Shown here piece by piece: positions 1 through 64,000 of a DNA stretch of 64,000 nucleotides. The notes beneath the pieces were generated by a model. The model was not told the origin of the DNA and made no database searches. It was given only the letters and a program-made list of their open reading frames with translations. The first letter of the stretch is position 1. Each line of letters begins with the position of its first letter. The position numbers and the translations under genes are program-made. The stretch is from the IMG/VR virus record IMGVR_UViG_3300025133_000019. One strand, written 5' to 3'. Source of the DNA: a virus. Lineage: Duplodnaviria; Heunggongvirae; Uroviricota; Caudoviricetes.

Positions 1-2
1 CT

Positions 3-1049
3 AAAGTCGCTTATGACATTGCTAGGGCACTCCTTCCTGAGCTATTCGTAGCTGATAAGGAAACCTTTAAGGCAACTGCCGGTAGGATTGCTAGACTAGA
101 AAGCCCTCTGTTATTTAAATTGCACGAAAGAAGCCTGCTATTAAACCACGTAGCTAAATTTGTAGACGCTTCCGCTGCTGATTACAGATGGCTAGTTGAT
201 AAGTACAATGCAGAGCACGATAGCCTTACGGAAAATTATTCAGGGCCAGAAGATGGTTCTAAAGAGGATTATGCTTATACTCCTCAAGAATGGAAAGATA
301 AGTCAGAGGCTGACAAACTAGACAAGCATATGTCTGAAGGTCCTCTTGAGGAATCAAGAAAGGATTCAGAAGGTAGCTACGGTCCCCCTGAAGGTGGATT
401 GGACTATCCGGATAAAAATATGCCTAAAGAATGGCCTAGCACTAAGGCTTCCGCAGAGATGGATAGTCTTAAGGCAGAGATTGCTGAACTTAAGGATCTT
501 GTAAAAGCTTCTTATAAGTATGGTCTTTCTGATAAAGAAGATGGAGACGCAGAGAAAAAAGCGGAAGAAGAAGTTGAAGACGCAAGGGAAGCTCAAACAG
601 ATTCCGGAGCTTCTTGGACCAAGGCTTCCACAGAAGTTGTTGCTGAACCAGTAATCGCTGAAGAAGTAGAAGCTCCTATCGAGCCTATGGCTATGGAAGA
701 AGAGATCGACGAAGAGCCTATCATAATGGAAGAGGAAGAAGATATTGGTCTTGATGAAGAAGACGATATATTTGAGGCCGGTTTCAATATGGAAGAGGAA
801 GAAGAGGAAGATCTAGAATTGAACTTGAACGACGATATGAGTGCTATGTATTCAGCAGCTCTAGTCGATCATGAACTCATGGATCTTTTCGGAGATGAGG
901 GATTTAATTCCCAAGCTTCTCTCGATGGGATTGAGGATTCAGTTAAGCTAGGTGGCGACCAAGTTCTGCCACAGGTTTTAACTAAATCAGCTAGTAAAAA
1001 AGAAAAAAATAAGGCGAACGAACTAGATAGTTTGTTTTCCCAGGATTAA
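3..1049 (+). CDS. Acidic scaffold/prohead core-like protein, 5'-truncated by the window edge
   Basis: The frame of the 120..1049 ORF is open back to position 3 (KVAYDIARALLPELF...). Very E/D-rich, with a short coiled coil (MDSLKAEIAELKDLVK). Lies directly upstream of the decoration and capsid genes. Confidence 0.65.
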   Translation, partial: KVAYDIARALLPELFVADKETFKATAGRIARLESPLLFKLHERSLLLNHVAKFVDASAADYRWLVDKYNAEHDSLTENYSGPEDGSKEDYAYTPQEWKDKSEADKLDKHMSEGPLEESRKDSEGSYGPPEGGLDYPDKNMPKEWPSTKASAEMDSLKAEIAELKDLVKASYKYGLSDKEDGDAEKKAEEEVEDAREAQTDSGASWTKASTEVVAEPVIAEEVEAPIEPMAMEEEIDEEPIIMEEEEDIGLDEEDDIFEAGFNMEEEEEEDLELNLNDDMSAMYSAALVDHELMDLFGDEGFNSQASLDGIEDSVKLGGDQVLPQVLTKSASKKEKNKANELDSLFSQD

Positions 1050-1071
1050 TTAATATTTAAGGAGAAAGACA

Positions 1072-1578
1072 ATGGCACTTGAACAATTACATAAAGTAAC
1101 TGCTCGTCCTGTATCTCTAGGTGATGACGCTAAAACTCAGGAAAATTTCGATTTTTCTCAGAATGGGTCACCCTACCAAAATAAAACCATGGGTAAAGGT
1201 AATGACACAAACAAAGGAGTTCTAGGAGGATCTATAGGTGCTATGGATACTGACGGAACTCTAAAGAAGTGTACTGAGACCCTTAGAGCTATGGGATTAT
1301 TTGGACATGACGCAGCAGGGGAAGACTTTGAGAGCAACCGCCCAAAGGATTCTGGAGTTATTACTCTAGTATCTCTAGGATTTCATTTTGTTGATATCTA
1401 TGAGACTAGAAATAAAGCTAATGGGGGAGATTTAACTTACGTTTCCGGAGAGACTTTGTACTCTTCTGGTAACGGTCTATTAACCAATGAAGATTGGGGA
1501 TCTGCTCTAGTGGTTGGTGTAGTAGAAACAGCTCCTTCTGCCCTAGGCGAGAAGATGCTTATTAAGCTGTTGGTATAA
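1072..1578 (+). CDS. Putative head decoration/cement protein
   Basis: 168 aa, Gly-rich beta-type sequence (LYSSGNGLLT...VVGVV) between scaffold and MCP; strong SD (aaggag). Confidence 0.6.
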   Translation: MALEQLHKVTARPVSLGDDAKTQENFDFSQNGSPYQNKTMGKGNDTNKGVLGGSIGAMDTDGTLKKCTETLRAMGLFGHDAAGEDFESNRPKDSGVITLVSLGFHFVDIYETRNKANGGDLTYVSGETLYSSGNGLLTNEDWGSALVVGVVETAPSALGEKMLIKLLV

Positions 1579-1588
1579 GGAGAAAATA

Positions 1589-2473
1589 ATGAGACGATTA
1601 TTTGACAACGAAAATTTAAGCAGCCGAAAGAAGCATGAGCTAATTGCTAAGTATATCAGGACTCCTAAGGGACGAATGGTATTAGCAAAGTACCTTCAAT
1701 CACCAGTAAAAAGACAACTTCTTTATGAAGGGGTTTTACGAAAGGCTTTCTATGTAGAAGAACTTCTACCTGGAGCTAGCCCTTACTACGATAAGGACGT
1801 TAATGTTCCTGCGTATGTAGTTTCAGAAGAAGCGGATTCTGTAATGGCTATTCAGAGGAGCACCAGAATTGATGTTCCTATGTTTGAAATTGCAGCTAAT
1901 CCAATGATTCCTTTCACTACTATTCAGGAAAAGCGATTTGACATCGTAGAGAGGACGTTAGAGCAAGGTAAGTCGGCTATCATGGAAGAAGAGGATACTC
2001 GTGGTTTTAATTTGATTGCAGCTACTGCAACTCAGAATACTACTAACGCAGTTAACCCTACCATCGGTGTGGGTACTGGTGTAACACCAGCTCTTTTGGC
2101 AGATGCCTTCGGACAGGTAGAAAAGTGGCGATTAAGAGTTTCTAGAGTATTCTTGAACCCTCTTAACTATGCTGACATCAGGAAGTTTGATAGAGATATC
2201 CTTGATATCGAATCCCAAGCTTTCCTTTTGAAGACTGGTATTCAGAACTCTCTTTGGGGAGCACACTTGATTCAGTCTAGCGTAGTACCTGTTGACACTG
2301 TTTACGTGGTTGCAGAGCCTGAGTATTTTGGTAGAATGCCAATTAGAACAGACTTGACTATCTTGTCTGCTGACGACAATCGCCAGCGTATGATCGGATT
2401 CTCTATGTTTGAGATTATTGGTATTGCAGTAACCAATCCACTTGGATTACAAGCTCTTAGCATTAACGAATAA
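1589..2473 (+). CDS. Major capsid protein (short HK97 fold, encapsulin-like)
   Basis: 294 aa; position after scaffold/decoration, strong SD, followed by a terminator; motifs FEIAANP, EEEDTRGF, FLNPLNYADIR, LWGAHLIQSSVVP..TVYVVAEPEYFG typical of HK97-type capsids. Confidence 0.85.
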   Translation: MRRLFDNENLSSRKKHELIAKYIRTPKGRMVLAKYLQSPVKRQLLYEGVLRKAFYVEELLPGASPYYDKDVNVPAYVVSEEADSVMAIQRSTRIDVPMFEIAANPMIPFTTIQEKRFDIVERTLEQGKSAIMEEEDTRGFNLIAATATQNTTNAVNPTIGVGTGVTPALLADAFGQVEKWRLRVSRVFLNPLNYADIRKFDRDILDIESQAFLLKTGIQNSLWGAHLIQSSVVPVDTVYVVAEPEYFGRMPIRTDLTILSADDNRQRMIGFSMFEIIGIAVTNPLGLQALSINE

Positions 2474-2494
2474 ACACAAGAGACAACAAAAATT

Positions 2495-2519
2495 GGCCCC
2501 TCTAGTAGGGGCCTTTTTT
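2495..2519 (+). terminator. Rho-independent terminator after the MCP gene
   Basis: Hairpin GGCCCCT-CTAGT-AGGGGCC followed by TTTTTT. Confidence 0.9.
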
Positions 2520-2555
2520 ATATTCAATTGTTTTTCGATTGTTAGTAACATAGAT

Positions 2556-2580
2556 AAAAAGCTGTTTTGACAGCTTTTTT
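2556..2580. terminator. Second hairpin, possibly a bidirectional terminator or RNA stability element
   Basis: Inverted repeat AAAAAGCTGT-TTTG-ACAGCTTTTT about 20 nt upstream of the next start codon. Confidence 0.55.
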
Positions 2581-2599
2581 GTTATTCTAAGGAGAATAA

Positions 2600-3466
2600 A
2601 TGAAGAAGAGATATTTTATTTGTAATTCCGCTATTCACTTAAGCGATGCTAAGCGCACCCTATACAAGGGCAGGTATTTACTTGTGAGCCGGGGTAAAGT
2701 TTTTATCCCTTCCAAGGGAAAGCTAAAAGAGATTAGCAGTCAAGGAGACTGGGTTATTAGTAAAGCTGAGAAGGGTTTTCTTATTGAAAAGTCTGAAAAG
2801 GAATTTAACGAGTTTCTAAAAAGTGACGTTAAAAAAGAGGTAAAAGCTGTCAATTCGACTACCGATTATCAAGAAGTCGTAACTCATGTTAAAGTTGATG
2901 ATAGAATAAAAAGAGTAGATGCTCATAAAGCTTTCTCTCAACCTTTAGCTTCTCCTTCTGTATTACGACCTCCTAAGACCGCCAGCGAACCTAGAGTTGA
3001 GACTAAGATTCATACTAACGCTGTGACCAAGGAGAAGCCAGCTTATTCTGTAGGGTCTGGGAGCAAGGTTTCTGGTGAATTGGCAGAAAAGTTCGTGGTT
3101 ATAGACACATCTGAACTAAAAAAGGCTAATCCCTTTGACTCGGAGAGTGCGTATAAGAAGGAAGCTTCGAAAGACCTTATAGTAGCGGACAAAATTGATC
3201 CTCCGGTTAAAGAGGATAAAGAAGAGAAATCACACAGAGAAAAATGGGAGGAATACGTAAAGCTTTCTAAAAAAGCTCAGAGAATTTCTTTTATAGGAGA
3301 GTTAACGTATCCAAAACTGCTTATGTTTTTCATAGATAAAACAGCAGAAATAGTGAGTACCGGGGAGTTAGATGGCCGAAAATTAACAGCTAATCTGAAG
3401 AAAATGCACCAAAATTTAATGGAAATAATGGAGTCTCAGTTAAAGTTAGCTAGGTTTTCAGCCTAA
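2600..3466 (+). CDS. Hypothetical protein (Lys-rich)
   Basis: 288-aa ORF with SD aaggag; no recognisable motif. Confidence 0.75.
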   Translation: MKKRYFICNSAIHLSDAKRTLYKGRYLLVSRGKVFIPSKGKLKEISSQGDWVISKAEKGFLIEKSEKEFNEFLKSDVKKEVKAVNSTTDYQEVVTHVKVDDRIKRVDAHKAFSQPLASPSVLRPPKTASEPRVETKIHTNAVTKEKPAYSVGSGSKVSGELAEKFVVIDTSELKKANPFDSESAYKKEASKDLIVADKIDPPVKEDKEEKSHREKWEEYVKLSKKAQRISFIGELTYPKLLMFFIDKTAEIVSTGELDGRKLTANLKKMHQNLMEIMESQLKLARFSA

Positions 3467-3505
3467 TTTAGTTTTATTCATTTTTTCTTCAGTTGATAAG
3501 AGGCT

Positions 3506-4009
3506 ATGAATAACTTTTTAACTATTCCTTTATTTAATTTGAATGATGACGATTGCGGGTGTGACCACTCAGTGGTGTCCTATACCCTGGATGAGCTGAG
3601 AAATACTACCGCACCTCTTTCTAAGAGATTCGTGGGAGGGTGTAGCTCAACTTTGTATAGAGTAGACGCTAGAAATGCTAGGTGGCTATTTAAAGTTGTG
3701 TGTAACAAGCCTAAATCAGAGGGTCCTTATGTTGTAAGAGTGGGGATAGCAGATAAGTCTGATATGGATACTCCGGTTAAAGATAGGGACATGAATGTTT
3801 ATTGTTCTTGCCCGTTCTTTTGGTATTACGGAGCTGCGTATAATGCGTATGTAGAAGGTTATTTGGAAGGTAGAGATAAAAGAGGAATTCCTAGCACTCC
3901 ACAAGTACCGGGAAAACAGAATATAAAAATTTGTAAACATATAACTGCGGTGATACCAAAGGTTAGAACTTATTTGTTAACGACATTTAAAAAGAGTAGA
4001 GGAAATTAA
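3506..4009 (+). CDS. SWIM-type zinc-finger protein
   Basis: CxC (VYCSCPFF) ... CKH (ICKHI) SWIM signature. Confidence 0.75.
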   Translation: MNNFLTIPLFNLNDDDCGCDHSVVSYTLDELRNTTAPLSKRFVGGCSSTLYRVDARNARWLFKVVCNKPKSEGPYVVRVGIADKSDMDTPVKDRDMNVYCSCPFFWYYGAAYNAYVEGYLEGRDKRGIPSTPQVPGKQNIKICKHITAVIPKVRTYLLTTFKKSRGN

Positions 4010-4010
4010 T

Positions 4011-4280
4011 ATGCCGTTTTATAGTTATAGATGTGAAAGCTGTTCTCACGAGTTTGAAGAAATGAGAAGTATAAGTTCTATGGATGAAGAAAGCAGTTGT
4101 CCCGAGTGCTCCAAAAACGGTAAAAGGTTTTTTAATGTAGGCAGTGAAGTTAGTGTTATTTACACAGGTTGGGGATGGCATGATAAAAATGTTAAGCTGG
4201 CTCAACATAGAATGGAACAGAGTAAAAAAATGGAGAAGCTTCAGAAGGACAATCACCCTAGCCTGAGAGCTAGAAGATAA
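4011..4280 (+). CDS. FmdB-family zinc-ribbon protein
   Basis: MPxYxYxCxxC(SHEFE)...CPEC signature. Confidence 0.85.
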   Translation: MPFYSYRCESCSHEFEEMRSISSMDEESSCPECSKNGKRFFNVGSEVSVIYTGWGWHDKNVKLAQHRMEQSKKMEKLQKDNHPSLRARR

Positions 4281-4289
4281 GGAGATATT

Positions 4290-5195
4290 ATGCCCGTTCG
4301 AGTACAAGTAGAGAGTAGGGATAATGAAAAGGTTCTTCTATTTTGGAAACCCTCCGATATAAGTCTTGTTAAAGCTTATAATGTATATACTTCTTTAGAA
4401 AGAGAAGGTGTTTATACTAAGCGAGTAAGCAACCTTTTAAATAAAGCGGGGGAAACAGGGTCTGCCCCAAAGAAAATAAGAAGTTTTTATAGACAGGGTG
4501 CTGTAACTCTATCTGTTTCAGTGAATTCTTATATAGCTGCTGATAAAGAGTTCTATGTAAAAGTAACTGAGGTTTACAAGGATAATACAGAGGAGCTTAT
4601 AACAGTAGCTCCGTTTCGTTATGTAAGACTGCCAGGACGTGCCTCCACTATTATTAGAAATATAGATTTTGATAGAGAAAGAGGAATTCTGGGATGGGAC
4701 GAAGAGAATAACACATACAAAAGATTGGGAACCTCCTTATTATTGGAGGAAATAGATGAGAAACACGCTTTAGATGTAAAACTACAAGAGTCTTTAGTTA
4801 AGATAACTAATAATACAGATACAGATTCAAACCCCATTCCAATTAGTATATCCAGAACTTCAGATCCAGTGGTTCTAAGGAAGTCAGTTTCTGTTACTGA
4901 TGGTCCAGACGATGTTTTTGACAGTTTGAACTTTACCCCGGATTCGGATAAAAAATATGGTATTAGGGATATTAAAATAAGTTCCTCTAATGATATAAAA
5001 TATTATTTGAAATACAACACAGACACATTAGATCAGGGCCACTTAATTGCTCAAGACACTGTTCATACAGTGTTTTCGGGGGACTACTTTTTTGATGGGG
5101 CTGTAGCAGGCGGAGACCTAATATTAGAGATAACTTCTGAAAATGGAACAGCAGATGTGTTTTGTTTAGTTATTTTGGAGAGGCTTACTAAGTAA
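4290..5195 (+). CDS. Putative virion protein with N-terminal FN3-like domain
   Basis: VLLFWKP...YNVY...FYVKVTEV FN3-like pattern; within structural cluster. Confidence 0.5.
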   Translation: MPVRVQVESRDNEKVLLFWKPSDISLVKAYNVYTSLEREGVYTKRVSNLLNKAGETGSAPKKIRSFYRQGAVTLSVSVNSYIAADKEFYVKVTEVYKDNTEELITVAPFRYVRLPGRASTIIRNIDFDRERGILGWDEENNTYKRLGTSLLLEEIDEKHALDVKLQESLVKITNNTDTDSNPIPISISRTSDPVVLRKSVSVTDGPDDVFDSLNFTPDSDKKYGIRDIKISSSNDIKYYLKYNTDTLDQGHLIAQDTVHTVFSGDYFFDGAVAGGDLILEITSENGTADVFCLVILERLTK

Positions 5196-5204
5196 GGTGG
5201 AATT

Positions 5205-5606
5205 ATGACACAACGAAGATTAGCTATAAAATCTAGTGAAGATAGCGTATTAGTATCTCCTAGATCTCTCACTAATACGGTTAGTAGCAGTGTTGACATG
5301 TCATCTGCTGAATTAGCTCTATCCATTACTTCTGGAAGCTCTTTTTTAATGCATTTTGTCGGAGTAGGTTTTTCTTCTAATAATGCTTTCGAAGGAGAAA
5401 TAATAGTGTCTATTAAAATCGGGACTGATCAGTTGATAATAGACTCTAGGCCCTTAGTAGGACCCTCAGGGAGTATAGATTATTTCTATCAATTCGACAC
5501 TCCAATAAGTTTAGAGGCTAACAATGAGATTATAGTAGAGACAACTACTATGAAGGGCTCTACCGTAACAGCTAAATTATTCTGCTCTAAATCAGAGTTA
5601 GTATAG
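5205..5606 (+). CDS. Hypothetical beta-rich virion protein
   Basis: 133-aa ORF with SD in structural cluster. Confidence 0.55.
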   Translation: MTQRRLAIKSSEDSVLVSPRSLTNTVSSSVDMSSAELALSITSGSSFLMHFVGVGFSSNNAFEGEIIVSIKIGTDQLIIDSRPLVGPSGSIDYFYQFDTPISLEANNEIIVETTTMKGSTVTAKLFCSKSELV

Positions 5607-5614
5607 GAGTAAAT

Positions 5615-6166
5615 ATGCCTAGCAAAGTAAACGGCAAAACTATAACAGACGAGACTTTATTAGACATTGCTTCTACTACGTCTAAAACTGATGATTACGG
5701 GGAAACGTTTCCTTTTATTCAAGCCATAGGGGTTATTGATGCTGATCCAAAAGAATTCAAAATATCTGGCACTCAAATAACTAGCGTTAATGATAGTGTT
5801 ATTCACGAGTTTCAGATTGATCATCATGCCCCCGGACCTGTGAAGCTTCAATCATTAGAAATAGATTTATCCTGGGATGTGCTGGTAACAGGAAGTAATG
5901 CAGGGGACTTTGCTTATATTAGATGGCAATGGGCAGACTCTAGCACAGAAGTTTTTAATTACGAGGATTTTACTGATGATATCAAGGTTTTTAAAAATAA
6001 TCCTACTGGAGAGGTGTTTCATCGGTACGCAAGATTTAAGGCAGTTAATGTAACAGTGCTTCCAATAAAGATTAGAGTTTTAGGCAGGGTAAGCGAAGCA
6101 GGAGTTACTCTGGACGCTCTATTTAATAGTGATAGCCACTTTAAACACACTGTGACAATTGAATAA
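5615..6166 (+). CDS. Hypothetical beta-rich virion protein, probable paralog of the C-terminal domain of 6213..7571
   Basis: 183 aa; shares I(S/A)GT..EF.I..DLSW..W pattern with the downstream gene. Confidence 0.55.
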   Translation: MPSKVNGKTITDETLLDIASTTSKTDDYGETFPFIQAIGVIDADPKEFKISGTQITSVNDSVIHEFQIDHHAPGPVKLQSLEIDLSWDVLVTGSNAGDFAYIRWQWADSSTEVFNYEDFTDDIKVFKNNPTGEVFHRYARFKAVNVTVLPIKIRVLGRVSEAGVTLDALFNSDSHFKHTVTIE

Positions 6167-6212
6167 TTTTTTGATATTCGCTTGGTTTATCAATCTGCTT
6201 TTGAGGTAAAAA

Positions 6213-7571
6213 ATGACATTATTAAGAAGAATAATTGAAAAAGAGCACGGATTAACTCGTGTTGAAATAGCTTCTGTAGAGGGTAAAGTAGATCAGGTAT
6301 TGACTGACCTTACTACTCAGACTACTACTATTACTACAGCTATAACTGACCATGATACTAGTATAGACTCCCAGTTAACAGCGATAACTGCTGCTGTAAA
6401 CGCTCTTCAAAATGATGTTAGTGCAGCAATCTCATTTCCGTATGTTATTGAAAGGCCGGATGAAAATTCTAATAGAATCAATAAAATCTATTTTTATAAC
6501 TACTCAGACGGAATAATTGCAGATTTATTAGGCAGTAATACCGAGCTTCCTACACTTAGAATTCTAGACGGAGCTGGAAGTGCTTTGACCAATGGTTCCA
6601 ATGCTTCCACTGGCCCCAGCACTCTTATAAATAATTTAGATATGACCCGAGAGTCTGAAGGTATTTACTTTTTTGAGTTTGACCATGAGTTTCCTAATGG
6701 AGGGAGTCCTAACGCAGATGTAGGAACCTACAGATTAGAGATCAAGTCTAAGGAATCGGAAGGGCCAGACACATTTGCTTTGCACCCCAGATCTTTTGAG
6801 GTAGTTGAATTAACAGGAATGGCTTCAGGGTTTGCAGGTTTAACCTCTGACATAGCTGATTTAGACGGGGACGTTGTTGCTTTTAGAGCTGCTGTTGATG
6901 GATGGTTAGGCGGGGCTGCTATGGTTACCGCAGGAACTGATATTTACGCAGAAATACTAGATATTAAAGGAGATATAGCTACTCTTTTAAATGAGACCCA
7001 GCAGAATATTCCGAATAAAATTGATCTAGTGACCACAGCCGTAAATGACAATCACGGAATTACGGATGGTGTGTTTGAGGTTACCCTACCTATAATAGGG
7101 TCTACTTCTACTCTGTTGTCTGGAGATCCTACTGATATAGCAGGAACTCCGGTGAATGGTACTTCTAATGTGATGAAAAAGTCTTCTGAGTTTAATATCC
7201 AAGTTCCTACTAGCAGTAGGGTAACCACTGGGGTATACCAGAATATAGTTACTTACGATTTGTCCTGGAAGAGTATTATGGGAGGCGCTGGCCAAACAGG
7301 AGGCTCTGTCTGGGCTATAAGTAATACCGCCTACGGAGTAAATGATGATGTTACTTTGTCAGGCAGAGTATTTACTGCGACTTTAGCAGCATCTGATACA
7401 GAGACTAGGCACACTCTATACGGAGAAATTCAAGACGCTATACAGGATGGGGATTGGTACTTGACTTTAGCAGGGCAATCTACTGTTGATACTAACACTT
7501 TGACACTCACTCCTATGTCAGAAACACGAGTTTCTTTTGCATATACTGTAACGAGTGTGAGTCCAGTTTAA
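6213..7571 (+). CDS. Putative head/collar fibre-like virion protein (coiled coil, Ig-like domain, coiled coil, beta domain)
   Basis: Thr/Ala-rich heptads (TTQTTTITTAIT; LTAITAAVNAL), central SEGIY...GTYRL domain, beta-rich C terminus. Confidence 0.5.
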   Translation: MTLLRRIIEKEHGLTRVEIASVEGKVDQVLTDLTTQTTTITTAITDHDTSIDSQLTAITAAVNALQNDVSAAISFPYVIERPDENSNRINKIYFYNYSDGIIADLLGSNTELPTLRILDGAGSALTNGSNASTGPSTLINNLDMTRESEGIYFFEFDHEFPNGGSPNADVGTYRLEIKSKESEGPDTFALHPRSFEVVELTGMASGFAGLTSDIADLDGDVVAFRAAVDGWLGGAAMVTAGTDIYAEILDIKGDIATLLNETQQNIPNKIDLVTTAVNDNHGITDGVFEVTLPIIGSTSTLLSGDPTDIAGTPVNGTSNVMKKSSEFNIQVPTSSRVTTGVYQNIVTYDLSWKSIMGGAGQTGGSVWAISNTAYGVNDDVTLSGRVFTATLAASDTETRHTLYGEIQDAIQDGDWYLTLAGQSTVDTNTLTLTPMSETRVSFAYTVTSVSPV

Positions 7572-7586
7572 TAAAACCCTTGTATA

Positions 7587-7604
7587 TGATATAATGTGAG
7601 GATG
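7587..7604 (+). promoter_or_regulatory. Candidate extended -10 promoter (TGnTATAAT) giving a leaderless mRNA
   Basis: TGATATAAT at 7587-7595, then 6 nt, then ATG at 7602; no properly spaced SD. Confidence 0.45.
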
Positions 7605-8999
7605 ACTTTTTCATTCAGATCGTCTATACACATATACAAAAAAGATACTAATTTCTCTCTTTCTTTTCTAAGAAGTTTAATAAATACTTTGGAATCAGAA
7701 GTCAGTGTTTTTGTATATTCTGAAATAGAGCTTCCTAGTGACATAAAGTATACTTTACTAGAGAATCCCTTGGAGGAATCCTTTTATTTACCTATAGATA
7801 TAAGGTTCTTTTTCTCAAGAATTCCACAAAAAAAGCTAAATTCTCTCAGTTCAGATAGTATCTTGTTTGAGGAGGACTCCCAAGAATTTTTGACAAAAGT
7901 TTTGAAGAGGGTCCAGAATATCAAATGGGACCGGGGACGGCTTTTAAGATCATTAGACCTAGATAAAAGTTTGTCAATATCATTCTTAGCCGAGAAATTA
8001 TCAACGGGCTTCCATTCCTTAATAACCGATACAATCAGAAAAGGGTTCCATTCTAGAGCTTGTATACTAGATAATGTTGATTACCAGTTTAAAGGCAGTC
8101 TAGAGAACCTAAAGTATTGTGATGCAGTGGTTTTTTACAATTTTATAGACGTTTCCATATTTGATCTAGGAAAGCCTGTAGTACTTTGCATAGATGATTT
8201 AAGAGTGATGAAAAATATGGACAGAAATGAGCGTTTCTATCTACTCAAAACCAAGTTAATACAAAAAATATACACGGATAGCACAGAGATAAAAGATTTT
8301 TTCAGTGAGTTTGGTTTAGACTGTGAGCTGCTTACTAACACAAGTTTAAGTCTTACAGGCTTTTCTAAATGTTTGGCTAGCTTATATACGAAGTTTAATC
8401 CTGCTGTAGTAGAAAACCTAAAGATTGACCACAAGTTTCTGGGGGAGGGCGACACGGAGCTAGTCATTCCCAGTGATTTGTCCAAGTCTTATGCCGGAGT
8501 TCTAGAAAGCTATGATACTAGTTATGGAAGTCAGGAAGAAAGCTGGAAATATAGTCATCTTGCAGAGTCCTTGAGACTACTTGGAAAAAGAGAAGCCCTT
8601 TATATAGGAGAAAATGCTCTATTTGTAGAGGATCTTAGGGCCAAAGGATACGACGTTTTGTTTGTGTTTGCTTCAGAGAACCTGGAGAGTCCTGACTTAG
8701 AGGAAGTATTAGAGATAGAATCTCTTCCGGAATTAACTAGAGAATCTCATAGGTATGTGATTTGTGATAGCATATTTGATGATGATGATTACCTTAGTTG
8801 TTGCAGTTTTTTATGGCTACTTAGGGATATGGGATTTGGCTTTACAAGCATTTCTTTTTTGAGAAAGAATAATTTATTTTTACAGTCTAATATATGTTCA
8901 CAGTATTTACAAAATTTAGGGTGGAAAATCAATTGTAACGGATTCCAATCAGAGGTCCCGGATGATAAACTATCTATTATTAATTTAATTCCAGCTTAA
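7602..8999 (+). CDS. Hypothetical protein with degenerate glycosyltransferase-like and methyltransferase-like segments
   Basis: CDAVVFY...GKPVVLCIDDL resembles a GT-B N-domain; ALYIGENALFVEDLRAKGYDV resembles a class I SAM-MTase motif I lacking GxGxG. Start ATG 7602 or GTG 7596. Confidence 0.35.
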   Translation: MTFSFRSSIHIYKKDTNFSLSFLRSLINTLESEVSVFVYSEIELPSDIKYTLLENPLEESFYLPIDIRFFFSRIPQKKLNSLSSDSILFEEDSQEFLTKVLKRVQNIKWDRGRLLRSLDLDKSLSISFLAEKLSTGFHSLITDTIRKGFHSRACILDNVDYQFKGSLENLKYCDAVVFYNFIDVSIFDLGKPVVLCIDDLRVMKNMDRNERFYLLKTKLIQKIYTDSTEIKDFFSEFGLDCELLTNTSLSLTGFSKCLASLYTKFNPAVVENLKIDHKFLGEGDTELVIPSDLSKSYAGVLESYDTSYGSQEESWKYSHLAESLRLLGKREALYIGENALFVEDLRAKGYDVLFVFASENLESPDLEEVLEIESLPELTRESHRYVICDSIFDDDDYLSCCSFLWLLRDMGFGFTSISFLRKNNLFLQSNICSQYLQNLGWKINCNGFQSEVPDDKLSIINLIPA

Positions 9000-9013
9000 T
9001 ATAAAGGGGAATC

Positions 9014-9442
9014 ATGTCCACAAGAAAATCCACTAGGTCTATTTATAAGAAGGTTTCCGTTAACAGGGCTCATTCGGTTCTGCCCTATGCTGATACTGGG
9101 GATTCTACTATATTTACCATACGTACAGAAGACACCTATATTTTGTATGGTATTAGCTTCAAACTAACCACTTCCTCAGGGTCGTTTACTGATCCTAAAT
9201 TCTATATAGGAAGTCAATCAGACATAGTAAACGCCTCCGGGTATAAAGTTTTTCCTTTTGATACGCATGAGAATATAGTTTTTAAGGACCTAGGTGACGA
9301 CACCTCTTTATATGATTCACAGTTTATTCATCCCATCACTATTCCTAGGGGATTTTATATTTCTTTAGTTTTTAATGAGAGCGGGGTCACAAGTAACCCG
9401 GTTGTGGCTTTTGATCTTAATTATGTGGTAGAGCAGACTTAA
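9014..9442 (+). CDS. Hypothetical beta-rich virion protein
   Basis: 142 aa, SD ggggaa; jelly-roll-like composition. Confidence 0.55.
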   Translation: MSTRKSTRSIYKKVSVNRAHSVLPYADTGDSTIFTIRTEDTYILYGISFKLTTSSGSFTDPKFYIGSQSDIVNASGYKVFPFDTHENIVFKDLGDDTSLYDSQFIHPITIPRGFYISLVFNESGVTSNPVVAFDLNYVVEQT

Positions 9443-9444
9443 TT

Positions 9445-9783
9445 ATGACAACTTTAGTTCAGATAAACACTACCCATACTGTCAGAGCCGTTTTTGAAGA
9501 CGGTTTTGGAGGCCCTGGAAGTATCACCAGTCCTAGCACAGAAGTTGTTAGCTTAGACGGAGCTACCAGAACAGTCATAAACGCAACAGTAACCCTTACT
9601 GAAAATAATACCGGAGAATACTCTCTTTCATTGTCAGTTTCCGATACCTTGTTTTCTATTAACAAAGATTACTTTATAGTGCTATCCGGAATTGAAGCGG
9701 GGCAAGGCTCAGTTAACGAGCTTATTTCATTTCAGTTTAGACCAGTAGATGTACCTATCACTTACTCCGTAGATTTTTCGTAA
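9445..9783 (+). CDS. Small Ig-like virion protein
   Basis: F.D..G...TGEY pattern shared with 9783 and the N terminus of 10175. Confidence 0.55.
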   Translation: MTTLVQINTTHTVRAVFEDGFGGPGSITSPSTEVVSLDGATRTVINATVTLTENNTGEYSLSLSVSDTLFSINKDYFIVLSGIEAGQGSVNELISFQFRPVDVPITYSVDFS

Positions 9784-10115
9784 TGAAAACTCTATTTGAT
9801 GTTAGTGATTTGAGTATTTCAACTGGCCCAGAAGACCTAGATATTACCATAAAAGATATAAATGGAACTCCTATTGCTGTAGACCAGATTTCGGCATCTC
9901 TATATAAAAAAGGAGATGTAGGAATGTTCAACTACAGTAATCTCATTTACGCCGATTTAGAGCCGGAGAGTGATAGTACAGGTCATTACTACGTAGAAAT
10001 TATAGTAGGAACTGATTTTATTTTTACCGGCGAATACAAGCTAACGTGGTCGGTAAAACGGGATTCCGAACATAACCTTACCGCTTATTCCTCTTTTTTT
10101 ACTGTTGTGGCTTAA
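9783..10115 (+). CDS. Small Ig-like virion protein
   Basis: DLDITIKDING...STGHYY...GEYKLTW matches the N domain of 10175 (DLKVTFRDEIG...STGLWY...GEYKIIW); TAATG coupling. Confidence 0.6.
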   Translation: MKTLFDVSDLSISTGPEDLDITIKDINGTPIAVDQISASLYKKGDVGMFNYSNLIYADLEPESDSTGHYYVEIIVGTDFIFTGEYKLTWSVKRDSEHNLTAYSSFFTVVA

Positions 10116-10174
10116 TAGCTTGTAATAGTTTATTTTTCGCTCTCTATGAAGCTTAGACTTTGTGAGGTTTTAAT

Positions 10175-11065
10175 ATGGCTAGAGCGTTTTATAGAGGGCA
10201 AACCCTAACAGAAAAAGATTTAAAAGTTACTTTTCGTGACGAAATAGGAGCGTTGTTTGATCCGTTTAGTGTTACTTACGGAATTGTGGATATAACACAA
10301 GGATTTGACATACTTGTTGACAATAATAACGCAAGAGTCCCAGATAGGATTTCAACTGGTCTTTGGTACGCTCCGTATTCGATTTATCCGGACGCTTCCA
10401 TTGGAGAGTATAAAATAATTTGGACTATACAAGAAATAGATGGTGGTGCTACAAAAACTTTTGATGATAAATTTCATGTAGTAGCAGATAGTACTAAGAC
10501 TAAATCTCAGTATCCTGATCAAGTTGCTTCCATGATAGAGAAACTGAGGATAAGACTAGGTGATAATGATCCTGATAGAAATTACAGGTTTGCTCCGCCA
10601 AGATCTGCTCAAGAGGTTAATAACTTTACCACTAATCATGGTTATATATGGCAAGACTACGAACTATTATCAGCCTTACAGGACAGTACAGATGATGTTA
10701 ATTGGTATCTTAGGGGCACAAACTACACGATAGGGTCAATCCCCTCCCCACTGAGGTCCATTGTTCTTAATGGAGCAGTGGTATTTGCTCTTCAGCATAT
10801 TACCATGATTTGGATTCAAGATGAATTTGGTTACTCTTTGAATGGTATTTCTTTGGATTTAAGTAAATCTGAGAAATATAGATCCATGTTAGATTCCTCT
10901 ATAGAATGGTTCAGAAATGAACTGGAAAACCTACAAACTAATAGGTCTCATCAAATAGCGGGACTAAGGCAAGCTAGGTTTAGTGTTGGATATGGCTATG
11001 GTAAGGGTCAGTACACTTTTAAAGGAGCTGGAGCTGGGTCCTGGCGACGTAGAAACAGAGCGTAA
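10175..11065 (+). CDS. Putative head-tail adaptor (neck) protein with N-terminal Ig-like domain
   Basis: Helical C-half (IEKLRIRLGD...WQDYELLSAL...YSLNGISLD) like connector proteins; lies between head and tail genes. Confidence 0.6.
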   Translation: MARAFYRGQTLTEKDLKVTFRDEIGALFDPFSVTYGIVDITQGFDILVDNNNARVPDRISTGLWYAPYSIYPDASIGEYKIIWTIQEIDGGATKTFDDKFHVVADSTKTKSQYPDQVASMIEKLRIRLGDNDPDRNYRFAPPRSAQEVNNFTTNHGYIWQDYELLSALQDSTDDVNWYLRGTNYTIGSIPSPLRSIVLNGAVVFALQHITMIWIQDEFGYSLNGISLDLSKSEKYRSMLDSSIEWFRNELENLQTNRSHQIAGLRQARFSVGYGYGKGQYTFKGAGAGSWRRRNRA

Positions 11066-12384
11066 TGGCAGATGAGATTGCACCTAATAGTATTACTGGA
11101 GCTGTTGATAATAACAGCTTAGATAATACAGATCCCCTTAATATTAAGGGGCTTCCTAGATATAATTACCCTTTTCCGGTATCCCCTAGAAACTTTAGGG
11201 TTTATTTTGCCTATGACACAGGAAGTTTTGATCTTTATTGGGATAGCCCGTTAATTGATCCGAAGAATTCCGTTCACGCTGTTCAAGGAGTTAATATATA
11301 TAGAAGTATTGATTCGTCTGAAGGCCCTTGGACATTAGTAAATCAGAGTCCCATACAAGTTAACTTTTTTAGGGATGAATCGAGGAATACGATAGTCACT
11401 GATGAAATAGTTACTTCTGGCAGATTAAGTTTAGCTGAGAATAAGGCATTTGCTAGAACAGAGAACAAGCCTCTAGTCGTTAGTAAAACTGATCAAACTT
11501 ACGTGTTTAATTCTAGTGATATAACAGCTAAGATTGACGGTAAAACAGTCGAAGTAAAGAATATAGAACCTCAAACTGGAGAAATAGAGTTTCACGTAGA
11601 TCCAGTGTGGGACCCAGTGTTCGAAAGGTTTATCAATTTTCCGGTTCCCACAGATCAAACAGAAATAAAGTTGACCTATACGTATAATGCCCTGTTTTTG
11701 CAAGAATACAATAATATAGACCAAAGAATTTTTTATAAGATAACTAGTGTTACCAGTGAAAAAGAGACTCCTCTTGATAACGCTCCGTTAGGATCGTACC
11801 AAGACCTGGACTCTATGTTTTATATTTGGAAAAACGCTATTTCTAAGCAGAAGTTTATGCTGGATCAGGGTGGAGAGGAAGTTAATTTCTTTATCCAAAA
11901 AAGTGCGGGAGACAGGTGTGATAATCACGATATAGTTGATCGTAATTTATATGATGACACAGTATATAGATCTTGCCCTGTTTGCTATGGAACAGGATTT
12001 ATAGGAGGATATTTAGGCCCATTCAAGTCTAGAATGGCCCCTTTCGATGCTAGTTCTACTTATAATCGAACAAACAAAGGATCTAAAAGGACCAAGACAC
12101 AATCCACCTGGATTATAAATAGTCCAGTTCTTAGACAAGGTGACGTTCTACTCCGACAAAACGGAGAGAGATATATTATAGGACCTGTCCAGCGTAAGGA
12201 GCCTAATGGGGTTCTGGTGCAACAGAATTTTGATGTCCATATACTTCAGCCCACGGATATTTTATATAAGGTAACTGTTCCTGGAGTTCCTAGTATTTAC
12301 CCTAAACCAGATAAGCCTAATATTCCTGATTATAAAGAGAGTAAAGGTAAGTCTCCGACTTTTGGAAATTGGGAACGCTCGTAA
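11065..12384 (+). CDS. Putative head-closure/neck protein with FN3-like region and Zn-binding CxxCxGTG
   Basis: LYWD..GVNIYRS FN3-like; RCDNH...CPVCYGTGFIGGY; C-terminal beta barrel (GDVLLRQNGERYIIG). Confidence 0.6.
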   Translation: MADEIAPNSITGAVDNNSLDNTDPLNIKGLPRYNYPFPVSPRNFRVYFAYDTGSFDLYWDSPLIDPKNSVHAVQGVNIYRSIDSSEGPWTLVNQSPIQVNFFRDESRNTIVTDEIVTSGRLSLAENKAFARTENKPLVVSKTDQTYVFNSSDITAKIDGKTVEVKNIEPQTGEIEFHVDPVWDPVFERFINFPVPTDQTEIKLTYTYNALFLQEYNNIDQRIFYKITSVTSEKETPLDNAPLGSYQDLDSMFYIWKNAISKQKFMLDQGGEEVNFFIQKSAGDRCDNHDIVDRNLYDDTVYRSCPVCYGTGFIGGYLGPFKSRMAPFDASSTYNRTNKGSKRTKTQSTWIINSPVLRQGDVLLRQNGERYIIGPVQRKEPNGVLVQQNFDVHILQPTDILYKVTVPGVPSIYPKPDKPNIPDYKESKGKSPTFGNWERS

Positions 12385-13484
12385 TGGATGTAATACCAGG
12401 AATAAAAGCTTTAAAGCAAGAGATTAAGGATAGACTTAGGGACGTTCTTGATAAAGCTCCTTATGTTACCAGAGAAGGCGTTAGAGTCCGTACCTTACAA
12501 GATATTGACGTTATTGACGAGTATACTACTAAGAATATAAGTAATAACACAATTTATATCTCAGTCAAAGGCTTTACGGATAATCCTGTTGGTATAGATA
12601 GTTATGGCGGAGTAAGACACTCCAACTATCTTTTAGCCAAGAAAGCTGGAGCTGATTTTAACGGAACTAGTGTTCAGTGGATTCACGAAGATCCTCGTAC
12701 TTATGATTTAGAGGCTAGTAAAGGGTATTATTTTATAAGCATAGCTACCCAGGATAACTCGGGAAATGGAAATTATCAATACATGAAAGTAATTGATAAA
12801 ACCTCTGTGCTAACCACTAGTTATACTGAGAACAATGATAATACTATAGAACTTCCTGAAGAGCCTATTGACCCTTCTACAGTAAAACTGTGGTTCGGTA
12901 GTTACCTTCTTATCAGAAAAGAGCATTTCGAAGTCAGTGGAACTACCGTGAGCTTTAAAAGGTCCTTTCCTAGCGATATGACAGTCAAAGCTGCTTGGAA
13001 AGTTCAAGAAGGCGAAATAGTTACTAAGTCTTATGAGTCTGGTAGAACTTCCGAGTTAGTACCTGGAATCACCTTGTATTTTAACGAAGAGGTTGTTCTA
13101 GGGGACGAGCAGGTTTTAATCTTATTACCAGAAACTAGGCCAGCTTTTCATGTATTTACTTCGAGAGGAAGATTTGATGTCAATTTAATTTTTTCCATGC
13201 CGGACAAGAAGAAAGAAACAGATCTTTTCGATTTCATGTTACCTAGGCTAAAAACTGAGATAGCTTCTATGTTTAATCGTAATAATTGGAGCATGAATGA
13301 TATTAACTGGTCGGACAATGATTTAGAAGAATGGACCGACGACGGGTATCTAAAAACCGCCAATTCAACCTTATCTTTTACTATAGACTTAGAGTGGGCT
13401 AGGTTTGTTCCTATGTCTAGAGAATACCACGGGTTTATTTTTGTAGGAAGCATCCAGGAAGTACTTGGATTTTATAAAGGGTAA
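12384..13484 (+). CDS. Putative tail-completion/terminator protein
   Basis: ATG at 12384 overlaps the upstream stop (TAATG); lies before the sheath; C-terminal alpha/beta pattern (STLSFTIDLEW). Confidence 0.5.
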   Translation: MDVIPGIKALKQEIKDRLRDVLDKAPYVTREGVRVRTLQDIDVIDEYTTKNISNNTIYISVKGFTDNPVGIDSYGGVRHSNYLLAKKAGADFNGTSVQWIHEDPRTYDLEASKGYYFISIATQDNSGNGNYQYMKVIDKTSVLTTSYTENNDNTIELPEEPIDPSTVKLWFGSYLLIRKEHFEVSGTTVSFKRSFPSDMTVKAAWKVQEGEIVTKSYESGRTSELVPGITLYFNEEVVLGDEQVLILLPETRPAFHVFTSRGRFDVNLIFSMPDKKKETDLFDFMLPRLKTEIASMFNRNNWSMNDINWSDNDLEEWTDDGYLKTANSTLSFTIDLEWARFVPMSREYHGFIFVGSIQEVLGFYKG

Positions 13485-13486
13485 TT

Positions 13487-13813
13487 ATGCCACTATATGA
13501 TTTTGTATGCGAAAACGGGCACACCACTGAGCATTTGTGTAAAGATTCTGGTGTTGAAATGATGTGTCCTGTTTGTAATAAGTCTTCGACCAGGAAACAA
13601 GTAAATAGAATTAGCACTGTATTTTCTGACTTCAATTCGGTTAAAAATAGCATTGATGTTAAAGTTGGGCGAGATTCTAATAAAAGGTGGGAGCATTACT
13701 ATACAAAGTTTAAGAAGAAAGAGGATTTAAAACTCAAGAACCCTGGAGTGAGTAACGATCAGATAGTGGCTACTCAAAACGGGGATTACACGATTGTTGA
13801 CAATAACAAATAA
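13487..13813 (+). CDS. FmdB-family zinc-ribbon protein (second copy)
   Basis: MPLYDFVCENGH...CPVC signature. Confidence 0.8.
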   Translation: MPLYDFVCENGHTTEHLCKDSGVEMMCPVCNKSSTRKQVNRISTVFSDFNSVKNSIDVKVGRDSNKRWEHYYTKFKKKEDLKLKNPGVSNDQIVATQNGDYTIVDNNK

Positions 13814-13901
13814 TTTATATTGAGTAATGGTTAATTTTTTATTTATTTTGTATTTCTTTAAAAGGAAATCATTATTATCAAGATTTTAAGAAGGTATTAC
13901 T

Positions 13902-16900
13902 ATGGCAGATAGAATTTCATTTTTGGATTACCAACCTCCTGGTGTTTATACGCAGACAATTTTGTCTAGCGAGAGTATAAATTTGTCAGCAGGGTTTAGG
14001 ATTCCTACGTTTATAGGAACGGCTGATGTTCTTATTGAGAACACCGATGTTCCGGTTGTTCGTGGTAGTTCTAAGAATTTTCCTGTTTTTGTTGAACGAG
14101 AAGATGTGTCTTCTCAGGCTAACGGATCAACCTCTATATTTAAAACAAAATTCGGACCAATTGTAGATCCATTAACATTTTTGGCGACGGAGAATATTGA
14201 AAATGTCGTTATATCAGTTAATGATAAGAGCACTAATCCTCTGTTAATTGAGCCAGAAAATGTGGATGGAGTAGGAGAAGTTCATCTCACTTTTACCCCT
14301 GATACCGGAGACGAAATTTACATCTCGTATTACTACATTATAGAGGATGTTGCAGTAATTGATGAAGATCTTTCATACCAAATTGAAAATGGATCTCAAA
14401 AGACATTCTATACTAAGCACAAGAAAGTGGTAGACTCTGAGGGAGATGTTACTAATGATGTGACTGATATAGCAGTAAAAGTTAATGGAGCTAGCTCTAT
14501 AGTTAGTACATTAAATGGTACTACAGGACAGTTTGTTTTACAGACCGCTCCTGGATTATCAGCAGTCTTGACCATATCTTATACATACAGTAATCATATA
14601 GACAAAAATGATCCTCTCCCAAATAAATACATTCACAGTATTTCCAGAGTTGGTAATGTTTCAGGAAGAAAAGATTATGTTAATGGTGTAGACTATAACT
14701 TCTCTTTTGAGAGAAGTATAAATGATACTACATTCCATGAAATTTCCTGGGGAAACTCATTTGCACTGACTTCTATGCAAAAAGAAGATCAAGATTTTCA
14801 GTATGACTGGATTCCTGGTGACCATTTGACTATAGATGTTCACGATAAGCTTATTTTTGCTGAGGTTGCTATTCCTGTTGATACCACTGAAGCTACCACT
14901 GCCGTATTTAAAGTCAAGAATCCTATTATGGACGGAACGGGAAAAGGGTCTTTTTTAAACGATCCTGAAGTCGATCCCGGAGTGTTTGATTTCTATGTTG
15001 GAAGTGACGTTGATACGGCTATAACCGCAGAAGATAAGAAGTGGACTACCGATTCCGATGCTTTACGGGTAGTAAGAGTTGAGGGAGACAAGGGCTACAT
15101 TCATTTAAACAAGGCTGTAGATCCGTCTTTAGACAATCTCTACATAATTTACAGAGCTAGTTTTACTACCTCAGATCAGTTTACTTTGTCCAAGACTCTG
15201 GCTGCTTCTGGCGGTAATTTAGGTCAGTATACCATGTTTAGTCCCAGCACAGGGTATGTATCCTCGGTTTCTGAGGGAACTCATACTGTTGCGGACGGTT
15301 CCTTTACGTCGGTCCTTGGAACTTCTGGAATGTACGCACCAAATTCTTGGTTAGCTACGTTACAAGGTCAAGGCAAAACTAGTACAGCGTCTTTCCCGTC
15401 ATATGCTGATATAATTGCCCCTCTTAATATGTCTCAAGACGAAGTAGTGACTGTGACAGTTATAGAGAAGCCAGCAGCGTCAGGGAAACTTAGATACACA
15501 GTTACTTCTGATGGCCTAATAGGATCTGATGTTAGTGTTAATACTTATTATGCAGATACATTTAGGGCCGGTACTTTAAGTAATGAGGGGTTCTTTGGGG
15601 AGGCGTTTGTAGATCCCGCTTCCGGCTTATACTTAAACTTATCCAATCCAGGAGACATTTTAGTCAAAGACGACATACTCAAGTTTAATGTGACTAAAAC
15701 AGGGGTTTTTGAGTTGCAGGACGCAGGAGCCGGAACTCCTGTTTATAACATGATGATCCCAGGAATTTCTATCCTAACTGATGAAGAGAACTCGGAATTG
15801 ACAGTGGGAGACGAGGTAATTCTTAATACTTATGATAATGCAGGTGCGGAGCCTAATGTTGGTGACACTTACTATGTTTCCTATAAATATTTTAGAACTG
15901 ATTTTAAACACAGGCTGTACTTGAGATTCAGCGAGGTTGTAAGAGATTTCGGAATCCCTAATATGAGTAACCCATTGTCAATGGCTGCTAAACTAGCTTT
16001 TGAAAACGGAGCACCTGTGGTGGGAGTTAAACCTCTCCCAAGATATCTTGATAGCACATTCCAGGATTTCTTGAAAACAGAGGATTTTATCTTGAATCCT
16101 GATAGTGCTACTGCTATTCAGCTTTTTAAAGATGCTTTCGATGATATAGAGGCACCTTTTGATTCTAATTCCGAGTCAAAGCCGTATGTTGTTGTCCCTT
16201 TGTCTGACGACTCTCAGGTATGGTCTTATGGTAAAGCTCACGTAGAAAAAATGAGTAGTACTGAACGTAGAATGAACCGTTACATGATAACAGGTTTTAA
16301 TACAAATAAGAAAGATTCTTTGGTTATTGAAAGAGCTAGAAATCTCAAGAGTAACAGGATGATGATTACTTATCCTGTAAGCGCTGTTATGGATCTAGAG
16401 ACTAGCGTAGGAGAGTTTACTTCAGCGGTAGTTCCTGGTTGGTTCTATGGTGCAGCTATTGCAGGTCTTATAGCTAATCCTGGGACATCTCCAAGTGAGC
16501 CATTGTTAAATAAAAATTTACAAGGATTTAAAGAAACAGGTATTTTTAAGAATCCTTTGGAATATAACCAAATAGCTAAGGAAGGGGTTACTATTTTAAC
16601 TACTAAGAACCCTGTTATTAATGTTAGAGATGCTTTGAATACAGACATGACTTCTGTAGCTACTAAAGAACCTAATGTAACTTTTATTGCTGACTTTGTA
16701 GAGGGTCAAACAGAAATAGTTATGAATAGGTTTGTAGGGCGACCTTTTATTAATACTATTCTTGGTGAAGTAGAGACAGTGTTTTCTGCTTTTCTACAGG
16801 AATTACAGAGGGCTGGTATAATATTTGACTATAAGAATATTGAAGTCAGAGAGAATGAGAATGACCGAACAATAGTTGAAATATCGGCTGGGTACAGACC

Positions 16901-16952
16901 TGTTTTAGGAGTTAAGTACGTATTCGTGACATACAGAATTCAAGGGTCTTAA
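13902..16952 (+). CDS. Tail sheath protein with large inserted domains
   Basis: N-terminal YQPPGVY; C-terminal sheath core (AAIAGL...EPLLNK...GVTIL...ADFV...YRPVLGVKYVFVTYRI); followed by the tube gene. Confidence 0.93.
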   Translation: MADRISFLDYQPPGVYTQTILSSESINLSAGFRIPTFIGTADVLIENTDVPVVRGSSKNFPVFVEREDVSSQANGSTSIFKTKFGPIVDPLTFLATENIENVVISVNDKSTNPLLIEPENVDGVGEVHLTFTPDTGDEIYISYYYIIEDVAVIDEDLSYQIENGSQKTFYTKHKKVVDSEGDVTNDVTDIAVKVNGASSIVSTLNGTTGQFVLQTAPGLSAVLTISYTYSNHIDKNDPLPNKYIHSISRVGNVSGRKDYVNGVDYNFSFERSINDTTFHEISWGNSFALTSMQKEDQDFQYDWIPGDHLTIDVHDKLIFAEVAIPVDTTEATTAVFKVKNPIMDGTGKGSFLNDPEVDPGVFDFYVGSDVDTAITAEDKKWTTDSDALRVVRVEGDKGYIHLNKAVDPSLDNLYIIYRASFTTSDQFTLSKTLAASGGNLGQYTMFSPSTGYVSSVSEGTHTVADGSFTSVLGTSGMYAPNSWLATLQGQGKTSTASFPSYADIIAPLNMSQDEVVTVTVIEKPAASGKLRYTVTSDGLIGSDVSVNTYYADTFRAGTLSNEGFFGEAFVDPASGLYLNLSNPGDILVKDDILKFNVTKTGVFELQDAGAGTPVYNMMIPGISILTDEENSELTVGDEVILNTYDNAGAEPNVGDTYYVSYKYFRTDFKHRLYLRFSEVVRDFGIPNMSNPLSMAAKLAFENGAPVVGVKPLPRYLDSTFQDFLKTEDFILNPDSATAIQLFKDAFDDIEAPFDSNSESKPYVVVPLSDDSQVWSYGKAHVEKMSSTERRMNRYMITGFNTNKKDSLVIERARNLKSNRMMITYPVSAVMDLETSVGEFTSAVVPGWFYGAAIAGLIANPGTSPSEPLLNKNLQGFKETGIFKNPLEYNQIAKEGVTILTTKNPVINVRDALNTDMTSVATKEPNVTFIADFVEGQTEIVMNRFVGRPFINTILGEVETVFSAFLQELQRAGIIFDYKNIEVRENENDRTIVEISAGYRPVLGVKYVFVTYRIQGS

Positions 16953-16968
16953 TCTAGGAGAATAAGAG

Positions 16969-17697
16969 ATGCAAACTGATAATTATATTTACAAACAAAC
17001 TTTTGCCCCAGAAGGTACGCATACCATTATTGCTGCAAAGCATAGGGTATTTGCTCCTCAAGTTGGGATGAGTGGATTGACTCTTATTGGAAATCTTAGC
17101 CAGTTTAATCTGAACGAGTCCAGAACAGTAGAGCCTGTACGAGGTATTGGTAAGGGTATGCAGATTGCAGAGCTAGTTCCTGGGGTAGTTGAGCCAATGG
17201 CTATAAGTTGTCAGTTTTTCGCTCTTTATCTAGCTAATACAATGCAAATTTTTGGTTATAATTCTGGAGTGGACGGATTTGTTAGGTCCTTGAAAGAGCA
17301 CCAATGGCCTTTTGACATCAAATCAGAGGTTGTAATGAGCCGTTTAACCAAGGATAGCCCTGCTGCTAGCGGGAATACTGGAGCATTAGGAACTGGTACT
17401 CAGAGAGCTACTACAGATGGAAACTATCTCAATTTAGCTGGATATGATGAGAGAGCTATAGTTACTATTTATGAAGCTTGCTGGATGGAATCTAATACTA
17501 TGGAGACTGATCAGGGCAATGCTATTGTGACTTCTGGAGTAGAGATCAAATCTACTGATGTGATAGATGGTAGGTATGCGGGTCAATTAGGAGCCAGCAC
17601 TGGTAATGAGCCTAACAGTAAAGGTGGGGGTTCTAATAGAACTAGTGTAGGTTATAACTTACTAGGAATAGCTGGACAGCTTACGGGATTATTCTAA
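16969..17697 (+). CDS. Tail tube protein
   Basis: Directly after the sheath, strong SD, terminator downstream; ESRTVEPVRGIG...ELVPG...WPFDI...TIYEACWM pattern. Confidence 0.85.
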   Translation: MQTDNYIYKQTFAPEGTHTIIAAKHRVFAPQVGMSGLTLIGNLSQFNLNESRTVEPVRGIGKGMQIAELVPGVVEPMAISCQFFALYLANTMQIFGYNSGVDGFVRSLKEHQWPFDIKSEVVMSRLTKDSPAASGNTGALGTGTQRATTDGNYLNLAGYDERAIVTIYEACWMESNTMETDQGNAIVTSGVEIKSTDVIDGRYAGQLGASTGNEPNSKGGGSNRTSVGYNLLGIAGQLTGLF

Positions 17698-17708
17698 GAA
17701 ACCATTTT

Positions 17709-17739
17709 AAAAAGGGTCGGAGTTTTCCGACCCTTTTTT
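17709..17739 (+). terminator. Rho-independent terminator after the tube gene
   Basis: Perfect stem AAAAAGGGTCGGA-GTTT-TCCGACCCTTTTT with T tract. Confidence 0.93.
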
Positions 17740-17797
17740 ATTTTCTTTTATTTATTTGTATTTCATGAAACTACATTAAATTAAGGGAAACTACAAA

Positions 17798-18472
17798 ATG
17801 GCACTACCTAAAGAATTAAATTTTTTAAAAACAGTTGAAAAGTATAAAGTTGAAGGGACAAAAGATATCTCTATAGGGGATGATATCTTTACACTACGGG
17901 CTCTTTCTGTCGATGAGACTCTGGAATGCGTAAAAAGGTCTTGGGAGGAAGTTCCAAATATAGGGGAGCAACCTGCTGTCTTTGCTTCTGCTTTGAAAAC
18001 AACTGTTTTAACTTATTGCATCACTAGAGTTAATGGGTCAGAGTGCCCCTCACCAAATACAATAGTCTATGATGATGATTCTGGAGAGGCCGTAGGATCA
18101 TTCTTTGACATTCTTAGAGATATAATTAAAGGGTGGGATGACGCTATATTTTCTTACGTTCTCAATGAATATGAGGAATTTAAAGATAAGCATACTAAAT
18201 CCATTGAAAAAAAGTATGGTATAAAAGTAAATAATGCCGATCTCTCTAAGATATTAGATTTCCAGGAAGACATAGAAAACATGGAGTCTTACGACAAGAG
18301 TTTAGCGGATAGTGTCAACACTCCAGTTTCTGAGAACGCATTTGACCCAGAGCCAGTTCCGGAGTATAGCAACCTAGAGAATAGAACTTATCAAGAGGAA
18401 CCTGAAGAGGTCGATAAAGTAGTAATACCAGAAAATCAGGGGGCAGTTGTAGCTAAACCGCCCAGGATTTAA
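17798..18472 (+). CDS. Putative tail assembly chaperone
   Basis: Between tube and tape measure; FTLRALSVDE...CITRVNG pattern; acidic disordered tail. Confidence 0.6.
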   Translation: MALPKELNFLKTVEKYKVEGTKDISIGDDIFTLRALSVDETLECVKRSWEEVPNIGEQPAVFASALKTTVLTYCITRVNGSECPSPNTIVYDDDSGEAVGSFFDILRDIIKGWDDAIFSYVLNEYEEFKDKHTKSIEKKYGIKVNNADLSKILDFQEDIENMESYDKSLADSVNTPVSENAFDPEPVPEYSNLENRTYQEEPEEVDKVVIPENQGAVVAKPPRI

Positions 18473-19477
18473 ATGCTAACTCAAGAGATATGTGTAAAAT
18501 TAGAGAACCTTATACTTTTTTCCGGTCTTTTTTATAGGGTAGAAGTAGATAGTGGTGTATCTATTCTATTTAAAACAGTATCTCAACAAGAGGAAAAAGC
18601 GTTAGAATTACAAACGGGCTTTTCTATTCTAAAAGTCTCGGAAGTGTCTTCTAATCAAGATATAACTTCTATTTTAGAATATGATAAGCTAAAGAGATAC
18701 GCAAGCCTTTATTTAGCTAGATCTGTAGTTTTTGTAAATGATCACAACCTTTTGTTGAATAGATCGAGTACTTTACCGGACCTCGAAGACTACTTTAAAA
18801 CTTTACCTTTAGAACTGTTATTTTATTTGTTTTCCGAAGCTGTTAAGAAAAGGGCAGAGGAGATGAATTTGGCTAAACATTTAGAGGACTTCCATAGACT
18901 TTATTATTCGAAAGTTTTATGGACTTTAGTTAAAAGGTGTGGATTTAACGCTTTTGCCGTAACAGGTATACCAGGATCTGACAATTTTTGCTTATCATAT
19001 ATTCAATTGTTATTTATGAATTATATGGAGCGACGTGAAGAGTTTGAGAGACAAAAGGAGATGTTCCAGCCGTTCCAATTTATATCTGGTTTATTTAGTA
19101 AAGACGCATCAAAAAAAGTAGAAGAGCATTTCCAAAGGCTAGAGCTTTCTAGGATTAAAAAAGAAAAGAGAGATGTTTTTGTACATGGGGTTACAACTAA
19201 GGAAGAGTTGGTGAGACAGTTGGACAGCATGATGAGTGGTCAAGAAGACGATGCTGATAAAGCTGTAAAAAGAGCTGAGCGCCATTCTTACGAATTGTGG
19301 AAAAGAGACTACCTAAGCACCCACAAAAAATTAGTCGATTCAGATATACCAGTTTTAGGCAAAAGGGAGCAAGAAATAACCGAAGAGTATTTGTTAAACG
19401 AATACTTGAAACACAGGAATTTTAAATTTAGTTCCTGGATGTTGGATGAAATAAAGAGGTTCGAAAACAATGGCTGA
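18473..19477 (+). CDS. Putative second tail assembly chaperone
   Basis: ILFKTVS...LARSVVFVND resembles the preceding gene; lies immediately before the tape measure. Confidence 0.55.
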   Translation: MLTQEICVKLENLILFSGLFYRVEVDSGVSILFKTVSQQEEKALELQTGFSILKVSEVSSNQDITSILEYDKLKRYASLYLARSVVFVNDHNLLLNRSSTLPDLEDYFKTLPLELLFYLFSEAVKKRAEEMNLAKHLEDFHRLYYSKVLWTLVKRCGFNAFAVTGIPGSDNFCLSYIQLLFMNYMERREEFERQKEMFQPFQFISGLFSKDASKKVEEHFQRLELSRIKKEKRDVFVHGVTTKEELVRQLDSMMSGQEDDADKAVKRAERHSYELWKRDYLSTHKKLVDSDIPVLGKREQEITEEYLLNEYLKHRNFKFSSWMLDEIKRFENNG

Positions 19478-21602
19478 TGAATTAAAGATTGACGTAAATA
19501 AGTCTAAGAAAGATTTGGACTCCATTCTTGAAACTGTCCAAAATGTTCGTACCGGACTTTCTCAGGCTGGTAAAGAAGCTGAGGGATTCGGTAAGAGTGT
19601 CAAAGGGGCACAAAAGGCTGCTGACGTAACTGGCAGAGCTATGGAAAGAAGCAATAAGTCTACTAAGGAGATGTCTGACAGCCAGAAAGAGACCACAAAG
19701 AACATGAAAGAGTTTGACATGTTGACCCACAGGATAAATAGGTCTCTAGGAGATACCAGGACTATTATGGACGACATAGCTGATTTTTCGGAGACATGGG
19801 GAAGTTCTAGCGGGTTTCCCACTCTTACGAAAGCTTTGTCGGGAGGTATAGGCAAATTACAGAATAAAGATTCTATAATAGGAAAAGTAGGATCGGCTTT
19901 CGTGTCTATGTCAAAGGGCATGCAGTTTATGGGGCAAACTAGTAAATTACTAGGTTCTGTGTTTAGACCTCTCTTGTCAATGGTAAGTCTTGCTGGAGGT
20001 CTATTAAAAGGTCTGTTCTTTATTTTAGTAGGCACTCACGAAAAAGCAGCCCAAAATGCAGGAGCCTTTCAAAAAATGGCTTTGAGCATGGGTACTTTTG
20101 GTGAAAACATAGATAGGCTAGATAAAACGAATCTTACTGCGTTACAGGTTGCGGTTAATAAGGCGGGTAAAGAGCTTGGTTTCGTGGGTTCCGAGATGAT
20201 AGAAGCTTTTGGGGCTCTTGCGGAGTCGGGAGGCGTTTTCGATCTTACCGAGAAAGGGGTGGACAGGCTATCTAGATCCATCCGTCATCTAGCTGTTGTT
20301 ACGGGGCAGGACTTTAAACAAGTAGCTTCTCAACTAGGAAAGCTAATTAGTATGACTGGACGTGGCGAGGAGTATAGTAGTGCTGTTCTTAGCACGGTAA
20401 AAGATAATTTTATAAATAGTGGAATGGAGGTAGGACAGTTTACTAGTACTGTCATGGAAGCTGTGGATTCCATGGGTGACTTTGGGACAATGATAAAAGG
20501 TAACGCTAGATACCTAGCTTCTCTTAAGAACGTCACTCATTCTAATACTAGGGCTTTAGAAGCTTTTAGAAGTGCTCAGGAAGGAAGAAAACGGGAGATA
20601 GGAGAAAGCTCAGCTTTGTTAACCGACTTTTTAGGGTCAAAAGAAGGTAAAAGGGTTATTGGTACTATGATACTAGATGTTCAGAAGAAGCTAGATGATA
20701 GTAAGAAAGAGGGAGGAAAACCCCTATCTAAAGAAGAAAGTGTTATTGCAACAACTCAGTTGAGATCCTTTAAAAAACTACTGAAATCCCCTAGTGATAT
20801 AGGGGCGATTAATATATTTCGAAAAGGTGTTGACGCTCAGGTTCTTGCTTCCGCTGAAATGGCTGGATTATTGAGACTAATGGTAGGTAATACCGAAAAT
20901 TTTGATATTAACAAGTTTCTTGATAGAGGAGACTTTAATATAACTCAATTTGCCGAGGGTTTTAAAATAAGAGAGGAAAGCTTTAGAGTTTTTATAAACA
21001 GCTTTGCTAAAGCCCAGAAAAAAGACCCTTCTATGGGACTAAATGAATTTATTGGCCAATATATGACGAAAAGTGTGGCCCAATCTGAAGAGGACAAGGT
21101 AAAAAAGGAAGCTGCGGAAAAGGCTGCTGCTGATAAATGGGCAAAAGAACAACTAACCATAGCAAAGCAGGCTGCTGCTTTTACAGAGAGTCTTACTACA
21201 CACGTAGCCGATATTTTTCCTGAGATTGGTAAGATGGGGGGTCTAGCTGATATGGGTCTGGGGGGACTAGAAAAAGCTGCGGTTTGGATTTTACATGGAA
21301 TAAGGTCTGTAGTGGATATGATAAAAAATGTGTGGATGGAGATAAGCAATTTAACAGCAACTATTGCAAGCTCTTGGTTTTTCAAGTCGCCTCCGCTCCC
21401 CGTGACACCTGCATCGGCTCCCCCAACTCTAACCGTAGCTAACCTTACAGAAGGTCTTTATGAGGATATGGTACGGGGGCATAACAAACATCTAGATAAC
21501 CTTTATAAGCCGGGAAGAGGTGGGAATACCACTCTCAATCTTCATAGTAATCTTAGCAAGTTTTCCCAAGTGGTGAGCTATACTGTAGAGCAGAGTCGTT
21601 AA
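19470..21602 (+). CDS. Tape measure protein
   Basis: 710 aa, helical and A/G/S/K/M-rich with hydrophobic segments; canonical position. Confidence 0.8.
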   Translation: MADELKIDVNKSKKDLDSILETVQNVRTGLSQAGKEAEGFGKSVKGAQKAADVTGRAMERSNKSTKEMSDSQKETTKNMKEFDMLTHRINRSLGDTRTIMDDIADFSETWGSSSGFPTLTKALSGGIGKLQNKDSIIGKVGSAFVSMSKGMQFMGQTSKLLGSVFRPLLSMVSLAGGLLKGLFFILVGTHEKAAQNAGAFQKMALSMGTFGENIDRLDKTNLTALQVAVNKAGKELGFVGSEMIEAFGALAESGGVFDLTEKGVDRLSRSIRHLAVVTGQDFKQVASQLGKLISMTGRGEEYSSAVLSTVKDNFINSGMEVGQFTSTVMEAVDSMGDFGTMIKGNARYLASLKNVTHSNTRALEAFRSAQEGRKREIGESSALLTDFLGSKEGKRVIGTMILDVQKKLDDSKKEGGKPLSKEESVIATTQLRSFKKLLKSPSDIGAINIFRKGVDAQVLASAEMAGLLRLMVGNTENFDINKFLDRGDFNITQFAEGFKIREESFRVFINSFAKAQKKDPSMGLNEFIGQYMTKSVAQSEEDKVKKEAAEKAAADKWAKEQLTIAKQAAAFTESLTTHVADIFPEIGKMGGLADMGLGGLEKAAVWILHGIRSVVDMIKNVWMEISNLTATIASSWFFKSPPLPVTPASAPPTLTVANLTEGLYEDMVRGHNKHLDNLYKPGRGGNTTLNLHSNLSKFSQVVSYTVEQSR

Positions 21603-21604
21603 TA

Positions 21605-22105
21605 ATGCTCTCAGAGGTTAAGGATAAAGAGAAAGATCTATCCACATCTCTTCTCATTACTGTCCCTTCTTTAGGGGATATATCTTTTGCTATGTTTGTA
21701 AACCCTTCTAAATTGGAGTGGGATTTGGGGGCCAAAAGACAACAAATAGATGAGAACTGGGAAGGTAATACGGAATCAAACTTTCCAAGTGATTACGAAA
21801 TCCTTACTATAACAGGAACAACTGGGGCTTTTATACACAATTCTGAAGGAATACTACATATTAATAGGGAAGATAGTACTGCATACCAGAAGTATCAAGC
21901 TCTTGTGGAAATTATTAAGAATAATGGTATGGAATACAATAGTGCTGGCAGACCTTTAGATGTGTCTCCTATTAGAATTCACTATTTAGGAGCAGTTTGG
22001 GAGGGAAATTTTAGGTCTTTTTCTTCTGTGGAAGAAGAAACTAGTCCTCTACAGTTTACAATTGATTTTGAGTTTCAAGCGGAAAGGAGCATAATTAGAA
22101 CATGA
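21605..22105 (+). CDS. Tail-tube initiator-like baseplate protein
   Basis: VNPS...ITG.G.F...KNNG...G.F.SF...P..F.FEF tube-like pattern; paralog of 22102. Confidence 0.65.
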   Translation: MLSEVKDKEKDLSTSLLITVPSLGDISFAMFVNPSKLEWDLGAKRQQIDENWEGNTESNFPSDYEILTITGTTGAFIHNSEGILHINREDSTAYQKYQALVEIIKNNGMEYNSAGRPLDVSPIRIHYLGAVWEGNFRSFSSVEEETSPLQFTIDFEFQAERSIIRT

Positions 22106-22881
22106 GTGAAAAGGCTTTTAATAAATTCTTAGAACTCAATAAGCAGGTAACTGCTGCTAACCACACGAAAAGAATTTTTGATGATATCAGAAAAAATTTA
22201 AGGGAAGAGGAGGCTGTGCCAAAAGGAAGATCGGGAACTAGTTTAGACAGTTCTAATTTTATAGTTTATGTTCCCCAGCATTTAAATCCATCAGATTTTT
22301 TTATGGTGAATAATTCGGAGGATTCTGGAAAATTAGTTATCCCTAAGAACGAACGAACAGAAGATATTATGAAAATACGTTTAATAGAGATGTCAGTGAA
22401 CATTCCTGAGTTGTACTTGTTAGTAAATCCTAGCTCTCTTTCTATTAACCAAGAAAAATCTTATACTACTTATTATACTAGATATGGGCCTAAAACAGAA
22501 TGGAATGGTAATAAACCTACGGAAATTACTATATCTGGTAAAAGCGGAGGATTTTACCGAGAAAATCTGGATTATGATGGTGCAGGGTATAATGTTAGAA
22601 ACTATTTTAGTACACTAGCATTTAAGAATATAATGAGCTTAGTTTCTATGTATAAAAACAATGGGTTCGTTTATGGTACTACTTCGATAGGCGAGAAGGA
22701 TACAATATTTAGAAATATGGTAACTGATTTAGGTAAAGTGGAAATAGTATACAAACATAAAATTTATCAAGGCTCTTTTAAGACAATGTCTTTGTCATTT
22801 GAAGACTCCGATCCATCTAGACTAGACTTTAATTTCTCTTTTGCAGCTTATAAAGAAATAGACGGAAGGCCAGTATTCTAA
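22102..22881 (+). CDS. Tail-tube initiator-like baseplate protein (paralog)
   Basis: LVNPSSL...ITISGKSGGF...YKNNG...YQGSF...FNFSF. Confidence 0.65.
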   Translation: MSEKAFNKFLELNKQVTAANHTKRIFDDIRKNLREEEAVPKGRSGTSLDSSNFIVYVPQHLNPSDFFMVNNSEDSGKLVIPKNERTEDIMKIRLIEMSVNIPELYLLVNPSSLSINQEKSYTTYYTRYGPKTEWNGNKPTEITISGKSGGFYRENLDYDGAGYNVRNYFSTLAFKNIMSLVSMYKNNGFVYGTTSIGEKDTIFRNMVTDLGKVEIVYKHKIYQGSFKTMSLSFEDSDPSRLDFNFSFAAYKEIDGRPVF

Positions 22882-24803
22882 TGTCAAATAAATTAGGAAA
22901 TAAGCAGTATACTCGTTTATACAGGGATTGGATCGTTTTGATTAACGACAAACCAGAAGTTGAACTTATTTCTGAAGGCCGTTCTTACAAGAGAGATATA
23001 AATGAAGATGTAACTAGTATTAGTGCTAATTATAATATTGATGCTCCTCCCGCAACATGTGATATAGAAATACAAGCTCCGAGACATAAAAGTCAGGGAG
23101 AGCCTTTGCCTTATAGGGATGGATCTAAAGTACAAATAAAAGATTTTGACGAGATAAAAGTGTACGCAAGAAATAGATTCAAATATCCTGACGGAAAAAC
23201 AGAGTTTTCAGAAATTTTTAGAGGGATAGTTATCAGAATAGTTGATTCTGGGGAAGGCAATAATCACAGGATAACATTGAATTGTGTGGATATGTTGTAC
23301 TGGTGGAAAATAATGAGAATGAATATCAACCCTTCTCTAATTAATAGGTTGACTTATTCATTTAGAACAAAGAATGATGCCAAAAAAACTATTTACGGGG
23401 ACAGAAATCCTTACGAAATAATTTCTTATATATCTAAGATTTATAAAATAGATTTTGCAGGAGATAATACTAAGTTTGTGCCTAGAACTCAAGCAGAGGC
23501 TTTTGTTGCTGACACCAATGCTTCTTGTGCTATGGAGGTTTGGGAAGACAGATTTAAAAAAGTTGAGAGAAAGTTAGCTTTTTACGGTTTAGCTGGAGCC
23601 ACGGACAGCGATGAGAGTAAGACAAATAAACGTGATATAAAGGCACAAAGTGGTAGCAAGGCAAAAAGAGATTCTAATAGATCTAGGTCGTCTTCTGCTG
23701 ACTCTGTATCTCAGATAGATGAAACAGACCAATTTAAAACGGTCACCATAGATATTGACAAGAATAGTCTAATTAAGTTCAAGCCTTTTGAACAAATATT
23801 TATACCCAGTGCTTTTCAAGATGAGTACAAAACGAGGTTGGAGATAGCTCAGGAACTTGCTAGAATATGTGGTTACGAGTTTTTCCAGGATACAGGCGGT
23901 TACATAACGTTTAAGCCCCCGTTTTACAATGTAAAAATAGATAGAAGCGCTGCCCCTGTTTATGTGGTGGAGGAGCCGGATTTAATTAGTGCGGATTTTA
24001 GCTCCAATTCTGAAGAAGTAGTTACGGAAATGAGTGTTAAAGGGGTGTATTCAACTCAATATAACTCCTCTTTAGATGAAGGTGTTAGGGCATTCTATCG
24101 AGATGGTTATATGGCTTGCCAATACGGGATACAAACTCAGAATATGGAGGTGGCCTGGATTAGGTCTAGTACACAAGCTCTGCAATATGCTGTAAGCGAG
24201 TTAGACAAGATAAATTCTTACCGATTTCAAGCTAGCCTTTCAATTACAGGAAGGCCGGAGCTTAGGCTGGGCATGCCTATTTATATAGCTAGTCATGATG
24301 CTTATTGGTATATAACTGGCATCGCTCATAATTTATCAAGTGATTCGTTTACTACTACTATAACAGCAACTGCTAAAAGGGATAAGTTTTTTCATAAAGG
24401 CCAAGAGATGAAGAATGCAGTTCTTAAGTCTGAGGCCATGGGAGTTGATCCTAATAATGATAGCAGAATTAAGACCCACGTAGTCCAGTCTGTTAATGGG
24501 GTGATGTCTACGGGTAGTGTATCAACAGTGACTGTTTCTAAAGATACTATAGAATTACCAGTATCTGATGAATTGGGGTACGAGTTAACCGGAGGATTTC
24601 CTTACGGAAGAAGTTTCACTGTTAATGAGAAAGGCAATATAGAAGATTCTTCTGGGAGAGTTATCTCCCCTTCTACTGTACCAGATATTTTGACTAATTA
24701 TGAAATAAAAAATAAGACCAAAGGTGCTCAGGATCAGGATGTTGCATCGCCTCAAGACGGGGGAGTGGAACCCAATCCCAGGTTTTTTAAGGGTGCGGTC
24801 TAA
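22881..24803 (+). CDS. Baseplate hub protein (T4 gp27/P2 gpD-like)
   Basis: FRGIV...ITLNCVD, YEFFQDTGG.I.FKPPFY, GRPELRLG.P...YITGIAH...FTTT. Confidence 0.8.
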   Translation: MSNKLGNKQYTRLYRDWIVLINDKPEVELISEGRSYKRDINEDVTSISANYNIDAPPATCDIEIQAPRHKSQGEPLPYRDGSKVQIKDFDEIKVYARNRFKYPDGKTEFSEIFRGIVIRIVDSGEGNNHRITLNCVDMLYWWKIMRMNINPSLINRLTYSFRTKNDAKKTIYGDRNPYEIISYISKIYKIDFAGDNTKFVPRTQAEAFVADTNASCAMEVWEDRFKKVERKLAFYGLAGATDSDESKTNKRDIKAQSGSKAKRDSNRSRSSSADSVSQIDETDQFKTVTIDIDKNSLIKFKPFEQIFIPSAFQDEYKTRLEIAQELARICGYEFFQDTGGYITFKPPFYNVKIDRSAAPVYVVEEPDLISADFSSNSEEVVTEMSVKGVYSTQYNSSLDEGVRAFYRDGYMACQYGIQTQNMEVAWIRSSTQALQYAVSELDKINSYRFQASLSITGRPELRLGMPIYIASHDAYWYITGIAHNLSSDSFTTTITATAKRDKFFHKGQEMKNAVLKSEAMGVDPNNDSRIKTHVVQSVNGVMSTGSVSTVTVSKDTIELPVSDELGYELTGGFPYGRSFTVNEKGNIEDSSGRVISPSTVPDILTNYEIKNKTKGAQDQDVASPQDGGVEPNPRFFKGAV

Positions 24804-26818
24804 TGTTTTTAAGTTCTTTTCCTAATGTTTATTATCCTCAATCTGGATTTCGTAATAATAATGATAGCTTTAATTATTATTTAGGAGTTGCCAGAATAGT
24901 TCACTATGATCCTAATTCTAAGAAAGCCGATATTCAGTGGTTGGATGGATTTGGAGGCAGTGCTAATAGTGTAGATGTCGCATTCATGGAATCCAATAGG
25001 GACTCTTTTTTCGGAATCCCCCCTAGTGACGGTGATGTGGTTTTAGTTTCTAGGGGCCGAGGAAATCTCTCCTCTGGATTTCCTTATATTGTAGCCAAGT
25101 TACCAATTTCCTCGGAAGCCACTAGAATAAATGCTTTTGTATATGACTTTTTTGAGGATAGATATGATTTCTCTTATACTAGATCTCCAGAATCCTCTGA
25201 TCCGTATTTAAAATCTAAGAAGGGATCAGAACTCCATCTTACTCAAGATATTTTTTTGGGGACTTCTTCTTTTTCCCAGATAGAAGGAATATCTTCCCAA
25301 GATATTTTTTATAATACTTCTAGGGCATTCCATTTCTTTGGCGGAGGTATTTGGGGGAATTTTGGAACTGTCAATTTACCAATGGCATTTCAGAAAACAG
25401 GGGACTCCGGAGACATAAAGTCTTTACATAAAAATGAGTATGACAGACAAGCTTCTAAATCTATAGATTCCGGGATAACTCCTATTATTTTGGAAGACGG
25501 GACTTTTTTATATGCTCCTACTGAGAACGACAGTAAGAAAAACGGCGATGAGTCTGACCCATACACCGAATTTGATTTCATGCTGTCAGAGACTCACCCC
25601 CTAGAACCTGTATCTTTAGGGTCGTCTGATTTGATTAACGAAGACTTTTTAAAGGCCGGGGAAGATACAGGTATTTTTGCAAGACTAGGTTTTGGAACAA
25701 AAATCGGCAAGGACCCTGAACGTAAGGATTTATATTCTCGTCCTGTAAGAAGAGCTATATATTCTGAAGATTCCGAAGATCAACTTAAATTTGAAACCGA
25801 CAAGAAAAAATTACAAGAAGGAATTAAAACTAAAGATGATAACGATAAATTCGGAACTAGCTTTTGGTTCAATTTATATCAAAAATCTAAGGAAGTCGGT
25901 TTTTTTGAAGTAATAAGATCCGGGGCTATAAAAATATTCTCGGGAGTCAAATCCGAAAGCGACGGAGGAGACGGAGATTCAGGAAATTCTTTGGAATTAG
26001 ATCTGAAAGGCAGAGTAAAGGCTTCTATAGGCAATTTTGAGGACTACAACCCCGATATAGATGAATGCAGCGATGACCAATTTCCGGAAATCAAAAAGTC
26101 TTCCAAAACAGAGTCAGTCATAGGGTTCTTTAAAAAAGGTATAAATTTATTTATAAAAGAGAAAGACGATAATGACACCGCTTTTCAAATTTATGCCGAA
26201 GAAGGTCATGGTAGATTGAGGTTCGGAGGAGACTTTCATGTTCATGTTGAAGGCAAGGAAAGAAGGTATGTGAAAGGAGATGGAGTTTCCACTTATAACG
26301 GAAATTTTTTATTAAGAGCTTCTAAGAGTTTTGTTGCAAAATCTAAAAAGACTTTAGGATTTCAGGGGTCTCCTTTGGTGTTTGCATTAAAGCCCTCCAC
26401 ATTTACAGATAGCTGCGGGGGTAGTAGCTCTTCGGGAACGTCTAGTAATGTGATAACCATAGGATTTGGGTCTGATATTACTGACACGGGAGAGGTACAA
26501 GGTGGGAAACAAGCAAAGGCCACAGTAGACAGCATAGAGTCTCCTACTAAACTTACGTTAGATTTAGCTGGTTTAAATGAGATCTTGGTGCAGAATTTTA
26601 CTAAGTTTGTGTTTGATGGTAAAGTAGATGTAGGCAAGAGTCCTAAACCAGTTGGTGTTAAAGGAAGTATATCCTCTTTCAGCGGATCTAACGATGTACA
26701 TACTAATCATACTTTAGATCAACAGTTGAGCGGGTCCTTAAGAGCCAGTGGGGGAGGATCTTCCTCAGGTTCTACTGGAGATTCTGGAACCCAACGTTAT
26801 GAAAGTGTACCGTTGTAA
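24803..26818 (+). CDS. Baseplate central spike (gp5/gpV-like OB fold plus beta-helix)
   Basis: N-terminal ARIVHYDP...PSDGDVVLV OB motif; C-terminal VEGKE..VKGD...YNGN repeats; follows the hub. Confidence 0.7.
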   Translation: MFLSSFPNVYYPQSGFRNNNDSFNYYLGVARIVHYDPNSKKADIQWLDGFGGSANSVDVAFMESNRDSFFGIPPSDGDVVLVSRGRGNLSSGFPYIVAKLPISSEATRINAFVYDFFEDRYDFSYTRSPESSDPYLKSKKGSELHLTQDIFLGTSSFSQIEGISSQDIFYNTSRAFHFFGGGIWGNFGTVNLPMAFQKTGDSGDIKSLHKNEYDRQASKSIDSGITPIILEDGTFLYAPTENDSKKNGDESDPYTEFDFMLSETHPLEPVSLGSSDLINEDFLKAGEDTGIFARLGFGTKIGKDPERKDLYSRPVRRAIYSEDSEDQLKFETDKKKLQEGIKTKDDNDKFGTSFWFNLYQKSKEVGFFEVIRSGAIKIFSGVKSESDGGDGDSGNSLELDLKGRVKASIGNFEDYNPDIDECSDDQFPEIKKSSKTESVIGFFKKGINLFIKEKDDNDTAFQIYAEEGHGRLRFGGDFHVHVEGKERRYVKGDGVSTYNGNFLLRASKSFVAKSKKTLGFQGSPLVFALKPSTFTDSCGGSSSSGTSSNVITIGFGSDITDTGEVQGGKQAKATVDSIESPTKLTLDLAGLNEILVQNFTKFVFDGKVDVGKSPKPVGVKGSISSFSGSNDVHTNHTLDQQLSGSLRASGGGSSSGSTGDSGTQRYESVPL

Positions 26819-26820
26819 AT

Positions 26821-27774
26821 ATGACTATTAATCAAGCTATATTAGATAAGTTCTCAGCCACAGTTTCAGAGACTATTAAAGATAGGATAGACTCTTTATT
26901 TCTAGATGCTAGTATTGAAGAAGATTACTTTGAATCTATTGACGAAGCTATTGCTTCATCAGTTGAATCTGTTGCCTCTTTAGATCTTGAGATAGAGGTT
27001 TACGACTTTTTGCTGCAAGTAGTGGTGGAATCTATAAACGATCATTTGGATACAGCCATTCAAACTATAAAAGATATGGATACTTCACAAGGGAACGTTT
27101 TATTGTGGAGCCCTAATTCGGTGGTATCTCCCTTAGACTCAAGCAATATAACTCCAGGATCTCCTGTACTGTCAGGGGAATATACGCCAGCACAAGGTTT
27201 ACCTAGCTTGGAGGAAACAGGGAATAATTACAAGATTCCTTATCAAATAAATTATTCCTACATTGATCACGATTCAGGAAGCAGATCCAATGGAGTTGAT
27301 CCTGATGGCCCATCAGAGTTAAGTTCCCCTGGACATAGAGAGCCAAATGACCCAGTAATTTCCTATACTTATGAGGGAGACACAAGAATTTTACCGGGAA
27401 TCAGAATTAAAGACACTGAGCCTAGTTATGAGTTTTTTACAGACGGAATAGAGGTTTATTACTACAGACCAGTGTATTCGTCTAGTGACGAGACTCCACA
27501 AGGCGGGGGTCCTCCCGAAACAGTTATTGGTATAACTGAGGAAAAGGTCATAGTTTATGACACATCTTCGGCACAAGCTCTTTCCGAGTTGGTAAACAGT
27601 GGTAAAATTTTATTTTATATATTTGAGCTTCTCAGAAATGGGGTAGAGCAAACTTCTGGGGCCTACACACAAACAGTTAATTTATATTCTTCTATTGATA
27701 GAATGTTAATTCAAAAAGATAACTTTATATTTAAGACTGATTTACTTAAAGAGTTGGTTAATAATGGCGATTAA
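26821..27774 (+). CDS. Hypothetical baseplate-region protein
   Basis: 317-aa ORF in operon. Confidence 0.6.
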   Translation: MTINQAILDKFSATVSETIKDRIDSLFLDASIEEDYFESIDEAIASSVESVASLDLEIEVYDFLLQVVVESINDHLDTAIQTIKDMDTSQGNVLLWSPNSVVSPLDSSNITPGSPVLSGEYTPAQGLPSLEETGNNYKIPYQINYSYIDHDSGSRSNGVDPDGPSELSSPGHREPNDPVISYTYEGDTRILPGIRIKDTEPSYEFFTDGIEVYYYRPVYSSSDETPQGGGPPETVIGITEEKVIVYDTSSAQALSELVNSGKILFYIFELLRNGVEQTSGAYTQTVNLYSSIDRMLIQKDNFIFKTDLLKELVNNGD

Positions 27775-28510
27775 TTTAGGCTCGAAAGCAGGCAAGATTT
27801 CAGATATAGAGCTGCCTTCTGGCACAAGCACTTCTGGAATTCCAGAGCCGACTGGGGATGCTACCTCCAACGAGGACGTAGAGTTAATAAAAAGGCAAAT
27901 TTTTGAGTCAGACTTTTTAGGGTCTATAGGAACTTATTTCCATGAAGATGATTATAAGAGACTAGAAGAGTTTTATAAAGGTCTGGACAAAGATGTTGAG
28001 AAGATAAAAACTCATATAAACAAAGAATTAGGGCGGATAGAGAAAAAGCTTAAAAAGATGTTTAAACTGCAAGAAAAGCTAACTAAAAAAACATCAGAGA
28101 AGAAGTTTGAAGCCATAAAAAATGGACTAGATTCTAAGGATGATTCCGTAGTGTGTTTTGGCGGTAAACACGATACTGATCTTGGCGGAGGCTCTGAGTC
28201 CTCAGGTGAGATTCAGAAGATAATAACAGTTCCTCCTCCTTTACAGGACAACAGTGCTTTAGTGATGACCACAGGGTACTATAAAAGAAAGTTTTCCCAT
28301 GCTAACGAGAGGGCCAAGTCTATTACTAATAGTATAATGTCTTTACTTTCTAAGTATCAGAACTTAATGAGGATATCCGAGTATATAGAAGATTCTGAAA
28401 ATAAGCATGAGGTAGGCAAAGTCTACATAGATACAGCTATTGATAATAAAGATGTATATCCTACTATAGGCCCTATAGAGAACACTACTCTCACTCCTAC
28501 CTCTACCTAA
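27764..28510 (+). CDS. Hypothetical coiled-coil protein
   Basis: 248 aa; K/E-rich heptads. Confidence 0.6.
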   Translation: MAINLGSKAGKISDIELPSGTSTSGIPEPTGDATSNEDVELIKRQIFESDFLGSIGTYFHEDDYKRLEEFYKGLDKDVEKIKTHINKELGRIEKKLKKMFKLQEKLTKKTSEKKFEAIKNGLDSKDDSVVCFGGKHDTDLGGGSESSGEIQKIITVPPPLQDNSALVMTTGYYKRKFSHANERAKSITNSIMSLLSKYQNLMRISEYIEDSENKHEVGKVYIDTAIDNKDVYPTIGPIENTTLTPTST

Positions 28511-28559
28511 GATTTCATCAAACTAAAAAAGAATAGTTTTTTTGTTCTGGGTTATGCAT

Positions 28560-29558
28560 ATGAGCTTCGACTTCAGGATAAGAAATTTTTGTGACCATAA
28601 AGTTTTCAAAGAAAAGCTTGAGTTACAAAGTGATCTTCTTAGTTTAGTTATACCTAGAAAAATTAGTAATACGTCTTTGCTCAGGGTATTTGTAGACGGA
28701 AAAGAAGTAGAAAGACTAGACCCAGTTTTTGGCTTTGATGTGGTATTACAAGAGCATTTCAAAGAAACTAAAACAACGGGGTCTCAGTTATTTAGACTTT
28801 TGAAAAATAAAAAAATTGTTTTAAATACTTTAGATGTTGATATCAGCACTCTTAAGTTTTACGAGAATTTGGACAGAACTAAAGAAATACCTAGTAATGC
28901 GTTTAAAATATCTACTAGCATAGACTCAACGACTATAGAGGTTAATGACAATTTAGAAGAAGATCAACTAGGTAAATTTTGTTTTATCACATTTTCGTAT
29001 TCTATTTTTAATAAGGAACTCACTGAAACTGCTTTGCATGAAATACAATTTCTGAAGTTTTTACCCAATCAAAATAGTCATGTTTTTGAAGTTAGCTATA
29101 TCACTACTGTAAAAGAGTGTAGAAAGTGTAATGGATTTGGCTATCACAATGACTTAGAACTAGATAGCACGGGAAACTTTAAAACTGTTGTGAACAACGA
29201 GAAGTTAATTCAAGACTCACATATATTCACATTTACCGAGAAAGGGAGTGATCCATTTTATCTCTATTTAGGCACGACTATACTAAGTATAGTAGGATCT
29301 CCTTACATAAGAAACTTTACTGAATTAGAATTAGTTAGAACAACACGGGATTCCCTAGAGAATTTACAGGATCTGCAAGAGTCCCAAAGCACGGTACAAG
29401 ACGTACCTAAGCAAGAAAAATTATTGGAAATTAAGGAAATAAAGTTAACTAGAAGAGCGTCTGATGATACCTTTTTTGATTTAGGCGTTAAGATATCGTC
29501 TGAATTAGATGAAGAATTAGAATTAGATACTCTTTTGAAGTTTAGCAGGGTAGTTTAA
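28560..29558 (+). CDS. Baseplate wedge/sheath initiator (gp25-like C domain) with Zn motif
   Basis: C-terminal EKLIQD...TEKGSDPF..YLGT gp25-like; N-terminal CDH and internal CRKCNG.G; likely start MSFDF at 28560. Confidence 0.7.
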   Translation: MSFDFRIRNFCDHKVFKEKLELQSDLLSLVIPRKISNTSLLRVFVDGKEVERLDPVFGFDVVLQEHFKETKTTGSQLFRLLKNKKIVLNTLDVDISTLKFYENLDRTKEIPSNAFKISTSIDSTTIEVNDNLEEDQLGKFCFITFSYSIFNKELTETALHEIQFLKFLPNQNSHVFEVSYITTVKECRKCNGFGYHNDLELDSTGNFKTVVNNEKLIQDSHIFTFTEKGSDPFYLYLGTTILSIVGSPYIRNFTELELVRTTRDSLENLQDLQESQSTVQDVPKQEKLLEIKEIKLTRRASDDTFFDLGVKISSELDEELELDTLLKFSRVV

Positions 29559-29559
29559 T

Positions 29560-32500
29560 ATGGCGTTTGGAGCACCTCAAATAGTACATCCCTTTACGGG
29601 CCAGGATTTTTCAACCAACAGATCGTCAGTAGATCTCGTTATTAAAGTGACCGATGGGGTTCAATTTTTGCAGGTTAACGGAGTAGACGTTAGTAGTAGT
29701 GTGGTAGCTGTCTCTGAGACGGACTACGATGTTAAGGAAGATAACGCAATTCCAACCGGGGAGACATTAGAATCATTTTTTATTGTAGCACTTGAGCTTG
29801 TCCCCAATAAAACTAGTTTATTTGATATAACGTCTGTATCTCAGGCTAATAATAGTGTTAAAGAAACAGTTTCTATTTATATTACTAGCATACCCTCTTC
29901 TTCTGTTGGAGTAGAAGTATTAAATCCTGTGGAGATTTTTACGGATAGTAAAAGCGAATCAGTTGAATTGTCTTGGATAGATAATAATGATATTTTAGAG
30001 TCCCCTGATGGGTCAGGTTACAATATATACGTTAGCACCTCTTTAGACAAGAGGCCAGGAACTTATAAAAAAGTCAATAACGTTCCTGTATCCGATACTA
30101 GCACTTCAGACCAGATAAAGACTGTTCTAAGTGAGATTTCTGTCGAAAGCACTACAACTCAGGAATTTACAGAGGCAACAGTAGGAGCAGTAAAAACTTC
30201 TTTTTCTATAAGCACGGGGTTGGAGAAGACTAGATACTTTGTCATAGAAAGGACTGTATTAGATGATGAGACAGGAGATCTAGATGCTCTTAAAGTTACT
30301 CTTAAGTCACTAGCTCTGTCTGAGTTGACTAGTATTAATAGTTTCTTGGCATTCCAGCACACTGATTCCTCCGGGACTAATGTGAGCACAGAGTCAGAAT
30401 CAGAGACTTTGTTAACTACTATTAATACTGCACTTACAGCGTCTGATTATGCTGATGAAGCTGAGAAAAAGCAGTATTTGCATGATGCTGGACTAATCTT
30501 AAAGAAACACACTAAGCTATTTCCTTTATATACTTTCAAAGAAACAGATTTAGTGTTGTCTACTGATACCGATTTAGATATAACTGATGACAATATTCAA
30601 GACGCTGTTAAAAATGCTAATCTTATTTTGTCGGTATACCCGGATTTGGTTTCTACATACACATTTGGGGTCACAGAAGTAGTATCTAATCCTCATGGGC
30701 TATGGACAGTTCAAAGTGATTCCGTAGTTGCGGGAGGGTTCTCTGGATCTTTTTACAAAAACATAAAAACTTTTATAGCAGATGACAATATCGGGACCTA
30801 TGGAGATTTTATTAAGTCAGAGCTTGTTTTCACGGAATACCCTCTTTACGAGTATAGATACGTGCTAACAAAATCTGTAGACACCACCACTAAAATTGAG
30901 GAGTCAGATCCAAAACTTAAGCTAAAGTTCTTGTTGACTAAGGATAATATGCCGGAGGATTTGTCTTTCTTGGTGGGAGAACCTATATTTTTTAGGATTG
31001 CTTTTGAGTATATAGACGATGTGTCTCAAGTTACGGTAGAAAGTTCTATGTCTCCCGAAACAGTGGGAGTTCCAATTACTCTGAGCAATTCTTTGGTCAC
31101 TCTAAAACACCCTACTCCCACAGAAATACAAAACTCTCTTATAACCAGTATTAATAGCAGTTTGCCAGACTTAGACGTGAAACCAGGAAGCATAGCTAGA
31201 TCAGTGTTCATAAATCCTATTTCTACTGTCCATCAAACACTGCATTTTAAGGAGTATTTTAGGGAAGTGTCACAAAGTTTTACTGCTCTTCTTGAGTTTG
31301 ACGGTACTGATGCAGACGGCAAGAGTTTAGATGTGTCTAAAAGCCCAAATAAGCAGGCATTACGAGCAGCTTACGGGCTAGACGATACTTCAACTAGCAA
31401 CGAGTTAATACAGGACTTTATAGATAATAGATTTGATTTGCTGGCTTCTAATTTTGGAGTCTCCAGGAAAGAATCCAGCTTTTCAGAAGGGAAAGTTATT
31501 TTCTCTGCCACTTCATTATCAGGGGACGAGGATACTATACAAATTAGTGCTGGAAGTCTTGTGTCAACCAATTCTCCGGCTGTAGAATTTTCCGTTTTAA
31601 ACACACTTACTAAAAACGATTTCACCAGCTTCAGGAATGGGGATGGATTTTACACTGCTAATGTTAATATAAGGGCTGTTATTTCTGGAGTTTCTGGGAA
31701 TATCCCTGCTAATTCTATTACAGTAGCAAAAGGAGGGTCTAACACGGGTTTAAGTGTTACTAATCCTGCTTCTACCTTTGGAGGAAAAGACAAGGCTAAT
31801 AATAGAGAGCTTGTGGAGAAAGTAGAAGCCAGACAGCTTAGCTCTGATACTGGGACTATTCCTGGATTAACTAGAGCTATTTCTGAAACAGGGTTGGCTC
31901 AAAAGTTTAAAGTTGTGGAATCAGGAGACCCCTTCCTCAAAAGAGGCTTTGATTATGTGGCCAGGAAAGACTTAGCTGGTTATGTTGATGTTTATATCAA
32001 AGGTAAGTTTCCACGAAATTACACCGAAACTTTTGGGGTTTTTTATGAGAAAAAAATTGGATCATTAGTCAATTTTAAAATAAATTCCTTGGGGGATGAT
32101 CCATATGACTTCGGGACTCCTTTTGCTGAGATAGATTTCTTGGTGGATAATCCAGGGCTAGATAATGATTACATTGATATCTATGAGATCACTAGGGCTG
32201 AGATCACCAGTCCTCCAGGCAATACTTTTTCCAAATCGACTAACCTAATATTAGAGTCTGTTGGTACAATTCCGGTGTTTATGAAGTCTGGAGATTTTAA
32301 GGTAGCCCTTGATCTAGGTCTTTCCGAGAAGACTGTTTCTGGGTCTGTTACAACAAGTATAGTGGACGGTAATATACACTATGACCTAGGAGACGCAGTA
32401 GATTATTCTAAGTATAAGAATAAAGCAATTAGTATATCTGGATTTGATTCTACAGATAATAATGTTGATCCTCTGGATAACCTGAAAGGCAGGCCACTCA

Positions 32501-35106
32501 GTATTAGTGATGCTGGAAGTCAGTATCTAGAAGTTGATGTAGCAGGGCTGGAGAAGACTGTGAGCGTGTCAGGAGAGGATTTGTCTTCCCAGATAGATTC
32601 TACGGACTCTGTGTACCAAGAGGCTGTTGTAGGTGAAGATTTAAGTGGTCAAATATCAGAGGGGGTTACTCTTTTTTCTCTGGAGTTTCCTAATGTAGTT
32701 GACTCTACTAATCAAGTCACTACTGATATACAGGATGTGACTGTCAGGTTGAACGGAGAGGAAATAAGCACCTTCTCTTTAAACGGGGGAGTAGGTAATA
32801 TAGTATTAGATGGGGAACCTTCTGCTGGAGACAGCTTAAGTATAGATTATTCGTACAGGATATTTAAAACTGAGTTTACAAGAATAGTAGACGGTTCAGA
32901 TGTCATAACAGATGATACTCAGTTTTTAACTGCCGTAGTAAATGCGGTTGGTGTAACTCCTATTTGGTTAGACGGTTCAGAAGGGAAATTTGCTCTCCAG
33001 ACTCTACCTGTTACTAATGAGACTTTTACAGTTTCTTACAGTTATACTAGAGAAGAGACTGTACAAGCTATAATATCTTTGGGCCAGACTAATATAGTGT
33101 CTCCAGAGAAAGTTATTAATGCGGTTGTAGCTGCTACTATACCTTCGACAGGAAAACTCAGATTTACTACTACGGATTCTGTGGATTATTCTAGTTACAC
33201 AGGAAAATTCATACAGTCAACAGGATTTGAACACAGTGTTATTAATATAGGAGCCTTGCTTACTGTAGATCCTGTTTTTATAAAGGACTCCGGAGTAGGT
33301 TATATAGAGATTACAGACCCCGGAAGTGGATCTGTGGAAACAAAGACGGCGACCATAAAAATAAGCGGGAACTTAGATCTTTATTTGTTTGATGAAGAAT
33401 CTGCTATTTCCTTTGACTTGCTTATGAGGAGGGATTTTTTACATAGAGTCCTTAAAAAACCTTTGGACACTGTAACATCTTTGGTTGATTCTAATAATAT
33501 TGTGTATAAGGAAAATCTTAATTATGTTCAATTCAATAACTCCAAGGTTTTAATGGAAGGTGGGTCTTTGCTTGAGGATAGTGGAGTTAAAATAGTTTCT
33601 AGCCCTTTAGAGGAAGTAAAGTCGGATTCTTTTGCGGAAGCTGATTTAACAAATTCCAAGCTGTATTTATTAGGAGATTGTTGGCTGACTAGCATGCCCG
33701 TGTTGGAGACTGTATCAGGTACTCTTCAAACATATACTTTTGGGGAACATTTTACGGTACAGAAAAATGCTAAATTCCTGTTTATAAGATTAGATCTAGA
33801 TTTTGAGTTAGATGAGGGACAGTCTTCAGTTAGATTGAAAGTTATATATGGAAAGAATCGTGCAAAAGAAAAAGAACTGATACTTGTTCCTGGATTGGAC
33901 ACTTATGTGGATTTAGTTAAGTACTGGTATTTTCCCAGGATAACTAATGAAGCAGAGGATACCCTTTTAGAGGGGACTGATTACGAGCTATTGGCCACGG
34001 ATGGAAATTCTGTATATATTAGGATGAAAGACTATGTTTTTAATGGTTCTGAAGACTTAGACATTCAGTATTATGAGAATACTAATATTGGGGCACCTTC
34101 AAATGTTAACGATCCCGTTTTAACAGGAGTAGATTATAGACTTTCTCTGGCTTCCGGAGTACCTAAATCATTAACTCATTTCGGGATAGAGCCAAGTAGT
34201 GTGGTAGTTAGGCCATATACAGATCTTAATATACGGCTAGACCCTTATATCAAGGATTTAGATTATAGAGTAGTTACTATTCCGGATACTGAAGTTAAGA
34301 TAGAAAGAATTAAAAGTGGAAATATTCAAGATACTTCTTTTGTTAATGTAGAGTATACTTATGCAGATGAGGTTACCGCTAATTATGTATTTGATGAACA
34401 AATAGGATTACTGACCGACGAATTAAAATCTTTTTCTCACGGGGGATCTGATCTTTTGGTTAAGCGTTTGCAAACCATAAAAGTAGATATAAAAGCCTTC
34501 ATATATCTATATGACTTGAATTTGAAGAGTTCAGTTGATCAAAAAATAAGAGAGGGCGTTCACACTTATGTTAATAAGCTTGATGTTGGGGATTCTTTGT
34601 TTGAATCTGATATTGTAAGAATAATAGACGATACCTCTGGTGTCAGAAATGTTAAAGTAGATTTGGCATTAATGACCATTTCTGATGGAGAAGTCAATTT
34701 TTCTGAAGTACTGGATAAAGGGTTCTTTTCTGTATATGAGCAAGGCGCAGTTAATTCTTATTTCTCTCCTTCTAAGATTACTAATGTAGACGGAAAAGAA
34801 ACCACTCTTTTGAAGTATGTTCCTCAAGAAGGAGGAGGTACTGATGACAAAGAGAAATCAGTAGTTGTGGATAATGTGGAATACACTCTTAAGGACAGTC
34901 CTGGAGATATATCCAAAGAGAAAGGTCTAGCATACATTTCTAGTAATGGAAGCATTTACATATCATTTATAGAGGAGACTAAGTCGGACTCTTCTATAGA
35001 AATAACATACCAAGTTAAAAAAACAGAAACATCTACTGATATAGAAGTTTCTCCCTTTCAATTAATAGAGATTAACGATTTAGAATTTGTGTTCTTGCAG
35101 AAATAA
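29560..35106 (+). CDS. Baseplate J/gp6-like wedge protein, greatly expanded (1848 aa)
   Basis: DVKPGS.ARSVFINP, LDLLASNF-like FDLLASNFGVSR...GKVIF, GVSGNIPANSI, VTNPASTFGGKD, GYVDVYI, and C-terminal LDVGDSL..SDIV.II....GV. Confidence 0.88.
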   Translation: MAFGAPQIVHPFTGQDFSTNRSSVDLVIKVTDGVQFLQVNGVDVSSSVVAVSETDYDVKEDNAIPTGETLESFFIVALELVPNKTSLFDITSVSQANNSVKETVSIYITSIPSSSVGVEVLNPVEIFTDSKSESVELSWIDNNDILESPDGSGYNIYVSTSLDKRPGTYKKVNNVPVSDTSTSDQIKTVLSEISVESTTTQEFTEATVGAVKTSFSISTGLEKTRYFVIERTVLDDETGDLDALKVTLKSLALSELTSINSFLAFQHTDSSGTNVSTESESETLLTTINTALTASDYADEAEKKQYLHDAGLILKKHTKLFPLYTFKETDLVLSTDTDLDITDDNIQDAVKNANLILSVYPDLVSTYTFGVTEVVSNPHGLWTVQSDSVVAGGFSGSFYKNIKTFIADDNIGTYGDFIKSELVFTEYPLYEYRYVLTKSVDTTTKIEESDPKLKLKFLLTKDNMPEDLSFLVGEPIFFRIAFEYIDDVSQVTVESSMSPETVGVPITLSNSLVTLKHPTPTEIQNSLITSINSSLPDLDVKPGSIARSVFINPISTVHQTLHFKEYFREVSQSFTALLEFDGTDADGKSLDVSKSPNKQALRAAYGLDDTSTSNELIQDFIDNRFDLLASNFGVSRKESSFSEGKVIFSATSLSGDEDTIQISAGSLVSTNSPAVEFSVLNTLTKNDFTSFRNGDGFYTANVNIRAVISGVSGNIPANSITVAKGGSNTGLSVTNPASTFGGKDKANNRELVEKVEARQLSSDTGTIPGLTRAISETGLAQKFKVVESGDPFLKRGFDYVARKDLAGYVDVYIKGKFPRNYTETFGVFYEKKIGSLVNFKINSLGDDPYDFGTPFAEIDFLVDNPGLDNDYIDIYEITRAEITSPPGNTFSKSTNLILESVGTIPVFMKSGDFKVALDLGLSEKTVSGSVTTSIVDGNIHYDLGDAVDYSKYKNKAISISGFDSTDNNVDPLDNLKGRPLSISDAGSQYLEVDVAGLEKTVSVSGEDLSSQIDSTDSVYQEAVVGEDLSGQISEGVTLFSLEFPNVVDSTNQVTTDIQDVTVRLNGEEISTFSLNGGVGNIVLDGEPSAGDSLSIDYSYRIFKTEFTRIVDGSDVITDDTQFLTAVVNAVGVTPIWLDGSEGKFALQTLPVTNETFTVSYSYTREETVQAIISLGQTNIVSPEKVINAVVAATIPSTGKLRFTTTDSVDYSSYTGKFIQSTGFEHSVINIGALLTVDPVFIKDSGVGYIEITDPGSGSVETKTATIKISGNLDLYLFDEESAISFDLLMRRDFLHRVLKKPLDTVTSLVDSNNIVYKENLNYVQFNNSKVLMEGGSLLEDSGVKIVSSPLEEVKSDSFAEADLTNSKLYLLGDCWLTSMPVLETVSGTLQTYTFGEHFTVQKNAKFLFIRLDLDFELDEGQSSVRLKVIYGKNRAKEKELILVPGLDTYVDLVKYWYFPRITNEAEDTLLEGTDYELLATDGNSVYIRMKDYVFNGSEDLDIQYYENTNIGAPSNVNDPVLTGVDYRLSLASGVPKSLTHFGIEPSSVVVRPYTDLNIRLDPYIKDLDYRVVTIPDTEVKIERIKSGNIQDTSFVNVEYTYADEVTANYVFDEQIGLLTDELKSFSHGGSDLLVKRLQTIKVDIKAFIYLYDLNLKSSVDQKIREGVHTYVNKLDVGDSLFESDIVRIIDDTSGVRNVKVDLALMTISDGEVNFSEVLDKGFFSVYEQGAVNSYFSPSKITNVDGKETTLLKYVPQEGGGTDDKEKSVVVDNVEYTLKDSPGDISKEKGLAYISSNGSIYISFIEETKSDSSIEITYQVKKTETSTDIEVSPFQLIEINDLEFVFLQK

Positions 35107-38085
35107 ATGACAGAATTTAATAAAAACTCTAAACTCCTAGAACGAGTAGATAAGAGAGAAGGACAAGATAAATGGGCCTCGTTCATCCTATCTGAGATGT
35201 CCTCTATTTATTCTGACGAGTTCATTCATTCCTCTAATTATATGGTAATAATAAGGGAGTTAGCGGAAATTTTTGCTGCTAGCGAAATACTATTTGAAAA
35301 AGTTTCTTTGGATAACTATCTGGAAACAGTACGAGCCACTAGATTATTTAGAAATTTTGGAGATTTAATTTCTGATAGACCAGTTGGATTTAGTGATGAG
35401 GAATATAGGATCTTTTTAAAGACTTTAATAAAAATAGTTTTTAATGGATTTACTATTGTATTTTCAAAAGGTATTCCTGAAGAACTTAACTCTACTCAAG
35501 TTAGTATTAAATATCCGGAGCAAATAAGAAATACTTCTGTAGTAAGCACGGGTTTAAATCATAAGAATTCATTGTTATCACAGTCTGGCAAGCTAGGTTT
35601 AGCATTAACAGAGAGTTCTGATGCTAATAACGTTTTAGGTGGTAGCAGAGAAAATAATAGAGTTATTATTGAGGCCGAGTTAGATAGTGTAGGTAAATTT
35701 GATAGATTTGAATTAGATCTTATTTCTAGCGTAGTATCAGAAATACTTAGTTCTATAGTACTTTTAGAAGTACGAATCAAGAATATCTCTGGAAGGTCTG
35801 GAGTAGGGTCTAAGACTTCTGATTTAGTTAGATATGCAAGCTTTAATAATTTTGCTTCTATTATGGAGAAGATATCTTATGTTAAGAACGGGGCAGTGTC
35901 CTATATAGAGGATATCTCAGCTTACGAAGAAGTTATTACTGATTCTTATAGTGTTGGAGATATTGTAGAAGCGTCCCCAGCTCCATCATACACTCATACC
36001 TACACCATAGAAGATACTTACGATGTAGTTGCTAATATTCAAGAATCATTTACTGAGGACCATTCCAATCCCAGTATAACTAGTACGTATCCAGTGGATG
36101 GAGCTGTTAAAATACACCCCAGTTTTACGGCTCTAATAAATTTTAGTGAGCCTTTAGATGTTGCAACAGTTATTCCGGCTAATATCTTTGCTGAGATAGA
36201 GACAGCGACTCCAGGAGTATTTCAATCCTTGGATTCTACATTGACCTATAACTCCTCTTTAGATAGAGCTGAGCTGGAGTTTGACTCCCAAGCTCTAGAG
36301 AGTTTTTTAGGTAGAGACATTAGAATCTCTGTAACCCAAAGTATAACAGACACTTTTTCTAATATATTGGATGTTGCCTCAGTTATTACATTTACTTTAA
36401 CCACCGATATAACAGCTCCAATAGTTTCTAGCACAGTTCCAGTGGACGGAGCTGTGGACATAACAGCAGACACCTCAGTGGTCACAATAACTTTTTCTGA
36501 GGACATGGATGCTTCTACTATAACTTCTTCTAATATAAAACTTTTTAAAGGGGTAGAGGAAGAAGTTGTTACGGTATCTCACCCTAGTCCAGACACGGTA
36601 CAACTTACTGTGGATGACGGGAATTTAGACTTTGAGACTGTGTATAAAGTATTTGTAAGCACGGGAGTAAAAGATTTAGAAGGTAATAATTTAGAGCAGG
36701 ATTACAATTCCCCAACTGGATTCACAACGGAGGATTTGCCTACAGCACCTACTTTTGATGCTGGTGCAGGGGTCCAAACTACCAATGCAAATTATACAAT
36801 AGAGTGGACAGATACTAATGCTCCTGGTTACGTAGATTATTTCAAGGTTTATAAGAATGGGGCTTTCCTAAAAACAGGCAATGAAATTGGAGTTCAGATT
36901 GATTTGTTTGATTTATATTTAAATGAGTCGGCTAATTTTACAGCAGCCCCGGTCAAAAATGGAGTGGAAGGAGCCTTGTCGTCTGCGTTTAATTTGGAAA
37001 AAATAGTTGATACTCCAGTGTTTGACGGAGGCTCTTCCATAGATGCTCCAGGGCCTGATAATCTTGAGGATATCAATCAGGTGTTATCCTGGACTTATAC
37101 TGTTAATGGGGTATTGGCTAATTATCCTGAGCTAGAAGAAGTTACTATAAATCCTGATACTCAGAATATAGAAAACACAGAACCAAATATAGCTAATTCG
37201 GGGTTTTCTAGGGCTGACCACAAAGATTATCAATACAGAGTGAGAATCAGAGTGGATGGTGGGACTTCTTTTTCCGATGCTTATGGACCTTGGTCAAGTG
37301 TAAAAACAATTTATATAAGGCAGAAGTTAGATCCAATTGTCTCTTTGTCTCCAAAAGTTCAGCACATTCCGAGTGGCATATGGTCTGTTAATTGGCCTAG
37401 TGTTGATTACGCTGAGACTTACAGAGTGAGGATGGAGAAGAGACTAGATTATGACGATGATGGGAATTCGGATTTAATTCTAAGCTCTGCCAGCACAACT
37501 TTCAATTTTGATGGCAGTTCTGGGTCTTGGGATGATAAGATTCACATTGTTACGGTTATGTCTATTGATTCCGGGCTTCATAATCATGAATCGAGTGATT
37601 GGAGTGATGGAGTTAATCATTCCGGATTTGATGAGTTCTATCCGTATGACGTAGATCCGATTTTACATACTGATATAAACGACGCTTGGGAAACTCAGGC
37701 GGAAAGGCAGTTTGGGGTAATTATTGAGACAGCCATGTACAAGAGTCCTGATCTACAGGCAGTAGGAACAGCAGGATTGAACGTGACTAAAGAAGCTCAT
37801 ATATATGCGGAAGAGGATCACGATCATCCTGTAGACGGTCAAAATTTCCCTCAAGCTGACCCCGTGAATTTTACGGCATCTTCTCCTACGGCGGGAATCA
37901 CTCATTACGAATTCAGGTATAGGGCTTCTAATAGCCCGGATTGGATCTACGCTGGGCCAAACACTAGCCCAGTATTTGGAACCTCTGTATGGATAGTTCC
38001 CGATTTTGTGATACAGGCTAGAGTTGGAGATAATACCGATTGGTCAGCGTGGAGTAATTCATTAGTGTTGCAAGCTACTGATTGA
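35107..38085 (+). CDS. Baseplate wedge protein with two Ig-like (SbsA/Big_5-type) and FN3-like domains
   Basis: N-terminal LFRNFG...EEYR.FL..L (gpI/gp7-like); two P.I.ST.PVDGA...I.FSE.D repeats; FN3 motifs (YQYRVR...YGPWS; WSAWS). Confidence 0.75.
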   Translation: MTEFNKNSKLLERVDKREGQDKWASFILSEMSSIYSDEFIHSSNYMVIIRELAEIFAASEILFEKVSLDNYLETVRATRLFRNFGDLISDRPVGFSDEEYRIFLKTLIKIVFNGFTIVFSKGIPEELNSTQVSIKYPEQIRNTSVVSTGLNHKNSLLSQSGKLGLALTESSDANNVLGGSRENNRVIIEAELDSVGKFDRFELDLISSVVSEILSSIVLLEVRIKNISGRSGVGSKTSDLVRYASFNNFASIMEKISYVKNGAVSYIEDISAYEEVITDSYSVGDIVEASPAPSYTHTYTIEDTYDVVANIQESFTEDHSNPSITSTYPVDGAVKIHPSFTALINFSEPLDVATVIPANIFAEIETATPGVFQSLDSTLTYNSSLDRAELEFDSQALESFLGRDIRISVTQSITDTFSNILDVASVITFTLTTDITAPIVSSTVPVDGAVDITADTSVVTITFSEDMDASTITSSNIKLFKGVEEEVVTVSHPSPDTVQLTVDDGNLDFETVYKVFVSTGVKDLEGNNLEQDYNSPTGFTTEDLPTAPTFDAGAGVQTTNANYTIEWTDTNAPGYVDYFKVYKNGAFLKTGNEIGVQIDLFDLYLNESANFTAAPVKNGVEGALSSAFNLEKIVDTPVFDGGSSIDAPGPDNLEDINQVLSWTYTVNGVLANYPELEEVTINPDTQNIENTEPNIANSGFSRADHKDYQYRVRIRVDGGTSFSDAYGPWSSVKTIYIRQKLDPIVSLSPKVQHIPSGIWSVNWPSVDYAETYRVRMEKRLDYDDDGNSDLILSSASTTFNFDGSSGSWDDKIHIVTVMSIDSGLHNHESSDWSDGVNHSGFDEFYPYDVDPILHTDINDAWETQAERQFGVIIETAMYKSPDLQAVGTAGLNVTKEAHIYAEEDHDHPVDGQNFPQADPVNFTASSPTAGITHYEFRYRASNSPDWIYAGPNTSPVFGTSVWIVPDFVIQARVGDNTDWSAWSNSLVLQATD

Positions 38086-38129
38086 TAGTAATTTTTTTAT
38101 AACTTTATATAACTATAGGAAATTAAAAA

Positions 38130-38612
38130 ATGTCAACAAAAACAGAAAAATACAATTTAGAAGGTGTGAAAGGTGTTTTAGAAGTATGGGCTTACCGTTC
38201 TGGTGAGCTACTTTCCTACTCTAAAAATAATAATGCCATCACTCTAGAGTACAAAAACTTCTTAGCAGGGGCTGTCACAGGCGAACTTGCCATGAATACT
38301 TTTGAAATAGGTACTGGAAATACTGCTCCAGTGCTGGCAGATACTGCATTAGTGGCTTCGGTTTTCTCTAAGGACATAGAGGCCGGAGATCTTTCAAAAG
38401 AAAATAATGTTTTATCCTTGTCCTTAAGCGTAGAAGCTGGAGAGGCTAATTCTGGGTCTCCTCTTGTCAAGGAAGTAGGAGTTTTTATGGGTGCTACAGG
38501 GGGTTCAGGGGATTCTTTAATAGCAAGGGCTTTGATTGTAGACCCGGTAACAAAAAATGATGCCACAACAATAAATATTTTGTGGACATGGACTTTCGGT
38601 GACCCGGCTTAA
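38130..38612 (+). CDS. Tail-fibre attachment/collar-like protein
   Basis: N.IT...IGTG.TAP...DTAL...EAN...KEVGVF...K...I.WT.TF pattern. Confidence 0.7.
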   Translation: MSTKTEKYNLEGVKGVLEVWAYRSGELLSYSKNNNAITLEYKNFLAGAVTGELAMNTFEIGTGNTAPVLADTALVASVFSKDIEAGDLSKENNVLSLSLSVEAGEANSGSPLVKEVGVFMGATGGSGDSLIARALIVDPVTKNDATTINILWTWTFGDPA

Positions 38613-39169
38613 TGAGTATCAAAGGAACCGTATTTTATACTTTAGGAGATTTAGAGTCTCCTGAGTTTGTGTCTGAGATAAGAAGTAATGAGAGATTGCC
38701 TTCTATAGAATCTTCGGTACTAGCTTCCTTTGCTAAAGGGGATAAAACTGTATTCTATAAGTATTTAGGTATAGGCGGTGGATCTAGTACATTATTCACA
38801 GATCCCGAAACTCCTCCAACGAGTAAAAGTGTTATTGGTAGCAATTTGGATTCTGTTAATCCAAGACTACTATCTGAGTTTCATAGAAAACAAATTTCTA
38901 GTGCTAGATTTATAGATACTAATATAGTAGGAGATAACCAATTTACAACTTCTAATTTAGGAGTAATCGAGTTAATCTGGACTTTTTCTAAAGAAGAAGC
39001 AGTAGGAACTTGGAGAGAACTAGGAATATTTTCTGGGGACGCTACTGATAAATTGAATACAGGAAGCTTAGTGCATTATATAACCATACCGGATTTTGTT
39101 AAGACTCCCTCTTTTATAATAGGTAGAGATTTTAATTGGCATTGGAGACTGGATTTTAATCAGGAATAA
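38612..39169 (+). CDS. Tail-fibre attachment/collar-like protein (paralog)
   Basis: YLGIGGG...EAVGTWRELGIF.G...K....WRLDF; parallels 38130. Confidence 0.7.
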   Translation: MSIKGTVFYTLGDLESPEFVSEIRSNERLPSIESSVLASFAKGDKTVFYKYLGIGGGSSTLFTDPETPPTSKSVIGSNLDSVNPRLLSEFHRKQISSARFIDTNIVGDNQFTTSNLGVIELIWTFSKEEAVGTWRELGIFSGDATDKLNTGSLVHYITIPDFVKTPSFIIGRDFNWHWRLDFNQE

Positions 39170-39171
39170 TT

Positions 39172-42100
39172 ATGGCTGACGTAAAATTTAAAGGTACAGA
39201 TTACTATAAGGTTAAGACACAAGATTTTAGGTCTTTACTCAGTTCTGAAGTTCATGAGATTCAAGATATACAGTCTTTTGAAGGTAGGGAATCTACCAAA
39301 CTAACTGTAGGAGATGGTCCTAGCGGAGAATCCTGGAAAGTTGTTGTCAAAAGCAGCGAAGAAATAAGGATTCAACCGGGAATATTCACTCATAACGGTA
39401 ATGTCTTACATTTAAGTTCTCCAGTAGATATAAAGTATAACGACAACACTCAAGTATTGACTACTAATGCTAGATACATAGTATTTTGTACTTACAAAGA
39501 TGTTGAAGTCTCCTATTTAGATGACCCAGATTTAAAAGACCCAAGCCTAGGAGAGACCAGCACTAGAATGGGTAGAGAGTACACGTTCGGAGTTCATAAA
39601 GAGTGGACCCCCGTGTCTGTGGGAGTTAATTATATTCCGCTGTCCTATTTTACATGGACAAATTCTGTACTCAGTTCCGGGGATCTGTTTGACTTAAGAT
39701 TTAAGTTTGCCCAACATTATGTGGTTGACGGATTTAACGTCTCGTCCTATTCAGTGGACGGCAGTAATGCTGTAGTAACTTTAGAGCCAGGAAGTTTTTC
39801 TTATTTAGGATCTTTTAAGAGATTGACTTCTCCTACAGATGATGAGGATCTAAAATTTGAAATTCCCTTGGCATCTTTAGGGACACAGTCTCGTTACCGA
39901 ATAGGTTACGAACTCAGTTCTCATTTAAGTAATTCTGCAACCACAGTCAAAGTATCAGTGAGTACAGTTTCGACGAGCACTCATTCTGGGCCTTTTGTGT
40001 CTTTATACAATATTACCGTGGATAGTTCAGGGGCTGTTGAATCAGAGACTAATGATGTAAGAAGATATGAGCCTTTAACCAGAAGAATCGCTTCTAACAA
40101 GTCTTTAGCATTAGCTGACGTTTCTTTCTTGAAACCAATGCAATCTCCCTCTCCTAACATGGGAGTTACTGTAAATGAGGGATGGTACTTTTTTAAAGGT
40201 GTGTATAAGTTTTATGCTGGAGGCATTATGCCTCATGACACAGTTTCGAATGTCGGCAAACACAGGCTGGATGTTGCGGGGTTATCCTCAAGTAACGTTC
40301 TTACTTTGTATAAAGGAACAGAAGTAGCTACAGGGGTAACACCAACAGAAAATACTTCTGTACCAGATGACTTTTTTAGGCTTTATCAAGTTATTATAAG
40401 TGATACTACCTCTTATATCACTGATCCAGCAAGTTTAAGTTCGCCTACAACGGGAGAGATAAAAGATTTTAGAAAGATATTTGACCATTTTCCGAGCGCT
40501 TCTACAGTTGGGGTGGATAGATCTGGGTTTGCTGGAACTAGTACGGGAGGTTTGCCCTCAACGGGAACTTCAGATTCAACTCAAGAAGTCCTGGATGATA
40601 TTGATAATGCCTTAGTTTCAAAACAGAATTTTACAAATTCTTTAGGTATTACTACTCAAGAGGGTCCTTCCGATGTTACTTTCAATTCTGTCACAGGTAA
40701 GATAACACTTGGACACGAAAATTATACAGGAGGAAATAGTGATCCTGCTACTAAAGTAGGGATAGCGGTAGAAGAAGATTCTTTGTTACCTAATAAAGTC
40801 ATTATAAAAAATACTTGGGATTCCGAATTGAGGAAGTTATCTTCTGGGGGAGTAGTTCCTACAACTATGCACTCACACCCAGGAGCGGGTGCAGTGGAAA
40901 ACGGAGCGCCGATTGTAGTTAATAGACAGATAGTTGAGGGCAGAATCGAAGACCGAATAGCTTTTATATCTGATTTTGTTGTCGATGAGGTACTTAATTC
41001 CCCTTTTGCTCTAATTGAAGCTACTGAAAGTATACCTACTCATATAAATCTTAATATAAATACGGGAGGAGCACTAGAGTTAACAGAAAGTGGATTTACC
41101 GTAAAAGTTGACAGTACTAAAGGTTTAAAGACATCTAACGACGGATTGTTAATTTATACTCATGCTACTCAATCTGGATTAGATTTTATAGATGATGGAA
41201 CCGGAGACTGTTATTTAAAAGTTCAGCTTGCTCCCGGATTTACTATAAATGGTTCTAATGAAATTGAATATGACTTAGCTCCTTTAGGGGGCCTTGTTGT
41301 TGATCCAGCTAATGGGTTAGCAGTTGGAGAAGCCTCCGAGATAGTAAATACCTTTAAAGGGCTGGGAGTAGAGGGAAGCTCGCCGTCCGAGAAGCTGATT
41401 GTAAAAAGGCTAGGGGCTATTGATTTTGATGGAGCAGGGTATCTTAAAGTCAATCTTGCAGATGGAGGGGACGGTACTAATCCCGGAAGCTCCTTTTTAT
41501 TAGAGCAGGCGTTCAGTATTCCAGGAGATGCGGGCAGTTACTTAAGAGTCAATATAAATGAGAATAAAGGTCTGGAGGATGTTGGGGGCGCATTGGCCGT
41601 CAATCTTGGAGCGGGACTATCTTTTTCCGGGGCAGGAGCAGTTGATCTGGACGTAGATTCCTTGGTAGTAGCTGATCCTGAGACTAATAAAAAAGGTCTA
41701 GAAGTGTCTTCTGGAACACTAGGAGTAAAGCTAGAAGCTACCACGCCTTCTCTAAAGGTTGCTGCTACAGGAGAATTGGGTGTTAAACTGAATACGGCCT
41801 CTGGATTGGCAGTCACCGCCTCTGGATTAGAAATAAATCTCGAATCCACGAATTCTGGTCTGGAATTTACAGGGGTAGATCCGGTTAAAGAGTTAGCCCT
41901 TAAGATATCCCCTAATAAAGGTTTAGCCACTACTACAACAGGTCTAGAGGTTAAGCTAGCGAGTGGTGGAGGGTTAGAGCATAGTGCAAATGGCTTGAAA
42001 ACCACTAGCGGGTTCTCTCCTACAGGGACAATTTATTTATTCGGTGGAGAAATATACGACTCTGCTTTGGTAACTCCGGAAGTTTTAACAGATAGTTTTA

Positions 42101-42933
42101 ATACCTATGACGTAGAGACCAAGACCTTTAATTTTTTGGCTAATCCTACTACACACAAGAAAAAATCTTTAGGCAGTTTTGGGTTTAGTTCTGATAATAC
42201 AGTTCATGTATTCGGCGGTACTACTAATTTTGTAGATACTAATGATTCACATTTTAAGTATGATATAGGAACTATGGTTTGGACAACAGAAGCCAACATG
42301 AATCTTCAGGGCAGAGAGATGGCCTCCGTAAATATTTCAGACTCTGTTGGAATTATGTTAGAGGGAACTGCTGGAACTAGTGTGGAGGCGTACCAGACTT
42401 CTGGAGGGTGGACTAACATTGGGAGTAGTACTGGTAGGGACGGAGTTGCAGCAGCAACCTCGAACACCGATTCCCCTGGAGCAGGTAATTCGGCCAGGAT
42501 TCTGTATTTTGGTGGAAATTTGGGAGTGACTTATTACAATGAGTTGAAAGAGACCGTAATTGATGATGTTATAGCCGTAGGTACTACTTCATTAATAGGA
42601 ACCGTAGCCCCGGCTTTACAATACGCTTCCGCTTTTAAAGTTGTTGATGATGAGATAATGGTTGTGGGCGGGAGAGACGATTCTCTTCATTATACTACTG
42701 TTTTTCAAGTAGATAATGGTGGAACTAGTACCTCTAAAAATCCTTTGCCGTTTTTATCCAAAAGTGATATGGCTTCAGTAGTTAATGGAGGCAAAGCTTT
42801 CTTTTTTGGAGGGATTACCTCTAACGATTCTGTGATTAGTGACATTTTATCATTTGATATAGCTACAGAAACGTGGTCTTTTGAAGGCAAAACAATGATA
42901 CCTATTAGGAATTCTACAGCAACTATAGTATAA
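39172..42933 (+). CDS. Tail fibre with GL shaft repeats and C-terminal six-bladed Kelch propeller
   Basis: N-terminal LLSSEVHEIQDI...DLKDPSLGETSTR attachment domain; many GL.....L.V.L repeats (about 41060-42000); Kelch blades IYLFGG, VHVFGG, IMLEG, ILYFGG, IMVVGG, AFFFGG. Confidence 0.8.
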   Translation: MADVKFKGTDYYKVKTQDFRSLLSSEVHEIQDIQSFEGRESTKLTVGDGPSGESWKVVVKSSEEIRIQPGIFTHNGNVLHLSSPVDIKYNDNTQVLTTNARYIVFCTYKDVEVSYLDDPDLKDPSLGETSTRMGREYTFGVHKEWTPVSVGVNYIPLSYFTWTNSVLSSGDLFDLRFKFAQHYVVDGFNVSSYSVDGSNAVVTLEPGSFSYLGSFKRLTSPTDDEDLKFEIPLASLGTQSRYRIGYELSSHLSNSATTVKVSVSTVSTSTHSGPFVSLYNITVDSSGAVESETNDVRRYEPLTRRIASNKSLALADVSFLKPMQSPSPNMGVTVNEGWYFFKGVYKFYAGGIMPHDTVSNVGKHRLDVAGLSSSNVLTLYKGTEVATGVTPTENTSVPDDFFRLYQVIISDTTSYITDPASLSSPTTGEIKDFRKIFDHFPSASTVGVDRSGFAGTSTGGLPSTGTSDSTQEVLDDIDNALVSKQNFTNSLGITTQEGPSDVTFNSVTGKITLGHENYTGGNSDPATKVGIAVEEDSLLPNKVIIKNTWDSELRKLSSGGVVPTTMHSHPGAGAVENGAPIVVNRQIVEGRIEDRIAFISDFVVDEVLNSPFALIEATESIPTHINLNINTGGALELTESGFTVKVDSTKGLKTSNDGLLIYTHATQSGLDFIDDGTGDCYLKVQLAPGFTINGSNEIEYDLAPLGGLVVDPANGLAVGEASEIVNTFKGLGVEGSSPSEKLIVKRLGAIDFDGAGYLKVNLADGGDGTNPGSSFLLEQAFSIPGDAGSYLRVNINENKGLEDVGGALAVNLGAGLSFSGAGAVDLDVDSLVVADPETNKKGLEVSSGTLGVKLEATTPSLKVAATGELGVKLNTASGLAVTASGLEINLESTNSGLEFTGVDPVKELALKISPNKGLATTTTGLEVKLASGGGLEHSANGLKTTSGFSPTGTIYLFGGEIYDSALVTPEVLTDSFNTYDVETKTFNFLANPTTHKKKSLGSFGFSSDNTVHVFGGTTNFVDTNDSHFKYDIGTMVWTTEANMNLQGREMASVNISDSVGIMLEGTAGTSVEAYQTSGGWTNIGSSTGRDGVAAATSNTDSPGAGNSARILYFGGNLGVTYYNELKETVIDDVIAVGTTSLIGTVAPALQYASAFKVVDDEIMVVGGRDDSLHYTTVFQVDNGGTSTSKNPLPFLSKSDMASVVNGGKAFFFGGITSNDSVISDILSFDIATETWSFEGKTMIPIRNSTATIV

Positions 42934-42943
42934 TGTGATTATG
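42929..42943 (+). promoter_or_regulatory. Candidate -10 element (TATAAT) giving a leaderless mRNA
   Basis: TATAAT-GTGATT-ATG, the same geometry as at 7590-7604; overlaps the fibre stop codon. Confidence 0.35.
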
Positions 42944-43558
42944 AAAAATAATTTAGATAAAATATTCAGCGAAATAGAAGAATCACGAGAAGACCTAGTG
43001 GATAAGTCAGAAATTTTGCCCCTGTTTTCGTCAGAGTTTCAGTTGGCCAACTTCTCTTTGTCTAAAGGGGCTATTAATGAATTTGGTTTGTTTAAAAAAA
43101 CTAAATTAGAATTGCAGGGACGATTAGATATGCTGCAAAGTTTATATTTTAGCTATGAGGGATTAAAAATAGACATTGATGAGATAAATGAGGCTTTAGA
43201 AAACGAAGATAACAAGTTTTCAGTAAGAAGGTTACAACTAAGTTTAAAAGAGAAAGAGGCAGCACTTTTTAATATCGAGAGATCTGTGTCTAATCTCAAT
43301 CAAGAGTACGGAATGATGAGAGATGTCTTTCTGAAGTTGTATGATAAATTTAAAGATTCTGACATCAATTCTTTGGAGATAGAATATTGGATAGAAAAAT
43401 ATAGACTAGACGTTTCCAAGCTTCTTAAAGAAGGGAAAGTTCAAGAGTTAGGAGACCTTTTATCCTCTTTTGATTCCGGATTCGCAGAGAAGATTGTGGA
43501 AGGAGTTCCGGGATTGACATCAGAGAGAATTAGCAGAGAGGTTGGTAATGCCGAATAG
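42941..43558 (+). CDS. Coiled-coil protein, possible fibre chaperone
   Basis: About 205 aa of helical heptads between two fibre genes. Confidence 0.55.
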   Translation: MKNNLDKIFSEIEESREDLVDKSEILPLFSSEFQLANFSLSKGAINEFGLFKKTKLELQGRLDMLQSLYFSYEGLKIDIDEINEALENEDNKFSVRRLQLSLKEKEAALFNIERSVSNLNQEYGMMRDVFLKLYDKFKDSDINSLEIEYWIEKYRLDVSKLLKEGKVQELGDLLSSFDSGFAEKIVEGVPGLTSERISREVGNAE

Positions 43559-45716
43559 TTTTTCACTATCTTTTAGTCCTATAAAAAGAAGGACCCTTAG
43601 TATTAGTCAAAGTCCTCCTGCTGCTGTAGAATTAGCGTATCGAGAGAGACTGCTCCACTCTGGAATAATTTCTTCCTTTGTCTCTGGAACGCAGTTCAAG
43701 AGTTTGGCTAACCCAATTCCCGATGATGCCCCAATAAATAGTTCTTTGAAAGTAGAATTACCTGCTACAAGTCAGCCTCATGTTAACCCAAAGGGGTTAA
43801 AATATTCGGTTAGAATAATTTCTAGTGAGGGAGATATATCGTGGAGGGATTTGGTTTCCCTGGAGGATTCTGGCACGGGATCTATCAAGGATAGCCTCAT
43901 TACTATAGATGCTTCTATAGATACTGCCTTAGTAGGAGCGAGGTGGGACATACTGTACCCTGTTGACGACGGTATAAGATATGTGTCTACCGTAAGCGCT
44001 GTTGACAGCCAAGCAAAGACAGTAACTGGACAAGCAGATAATATAATTAGTGAGCTTTCGTTAGTAGATGGAAAACCTGATTTTGATTTAGTAGTAGTTA
44101 GCGCCACAGACGGATCTATTCAAACACGTACAATAAGTTCTTTGACTGATTTTGGCACAATTGTGATAACCTTGGATAGCTGGTATACCAATGACCCAAG
44201 TGTTAACGATATAATTTTTATAAAGAGTGCTAAGTGGACTGGATTTTCTAATCCTATTTATGATCCTTATACTGATTTAGCAGCTTTCAAGACTTTTTTA
44301 ACTACTGCTGCTCCAACTCTTCCTATTCCTCTTATAGATCCTCTGTTTGACACAGACGTTGTGATTGGAGATGGGAACGCTACTGCATACCCAGTTTTTG
44401 ATTATGAATCAGAGTACAGTACTGGAGAGATAGTTTGGTTTGGAAATAGCATAACAGGTTTGAAATCCCAGACTAGCCCTAAAATTTATCCAGTGGATTA
44501 TACAGCAGCAGGGGCAGATCCGGCACTCTATACCACGAATAAGCCCTTGGCTCCTTATAATATGAAACTTAAGTGGTCAGGGACTGCTTTGGGAACTACC
44601 AATTTTATAACTGAAGGTCAGGCTTTTACTTTAGTCAATGGTGACCAGGATGCCAACACTCTTCATCATCATGACTCCTATATAAAACAAGAAACCTACA
44701 CTCAACAAGAAGTTCTAGACCTTATTAATTCTTCTTTACACTGGATCAAGATAGGGGATGATGTCTACCAGAGATATGAAGGGAAGGTTGGTATAGGTAA
44801 AGCAACGAATCCTAAGGCTCATTTACACATAAAAACCAACGAGGGTGATCAATTCATGTTGGAGAGGTCTTCTGTAGATCCAGACGATGTTTTCGATACC
44901 CGTGTTTCGGCAAAAAATGGATATTTTAGTCAAGCTTCGGGTTGTGCTGCTATAACTTCACCTGGAGAAGTTAACTTGGCTTTCTCAGCCACTTTAAGCC
45001 AGACTATCAGTGTTCTGTGGGTAGAGGGGAATCAAACCCATACTACTGTGTCTGGATCATCGGTAACTATAACTGGATTAGCAGTGTCCACAGAGCATAA
45101 TTTTATATGTACGTCTAGCTTGACTGGATTTTCGGTTCAAGTGGCGGTCACTCTTTCAAATAATACAAGTTCTTTTAGCATAGTATCTGGAAGTTTTAAT
45201 TATTCTGCTTCGGGGTCAAATTCGGCTTTTTTACCTACGGGCGGATTCCTTATTGATGGAACAGACGCTGCGACACTTCAATTAACTATGGGTATTGTGG
45301 GATCTGGTGGAATTATCAGAACTAATGTTCCTAATTCCTCTTTCCAATTTGACAATGATTTAACAGTGTTTGGTAATTTCCAAACGCCGTCTGATGAGAG
45401 AATAAAGACCAACATAGAAAATATATCCAATCCTTTGGAGTTCATTAATAAAATGCAGGGAGTATATTTCGATTTTGAAGATTCTCAGAGGGAGTTTGTC
45501 AACTTGTCTGGGCACCGTATGGGTTATATAGCACAGCAAATGCAAGAGATATTCCCTTTTGTAGTAAAGGAAACCGGCAAAAATTCTATCCTATCTATAA
45601 GGTATCAGGATATAATACCAGTTCTTAGTGAAGGTATAAAGGAACTTTGTGGCAAAATAGAGGAATTGCAAGATAAGGTAGAGGAGCTTGAGGAGAAGGT
45701 TAATAATGAGTCATGA
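43548..45716 (+). CDS. Tail fibre/spike with C-terminal peptidase S74 intramolecular chaperone
   Basis: GKVGIG...P.A.LHI; SDERIKTNI...G.IAQ....FP.VV...L.EGIKEL plus terminal coiled coil; likely start MPNSF at 43548. Confidence 0.88.
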   Translation: MPNSFSLSFSPIKRRTLSISQSPPAAVELAYRERLLHSGIISSFVSGTQFKSLANPIPDDAPINSSLKVELPATSQPHVNPKGLKYSVRIISSEGDISWRDLVSLEDSGTGSIKDSLITIDASIDTALVGARWDILYPVDDGIRYVSTVSAVDSQAKTVTGQADNIISELSLVDGKPDFDLVVVSATDGSIQTRTISSLTDFGTIVITLDSWYTNDPSVNDIIFIKSAKWTGFSNPIYDPYTDLAAFKTFLTTAAPTLPIPLIDPLFDTDVVIGDGNATAYPVFDYESEYSTGEIVWFGNSITGLKSQTSPKIYPVDYTAAGADPALYTTNKPLAPYNMKLKWSGTALGTTNFITEGQAFTLVNGDQDANTLHHHDSYIKQETYTQQEVLDLINSSLHWIKIGDDVYQRYEGKVGIGKATNPKAHLHIKTNEGDQFMLERSSVDPDDVFDTRVSAKNGYFSQASGCAAITSPGEVNLAFSATLSQTISVLWVEGNQTHTTVSGSSVTITGLAVSTEHNFICTSSLTGFSVQVAVTLSNNTSSFSIVSGSFNYSASGSNSAFLPTGGFLIDGTDAATLQLTMGIVGSGGIIRTNVPNSSFQFDNDLTVFGNFQTPSDERIKTNIENISNPLEFINKMQGVYFDFEDSQREFVNLSGHRMGYIAQQMQEIFPFVVKETGKNSILSIRYQDIIPVLSEGIKELCGKIEELQDKVEELEEKVNNES

Positions 45717-46347
45717 AGATTTAGTAACTATAATTAAAAATGAAGAGGGGCTCTTTTCTATTGATTACATGGACTCAGATTTGCAGAGGGAAAGGGTCCC
45801 CGTGGACTCCAATGATGGGATAAAGTTTAAAAAAAATACTATCGAGGTAGTTGACAAGGTTTTTGGAGATTCTATTGCCATCAAAAAAAAGTCAATACTG
45901 TCAGTACTGTCCTATCACGGAGACTCTTCTAAAGTTGTGGAAGGCTTGAAGAGGGATCATAACACTCTTCAAGAGTATTCCCAATCCAAAGCTAAAAGTC
46001 TTCTATTTTTATTGGGGCCTAGCTTACCTGAGAAAATAGTAATGGCGGTTTTTAATCTAAGTAAGGTCGAGGATATATACAACCATTTACCAGTGGATAT
46101 AGATAAACACAGAAAAGTGTGGTCTGGGTTGATAACTGCTAGGTCTGAAGATTACCTTCAATTGCTAGAGTCTAGCTCTATGGATAAAGAGTCACCAGAA
46201 TATAAAAAAATGGTTAAGGAAGTTAAGTCTTTGGCCGTAAAGGAAAAAATTGAAAGTCTTTCTAGTGTGAAGGAGTTGATAGGTTTCTGGCCTCCTTTAC
46301 TGTACCCTTCTCACATTCCCCTCTCTTATTTTTTTGATGAGCAATAG
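45706..46347 (+). CDS. Hypothetical protein, possible fibre-assembly factor
   Basis: Overlaps the fibre stop; C-terminal ELIGFWPPLLYP. Confidence 0.5.
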   Translation: MSHEDLVTIIKNEEGLFSIDYMDSDLQRERVPVDSNDGIKFKKNTIEVVDKVFGDSIAIKKKSILSVLSYHGDSSKVVEGLKRDHNTLQEYSQSKAKSLLFLLGPSLPEKIVMAVFNLSKVEDIYNHLPVDIDKHRKVWSGLITARSEDYLQLLESSSMDKESPEYKKMVKEVKSLAVKEKIESLSSVKELIGFWPPLLYPSHIPLSYFFDEQ

Positions 46348-47053
46348 AATAGCCTTAATAGCCACGGGTCCTTCTTTACTAAGTAAAAAAGGACCTTTAA
46401 TTGATTCCTTCGGTAAAGTGGTAAGAATGGGGAGATCCATTCTTAAAGGGTACGAAGAACATGTTGGGGAGAGAACCGACATCTTTTGTGCCGTACCTTT
46501 TAAGATTGCTCCAGTATTAGATGCTATACACAATGGTTACGGGATAAAATCCTTACACTCGAATTACCCAGAAGTTAGTACTTTCGATGCCTGTACTCTA
46601 TTAAATTTGGGAGGTATATTTCATATAGATAGGGTGCCCGAAATATGGTGGAGAGATGATGCCGAAAAGATAGTAGCTGACTATATTAATAAGCTGGATA
46701 AACACGGATTCGGAAGAACTAAAGAATTCGAGTCTCTGTTCAAGGGGTTCATGTCTCTCGATAAGAAACACAGGTACTCTAGCAAAGATTACAGATTAGA
46801 ATTGGGAGATAACTTAAAGATGTCTTCGTGCAATTCTCAAGTCATCCCTACGTCCGGAATATCATTTTTACATCTAGCTACCAAGATTTACGCAAAGGAA
46901 GAAATTGTTATAGGGGGTTTTGATTTTCTTTCGGGGGGCTGTTATTGGAATGTAAATCTATCCCATTTTAAAAATCACCCCTCATTTCAGGAGATGCTTT
47001 TTGTGCAAGAGTTGAAAAAGTCTGGTAAAGTCTTATTTTTAGGTGATATGTGA
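46337..47053 (+). CDS. GT29 (sialyltransferase-like) glycosyltransferase
   Basis: Sialylmotif L-like IALIATGPSLL...G.LIDSF..VVRM......GYEEHVGERT; S-like PTSG...GGFDF; VS-like H...QE. Confidence 0.8.
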   Translation: MSNRIALIATGPSLLSKKGPLIDSFGKVVRMGRSILKGYEEHVGERTDIFCAVPFKIAPVLDAIHNGYGIKSLHSNYPEVSTFDACTLLNLGGIFHIDRVPEIWWRDDAEKIVADYINKLDKHGFGRTKEFESLFKGFMSLDKKHRYSSKDYRLELGDNLKMSSCNSQVIPTSGISFLHLATKIYAKEEIVIGGFDFLSGGCYWNVNLSHFKNHPSFQEMLFVQELKKSGKVLFLGDM

Positions 47054-47688
47054 CTAAAGTTTGTATTGTAGGAAACGGAGGAAGTGCCCTGGATAGTAAG
47101 AAGGGGCGTGAAGTGGATGATTGCGACGTGGTAATTCGGATGGGGATGTGTCCCTTAAAAGGTTATGGGGATCACGTAGGAACAAAAACTTCCATATATT
47201 CTACAGGATTGTCTTATAAAAAATTTTATGATACTAAAAAGGCAGGTCTTTTTGAGCTATCTAAAGAGGTATGGTCATTTGTTCCGGTAGGGCCTGTTCC
47301 CAACGGCATAACAAAGTGGGAACAGGATTTTGTAAAAGATTGGGAACAGTCTTCTCGTGATTATTTAAACAAGGCGGAGACGGGGCTTTGTGGAGAGTCC
47401 GTAGTCTCAATTGATTATAGTAAAGCTCTAGAAGTGGTGAGAGATTTGGGATTGACTGGGATGAACAATAATATGGGAGAGTTTTTGAGACCTTCTTTAG
47501 GATTTTTCACCGTATATAAATCCATGATGGAGTTCTCAGGTTCCTGCATATCCTTGTTGGGTTTTGATTTTTTTAATTCTGGTTGGTACTGGGATCTAAC
47601 TCACAAGTGTAATCATAAGCACAGCCCTTTTTTGGAAAAAGTGTGGATAAACACAAAAATATCTGAAGGATCATTAAAGTGGCTATGA
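47050..47688 (+). CDS. GT29 (sialyltransferase-like) glycosyltransferase, second copy
   Basis: VCIVGNGGS.L....G.EVDDCDVVIRM......GY.DHVGTKT; PSLG...LLGFDFF; HSPFLE. Confidence 0.85.
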   Translation: MTKVCIVGNGGSALDSKKGREVDDCDVVIRMGMCPLKGYGDHVGTKTSIYSTGLSYKKFYDTKKAGLFELSKEVWSFVPVGPVPNGITKWEQDFVKDWEQSSRDYLNKAETGLCGESVVSIDYSKALEVVRDLGLTGMNNNMGEFLRPSLGFFTVYKSMMEFSGSCISLLGFDFFNSGWYWDLTHKCNHKHSPFLEKVWINTKISEGSLKWL

Positions 47689-48623
47689 CTGAGACGCTGT
47701 ATTTTCTCTGCGATCGAAAAGTAGAGAACTATTTAGATAACGATCAAGACCATTTACCAGGAAAAGACGTTATTGGGTACATGTTTTGGATTCTCAGGAA
47801 TTACGGGGTTACGAACGTAAAAATGGTGACTGATGCTAGAAGTTTGGACAAGGATAGTGTGGTATTTTTTCACGGGGATAATATACATCTTATATCAACA
47901 AAGAAAGTGAGAGCTGTACAGTTTGTATCGGATAGGCCAAAAGTTGAAGGGTGTTTTTTATATCTCTTTTGTAACCCGTCTTTTTTTTCAGGGGAGGTTT
48001 TCCCCGAGGTTGCCAGGAGAGTGGGAATAAAGAATGCCATGGGAATTGCTCTGCAACCAAATTATAGGTATGTATTACACCCCTTCTCTAACGGCATCAT
48101 AAAGTGTACACCCAGTTTTCCACCTAAAATTTTTGGGTTTAGTGGCCGGGAACACACTATAGACCCAGAGTTTCTGAAGCCCTCTTTTATAAAAAAAGCT
48201 GCTGAAAACGAAATTCAGTTGCAACTTAGATTCGATTTAGATAGAAACACCGGAAATGAAGATGTTTGGTTTTGTGTAAGAAACAATAAATATGTATCCA
48301 ATTCTGGCTACAATTTAGATGGAGAGGGCGGTCACAAACATCCCGGAAGACTATATCAAGCTTGGTATATGGGGGTTCCTTCTATCTTTAATTCAAGCTC
48401 TGAGATGCTGTCTTTGAAAGAGAGTAAGCTGGACTTCCTTGTAGCTGACAATTCAGAAGAGTTTATTGAGAAGGCTAGTCTATTAAAAAATGATAGAGAC
48501 TTGTTTTTTGGGATGATTGACAACTCTAAAAGAAGATCAGACGAGGGATCTAATTTAGCTATGATTAGTAGCCTAATAGAAGCTCTCAGTCCTGAAGGGA
48601 TACATTTAAATCGGGTAGTTTGA
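47685..48623 (+). CDS. Putative GT-B glycosyltransferase
   Basis: K.FGFSG...; KHPGRLYQAWYMGVPSIF resembles the GT-B nucleotide-binding K...KL..A...GVP.I motif. Confidence 0.65.
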   Translation: MTETLYFLCDRKVENYLDNDQDHLPGKDVIGYMFWILRNYGVTNVKMVTDARSLDKDSVVFFHGDNIHLISTKKVRAVQFVSDRPKVEGCFLYLFCNPSFFSGEVFPEVARRVGIKNAMGIALQPNYRYVLHPFSNGIIKCTPSFPPKIFGFSGREHTIDPEFLKPSFIKKAAENEIQLQLRFDLDRNTGNEDVWFCVRNNKYVSNSGYNLDGEGGHKHPGRLYQAWYMGVPSIFNSSSEMLSLKESKLDFLVADNSEEFIEKASLLKNDRDLFFGMIDNSKRRSDEGSNLAMISSLIEALSPEGIHLNRVV

Positions 48624-49885
48624 TGTGTGGGTTTTTAATATCCTCTCTAAACATTGAAAATCTGGAAGAGGTGAACTTTAAGCTGCGGAAAAGAGGGCCG
48701 GATTTTACTTTTAGGGCCTCGGTGGAGAGATTTACTGTTCTTCATAATCTGTTGGACATTTCTAAACAACTTCGGGTGCAGCCTTATGAGGAAGATGGAG
48801 TTTTTGTCCTTTTCAACGGAGAGTTCTATAACCCCAATATCTCTAACGAGGGTAAGTTTTTAGCTAAGGAGTATCTCGAAAAGGGAGAGACTTTTATAAG
48901 TTCTGTGGATGGAGAATTTGCTCTAGTGATAATAGATACTAAAAAAGAAGAAATCTTTCTTTTTACAGATACCTTCCGGACTAGACCTCTGTTTTACTCT
49001 TTAGACGGAGGAATATCTATATCCTCTTACGAGAGTTCCTTGCGCCTGATGGGATGTAATAACATTGTTGATCTAGATAACTCTAAAATGGTGAAGATCT
49101 CTTTCCAAGGAAAGGTTTTGCAGGAAGACGTTTATTTTGAGTTTGAAATAAAGGACGAGGTAAAAGATTTCGACAAAGTGTTTTCCAGCTTGGAAAAATC
49201 GGTAGTGAAAAGGACTAAGTCCCCCACTCCCTTCTTTATAGGGTTAAGCAGCGGGTATGACTCAGGAACTTTGTTAGCAGTTTTATTGAAATATGAGATA
49301 AAATTTGAGACTCTCACCTTGTGGTCTAAAGATGAGAGTCACGAGGTTTTGGAGAGAAGGCTTAAGCTATGTTACGATAATAACATAGGATCTATAAAAC
49401 TTAATTCTAGTTCCCCTGATCAGGAGTTAAATAGGGTGTGGTTGGCAGCTATAGTTGAGGAATACAAGTATGAATATGACGGGTCGTCCATCCTCAAAGA
49501 GCCTTCTAGTTTAGGATATATGTTGATGTTTAAAGAGGCGCTTAACAGGGGCTTGGGTATTTTTATGACTGGTCAGGGTGGAGATGAAGTTTTATCTAAT
49601 TACTCGTTAGAGTTTTCATTTGACAATTTAAGAGATGTGTTTCCATGGGAACATTTTTATAGGAATAGACAAAGGGATTTTATAAATCAAGTGGATAGGA
49701 TCTCAGGGTCATTGGGTATAGAGTCTAGGTATCCATTTTTAGATAAAAGCTTTGTCCAGGATTTTCTGAATCTAGATCCGAATATTAAAAACGGTAGTTA
49801 TAAGAGTGTTTTTCACGAGTATATGAACTCCCATGATATGCCTTTTAAGTGCGGACATAAAACGGGTATGGGTCATAGGTGGTAA
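48623..49885 (+). CDS. Asparagine synthetase B-like glutamine amidotransferase
   Basis: N-terminal MCG, RGPD, FNGEFYN, D.F..RPLFY; synthetase LSSGYDS, TGQGGDE, ESRYPFLD. Confidence 0.9.
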   Translation: MCGFLISSLNIENLEEVNFKLRKRGPDFTFRASVERFTVLHNLLDISKQLRVQPYEEDGVFVLFNGEFYNPNISNEGKFLAKEYLEKGETFISSVDGEFALVIIDTKKEEIFLFTDTFRTRPLFYSLDGGISISSYESSLRLMGCNNIVDLDNSKMVKISFQGKVLQEDVYFEFEIKDEVKDFDKVFSSLEKSVVKRTKSPTPFFIGLSSGYDSGTLLAVLLKYEIKFETLTLWSKDESHEVLERRLKLCYDNNIGSIKLNSSSPDQELNRVWLAAIVEEYKYEYDGSSILKEPSSLGYMLMFKEALNRGLGIFMTGQGGDEVLSNYSLEFSFDNLRDVFPWEHFYRNRQRDFINQVDRISGSLGIESRYPFLDKSFVQDFLNLDPNIKNGSYKSVFHEYMNSHDMPFKCGHKTGMGHRW

Positions 49886-51116
49886 AAATTGGCTTGATGT
49901 GCTACAATTTTGCATGCCTAGCTTATCAAGCGATCTTGATTCGGTGTTAATAACCAAAGATTCAGGTAATCGCTATTTAATATATAATAAAAACGATTTT
50001 ATATGCGGTACGGCATATTTCTCGGACTTGGACTGTATTTTAACTATCAAGATGTCTCCGGATTCCGGTATATTGCGTAGAGATATTCTCCTATGCTTTG
50101 CTGAAACTTTTTATCCGAGGTTTTTAGGTTTTGACGAGGAGTATACTAAAGGGATTGAGGAGAGGTTACCTCTAGAAAATTTAAACTATACTTTTCTTGG
50201 TAAAGACACCTGTAAATTGTGGTTTTGCAGGTCAGATCTAAGGCTTAACTTTAAAGGTCACGAAAAGGATCGCATCGGTAACTATATCATGGACCCTGAA
50301 AATAGCTCCTTCCTGGGATTGTCCGTAGTTGAATTATCTATCTCAGATGTGTGTAATAGGTCGTGCGTGTTTTGCCCTAGAGGGGTCCCAGGATCTTATT
50401 CACCCTCAAATAAGTTTATGGAGTTTTCTACAGTTGAAAAAATAATCAGAGAGCTTGACGACAAAGATTATAAAGGAGAAATTCACTTGTGCGGGTTCGG
50501 GGAGCCTATTTACCACCCTAAACTAATGGAGATAATAACCTTGATAAGTAATTTGTTACCCGAGTCTTACCTGGAGTTAACCACTAATGGGGATAGCTTA
50601 ATAGAGGATACTTTAGGTGATCTTGTATCATCTGGGCTGTCAAAGTTAGTTGTGAATTGTTACGACAGTCTATCGCAAATAGTTGGGAGAGATTCCTTTC
50701 TTAAATCCGTTGAGGGACTGAATTATAAAATAAGGCATCACGTTATAGACTGTTCGTTGTCCTTGGGGGATAATATGGACAACTTTGGGTTCACTAATAG
50801 AGGTGGCTCGGTAAAAGGTCAGGACCTTTCGGTTCCTCTTGATAAAGAGTGTTTTTATCCTTTTTACAAAATGACTGTAGATTGGTCCGGAGAAGTAGTT
50901 TTGTGCTGCAATGACTGGGGGAAAGAGTTTGGGCCAAATTTAAATCTTGTACATGCCAGCGTAGAAGATATTTGGTCTAGCGGTGAGTTTACGGATATAA
51001 GAATAAAGCTGTCCGAAAAAGATCGAAGCTCTTCTCCTTGCAATAAATGTAATGTTGATGGAACTCTAGTAGGCAAAGGAAGTTTTGAAGCTATCGTGAG
51101 TTCATGGAAGATATAA
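49833..51116 (+). CDS. Radical SAM/SPASM protein with an extra N-terminal domain
   Basis: CNRSCVFC, GFGEP, TTNG, NRGG; SPASM C.YPF...G.V.LCCND...PC.KC. The true start may be 49899 or 49914. Confidence 0.9.
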   Translation: MICLLSADIKRVWVIGGKNWLDVLQFCMPSLSSDLDSVLITKDSGNRYLIYNKNDFICGTAYFSDLDCILTIKMSPDSGILRRDILLCFAETFYPRFLGFDEEYTKGIEERLPLENLNYTFLGKDTCKLWFCRSDLRLNFKGHEKDRIGNYIMDPENSSFLGLSVVELSISDVCNRSCVFCPRGVPGSYSPSNKFMEFSTVEKIIRELDDKDYKGEIHLCGFGEPIYHPKLMEIITLISNLLPESYLELTTNGDSLIEDTLGDLVSSGLSKLVVNCYDSLSQIVGRDSFLKSVEGLNYKIRHHVIDCSLSLGDNMDNFGFTNRGGSVKGQDLSVPLDKECFYPFYKMTVDWSGEVVLCCNDWGKEFGPNLNLVHASVEDIWSSGEFTDIRIKLSEKDRSSSPCNKCNVDGTLVGKGSFEAIVSSWKI

Positions 51117-51784
51117 ATATTTATATAGGATGGGATTCTAGAGAAGTAGAAGCTTTTGATGTCTGTAGGGCATCATTAGGCAATGATTATAATGTAACCC
51201 CTCTAAAAGTGAGAGACTTGGAATCTAAAGGTATTTATTATAGAGATAAGGACCCTAAATCATCCACAGAATTCGCCTTTACTCGTTTTTTAGCTCCCCA
51301 TTTGAACAATTACTCTGGGTGGGCTCTTTTTTGTGATTGTGATTTCTTGTGGTTAGAGCCAGCTAAAAATCTTTTACGGTCAATAGATGATAGTAAAGCA
51401 GTGTTGGTGGTTAAACATAATTATATCCCGCCTAATGATTTTAAAATGGATGGGCAAGTTCAATACAGATACCCCCGTAAAAATTGGAGTTCTTTGGTTT
51501 TGTGGAATTGCAGTCACCCTGCCAATAAAAAATTAGACGTGAATTTAGTTAATACAGAATCTGGAATGTACCTCCATAGATTTTCATGGTTGGAGGACAG
51601 TTTAATAGGAGAATTAAGCTTGGAATGGAATTGGTTAGTTGGTTGGCATAAGTCTCCCGAAGACGGAATACCCAAAGCTTTGCACTTTACCGAGGGAGGA
51701 CCTTGGTTAGATAATTACAGGGATTGTGAGTATTCTGATGTTTGGAGAGAGTACAAGGAGAAAATTGAAAATGATAACCAGTAG
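51104..51784 (+). CDS. GT-A glycosyltransferase (GT8/CDI-like)
   Basis: IYIGWDSRE, STEF.FTRFL.P, GWALFCDCD (DxD), YPRKNWSS, EWNWLVG, HFTEGGPW. Confidence 0.88.
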   Translation: MEDINIYIGWDSREVEAFDVCRASLGNDYNVTPLKVRDLESKGIYYRDKDPKSSTEFAFTRFLAPHLNNYSGWALFCDCDFLWLEPAKNLLRSIDDSKAVLVVKHNYIPPNDFKMDGQVQYRYPRKNWSSLVLWNCSHPANKKLDVNLVNTESGMYLHRFSWLEDSLIGELSLEWNWLVGWHKSPEDGIPKALHFTEGGPWLDNYRDCEYSDVWREYKEKIENDNQ

Positions 51785-52685
51785 AATAGACAATGTTACA
51801 GAAGTAGGAGACGAACATAGAAAGATAGATCCGCCTTACCCAAAGTCTGTAAAAATAGAGTTAACAGGGAGATGTAATCTTAAGTGTGAGTTTTGTGCTC
51901 ATAAAGATGGGTTAAGAGATGTATCGGACATTAAATGGGAGTTTTTTACCAGAATTGTGGAAGAACTTCATTCAATTGGGGTGAAGGAATTGGGAATGTT
52001 TTATCTGGGAGAGTCCTTACTATATAAAAAATTGCCAGAGGCAATAAAATATGCTAAAGATTTAGGTATTTCTTATGTTTTTCTAACTACCAATGGAGTC
52101 ACTAATAATTTTGACAGACTAAAAGGAGCGGTAGACTGCGGATTAGACTCTCTTAAGTTCTCCCTGAACTTTTGTGACGATGACCAGTTTAAAGAGGTGA
52201 CTGGGCTGAAGACTTCAAAACTAGATCTAGTAGTGGAGAATATTAAAAATATAAGTGAGTATATTAAAGAGAGCGGGTCTAAGTGTAAGGTATATGCTTC
52301 TTCTATTAGGTATTCTGATGAGCAGGTCGAGAGAATGGCGCCTCTGCTGGAAACTATGTCTGGATTTTTAGATGAGCACTATTGGTTGCCCCTATATGGG
52401 CAGGCTGGATTAGTTCCTTTTGAGGGTATGGACGGCGGTAATGTCGGGAGATTTGGTAATATGGTTTCTCCAATTCCATGTTGGACTTTATTTACAGAGG
52501 GACATATAACGTATGACGGCAGGCTATCTGCCTGCTGTTTTGATCATGACGGTAGGTTTGATATGGGAGATTTAAACACATCCTCTTTTATGGAGCTGTG
52601 GGGAAGTGAGAAATTTAAAAGCCTTAGAGAATGTCATTTGAGAGGCGATATTATAAATACAGTATGTGATGGATGTTTTGGTTAA
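51771..52685 (+). CDS. Radical SAM/SPASM protein
   Basis: CNLKCEFC, YLGES, LTTNG; SPASM PCW.LF...DG.LSACCFD...C.GC; SD aaggag before ATG 51771. Confidence 0.9.
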   Translation: MITSRIDNVTEVGDEHRKIDPPYPKSVKIELTGRCNLKCEFCAHKDGLRDVSDIKWEFFTRIVEELHSIGVKELGMFYLGESLLYKKLPEAIKYAKDLGISYVFLTTNGVTNNFDRLKGAVDCGLDSLKFSLNFCDDDQFKEVTGLKTSKLDLVVENIKNISEYIKESGSKCKVYASSIRYSDEQVERMAPLLETMSGFLDEHYWLPLYGQAGLVPFEGMDGGNVGRFGNMVSPIPCWTLFTEGHITYDGRLSACCFDHDGRFDMGDLNTSSFMELWGSEKFKSLRECHLRGDIINTVCDGCFG

Positions 52686-52691
52686 GCGACC

Positions 52692-54548
52692 ATGTTAGTT
52701 CAGTTAAAAGCCAGGAAGAAAGACGTGTCTTCCTTAAAAGTTCCTAGTTTACGAGATGGCCTGGAGCTTAAGGACTATCAGAAAGTAGGAGCAGCAGCTC
52801 TTTTTTATTCCCCTCACTTAGTTTTATGGGATCAAGTTGGCTTAGGAAAGTCGGTGACTTCCTTTTCAGCTTATGTTCTTAAGAAAGCTCTAAATCCTGA
52901 TTTAAAGCTTGTTTACACCACTGTAAGCTCTGGCCTTCTTCAAGCGGAAGAGGAGTTCCACAAATTTTTTAAAGATTTCAAGACCTGCTCAATCACTTCC
53001 TCCCATCTTTTTGAATATTCAGAGGGGGAGTGTAAGAAAACTAGAAGATTTAAGAGCAAGCAGGATAGGAAGGATTGGTGGGAGCACAGCGACTTTGATT
53101 GTTATTTTGTTGGCCACACTCTATTTAAGCTGGATTCTCCTTATATAGGGTACTATTTGCGACCCTATGCCCTAGTTCTAGATGAGGCTAACTATTTTAA
53201 AGGTGTGAATCCGATAGTCGGTAAGTCCATACTAGAAAAGCAGAGGACTAATAAGAGGCTATCCAAAACTGAACAAGAGAATTTTTGTTCCATTGCCCAT
53301 AAACGGGCCAAACAATTAGCGAGAAAAGCGGAGGCCACATGGCTACTCACAGCCGATCCACTAGAAAACTCCATAAAAGATCTTTATGGTCTTATTGATA
53401 TTATAGATGAAGATGTCTATGGTGACAGTGAAGTATTTGTTAAGAACTTTTGCCATACCCACACATTCAGGGTTTCAATGCCTTCCTGGGGTAAAGGTAG
53501 ATACGCAGAGATAGAGTCCATTACAGGTTTTAAAAATAAACCTGAATTCAAACGTAGGTTCCATTCTAAGTCTCTTGGAAGAACTAGGAACGATGTAAGA
53601 GTTGAATTGCCTGATTTACAAGTAAGAAATATAATACTTGATCTTCCGGATAAGCAACTAAAGTTATACAAGAAGGCTGAAGAAGGTATTTTCTCTTCTA
53701 TGAAAGGATTTACTAAGTCAGTCACCTTTAAGGAACGTGATTCTATTGCTTTAGAGAATGCTATTAGATGCCAGCAGTTTTTAGGGTGTCCCACTAAAAT
53801 ACGGGAGATGATAGATAACTCTAAGGGCTCTCTCAGCAAAAATAGCAAAGAGTATTCCAAGAAAAGAGTAAACAAGCTTAAAAAGAGTACTGGAGATGTA
53901 GTTGGTTTCGTTTCCCAGGACGAAGGAGACGAGTATGTTCAGGAATGGGGCAACCAATTTGATTGGCTATTAAAGGTTTTAGATCTCTATAATTTAGAGA
54001 CTACTGTTAAATTAGAGGAGATAAAAAGACTCCTTTTAGACGAAGTAGCCGGACAAAAAGTTATTATTTATTCTAGCTTCCTTACAGTGATAGACTATTT
54101 GGAAGAGAGGTTGGCAGGATTAAAACCTGATTCCCAAGACAAAACTTCTAAACCCCTAAAAATTCTGAGAATAACGGGGAGAGAAGATCAAGAAGAGAGG
54201 AACAAAAATAGAAAGCTCTTTACAGAGTCAGATGATTACAATATACTTCTAGTTACAACCGCAGCAGTGAAAGCTTTGAATCTTCAGGCTGCAAGTATTA
54301 TTATCTGCCACGACTATCCAATGACGTGGGGAAAACTTAGACAATTAGTAGGTAGAATGGTTAGAATAGGATCGGATCACCCCATGGTTAGTTTGATCTG
54401 TTTAATAGCCAGAGATACAGTGGACCAAGATATGTTCGATAAGCTTTATCATACGCAGAATGATGTGGAATATATTATTGGAGCATTAGACAAAGATAAA
54501 ATTATACAAGACCAGAGTTCCTTGGACCATACAGATTTTGAAAAATGA
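52692..54548 (+). CDS. SNF2-family (SF2) helicase
   Basis: LKDYQ, DQVGLGKS, VLDEA, LTADPLEN, KVIIYS, LNLQAA, QLVGRMVRIG. Confidence 0.92.
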   Translation: MLVQLKARKKDVSSLKVPSLRDGLELKDYQKVGAAALFYSPHLVLWDQVGLGKSVTSFSAYVLKKALNPDLKLVYTTVSSGLLQAEEEFHKFFKDFKTCSITSSHLFEYSEGECKKTRRFKSKQDRKDWWEHSDFDCYFVGHTLFKLDSPYIGYYLRPYALVLDEANYFKGVNPIVGKSILEKQRTNKRLSKTEQENFCSIAHKRAKQLARKAEATWLLTADPLENSIKDLYGLIDIIDEDVYGDSEVFVKNFCHTHTFRVSMPSWGKGRYAEIESITGFKNKPEFKRRFHSKSLGRTRNDVRVELPDLQVRNIILDLPDKQLKLYKKAEEGIFSSMKGFTKSVTFKERDSIALENAIRCQQFLGCPTKIREMIDNSKGSLSKNSKEYSKKRVNKLKKSTGDVVGFVSQDEGDEYVQEWGNQFDWLLKVLDLYNLETTVKLEEIKRLLLDEVAGQKVIIYSSFLTVIDYLEERLAGLKPDSQDKTSKPLKILRITGREDQEERNKNRKLFTESDDYNILLVTTAAVKALNLQAASIIICHDYPMTWGKLRQLVGRMVRIGSDHPMVSLICLIARDTVDQDMFDKLYHTQNDVEYIIGALDKDKIIQDQSSLDHTDFEK

Positions 54549-55201
54549 CATTCGATTTTAAATTACTTAAAAAATGTAAACCAGATCTTAGCGATGCTGA
54601 GTATGTTTGCCCTTTGTGCAAGGGCAATAAATTTCTCACTCTAAAAGATAGCCAAAAAAAGGTTAAATGTGTGTGCTACTTGTATATAAACTCTTTTTCG
54701 GTATTAGGAAAAGATTTGTATCAAAGCTACGAGATACTAGATCCAGAATCTGAGGAGAAAAAGAAATTAGATCTGTCTTCTTGCTGGGGGAAAAATTCAT
54801 ATTTCTGCATCCCAAAGGGAGTACGAGAATTCAAGCCTTACTTAGCCCAAACTATAATGGAAACTCATTCTAAGTCGAAAAGGAAAAATTTTAGATTTGC
54901 TTACGAAGAGTTTTTTGAACTCATGCAAATATATTTTGGACATAGAAAAGAAAGATATTCTGACTTACTTGATTTCATTAGTGTTAATAATGCGTTCTTT
55001 ATTCGAGTAGGAGATACAGAGATGCCGAATAGCCATTTAGATCAGGCTCTAAGGCAATTTCTAAACATTGTTTCACATCAATCAGATAAATTTGTGTGGC
55101 TTATCTCGTCTCATAAGCCTAGTAGTGAAGCAATTAAAAAATGGTATGGAGACGAAATTTTAGAGTTGATTAAGGACTTTAAAAAGGAACAAATAAAGTA
55201 G
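54545..55201 (+). CDS. Putative degenerate helicase loader (DnaC/DnaI-like) with Zn-binding N terminus
   Basis: CPLCKG...KCVC N-terminal; directly upstream of DnaB; no intact Walker A. Confidence 0.45.
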   Translation: MTFDFKLLKKCKPDLSDAEYVCPLCKGNKFLTLKDSQKKVKCVCYLYINSFSVLGKDLYQSYEILDPESEEKKKLDLSSCWGKNSYFCIPKGVREFKPYLAQTIMETHSKSKRKNFRFAYEEFFELMQIYFGHRKERYSDLLDFISVNNAFFIRVGDTEMPNSHLDQALRQFLNIVSHQSDKFVWLISSHKPSSEAIKKWYGDEILELIKDFKKEQIK

Positions 55202-55204
55202 ACT

Positions 55205-56680
55205 ATGTCAAAGGAAGAGAACTATTATACTATCATAAGGGCTCTGATTAGAGTAGGTCCGGGAGAGGACTCAGATTCTATTCAGAGGTATTATGGAAGA
55301 CTTGTAAAATACGGTATAGAACCAGAAGAACAATTCAAGTTCTTTTTTGATTTTATTCACGATTACTACAGGTCAAGTGCTGGGTTTCCTAGATATCGTC
55401 AATTAAAGCAAAAACTTTCCGAAAAAGGAGAGATAAACAAGGAAAAGAAGTTAGAAGCGATAAAAGAAATGGAAGTCCCTGAATTAGGGGATTTTATTTT
55501 CTCGCTAGACGAGATAAGAAAGCTTCAGATCAAGACAAATTTAGAACGTATATGCGAAAATGCTCTGGATTCTCTTGATGTATCTAAAAGTGATTTGAAT
55601 AATGAGCTTATCGGGGAAACCATCGCATCATTAATGGTGGAAGCGAGTAAGCTAGACCCTGCGAGGGCATTTGACGATTCTTTTATTTCAGGAGCTATCA
55701 CAGAATCTTATAAAAGTTATGTAAAGGAAACTGAAGACAAGAAGTTGAATAAAGCTTCTCAGCAAGCAGTCCTTTCAGGAGTAGATATTTTAGATATGTA
55801 TTTAGGTGGTATTAGTCCAGGTAATCTGGTGTTTGTATGTGGCTATACCGGAAACTTTAAAACTGGTGCGTGTGTTAATTGGGCGTTGAACGCTTTTCTA
55901 CAAGGTAAAAACGTTTTGTATATTACCATGGAGAACTCTTATTCAGAGTTAAGGGCTCAGGTATTGAGTTCTCATGCTTGTAATCCTAGGTTCAACCCTA
56001 AGAATATAGAGATTCCAACTCATTCACAAATTCACAAAGCAACTTTCTCTAAAGATCAGGAAAGGTTTATAGACGAGGTTTATCAAGATATCCTAGAGAA
56101 CTCTGGTGAGTCTTTTGGAAATCTTTTTATACATCAACCAGAAAAAGTTGATTATACTTTGAGTGACGTAAGGAATACTTGTATTCGTTATAATAACGAG
56201 TGTGACGGAAAGCTAGATCTACTAGTATTAGACAGTCCAGGGCTTCTTTCCGTTGAAAAAGGTCCTCGTGATTTTAATAGTCGCAATTGGATTATTCGAC
56301 AACTAAAGATGTTTGCTAATGGATTTAACAATGGAGCAGGTTTAGCTGTTCTGGCTCCTCATCAGATTAACAGAGATGGTTATCAACGAGCCAAGGCTAA
56401 TGATGGTATATTCGATCACAAGTGTGTCGCTGATCTTAATGAAGTTGAGCGAAGTGCAGACGGTTTAATTACTCTTTACTTAGATGAGGAACTCAGGAAA
56501 GTTGGACAAATAAAAGTCCAATTTCTAAAGACTAGGCATGAAGATATGCCTAGCGAACCCTTTCTAGTGAGTGTAGACTTGGGCCGTAGAAAATGGGGCG
56601 ATGATTACGGGGATCTAGATTTAACTGATATCTTGAATGACAACATTCTTGAGCAGATTGATTGGGACCCAGATAATTAA
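55205..56680 (+). CDS. dnaB: DnaB-like replicative helicase
   Basis: GGISPGNL, Walker A GYTGNFKT, YITME, LLVLD, HQINR, ERSAD, LKTR. Confidence 0.92.
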   Translation: MSKEENYYTIIRALIRVGPGEDSDSIQRYYGRLVKYGIEPEEQFKFFFDFIHDYYRSSAGFPRYRQLKQKLSEKGEINKEKKLEAIKEMEVPELGDFIFSLDEIRKLQIKTNLERICENALDSLDVSKSDLNNELIGETIASLMVEASKLDPARAFDDSFISGAITESYKSYVKETEDKKLNKASQQAVLSGVDILDMYLGGISPGNLVFVCGYTGNFKTGACVNWALNAFLQGKNVLYITMENSYSELRAQVLSSHACNPRFNPKNIEIPTHSQIHKATFSKDQERFIDEVYQDILENSGESFGNLFIHQPEKVDYTLSDVRNTCIRYNNECDGKLDLLVLDSPGLLSVEKGPRDFNSRNWIIRQLKMFANGFNNGAGLAVLAPHQINRDGYQRAKANDGIFDHKCVADLNEVERSADGLITLYLDEELRKVGQIKVQFLKTRHEDMPSEPFLVSVDLGRRKWGDDYGDLDLTDILNDNILEQIDWDPDN

Positions 56681-57258
56681 TGGCTAGCAAACGAACATTA
56701 CGGCTTAGGAGAGTGAGAGACAAAGTCTCTATGGTGGATTGCTACCCTGTTATAACCGGGGAACAAGTAGTCTTCTATTCTGATTCTCCTAGGCAAGTTC
56801 GTTGCCTCATACACGGGCAGGATTTACATCCTTCGGCTCGTATATACCCTGACTCAGGGCTGTTTTATTGTCATGGATGTAAATTAAGCTTGAATTCCAT
56901 TGGTTATTACATGAATTACAATGGATTTGAGTTCACTGACAATCCCGAAGTAGAAAGTATGCTTCTGTTTTTTGAACAGACTTTTGATTTAGACCAGCAT
57001 GATTTGGACCAGTTTTCACGAGATAGTGACGAAGACGAAGAAATTAGTATAGATTACCAATACGAATTTAAAAAGATGTGGTTTGATACTAATGATTTGG
57101 CTTGCAAGATTAAAGATAAGTGTAGGCAAGAAGTTTTTAACTACTTGGACAGGTCTTGGGACATGGCTTTGGGACCACAGAAAAAATTTAGAAGGGCATG
57201 GCAGTTTTTATTTAAATTAAAAGAAACTTATTTAGAAGAATTTAGTAAGCTATCGTAA
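56680..57258 (+). CDS. Stand-alone CHC2 zinc-finger protein (primase N-terminal-like)
   Basis: CLIH.QD..PSA......FYCHGC; no TOPRIM domain in 192 aa. Confidence 0.8.
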   Translation: MASKRTLRLRRVRDKVSMVDCYPVITGEQVVFYSDSPRQVRCLIHGQDLHPSARIYPDSGLFYCHGCKLSLNSIGYYMNYNGFEFTDNPEVESMLLFFEQTFDLDQHDLDQFSRDSDEDEEISIDYQYEFKKMWFDTNDLACKIKDKCRQEVFNYLDRSWDMALGPQKKFRRAWQFLFKLKETYLEEFSKLS

Positions 57259-57279
57259 TTACTACAGGAAATTTATTTT

Positions 57280-59928
57280 ATGATTGATTTAGCTGACTGT
57301 GTAGTCAAATTTGATTGTGACGACCCGTTTGAGGATTTTGCGAAGGACAAATTGTGGAAACCTTGGATGGACGATGTTACCTTTTACTGTCTTAATACCA
57401 TGGATGCTGTTAAGGAATACCTGGAAGCTGGTATTCAGAGCGTTGAATATATCGCTGCTGATACGGAGACCACTGGACTAAATGTAAAAAAGGCCAAGAT
57501 TGTAGGGTTCTCCTTCTCTTACAGGGAAAAAGAGTGTGCATATGTACCACTAAGACATACGACTGGGTTAAATGTAGATCATGACGAATTTTTAGAGTAT
57601 TTTAGATCTGTAGTTCCCCGGACCAAGTGGATTTGGTACAACTCAAAATATGATGCCGAGGTTCTTCATTTTAACGGCGTGTTCATGAAATCTGGGGAGC
57701 ATTTTAAAGATGCTATGCTAAACGTGTGTCTCCATGATTCCAATAGAGCCGAATTAAATGCTGGTTTAAAGGGCGCTTCCAAGAACTATTTGGGAAGATC
57801 CATGATAGCCTTTAAAGATGTTTGCCCTCATGCCAATAACGACAGTGAAGAAGCGGATTTATTTCCAACAGTAGATTTGAAATTGGCTACTTTGTATGCG
57901 GGTTCTGACGCTTTGAACACATTAGATCTGTATAACATGTTTCAGTATGTAGAGGATAGTCAGAAACTTATTTACGATATGGAAACTCAGCTAATAGATG
58001 TTGTCCGTGATATGGAGAGAAACGGGATCTGCATTGATGTCAAGTATTTCAAAGTTCTTGAGAAGAGAATTCAGGGATGTATAGATAGACTTTCTAAAGA
58101 CATTTTTGATCTTTGTGATAAGAAGGCTGGATCTTTTTGTTTGGATAGTCCCAAACAAGTCGGGAAAGTGTTTTTTGAAGAGATGAAAATACCTAATCCA
58201 TATCTAACAGAAAAGAGCGGTCAATACAAGACTTCTGGGGATGTTATGGAGGCGTTAGCAGACGAGACAGGGCATCCAGTTCTTTTGAAGTATAAGGAGT
58301 ACAAAAAGAAGCAAAAGCTCCTCAGTTCATATATTCTGCCTTTTGTTCAAGACGATAGCTTAAGCAAGGCTAACATTCCTTTTAAACAGTTTACTAAGGC
58401 TACCGGAAGATTTGCCGGAGGAGGGGGCGGAAAAGGATCTCATTACCTTCCCATTAACGTTCAAAGTATTCCTGCGGTTAATCCTGGAAAAATTAAGGAT
58501 GTCAAGATTATAGATACCACGAAACCGTTAGCCGAGGACCACTATTATTATGAGCACCTTTTTGAGTGGGACGACCAATTATTGTGTGACGGTAAATGCG
58601 AAGAATGTCCATTTAATGCTACTTGTGTCAGGGAAGAGAAAGAGGAGCTGTATTGTTCTCCAGGGTACAACATACGACGAGGGTTTATAAGTTCTGGACG
58701 AGATAAACAGATTTTTACAATTGACTTTAGTGGTGTGGAACTTAGGATGGTTGCCAACATTTCTGGGGAAGATAAGTGGATTCAAGAGTTTTTGCATGGC
58801 GAGGGCGATCTTCATAGTGTTACGGCTATGGATATTTTTGGTATTACAGACAGAAGGGGAGTAGAGAAAAAACAGAGGGGATTAGGGAAGACTGTTAACT
58901 TCGGTAGTTTGTACGGAGGTGGCCCTGGAACATTAGTTAGAACAGTCAATAAAGACAGCAAGAGGGAAGATCATATAACCAAAGCATTTGCGAAGGACGT
59001 TTTAGAGAATTTTTGGTCTGGAATTCCCACTATTGATAAGTGGAGGCACTCTGTATGGCAGAAAGCTAGAAATGAGGGTGCTGCTCACACTTATTTAGGT
59101 AGAAAAAGACCTATTCCAGAATCCCTAGAGAGGGCTGATAAGAACAGCTCAGAGGAGGAGAAGTCTAGAATTCAGTGGTTAAATGCTAAGGGAGATAGAA
59201 ATAGTGCTAACCACGTTGTTCAAGGTAGTTCTGCTGACCTTATGAAAATAGCTATGCTAAAGTGCTCCAGGAGAATTAAGAGTAACGGTTGGGAAGATAA
59301 AGTAAAAATACTTTTAACTGTTCATGACGAGTTAGTTTTTGAGAGCGATACCGATGTTATTTGGGAAGCAATGAGTCAAATGGCTGATTGTATGGAAGTT
59401 GCTTTCCCAAAATTCCCAGTTCCTTTTGTAGTTGATATTGAGTTTTCGGATAGAAAAGTATCCAACTGGGGAATGACCACGGAGTGTGGAGTTATAGACG
59501 GAAAGATCTATCCGACTAAATATATTAAGGCTGCTAAGGACGCTGGCGTAGAGATAATAGAGTATATGCTTAGCATAGGGCAGGAGTTTGGGGTTGACGA
59601 GGCACCAAAAGAAGTCCTAGAAGTGGTTGTCGAGGAGTCTGAAGTAGTTACGGATAGTGATGAATCTGCTGATCATATTATCTCAGACGCTTCTAATGTA
59701 AGCGTGGATTACGACCCAAAAAACTTTAATGACGAGATGACCGTAGATTTGAGCAGAGTACCCAGGACACGGATTACTCTAAATATCTTGCAAGAGATAG
59801 TAAGGGAGAGTAGAGGAAGCGATACTATCCTCTTGATTCTTCAGGATAAAGATAATGTTGCCCTAGAAAATATAAATGTGAACGATTTTTCTAGGAAGTG
59901 TGACATCTATCTAAGCGGTTTCTTCTAA
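57280..59928 (+). CDS. polA: DNA polymerase, family A, with 3'-5' exonuclease
   Basis: Exo DTETTG, NSKYD, YAGSDA; ATGRF; motif A DFSGVELR; motif B R...KTVNFGSLYG; QGSSAD; motif C VHDEL. Confidence 0.95.
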   Translation: MIDLADCVVKFDCDDPFEDFAKDKLWKPWMDDVTFYCLNTMDAVKEYLEAGIQSVEYIAADTETTGLNVKKAKIVGFSFSYREKECAYVPLRHTTGLNVDHDEFLEYFRSVVPRTKWIWYNSKYDAEVLHFNGVFMKSGEHFKDAMLNVCLHDSNRAELNAGLKGASKNYLGRSMIAFKDVCPHANNDSEEADLFPTVDLKLATLYAGSDALNTLDLYNMFQYVEDSQKLIYDMETQLIDVVRDMERNGICIDVKYFKVLEKRIQGCIDRLSKDIFDLCDKKAGSFCLDSPKQVGKVFFEEMKIPNPYLTEKSGQYKTSGDVMEALADETGHPVLLKYKEYKKKQKLLSSYILPFVQDDSLSKANIPFKQFTKATGRFAGGGGGKGSHYLPINVQSIPAVNPGKIKDVKIIDTTKPLAEDHYYYEHLFEWDDQLLCDGKCEECPFNATCVREEKEELYCSPGYNIRRGFISSGRDKQIFTIDFSGVELRMVANISGEDKWIQEFLHGEGDLHSVTAMDIFGITDRRGVEKKQRGLGKTVNFGSLYGGGPGTLVRTVNKDSKREDHITKAFAKDVLENFWSGIPTIDKWRHSVWQKARNEGAAHTYLGRKRPIPESLERADKNSSEEEKSRIQWLNAKGDRNSANHVVQGSSADLMKIAMLKCSRRIKSNGWEDKVKILLTVHDELVFESDTDVIWEAMSQMADCMEVAFPKFPVPFVVDIEFSDRKVSNWGMTTECGVIDGKIYPTKYIKAAKDAGVEIIEYMLSIGQEFGVDEAPKEVLEVVVEESEVVTDSDESADHIISDASNVSVDYDPKNFNDEMTVDLSRVPRTRITLNILQEIVRESRGSDTILLILQDKDNVALENINVNDFSRKCDIYLSGFF

Positions 59929-60029
59929 AATACTCTTTTTGTATTTCCTGATATCAGTAGAATAAGTTTATAATTACAGCCTCTTTTTGGCTACTCTTTA
60001 CTTAAATAACTTTATTAGGTGATATAGAT

Positions 60030-63000
60030 ATGCAATACACAAGTCTTAATAATATTATAAAACACAGTATCCTAGCTTCCATTAAATATGATTTACGTCA
60101 TGGGGATACTACCCTTTTCAACAGACTAGACGAAAGCTTAAAAATAGAATTAATAAGAAGTTTTCGCAGTCTTCCGTTTAAAAAATCCGTTGTCAAGGCG
60201 CACAATTTAAGCGTGTCTGAGGATCTTTTAGAGAGCACAGTAAAAATAAAAGACCATTTAGGTTTATCTCATCTTAAATTTAAAGCCTATTCCACAGAAG
60301 AGTACCAGGATCTAGAAGAATCGGTCAAGGAAGAGGTTGAACATCGCTTTCCTATTATGATGGAAAAATTAAGACAGAAGAAAGAGGATTTACAGGAGAA
60401 AGGGACTGATTTTCAGTTAGATAAAGTGGAAGAGGCTAAAAAGATCTTTAGGGAAGGGACTAAGCAAACCACTAACCTAGGGGATTTTGCGGACGGAAAA
60501 GAGATACACAGCCTTAAACTTGATCTGCTTAGTAGAGAGGATATGCCTGAAGAGGAGAGGCTCTCTATAGAGAAGAAAATAAAGGAGTTAATAAATAAGA
60601 GGCCAATTATCATAGGATGGCCAAAAAGAAATGACGACAGAATCTCAGCGCTTTTAAGAGAATTACAGAATTTAGAGAAGGAAATAGAGGAAATAGATCT
60701 AAGTGTAGAGAAAACTTCTCTAACTATAGACAGTCTTACAAAAGCTATTTGGAAGAAAAGAGAGAAGGAAGGTATAAGCGACTCAGATTTTGATGAGATG
60801 TTTAAAGACGCTCTAGGAGTGAAACCGGACTCCGCTTTAAAAAAGAAAGGAGCAGACGAAGAAGCTTTAGATGATCGGGATACTCCGAGTATTGAAGAAG
60901 AGGAAGAGGGAGATAAGTTTTCAGATACCGAGTATTTGTATGCTGATGATGAAGTAATACAGAAAAAATCTTACAAGATTTTAGCAGACCTTCTAGAATT
61001 AGACATGGAAGAGCTGATTATAGAAAGAAGCGATTCCCAGGATGAAGTTAGAAAACTATTAGAAATTAGACGGATAACCGAGGTGTCAATACAAGCCGGA
61101 GAAAAAGAGCTGGATCATATGTATTTAGAGAGGAATAGAGCTAGAAATGCTATTTTTAAATACTTCAAGTACCGATATGGTGATGATACGGACGCTAGAG
61201 TTGGTCTAGAACTCGAAAGCTTGGAGGATAGGGAGAGATGGCTTACTGAGCTTCATGATACAGGAAGACTCGCTAACCTTAATTTCAACAGTCTGTCTTC
61301 CCACGTTTTCAATTCTCCTTATAATTCTTTAGCGGAGGATTCTAAGTTTGTGTTTTCTCAAGTTATGGAGAACAACTTCTTCGGTCTTCCATTGTCTTCT
61401 AATGAGACTTACGAAATAGTGTTGTCTCATCCAGATTGGTCTGGGCTCACTTTAGGGACTTCTTTGGAAGGTCTCAAAGTTTTCAAAACTTACCAAGAGA
61501 TGACAGATATAATTAAATTGGGATACATGATAACCGTGTCTAGAGGGGGATATCTTCTTAACAGCTCTATCAGCAGTCTATTCAAAAAGCTTTTTGTAGA
61601 GAAGTATTCTGGTCGAGCCCTATCGTCTATCGTAGATACCGAGGACATAAAAGTTTTATTGGAAGACTTTGAGGAAGATTTTATAGAAACCTCTCAAGAT
61701 AGGGAGGAGTATGCTAAGTTCAAAGAGACTTCTGGGGACGATTCAAGAGAAGTGTGGGATATGTCCTTTGAGGATTTGGAAGATAAAAAATCTTCTGGAG
61801 AAATAGTTTCCAAATTAAAATCCTTTTTGATGAAAAATTTATATAACATGCTTTGGTATGATTTCATAAGAACTTTTAAGGAAGTTGACACTTCTCTTAA
61901 GAACGTTTTAAACATTAAGGATAGCTCCATAACAGAGGACCCTAATGAGCCTATGTTTGAAGGTTTTATTGAAGTTAAGCACGATTATTTTGATCAAAGA
62001 GGAATCAAAGTAACTCTTTCTCAGAAATTGGCTGCTATACTTAGAAATCTACAGGACGAAAATTTATCATTAGGTCAATTTAAAGAGGGACTGTTTTCCA
62101 AACCAGAATTTCAATCGGTAGTGGTAAAATACATATCTAAAATTGTGTTGGAATCTGAAGTTAAGGATTTAGATCCAAGTTACGTAGGAATGGATGGGAC
62201 TAGTTACAAAGATCTATCTGACGAAGCCAAGAACGACCTCAAGAATAAGGTGTCCATTAAATTTCTTAAAGCTCTTCAAGAGTCTAGGCTTAAAGTAGAG
62301 GGAGAGTATGATTTTGAGAAGTACGAGGGCGATGTTTATTACGACAAGTTCCCGGAGCACAGTTTAAGTAGGCCGAGAGAGGAGAGAAGGATATTAGACC
62401 CGGATCTAATGGTTAAACTTAATCTGACTATGTACGAGGTGAACTCTATGGATGAAAAGGGGCTTAGAGATCTTTTAATTGAAAGTGGAGAACTCCCTGT
62501 AGGAAGTACTAAAGATCCGTGGGAACATTTAGAAAAGATAGGTGCGGTTACTAAGAAGTATGAAAAAGAGGGGCTGGACTTTTCTGTAATAAAAGAATTA
62601 CCCGAGGGTAATATAGTAGATAAGTATTTGGATTCGTTGCTCGACACAACTAAACCTGCTAAAAATAGTTTAGCTAGATATGTTAGCGAAGAATCTAAGA
62701 GAACTAGGAATAGAATTTTTGGCTGGGATAACGCTATTAAGAAGAGGGAAACTTCTGTGGGAGATACTTATCTGGACGTGGAAAAGGGTCTGCATGAAAG
62801 TCTTAATCATTTAGGAGAGTCTTTCAGCTTAGATGAAGATTTACGATCTAAAGACGAGGATGACCATGAAACCAAGAAAGTTCTTAATACTTTGGATAGG
62901 GTTGTAGATTTGCATAAGTATGAGACTCCAGCTATGGACTCGTTAAGAGGTGCTGTTCACGAGCTTTTGGACAGTCCAGATGCCAAGCAGCTTCTTCTTA

Positions 63001-64000
63001 ATGTTAAGGGCTTCTCAGACTATGGCCCAAAGTCTCTACGAAATGTAGTCATAGAGCTTTATAATAATTTACCCCCTTCCAGAAGGTCGGTGTTACGACG
63101 TAATGAGGCATTAAAACTCTTTGTCGATAAGTTAAAAGATAAAAGCTATCAGGCCAGCTCGTCTAAAGAGTTGAGCCAGTGGTTAAATCACATAGATAAT
63201 CCTAGTAATATAGGTTCTCATAAAGAGATGTTCTTAAAGAAAAACGCTATAAATACCTTATTTTCAGATAACGTGATTGAAGAGGTGGAATCTTTAGTAA
63301 ATGAGGAAGTAGATAAAGGAATTAAAGAGGTTGTTAAAAGCGTTTCTACGATGGGAAAAGTTCCTGCTGGATACTTAAATTTGAGGAGAGCATATTTTAA
63401 GCAGGTAGGGTCAAGAAATATTGTCGATGCCTTACACAGGCTTAATTTAGACGTAATTATAGGTCCTGATAAGGTTAGAAAAATAGTTAGGGAGTATCTT
63501 GTTAGTCCGGCTGCTTTCAGTAAGCTTACTCCAGGAAAGTTTATTTTTGAATTTTTTGCTGCGCCTTACTTGAGAGAGTATATAAAAGGTAATAAGCCTG
63601 CTGACGCAGTCAAAAAACAGCTTCAAAAAGAGTTTGATAACGGAACACTTTTAGATACCCATGTCATTCTTTCCATGGAGATCCATAGGGATAAGTTGAT
63701 TAATAAGAAATTATCAGGGTTGACTGAGGAAGAGAAGGAAGCCAAGCTACCAGAAGTTGAGCAGGAAGTAGAGAATTACATGGTTGAAAGGGGAGATGAG
63801 ATAAAAGCAAAGCTCAGAGAGAAAGTAAGACTCAAGTTTGAGAAAAGGTTAAAAAAGGCTTTTGACCCAGAGAAATTCAAAAACTCAGTTCGTGGTATAT
63901 TCTCTAAGGCTATGTTTTTCAAGGCTATAGCACCGCTTTTCATGGTGTACTCTACCAAGCAAAAGTGGGTTATAGGGGAAAACGGGGAGATGACTAGGAA
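60030..64000 (+). CDS. Very large E/K/D-rich helical protein, 3'-truncated (>1320 aa), possibly an internal virion protein
   Basis: ATG at 60030 after SD aggtga (MQYTSLNNIIKHSILASIKY...). The same frame reads ...QKWVIGENGEMTR at the window end. The track lists no closed + ORF here, consistent with one open frame; I translated the two ends, not every codon. Confidence 0.85.
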   Translation, partial: MQYTSLNNIIKHSILASIKYDLRHGDTTLFNRLDESLKIELIRSFRSLPFKKSVVKAHNLSVSEDLLESTVKIKDHLGLSHLKFKAYSTEEYQDLEESVKEEVEHRFPIMMEKLRQKKEDLQEKGTDFQLDKVEEAKKIFREGTKQTTNLGDFADGKEIHSLKLDLLSREDMPEEERLSIEKKIKELINKRPIIIGWPKRNDDRISALLRELQNLEKEIEEIDLSVEKTSLTIDSLTKAIWKKREKEGISDSDFDEMFKDALGVKPDSALKKKGADEEALDDRDTPSIEEEEEGDKFSDTEYLYADDEVIQKKSYKILADLLELDMEELIIERSDSQDEVRKLLEIRRITEVSIQAGEKELDHMYLERNRARNAIFKYFKYRYGDDTDARVGLELESLEDRERWLTELHDTGRLANLNFNSLSSHVFNSPYNSLAEDSKFVFSQVMENNFFGLPLSSNETYEIVLSHPDWSGLTLGTSLEGLKVFKTYQEMTDIIKLGYMITVSRGGYLLNSSISSLFKKLFVEKYSGRALSSIVDTEDIKVLLEDFEEDFIETSQDREEYAKFKETSGDDSREVWDMSFEDLEDKKSSGEIVSKLKSFLMKNLYNMLWYDFIRTFKEVDTSLKNVLNIKDSSITEDPNEPMFEGFIEVKHDYFDQRGIKVTLSQKLAAILRNLQDENLSLGQFKEGLFSKPEFQSVVVKYISKIVLESEVKDLDPSYVGMDGTSYKDLSDEAKNDLKNKVSIKFLKALQESRLKVEGEYDFEKYEGDVYYDKFPEHSLSRPREERRILDPDLMVKLNLTMYEVNSMDEKGLRDLLIESGELPVGSTKDPWEHLEKIGAVTKKYEKEGLDFSVIKELPEGNIVDKYLDSLLDTTKPAKNSLARYVSEESKRTRNRIFGWDNAIKKRETSVGDTYLDVEKGLHESLNHLGESFSLDEDLRSKDEDDHETKKVLNTLDRVVDLHKYETPAMDSLRGAVHELLDSPDAKQLLLNVKGFSDYGPKSLRNVVIELYNNLPPSRRSVLRRNEALKLFVDKLKDKSYQASSSKELSQWLNHIDNPSNIGSHKEMFLKKNAINTLFSDNVIEEVESLVNEEVDKGIKEVVKSVSTMGKVPAGYLNLRRAYFKQVGSRNIVDALHRLNLDVIIGPDKVRKIVREYLVSPAAFSKLTPGKFIFEFFAAPYLREYIKGNKPADAVKKQLQKEFDNGTLLDTHVILSMEIHRDKLINKKLSGLTEEEKEAKLPEVEQEVENYMVERGDEIKAKLREKVRLKFEKRLKKAFDPEKFKNSVRGIFSKAMFFKAIAPLFMVYSTKQKWVIGENGEMTR

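What the first reader, a model, noticed from the sequence alone, without database searches (positions are those of the whole stretch)
46337..52685. Fibre-coupled seven-gene glycan synthesis and tailoring operon: candidate phage virion-glycosylation system
Seen: directly after the two tail-fibre genes come GT29, GT29, GT-B, AsnB-like amidotransferase, radical SAM/SPASM, GT8/CDI-like GT-A and a second radical SAM/SPASM. Most junctions overlap (45706/45716, 46337/46347, GTGA at 47050, ATGA at 47685, TGATG at 48623, 51104/51116, 51771/51784) and I saw no terminator between the fibres and the cluster. Established: AsnB-like enzymes amidate uronic acids in LPS/capsule pathways (WbpS type); some radical SAM/SPASM-type enzymes oxidise sugar-like alcohols (BtrN); some actinobacteriophages glycosylate their virion proteins. 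Inference: four transferases plus three tailoring enzymes build a complex, amidated, possibly ulosonic-acid-capped glycan on virion proteins, or alternatively on the host surface or the phage DNA. I do not recall this combination as a characterised system.
Basis: partly seen in the sequence, partly recalled or inferred. Interest (0 to 1): 0.88.

Follow-up and report, generated by a model that had tools for sequence, protein, structure and literature searches.

The report
Mobile fibre-linked phage glycan cassette
A marine jumbo phage carries, right behind a tail-fibre gene, seven enzymes for building and tailoring a sugar chain, and the same set recurs as a mobile unit beside the same kind of fibre gene in unrelated marine phages; whether it decorates the phage's own fibres (my best guess) or the host surface is untested.

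Summary
Window 46337-52685 encodes seven co-directional, overlapping genes: two GT29-like enzymes with all four sialyl motifs, a GT-B enzyme, an AsnB-like amidotransferase, a BtrN-like radical SAM enzyme, a GT8-like GT-A, and a second radical SAM enzyme. All seven are predicted soluble.

New here: the set is a mobile cassette. At least ten other marine phage lineages carry the core, and they share nothing else with this phage except the C-terminal Peptidase_S74 part of the fibre. An S74 fibre gene lies within 3 kb in 6 of 10 evaluable lineages, against 0 of 34 control clusters. The supposed second fibre gene (45706-46347) is a cassette-specific accessory protein with a conserved C-terminal YWPPLLxP motif. 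The GT-B family has no detected bacterial relative. The GT-A does have relatives in bacterial glycan loci.

The target is not settled:
- Virion or fibre glycosylation is my best reading (about 0.42).
- Remodelling of host envelope glycan, the published reading for such islands, is close behind (about 0.33).
- DNA glycosylation is unlikely.

Glycan islands beside fibres in marine myophages and virion glycosylation in actinophages are both published. I therefore rate this a new variant of a known kind.

The parts
43542..45716 (+). Tail fibre with a C-terminal Peptidase_S74 intramolecular chaperone domain (residues about 617-675)
   Evidence: More than 20 PHROG tail-fibre families match the C-terminal part. 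Pfam PF13884 at 1.9e-13. Its C-terminal roughly 150 residues are the only non-cassette sequence shared with the other cassette loci.
45706..46347 (+). Cassette-associated accessory protein (213 aa) with a conserved C-terminal [YF]W[PH]x[LIV]L[LY]PxP motif. It is not a recognisable fibre protein.
   Evidence: No Pfam, PHROG or NCBIfam family. The motif occurs in 16 ORFs from 9 cassette lineages and nowhere else among 3036 ORFs. Alignments A6 and A7.
46337..47053 (+). Mini GT29-like (sialyltransferase-fold) glycosyltransferase a, 238 aa
   Evidence: PF00777 at 6e-9. 25% identical to paralogue b. Motifs L, S, III and VS are visible in alignment A1.
47050..47688 (+). Mini GT29-like glycosyltransferase b, 212 aa
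   Evidence: PF00777 at 5e-13. Matches PDB sialyltransferases. Homologues are P0122 and P0123 in loci L012 and L013.
47685..48623 (+). GT-B fold glycosyltransferase (the 'GTB313' family), detected only in phage or metagenome contigs
   Evidence: phrog_33989. About 40 relatives, two of them carrying PF13524. AF2 pLDDT 89. Foldseek top hits are BshA, GtfC, Gtf3, SenB, TarM and SdgB. No relative in 185,579 prokaryote genomes or in GenBank phages.
48623..49885 (+). AsnB-like glutamine amidotransferase with an ATP-pyrophosphatase domain, 420 aa
   Evidence: GATase_7, GATase_6 and Asn_synthase. Starts MCGF and has an SSGYDS loop. Matches E. coli AsnB 1ct9 at E 4e-15. Scores below the AsnB equivalog cut-off. 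32-33% identical to homologues in L013, L024 and S-SCSM1 gp130.
49833..51116 (+). BtrN-like radical SAM enzyme (twitch-type auxiliary cluster) with a lineage-specific N-terminal extension of about 160 aa
   Evidence: Radical_SAM plus SPASM. Residues 163-408 match BtrN 4m7t at E 4.6e-16. CNRSCVFC motif plus C340, C358/359, C403 and C406. 32-37% identical homologues in 10 cassette lineages.
51104..51784 (+). GT8-like GT-A glycosyltransferase (the 'GT-A226' family), 226 aa
   Evidence: phrog_28018 at 9e-55. DCD motif at residues 78-80. 43-57% identical in cassette loci. More than 595 bacterial homologues at about 50% identity.
51771..52685 (+). Second radical SAM enzyme with a twitch-like domain ('rSAM2'), 304 aa
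   Evidence: Radical_SAM plus SPASM. CNLKCEFC motif plus C237, C255/256, C299 and C302. Adjacent to GT-A226 in L004 and L005 and to a BtrN-like gene in L020. About 54% identical solitary orthologues in bacteria.

Best explanation
This is a phage-adapted, horizontally mobile, cytoplasmic cassette that assembles and tailors a glycan.

Shown:
- There are seven soluble enzymes with intact catalytic motifs.
- The core set recurs together in unrelated marine phages, as far as the flanks held show. That core is one to five mini GT29-like transferases, a phage-only GT-B, a BtrN-like radical SAM enzyme and a GT8-like GT-A. An AsnB-like amidotransferase and a second radical SAM enzyme are often present too.
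- The set comes with a cassette-specific accessory protein and usually sits beside a Peptidase_S74 tail-fibre gene.

Inferred mechanism:
- The GT-A and GT-B enzymes lay down a hexose core from host UDP-sugars.
- The GT29-like enzymes add ulosonic acid residues from a host-made CMP-sugar. CMP-Kdo is the obvious universal donor in Gram-negative hosts.
- The BtrN-like enzyme oxidises a sugar secondary alcohol to a ketone. In sister cassettes this ketone would then be transaminated by a DegT or class I/II aminotransferase.
- The AsnB-like enzyme adenylates a sugar carboxylate and converts it to an amide.

Inferred target: the phage's own late proteins as they assemble in the cytoplasm. Most likely these are the adjacent fibre and/or the YWPPLLxP accessory protein. 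The result would be a glycosylated adsorption apparatus.
For: 1. All domain calls were verified.
2. Of the window's 50 proteins, only the cassette proteins and the S74 end of the fibre have homologues in loci L012-L031. GC ranges from 26 to 39%. The unit therefore moves between phage backbones and has been kept by phages.
3. An S74 fibre gene lies within 3 kb in 6 of 10 evaluable cassette lineages, against 0 of 34 control clusters that hold a solitary GT29-like gene. Fisher p = 3e-5.
4. A non-enzymatic protein with a conserved C-terminal motif is found only in cassette loci, usually between the fibre gene and the enzymes.
5. The GT-B family has no detected bacterial relative.
6. The GT-A226 plus rSAM2 pair sits inside head modules of two high-GC phages. 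In L005 it follows terminase and portal. In L004 it lies between the capsid and the SU10 adaptor, alongside methyltransferases. L005 thus mirrors mycobacteriophage Corndog, whose O-methyltransferase and GT cassette follows the portal gene (PMC4351075).
7. In cultured Caulobacter phage CcrColossus the order is tail protein, sialyltransferase-like gene, GT-A226 homologue, GT9.
8. There are no transmembrane segments, flippase, polymerase or initiating phosphoglycosyltransferase.
9. Sister cassettes add P4H-type and Asp/Arg-hydroxylase-type 2OG oxygenases, which are mostly protein hydroxylases.
10. The cluster ends a co-directional morphogenesis region that includes capsid, sheath and DUF4815 genes.
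Against: - No glycosylated virion protein has been shown for this or any related marine phage. All the evidence is gene context.
- GT8, GT9, GT25 and Kdo-type transferases are classic LPS-core enzyme types.
- Bacterial homologues of GT-A226 sit in GT-rich surface-glycan loci. One of these, in Brucella pseudintermedia, also holds a mini GT29-like gene and a GT25 gene.
- Four cassette lineages show no S74 fibre gene within 10 kb (L015, L020, L029 and the JGI 229-kb contig).
- Genes that block superinfection can also sit beside receptor-binding genes (T5 llp next to oad; my own knowledge). Adjacency is therefore not decisive.
- In the cyanophages S-SCSM1 and S-SCSM2R, single cassette components lie in large GT islands away from fibre genes.
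- The S74 domain is cleaved off the mature fibre (general knowledge of the family). What is conserved may therefore be only a folding module.
Confidence: 0.42

Rival explanations
1. Host envelope remodelling. The soluble transferases act at the cytoplasmic face of the inner membrane on nascent lipid A-core or another lipid-linked glycan of the infected cell. They change the receptor that the neighbouring fibre recognises. This would block superinfection, or would stop progeny being lost on infected cells and debris.
For: - This is the published reading for glycan genes in the fibre-containing hypervariable region of marine myophages and for cyanophage 'cell wall synthesis and modification' genes (PMC7029224; PMC12801897).
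- GT-A226 has more than 595 bacterial homologues at about 50% identity. The examples checked lie in GT-rich loci: GT25, GT2 and a deacetylase in L146; GT4, GT2 and an ABC ATPase in L103.
- In S-SCSM2R the GT-A226 homologue lies two genes from KdsB and KdsA.
- AsnB-like enzymes occur in EPS and O-antigen loci; there is a partial NCBIfam match to TIGR03108.
- Co-evolution of a receptor-binding protein with a receptor-modifying activity would also explain the fibre linkage.
Against: - The cassette as a unit, its GT-B and its accessory protein are phage-specific and conserved across phages of very different GC content, and so probably different hosts. That fits a conserved phage acceptor better than variable host glycans.
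- No flippase, ligase, polymerase or membrane anchor is present.
- The position at the end of a morphogenesis region is odd for an exclusion function, which is usually early.
- The GT-A226 plus rSAM2 pair lies inside head-gene modules in L004 and L005.
Confidence: 0.33
2. DNA hypermodification. The transferases build an oligosaccharide on a hydroxymethylated base of the phage genome, and the tailoring enzymes decorate it, to evade restriction.
For: - The cluster abuts the replication module: SNF2 helicase, DnaB, primase and PolA.
- Phage GT-A enzymes related to WaaJ and WaaO, and GT-B enzymes, are known to extend glycans on 5hmC (bioRxiv 10.1101/2023.12.21.572611).
Against: - No thymidylate-synthase-like hydroxymethylase, TET/JBP dioxygenase or C5-methyltransferase was found in the 64-kb window.
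- No thymidylate-synthase-like gene was found in five cassette-bearing IMG/VR contigs, which are only 11-53% complete.
- Such pathways are usually clustered with those genes.
- In other phages the cassette is next to fibre genes, not replication genes.
- CMP-ulosonic-acid transferases are not known on DNA.
Confidence: 0.07
3. The main product is not a glycan on a macromolecule. Either (a) the radical SAM enzymes modify the conserved C-terminal YWPPLLxP peptide of the accessory protein in a RiPP-like way, with glycosylation following as it does in mycofactocin, or (b) the cassette makes a free amino-sugar or aminocyclitol-like small molecule.
For: - The accessory protein's most constant neighbours are twitch or SPASM radical SAM genes. 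In L163 it is followed by three distant radical SAM genes and no detected GT.
- SPASM and twitch enzymes commonly act on peptides (NCBIfam partial matches).
- BtrN itself is an aminoglycoside-pathway enzyme.
- Cultured Campylobacter phages carry a BtrN-like gene (32% identity) in a cluster of five radical SAM genes, an amidinotransferase and an aminotransferase, with no annotated GT.
Against: - Four glycosyltransferases, including two to five CMP-sugar-type enzymes per cassette, point to an oligosaccharide.
- No inosose synthase, peptidase or RRE domain was detected.
- The accessory protein is 213-496 aa long, not a short precursor.
- rSAM2 has solitary bacterial orthologues with no such partner.
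Confidence: 0.1

Closest known systems
Glycan ('LPS-related') gene sets in the fibre-containing hypervariable host-recognition cluster of marine T4-like myophages (pelagimyophages and cyanomyophages; PMC7029224, PMC12801897)
   Same: - Marine phages with GT8-type and other glycosyltransferases.
- Radical SAM cassettes and Asp/Asn hydroxylases interleaved with tail-fibre genes.
- L024 and L025 have the DUF4815 (VrlC-like) protein, then the fibre, then the cassette.
   Different: - Those papers describe the islands only in general terms and assign them to host O-chain modification.
- The specific conserved unit was not defined in what I read of those papers. That unit is the mini GT29 genes, the phage-only GT-B, the BtrN-like enzyme, GT-A226, the AsnB-like enzyme and the YWPPLLxP protein, linked to S74 fibres.
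- The present phage is not T4-like in its replication genes (PolA type).
Mycobacteriophage virion glycosylation cassettes (Corndog gp35-38, PMC4351075; Freeman et al. 2023 Cell Host Microbe, cited in PMC12619734 but not held in the library)
   Same: - GT and tailoring genes sit inside the structural operon, and the enzymes are not virion components.
- L005 (terminase, portal, rSAM2, GT-A226, GT9, O-methyltransferases) mirrors Corndog's cassette, which follows the portal gene.
   Different: - The enzyme families differ: no GT29-like, radical SAM or AsnB-like enzymes there.
- The hosts are Gram-positive-type actinobacteria.
- Glycans there are on capsid and tail-tube proteins, and were shown by mass spectrometry.
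- Nothing has been shown experimentally for the present cassette.
CAZy GT29 sialyltransferases, including plant RCKT1 (a CMP-Kdo transferase, PMC11288761) and bacterial GT29 (PMC5811610)
   Same: - Sialyl motifs L, S, III and VS are present.
- The family profile matches ST6GalNAc2, ST3Gal-I and ST8Sia-III.
- The plant case shows that GT29 enzymes can use CMP-Kdo.
   Different: - The proteins are only 156-240 aa, with no stem, transmembrane region or disulphide framework.
- They occur in tandem arrays of one to five paralogues.
- Donor and acceptor are unknown.
BtrN, the radical SAM 2-deoxy-scyllo-inosamine dehydrogenase of butirosin biosynthesis (PDB 4m7t)
   Same: - Full-length sequence match at E 5e-16.
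- CX3CX2C motif plus a four-to-five-cysteine C-terminal twitch pattern.
- Sister cassettes pair it with a DegT or class I/II aminotransferase, as BtrN is paired with BtrS.
   Different: - Only distantly similar in sequence.
- The window copy has an extra N-terminal domain of about 160 aa.
- No inosose synthase is present, so the substrate is more probably a sugar or nucleotide-sugar alcohol.
AsnB-family amidotransferases of surface-glycan pathways (WbpS type; own knowledge) and E. coli AsnB (PDB 1ct9)
   Same: - Ntn glutaminase Cys2.
- PP-loop ATP-pyrophosphatase domain.
- Occurs among glycosyltransferase genes.
   Different: - It is 420 aa against about 550.
- It scores far below the AsnB equivalog cut-off (112 against 267 bits).
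- In L015 its place appears to be taken by an AMP-binding adenylating enzyme.
Phage DNA glycan hypermodification gene clusters (bioRxiv 10.1101/2023.12.21.572611)
   Same: - Phage GT-A and GT-B enzymes, sometimes several per cluster.
- Found near replication genes.
   Different: - No 5mYOX, ThyS or C5-methyltransferase partner was found.
- GT29-type, radical SAM and AsnB-type enzymes are not part of the clusters that paper describes.

Membership tests
CAZy GT29 (sialyltransferase-like) | Sialyl motif L (nucleotide-sugar binding Rossmann start) | tested here: met
   PF00777 matches residues 5-57 at 5e-13 and 17-57 at 6e-9. The consensus IVxNGxS...G..ID..DVVIRMG...GYE..VG.KT is conserved in 8 of 8 family members.
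CAZy GT29 (sialyltransferase-like) | Sialyl motifs S, III and VS (P-S/T-x-G...GF; Y-W-D/N; H-x4-E) | tested here: met
   RP(S/T)xG...GFDF and GxYW(D/N) are invariant or nearly so. H-x4-E is present in 7 of 8 members. The profile aligns to ST6GalNAc2 residues 150-340 at E 5e-12.
CAZy GT29 (sialyltransferase-like) | Transfer of a CMP-activated nonulosonic or ulosonic acid | not testable with these tools
   No CMP-sugar synthetase was found in the window or in five related contigs. The donor is presumed to be host-made.
BtrN-type radical SAM dehydrogenase (twitch subclass) | CX3CX2C radical SAM cluster motif | tested here: met
   CNRSCVFC at residues 174-181 of 49833-51116 and CNLKCEFC at residues 35-42 of 51771-52685.
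BtrN-type radical SAM dehydrogenase (twitch subclass) | Single auxiliary 4Fe-4S cluster in a short C-terminal twitch domain, with full-length similarity to BtrN | tested here: met
   This holds for 49833-51116. Residues 163-408 match BtrN 4m7t residues 25-256 at E 4.6e-16. The cysteines are C340, C358/359, C403 and C406. For 51771-52685 only the cysteine pattern and a weak BtrN match (3e-4) are seen, so that copy is inconclusive.
BtrN-type radical SAM dehydrogenase (twitch subclass) | Oxidation of a secondary alcohol of an amino-cyclitol or sugar | not testable with these tools
   Inferred only from homology and from pairing with aminotransferases in sister cassettes.
Asparagine synthetase B (equivalog) | Score above the curated NCBIfam cut-off | tested here: not met
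   TIGR01536 scores 111.7 bits against a cut-off of 267.1. NF006949 scores 85.3 against 499. The protein is AsnB-like, not AsnB.
AsnB-like class II amidotransferase | N-terminal nucleophile Cys2 and a PP-loop SxGxDS | tested here: met
   The protein starts MCGF and has SSGYDS at about residue 209. GATase_7 and Asn_synthase domains are present.
GT8 (retaining GT-A) | Pfam PF01501 match and a DxD motif | tested here: inconclusive
   The DCD motif is present and invariant in the family. The window protein has no Pfam hit. A relative in L012 has only a faint PF01501 hit. The PDB profile search gives only WbbM at E 0.03.
GT-B fold glycosyltransferase (GT4-like) | Two-Rossmann-domain GT-B fold | tested here: met
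   AF2 pLDDT 89.1 and pTM 0.88. There are 159 Foldseek PDB matches at E<=1e-3, and the listed top hits are GT-B enzymes, with TM 0.5-0.62. Two relatives carry PF13524.
Phage virion glycosylation system (actinophage type) | GT and tailoring genes embedded in the virion structure operon | tested here: met
   The cluster directly follows the fibre genes at the end of the morphogenesis region. A sub-module sits inside head modules in L004 and L005.
Phage virion glycosylation system (actinophage type) | Glycan demonstrably attached to capsid, tail or fibre proteins | not testable with these tools
   This needs virions or co-expression followed by mass spectrometry.
Phage DNA glycan hypermodification cluster | Clustering with a base-hydroxymethylating enzyme (ThyS-like or 5mYOX/TET) or a C5-methyltransferase | tested here: not met
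   No such family was found among the window's ORFs. PF00303 is absent from five related contigs. The PF12851 search was uninformative because its controls did not ring. The rest of the 374-kb genome could not be searched.

The most novel reading that the evidence does not exclude
The cassette is a dedicated phage protein-glycosylation system of a kind not yet described.
- The YWPPLLxP accessory protein is the acceptor, or the adaptor that presents the S74 fibre.
- Sialyltransferase-fold enzymes cap the protein-linked glycan with host-derived ulosonic acids.
- Twitch-type radical SAM enzymes and an amidotransferase tailor the sugars in place.

The result would be marine phage fibres with an acidic, amidated glycan coat. 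That coat could tune adsorption or shield the fibres, and it would move between phages together with the fibre tip.
Probability: 0.2. Interest if true: 0.85.

Novelty: new variant of a known kind. Interest (0 to 1): 0.6.

Why it matters
Large marine phages carry many 'LPS-like' sugar genes. Their purpose has been guessed (host surface modification) but never tested.

This work turns a vague island into a defined unit that can be tested:
- a fixed core of enzymes;
- a phage-only GT-B marker;
- a cassette-specific accessory protein with a short conserved C-terminal motif;
- a statistically supported link to one class of fibre gene.

If the target is the fibre, virion glycosylation would extend from actinophages to marine phages, which probably infect Gram-negative hosts. 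It would also add sialyltransferase-type and radical SAM chemistry to it. If the target is the host envelope, the cassette would be a portable receptor-editing module that travels with the receptor-binding protein. Either result bears on host range and phage-phage competition in the ocean.

Tried and rejected
- Megablast of the cluster against GenBank phages found nothing. The phage has no close cultured relative; its PolA is at most 31% identical to known ones.
- The search for related loci with the AsnB-like protein alone found nothing.
- No whole genome is held for the window. The other roughly 310 kb of the phage could therefore not be searched for CMP-sugar or DNA-modification genes.
- The AF2 model of the GT-B from three sequences was useless (pLDDT 41). 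It was redone with 30 sequences.
- The PDB profile search for the GT-B found nothing by sequence.
- Complex prediction of the BtrN-like enzyme with the accessory protein gave no verdict. This is not evidence either way.
- No RNA holder is listed among the sequencing runs, so there is no information on expression.
Profile-guided scans confirmed only known contigs plus L163.
- The Tet_JBP search rang in no control genome, so its blank is uninformative.
- CcrColossus gp126, annotated 'alpha-2,3-sialyltransferase-like', shows only weak similarity to the window's GT29-like family, limited to the motif S to III stretch (hhalign probability 8.5%). I treat it as an analogue, not a member.
- ESM Atlas gave no usable relative or fold for the accessory protein.
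- I considered QueC/Gat-QueC (7-deazaguanine) for the amidotransferase and rejected it. The match is to Asn_synthase and AsnB, not QueC.
- I considered a PseA/WbuX-type amidotransferase and rejected it for the same reason.
- The promoter and terminator scan is at chance level and was not used.

Full report
**What is there.** The window is one strand-uniform stretch of an uncultured marine phage. Its own contig is 374 kb. Near-identical copies occur in marine metagenomes. GC is about 38% throughout. There is no nucleotide match in GenBank phages, and PolA is only distantly related to known ones.

Upstream of the finding lie morphogenesis genes: capsid, tail sheath and a DUF4815 protein. These are followed by large fibre-like proteins: a Big_5 protein, a 1253-aa protein with a Kelch propeller, and a 724-aa fibre ending in a Peptidase_S74 chaperone domain. 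Downstream come an SNF2 helicase, DnaB, primase and PolA.

**The observation.** Every domain call held up.
- The two small proteins at 46337-47688 match Pfam GT29. They are 25% identical paralogues. In an eight-member alignment they keep sialyl motifs L, S, III and VS. The family profile aligns with ST6GalNAc2, ST3Gal-I and ST8Sia-III.
- 47685-48623 has no Pfam family. With 30 relatives it folds confidently (pLDDT 89) as a GT-B enzyme. Its nearest solved structures are GT4-type enzymes: BshA, GtfC/Gtf3, SenB, TarM and SdgB.
- 48623-49885 is an AsnB-like amidotransferase with the Cys2 nucleophile and a PP-loop. It scores far below the AsnB equivalog cut-off.
- 49833-51116 matches BtrN over its whole catalytic length at E 5e-16 and has an extra N-terminal region of about 160 residues.
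- 51104-51784 is a GT8-like GT-A with an invariant DCD motif.
- 51771-52685 is a second radical SAM enzyme.
- Both radical SAM enzymes have a cysteine pattern that fits one auxiliary cluster (twitch) rather than a full SPASM domain.
- None of the seven has a hydrophobic segment long enough for a membrane helix.

Promoter and terminator scans are at chance level. The cluster is joined as tightly to the helicase gene downstream as to the fibre gene upstream, so "no terminator" says nothing about the target.

**The cassette is conserved and mobile.**
- The GT29-like protein has few close relatives. Their contigs carry the same gene set.
- Profile searches for the GT-B and GT29-like families in IMG/VR and in the large protein collection brought in more loci.
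- I then scanned 75 loci with custom HMMs. The core is the GT-B, one to five GT29-like genes, a BtrN-like gene and GT-A226. It is often joined by the AsnB-like gene and sometimes by rSAM2. This core, whole or in part, occurs in at least ten further lineages with GC from 26 to 39%.
- Sister cassettes add a DegT or class I/II aminotransferase, P4H-type and Asp/Arg-hydroxylase-type 2OG oxygenases, a longer GT8, or an AMP-binding enzyme where the AsnB-like gene would be.
- Of all 50 window proteins, only the cassette proteins and the last roughly 150 residues of the fibre find homologues in these loci. The backbones are therefore unrelated, as far as the flanks show, and the cassette moves horizontally.

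**Fusions and breadth of the GT29-like family.** GT8-GT29, GT92-GT29 and GT29-GT2-methyltransferase fusion proteins exist in metagenomes. This supports the idea that these activities work on one glycan. The mini GT29-like family itself is large: 1337 representative clusters at E<=1e-10. A "GT29 in a phage" is thus not in itself rare, and bacterial GT29 was reported in 2018 (PMC5811610).

**Link to fibres.** An S74-domain fibre gene, confirmed by Pfam in four further loci, lies within 3 kb of the cassette in the window, L013, L022/26, L023-25, L027/28 and L031. It is absent within 10 kb in L015, L020/21, L029/30 and a JGI 229-kb contig. L012 is too short to judge. None of 44 loci (34 clusters) with a solitary GT29-like gene has one. 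That is 6 of 10 against 0 of 34, Fisher p = 3e-5, and the result holds with a broader S74 model. One caveat: the control phages may simply lack S74 fibres.

**A cassette-specific accessory protein.** It shares a C-terminal helical region ending in [YF]W[PH]x[LIV]L[LY]PxP with one ORF in nearly every cassette lineage. The motif occurs in 16 ORFs of 9 lineages and nowhere else among 3036 ORFs. My rough estimate of the chance expectation is below 0.1. The ORF usually sits between the fibre gene and the enzymes. One further lineage (L163) has this protein followed by three distant radical SAM genes and no detected GT.

**Relatives in bacteria and in other phages.**
- The GT-B family has no detected relative in 185,579 prokaryote genomes or in GenBank phages.
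- GT-A226 has hundreds of bacterial homologues at about 50% identity, mostly in Alphaproteobacteria. In the loci checked it lies among other GTs. In Brucella pseudintermedia it sits beside a true mini GT29 homologue (hhalign probability 94%) and a GT25 gene. In Mesorhizobium it sits with GT4 and GT2 genes.
- rSAM2 has solitary bacterial orthologues at about 54% identity in unrelated contexts.
- In two high-GC phage contigs, rSAM2 and GT-A226 sit together inside head modules. L005 runs terminase, portal, rSAM2, GT-A226, GT9 and O-methyltransferases. In L004 the pair lies between the capsid and the SU10 adaptor. [quoted passage not shown]
- In cultured Caulobacter phage CcrColossus a tail protein gene is followed by a sialyltransferase-like gene, a GT-A226 homologue and a GT9 gene. 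That sialyltransferase-like protein is at best a distant analogue of the window's family.
- Single components also occur in large GT islands of cyanophages S-SCSM1 and S-SCSM2R and in Pelagibacter phage Mosig.

**How it most likely works.**
- Shown: a phage-maintained set of soluble enzymes with intact motifs that co-occur.
- Inferred chemistry: the GT-A and GT-B enzymes build a core from UDP-sugars. The GT29-like enzymes add CMP-activated ulosonic acids. CMP-Kdo is plausible because plant GT29 RCKT1 uses it (PMC11288761), every Gram-negative host makes it, and no CMP-sugar synthetase is seen in the window or in related contigs. The BtrN-like enzyme oxidises a sugar alcohol, and in sister cassettes that step is coupled to transamination. 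The AsnB-like enzyme amidates a carboxylate.
- The target is inferred from context only. I favour the phage's own fibre apparatus (0.42). The reasons are the phage-specific GT-B and accessory protein, the S74 linkage, the head-module placement of the sub-module, the absence of any lipid-carrier or export gene, and the protein-hydroxylase-type partners.
- The host-envelope reading (0.33) is the published default (PMC7029224, PMC12801897). It is supported by the LPS-core character of the enzyme families and by the bacterial contexts of GT-A226.
- DNA glycosylation (0.07) lacks any hydroxymethylase or TET partner, although most of the genome could not be searched.
- A RiPP-like or small-molecule product (0.10) is kept open by L163 and by a BtrN-like gene in radical SAM, amidinotransferase and aminotransferase clusters of Campylobacter phages.

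**Verdict.** This is not a one-off curiosity but a defined, mobile, fibre-linked cassette of unknown target. I rate it a new variant of a known kind (phage glycan islands and virion-glycosylation cassettes). It is of solid interest because it can now be tested directly.

Noticed in passing
window 45706-46347; L013:9679-10404(-), L015:5007-5726, L020:4440-5180, L022:3204-3986, L024:8265-8981, L025:7720-8433, L027:16563-17555(-), L031:4703-6193, L163:9842-10555: A divergent protein family (15-36% identity) is defined by an extreme C-terminal motif, [YF]W[PH]x[LIV]L[LY]PxP. It was found only beside the glycan/radical-SAM cassette. No known family or fold matches it.
   Followed up: partly
L163:10536-16037 (IMGVR_UViG_3300021962_000066): Here the motif-bearing accessory protein is followed by three distant radical SAM genes, and none of the cassette's glycosyltransferases was detected. 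This hints that the radical SAM enzymes are its constant partners, rather than the GTs.
   Followed up: no
window 51771-52685; L006, L007, L016, L018: rSAM2 has orthologues at about 54% identity in many bacteria, including Thioflexithrix. They are solitary genes in unrelated neighbourhoods. This looks like a highly conserved but unnamed radical SAM family with its own housekeeping-type role.
   Followed up: partly
window 39172-42933: A 1253-aa fibre-like protein has an adenovirus-fibre N-terminal-type repeat (residues 860-892) and a C-terminal Kelch beta-propeller (about residues 950-1240). It is a probable second receptor-binding protein upstream of the S74 fibre.
   Followed up: no
P0235, P0272, P0199, P0193 (metagenome proteins): Natural fusion proteins join GT8 to GT29, GT92 to GT29, and GT29 to GT2 and a methyltransferase. 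Others are tandem GT29-GT29 proteins of up to 934 aa.
   Followed up: partly
L146:9298-13301 (Brucella pseudintermedia chromosome 1): A bacterial locus holds a mini GT29-like gene, a GT-A226 orthologue, a GT25 gene, a polysaccharide deacetylase and a GT2 gene. It is a possible cellular source or counterpart of part of the phage cassette.
   Followed up: partly
L166 (Campylobacter phage vB_CjeM_WX1, record 109957-121688): A cultured Eucampyvirinae phage has a cluster of five radical SAM genes, including a BtrN-like gene 32% identical to the window's. The cluster also holds an amidinotransferase, a class I/II aminotransferase and a PAP2 phosphatase. No GT is annotated and the function is unknown.
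   Followed up: no
L156 (Caulobacter phage CcrColossus gp125-gp131): The gene order is tail protein, sialyltransferase-like protein, two hypotheticals, GT-A226 homologue, GT9 and then the lysis genes. This is a cultured system in which a tail-linked glycan gene set could be knocked out.
   Followed up: partly
window 49833-50310: The BtrN-like gene of this phage carries an N-terminal extension of about 160 residues that is absent from the 283-323-aa homologues in the other cassettes. Its start overlaps the AsnB-like gene by 53 nt. An internal Met28 start is also possible.
   Followed up: no
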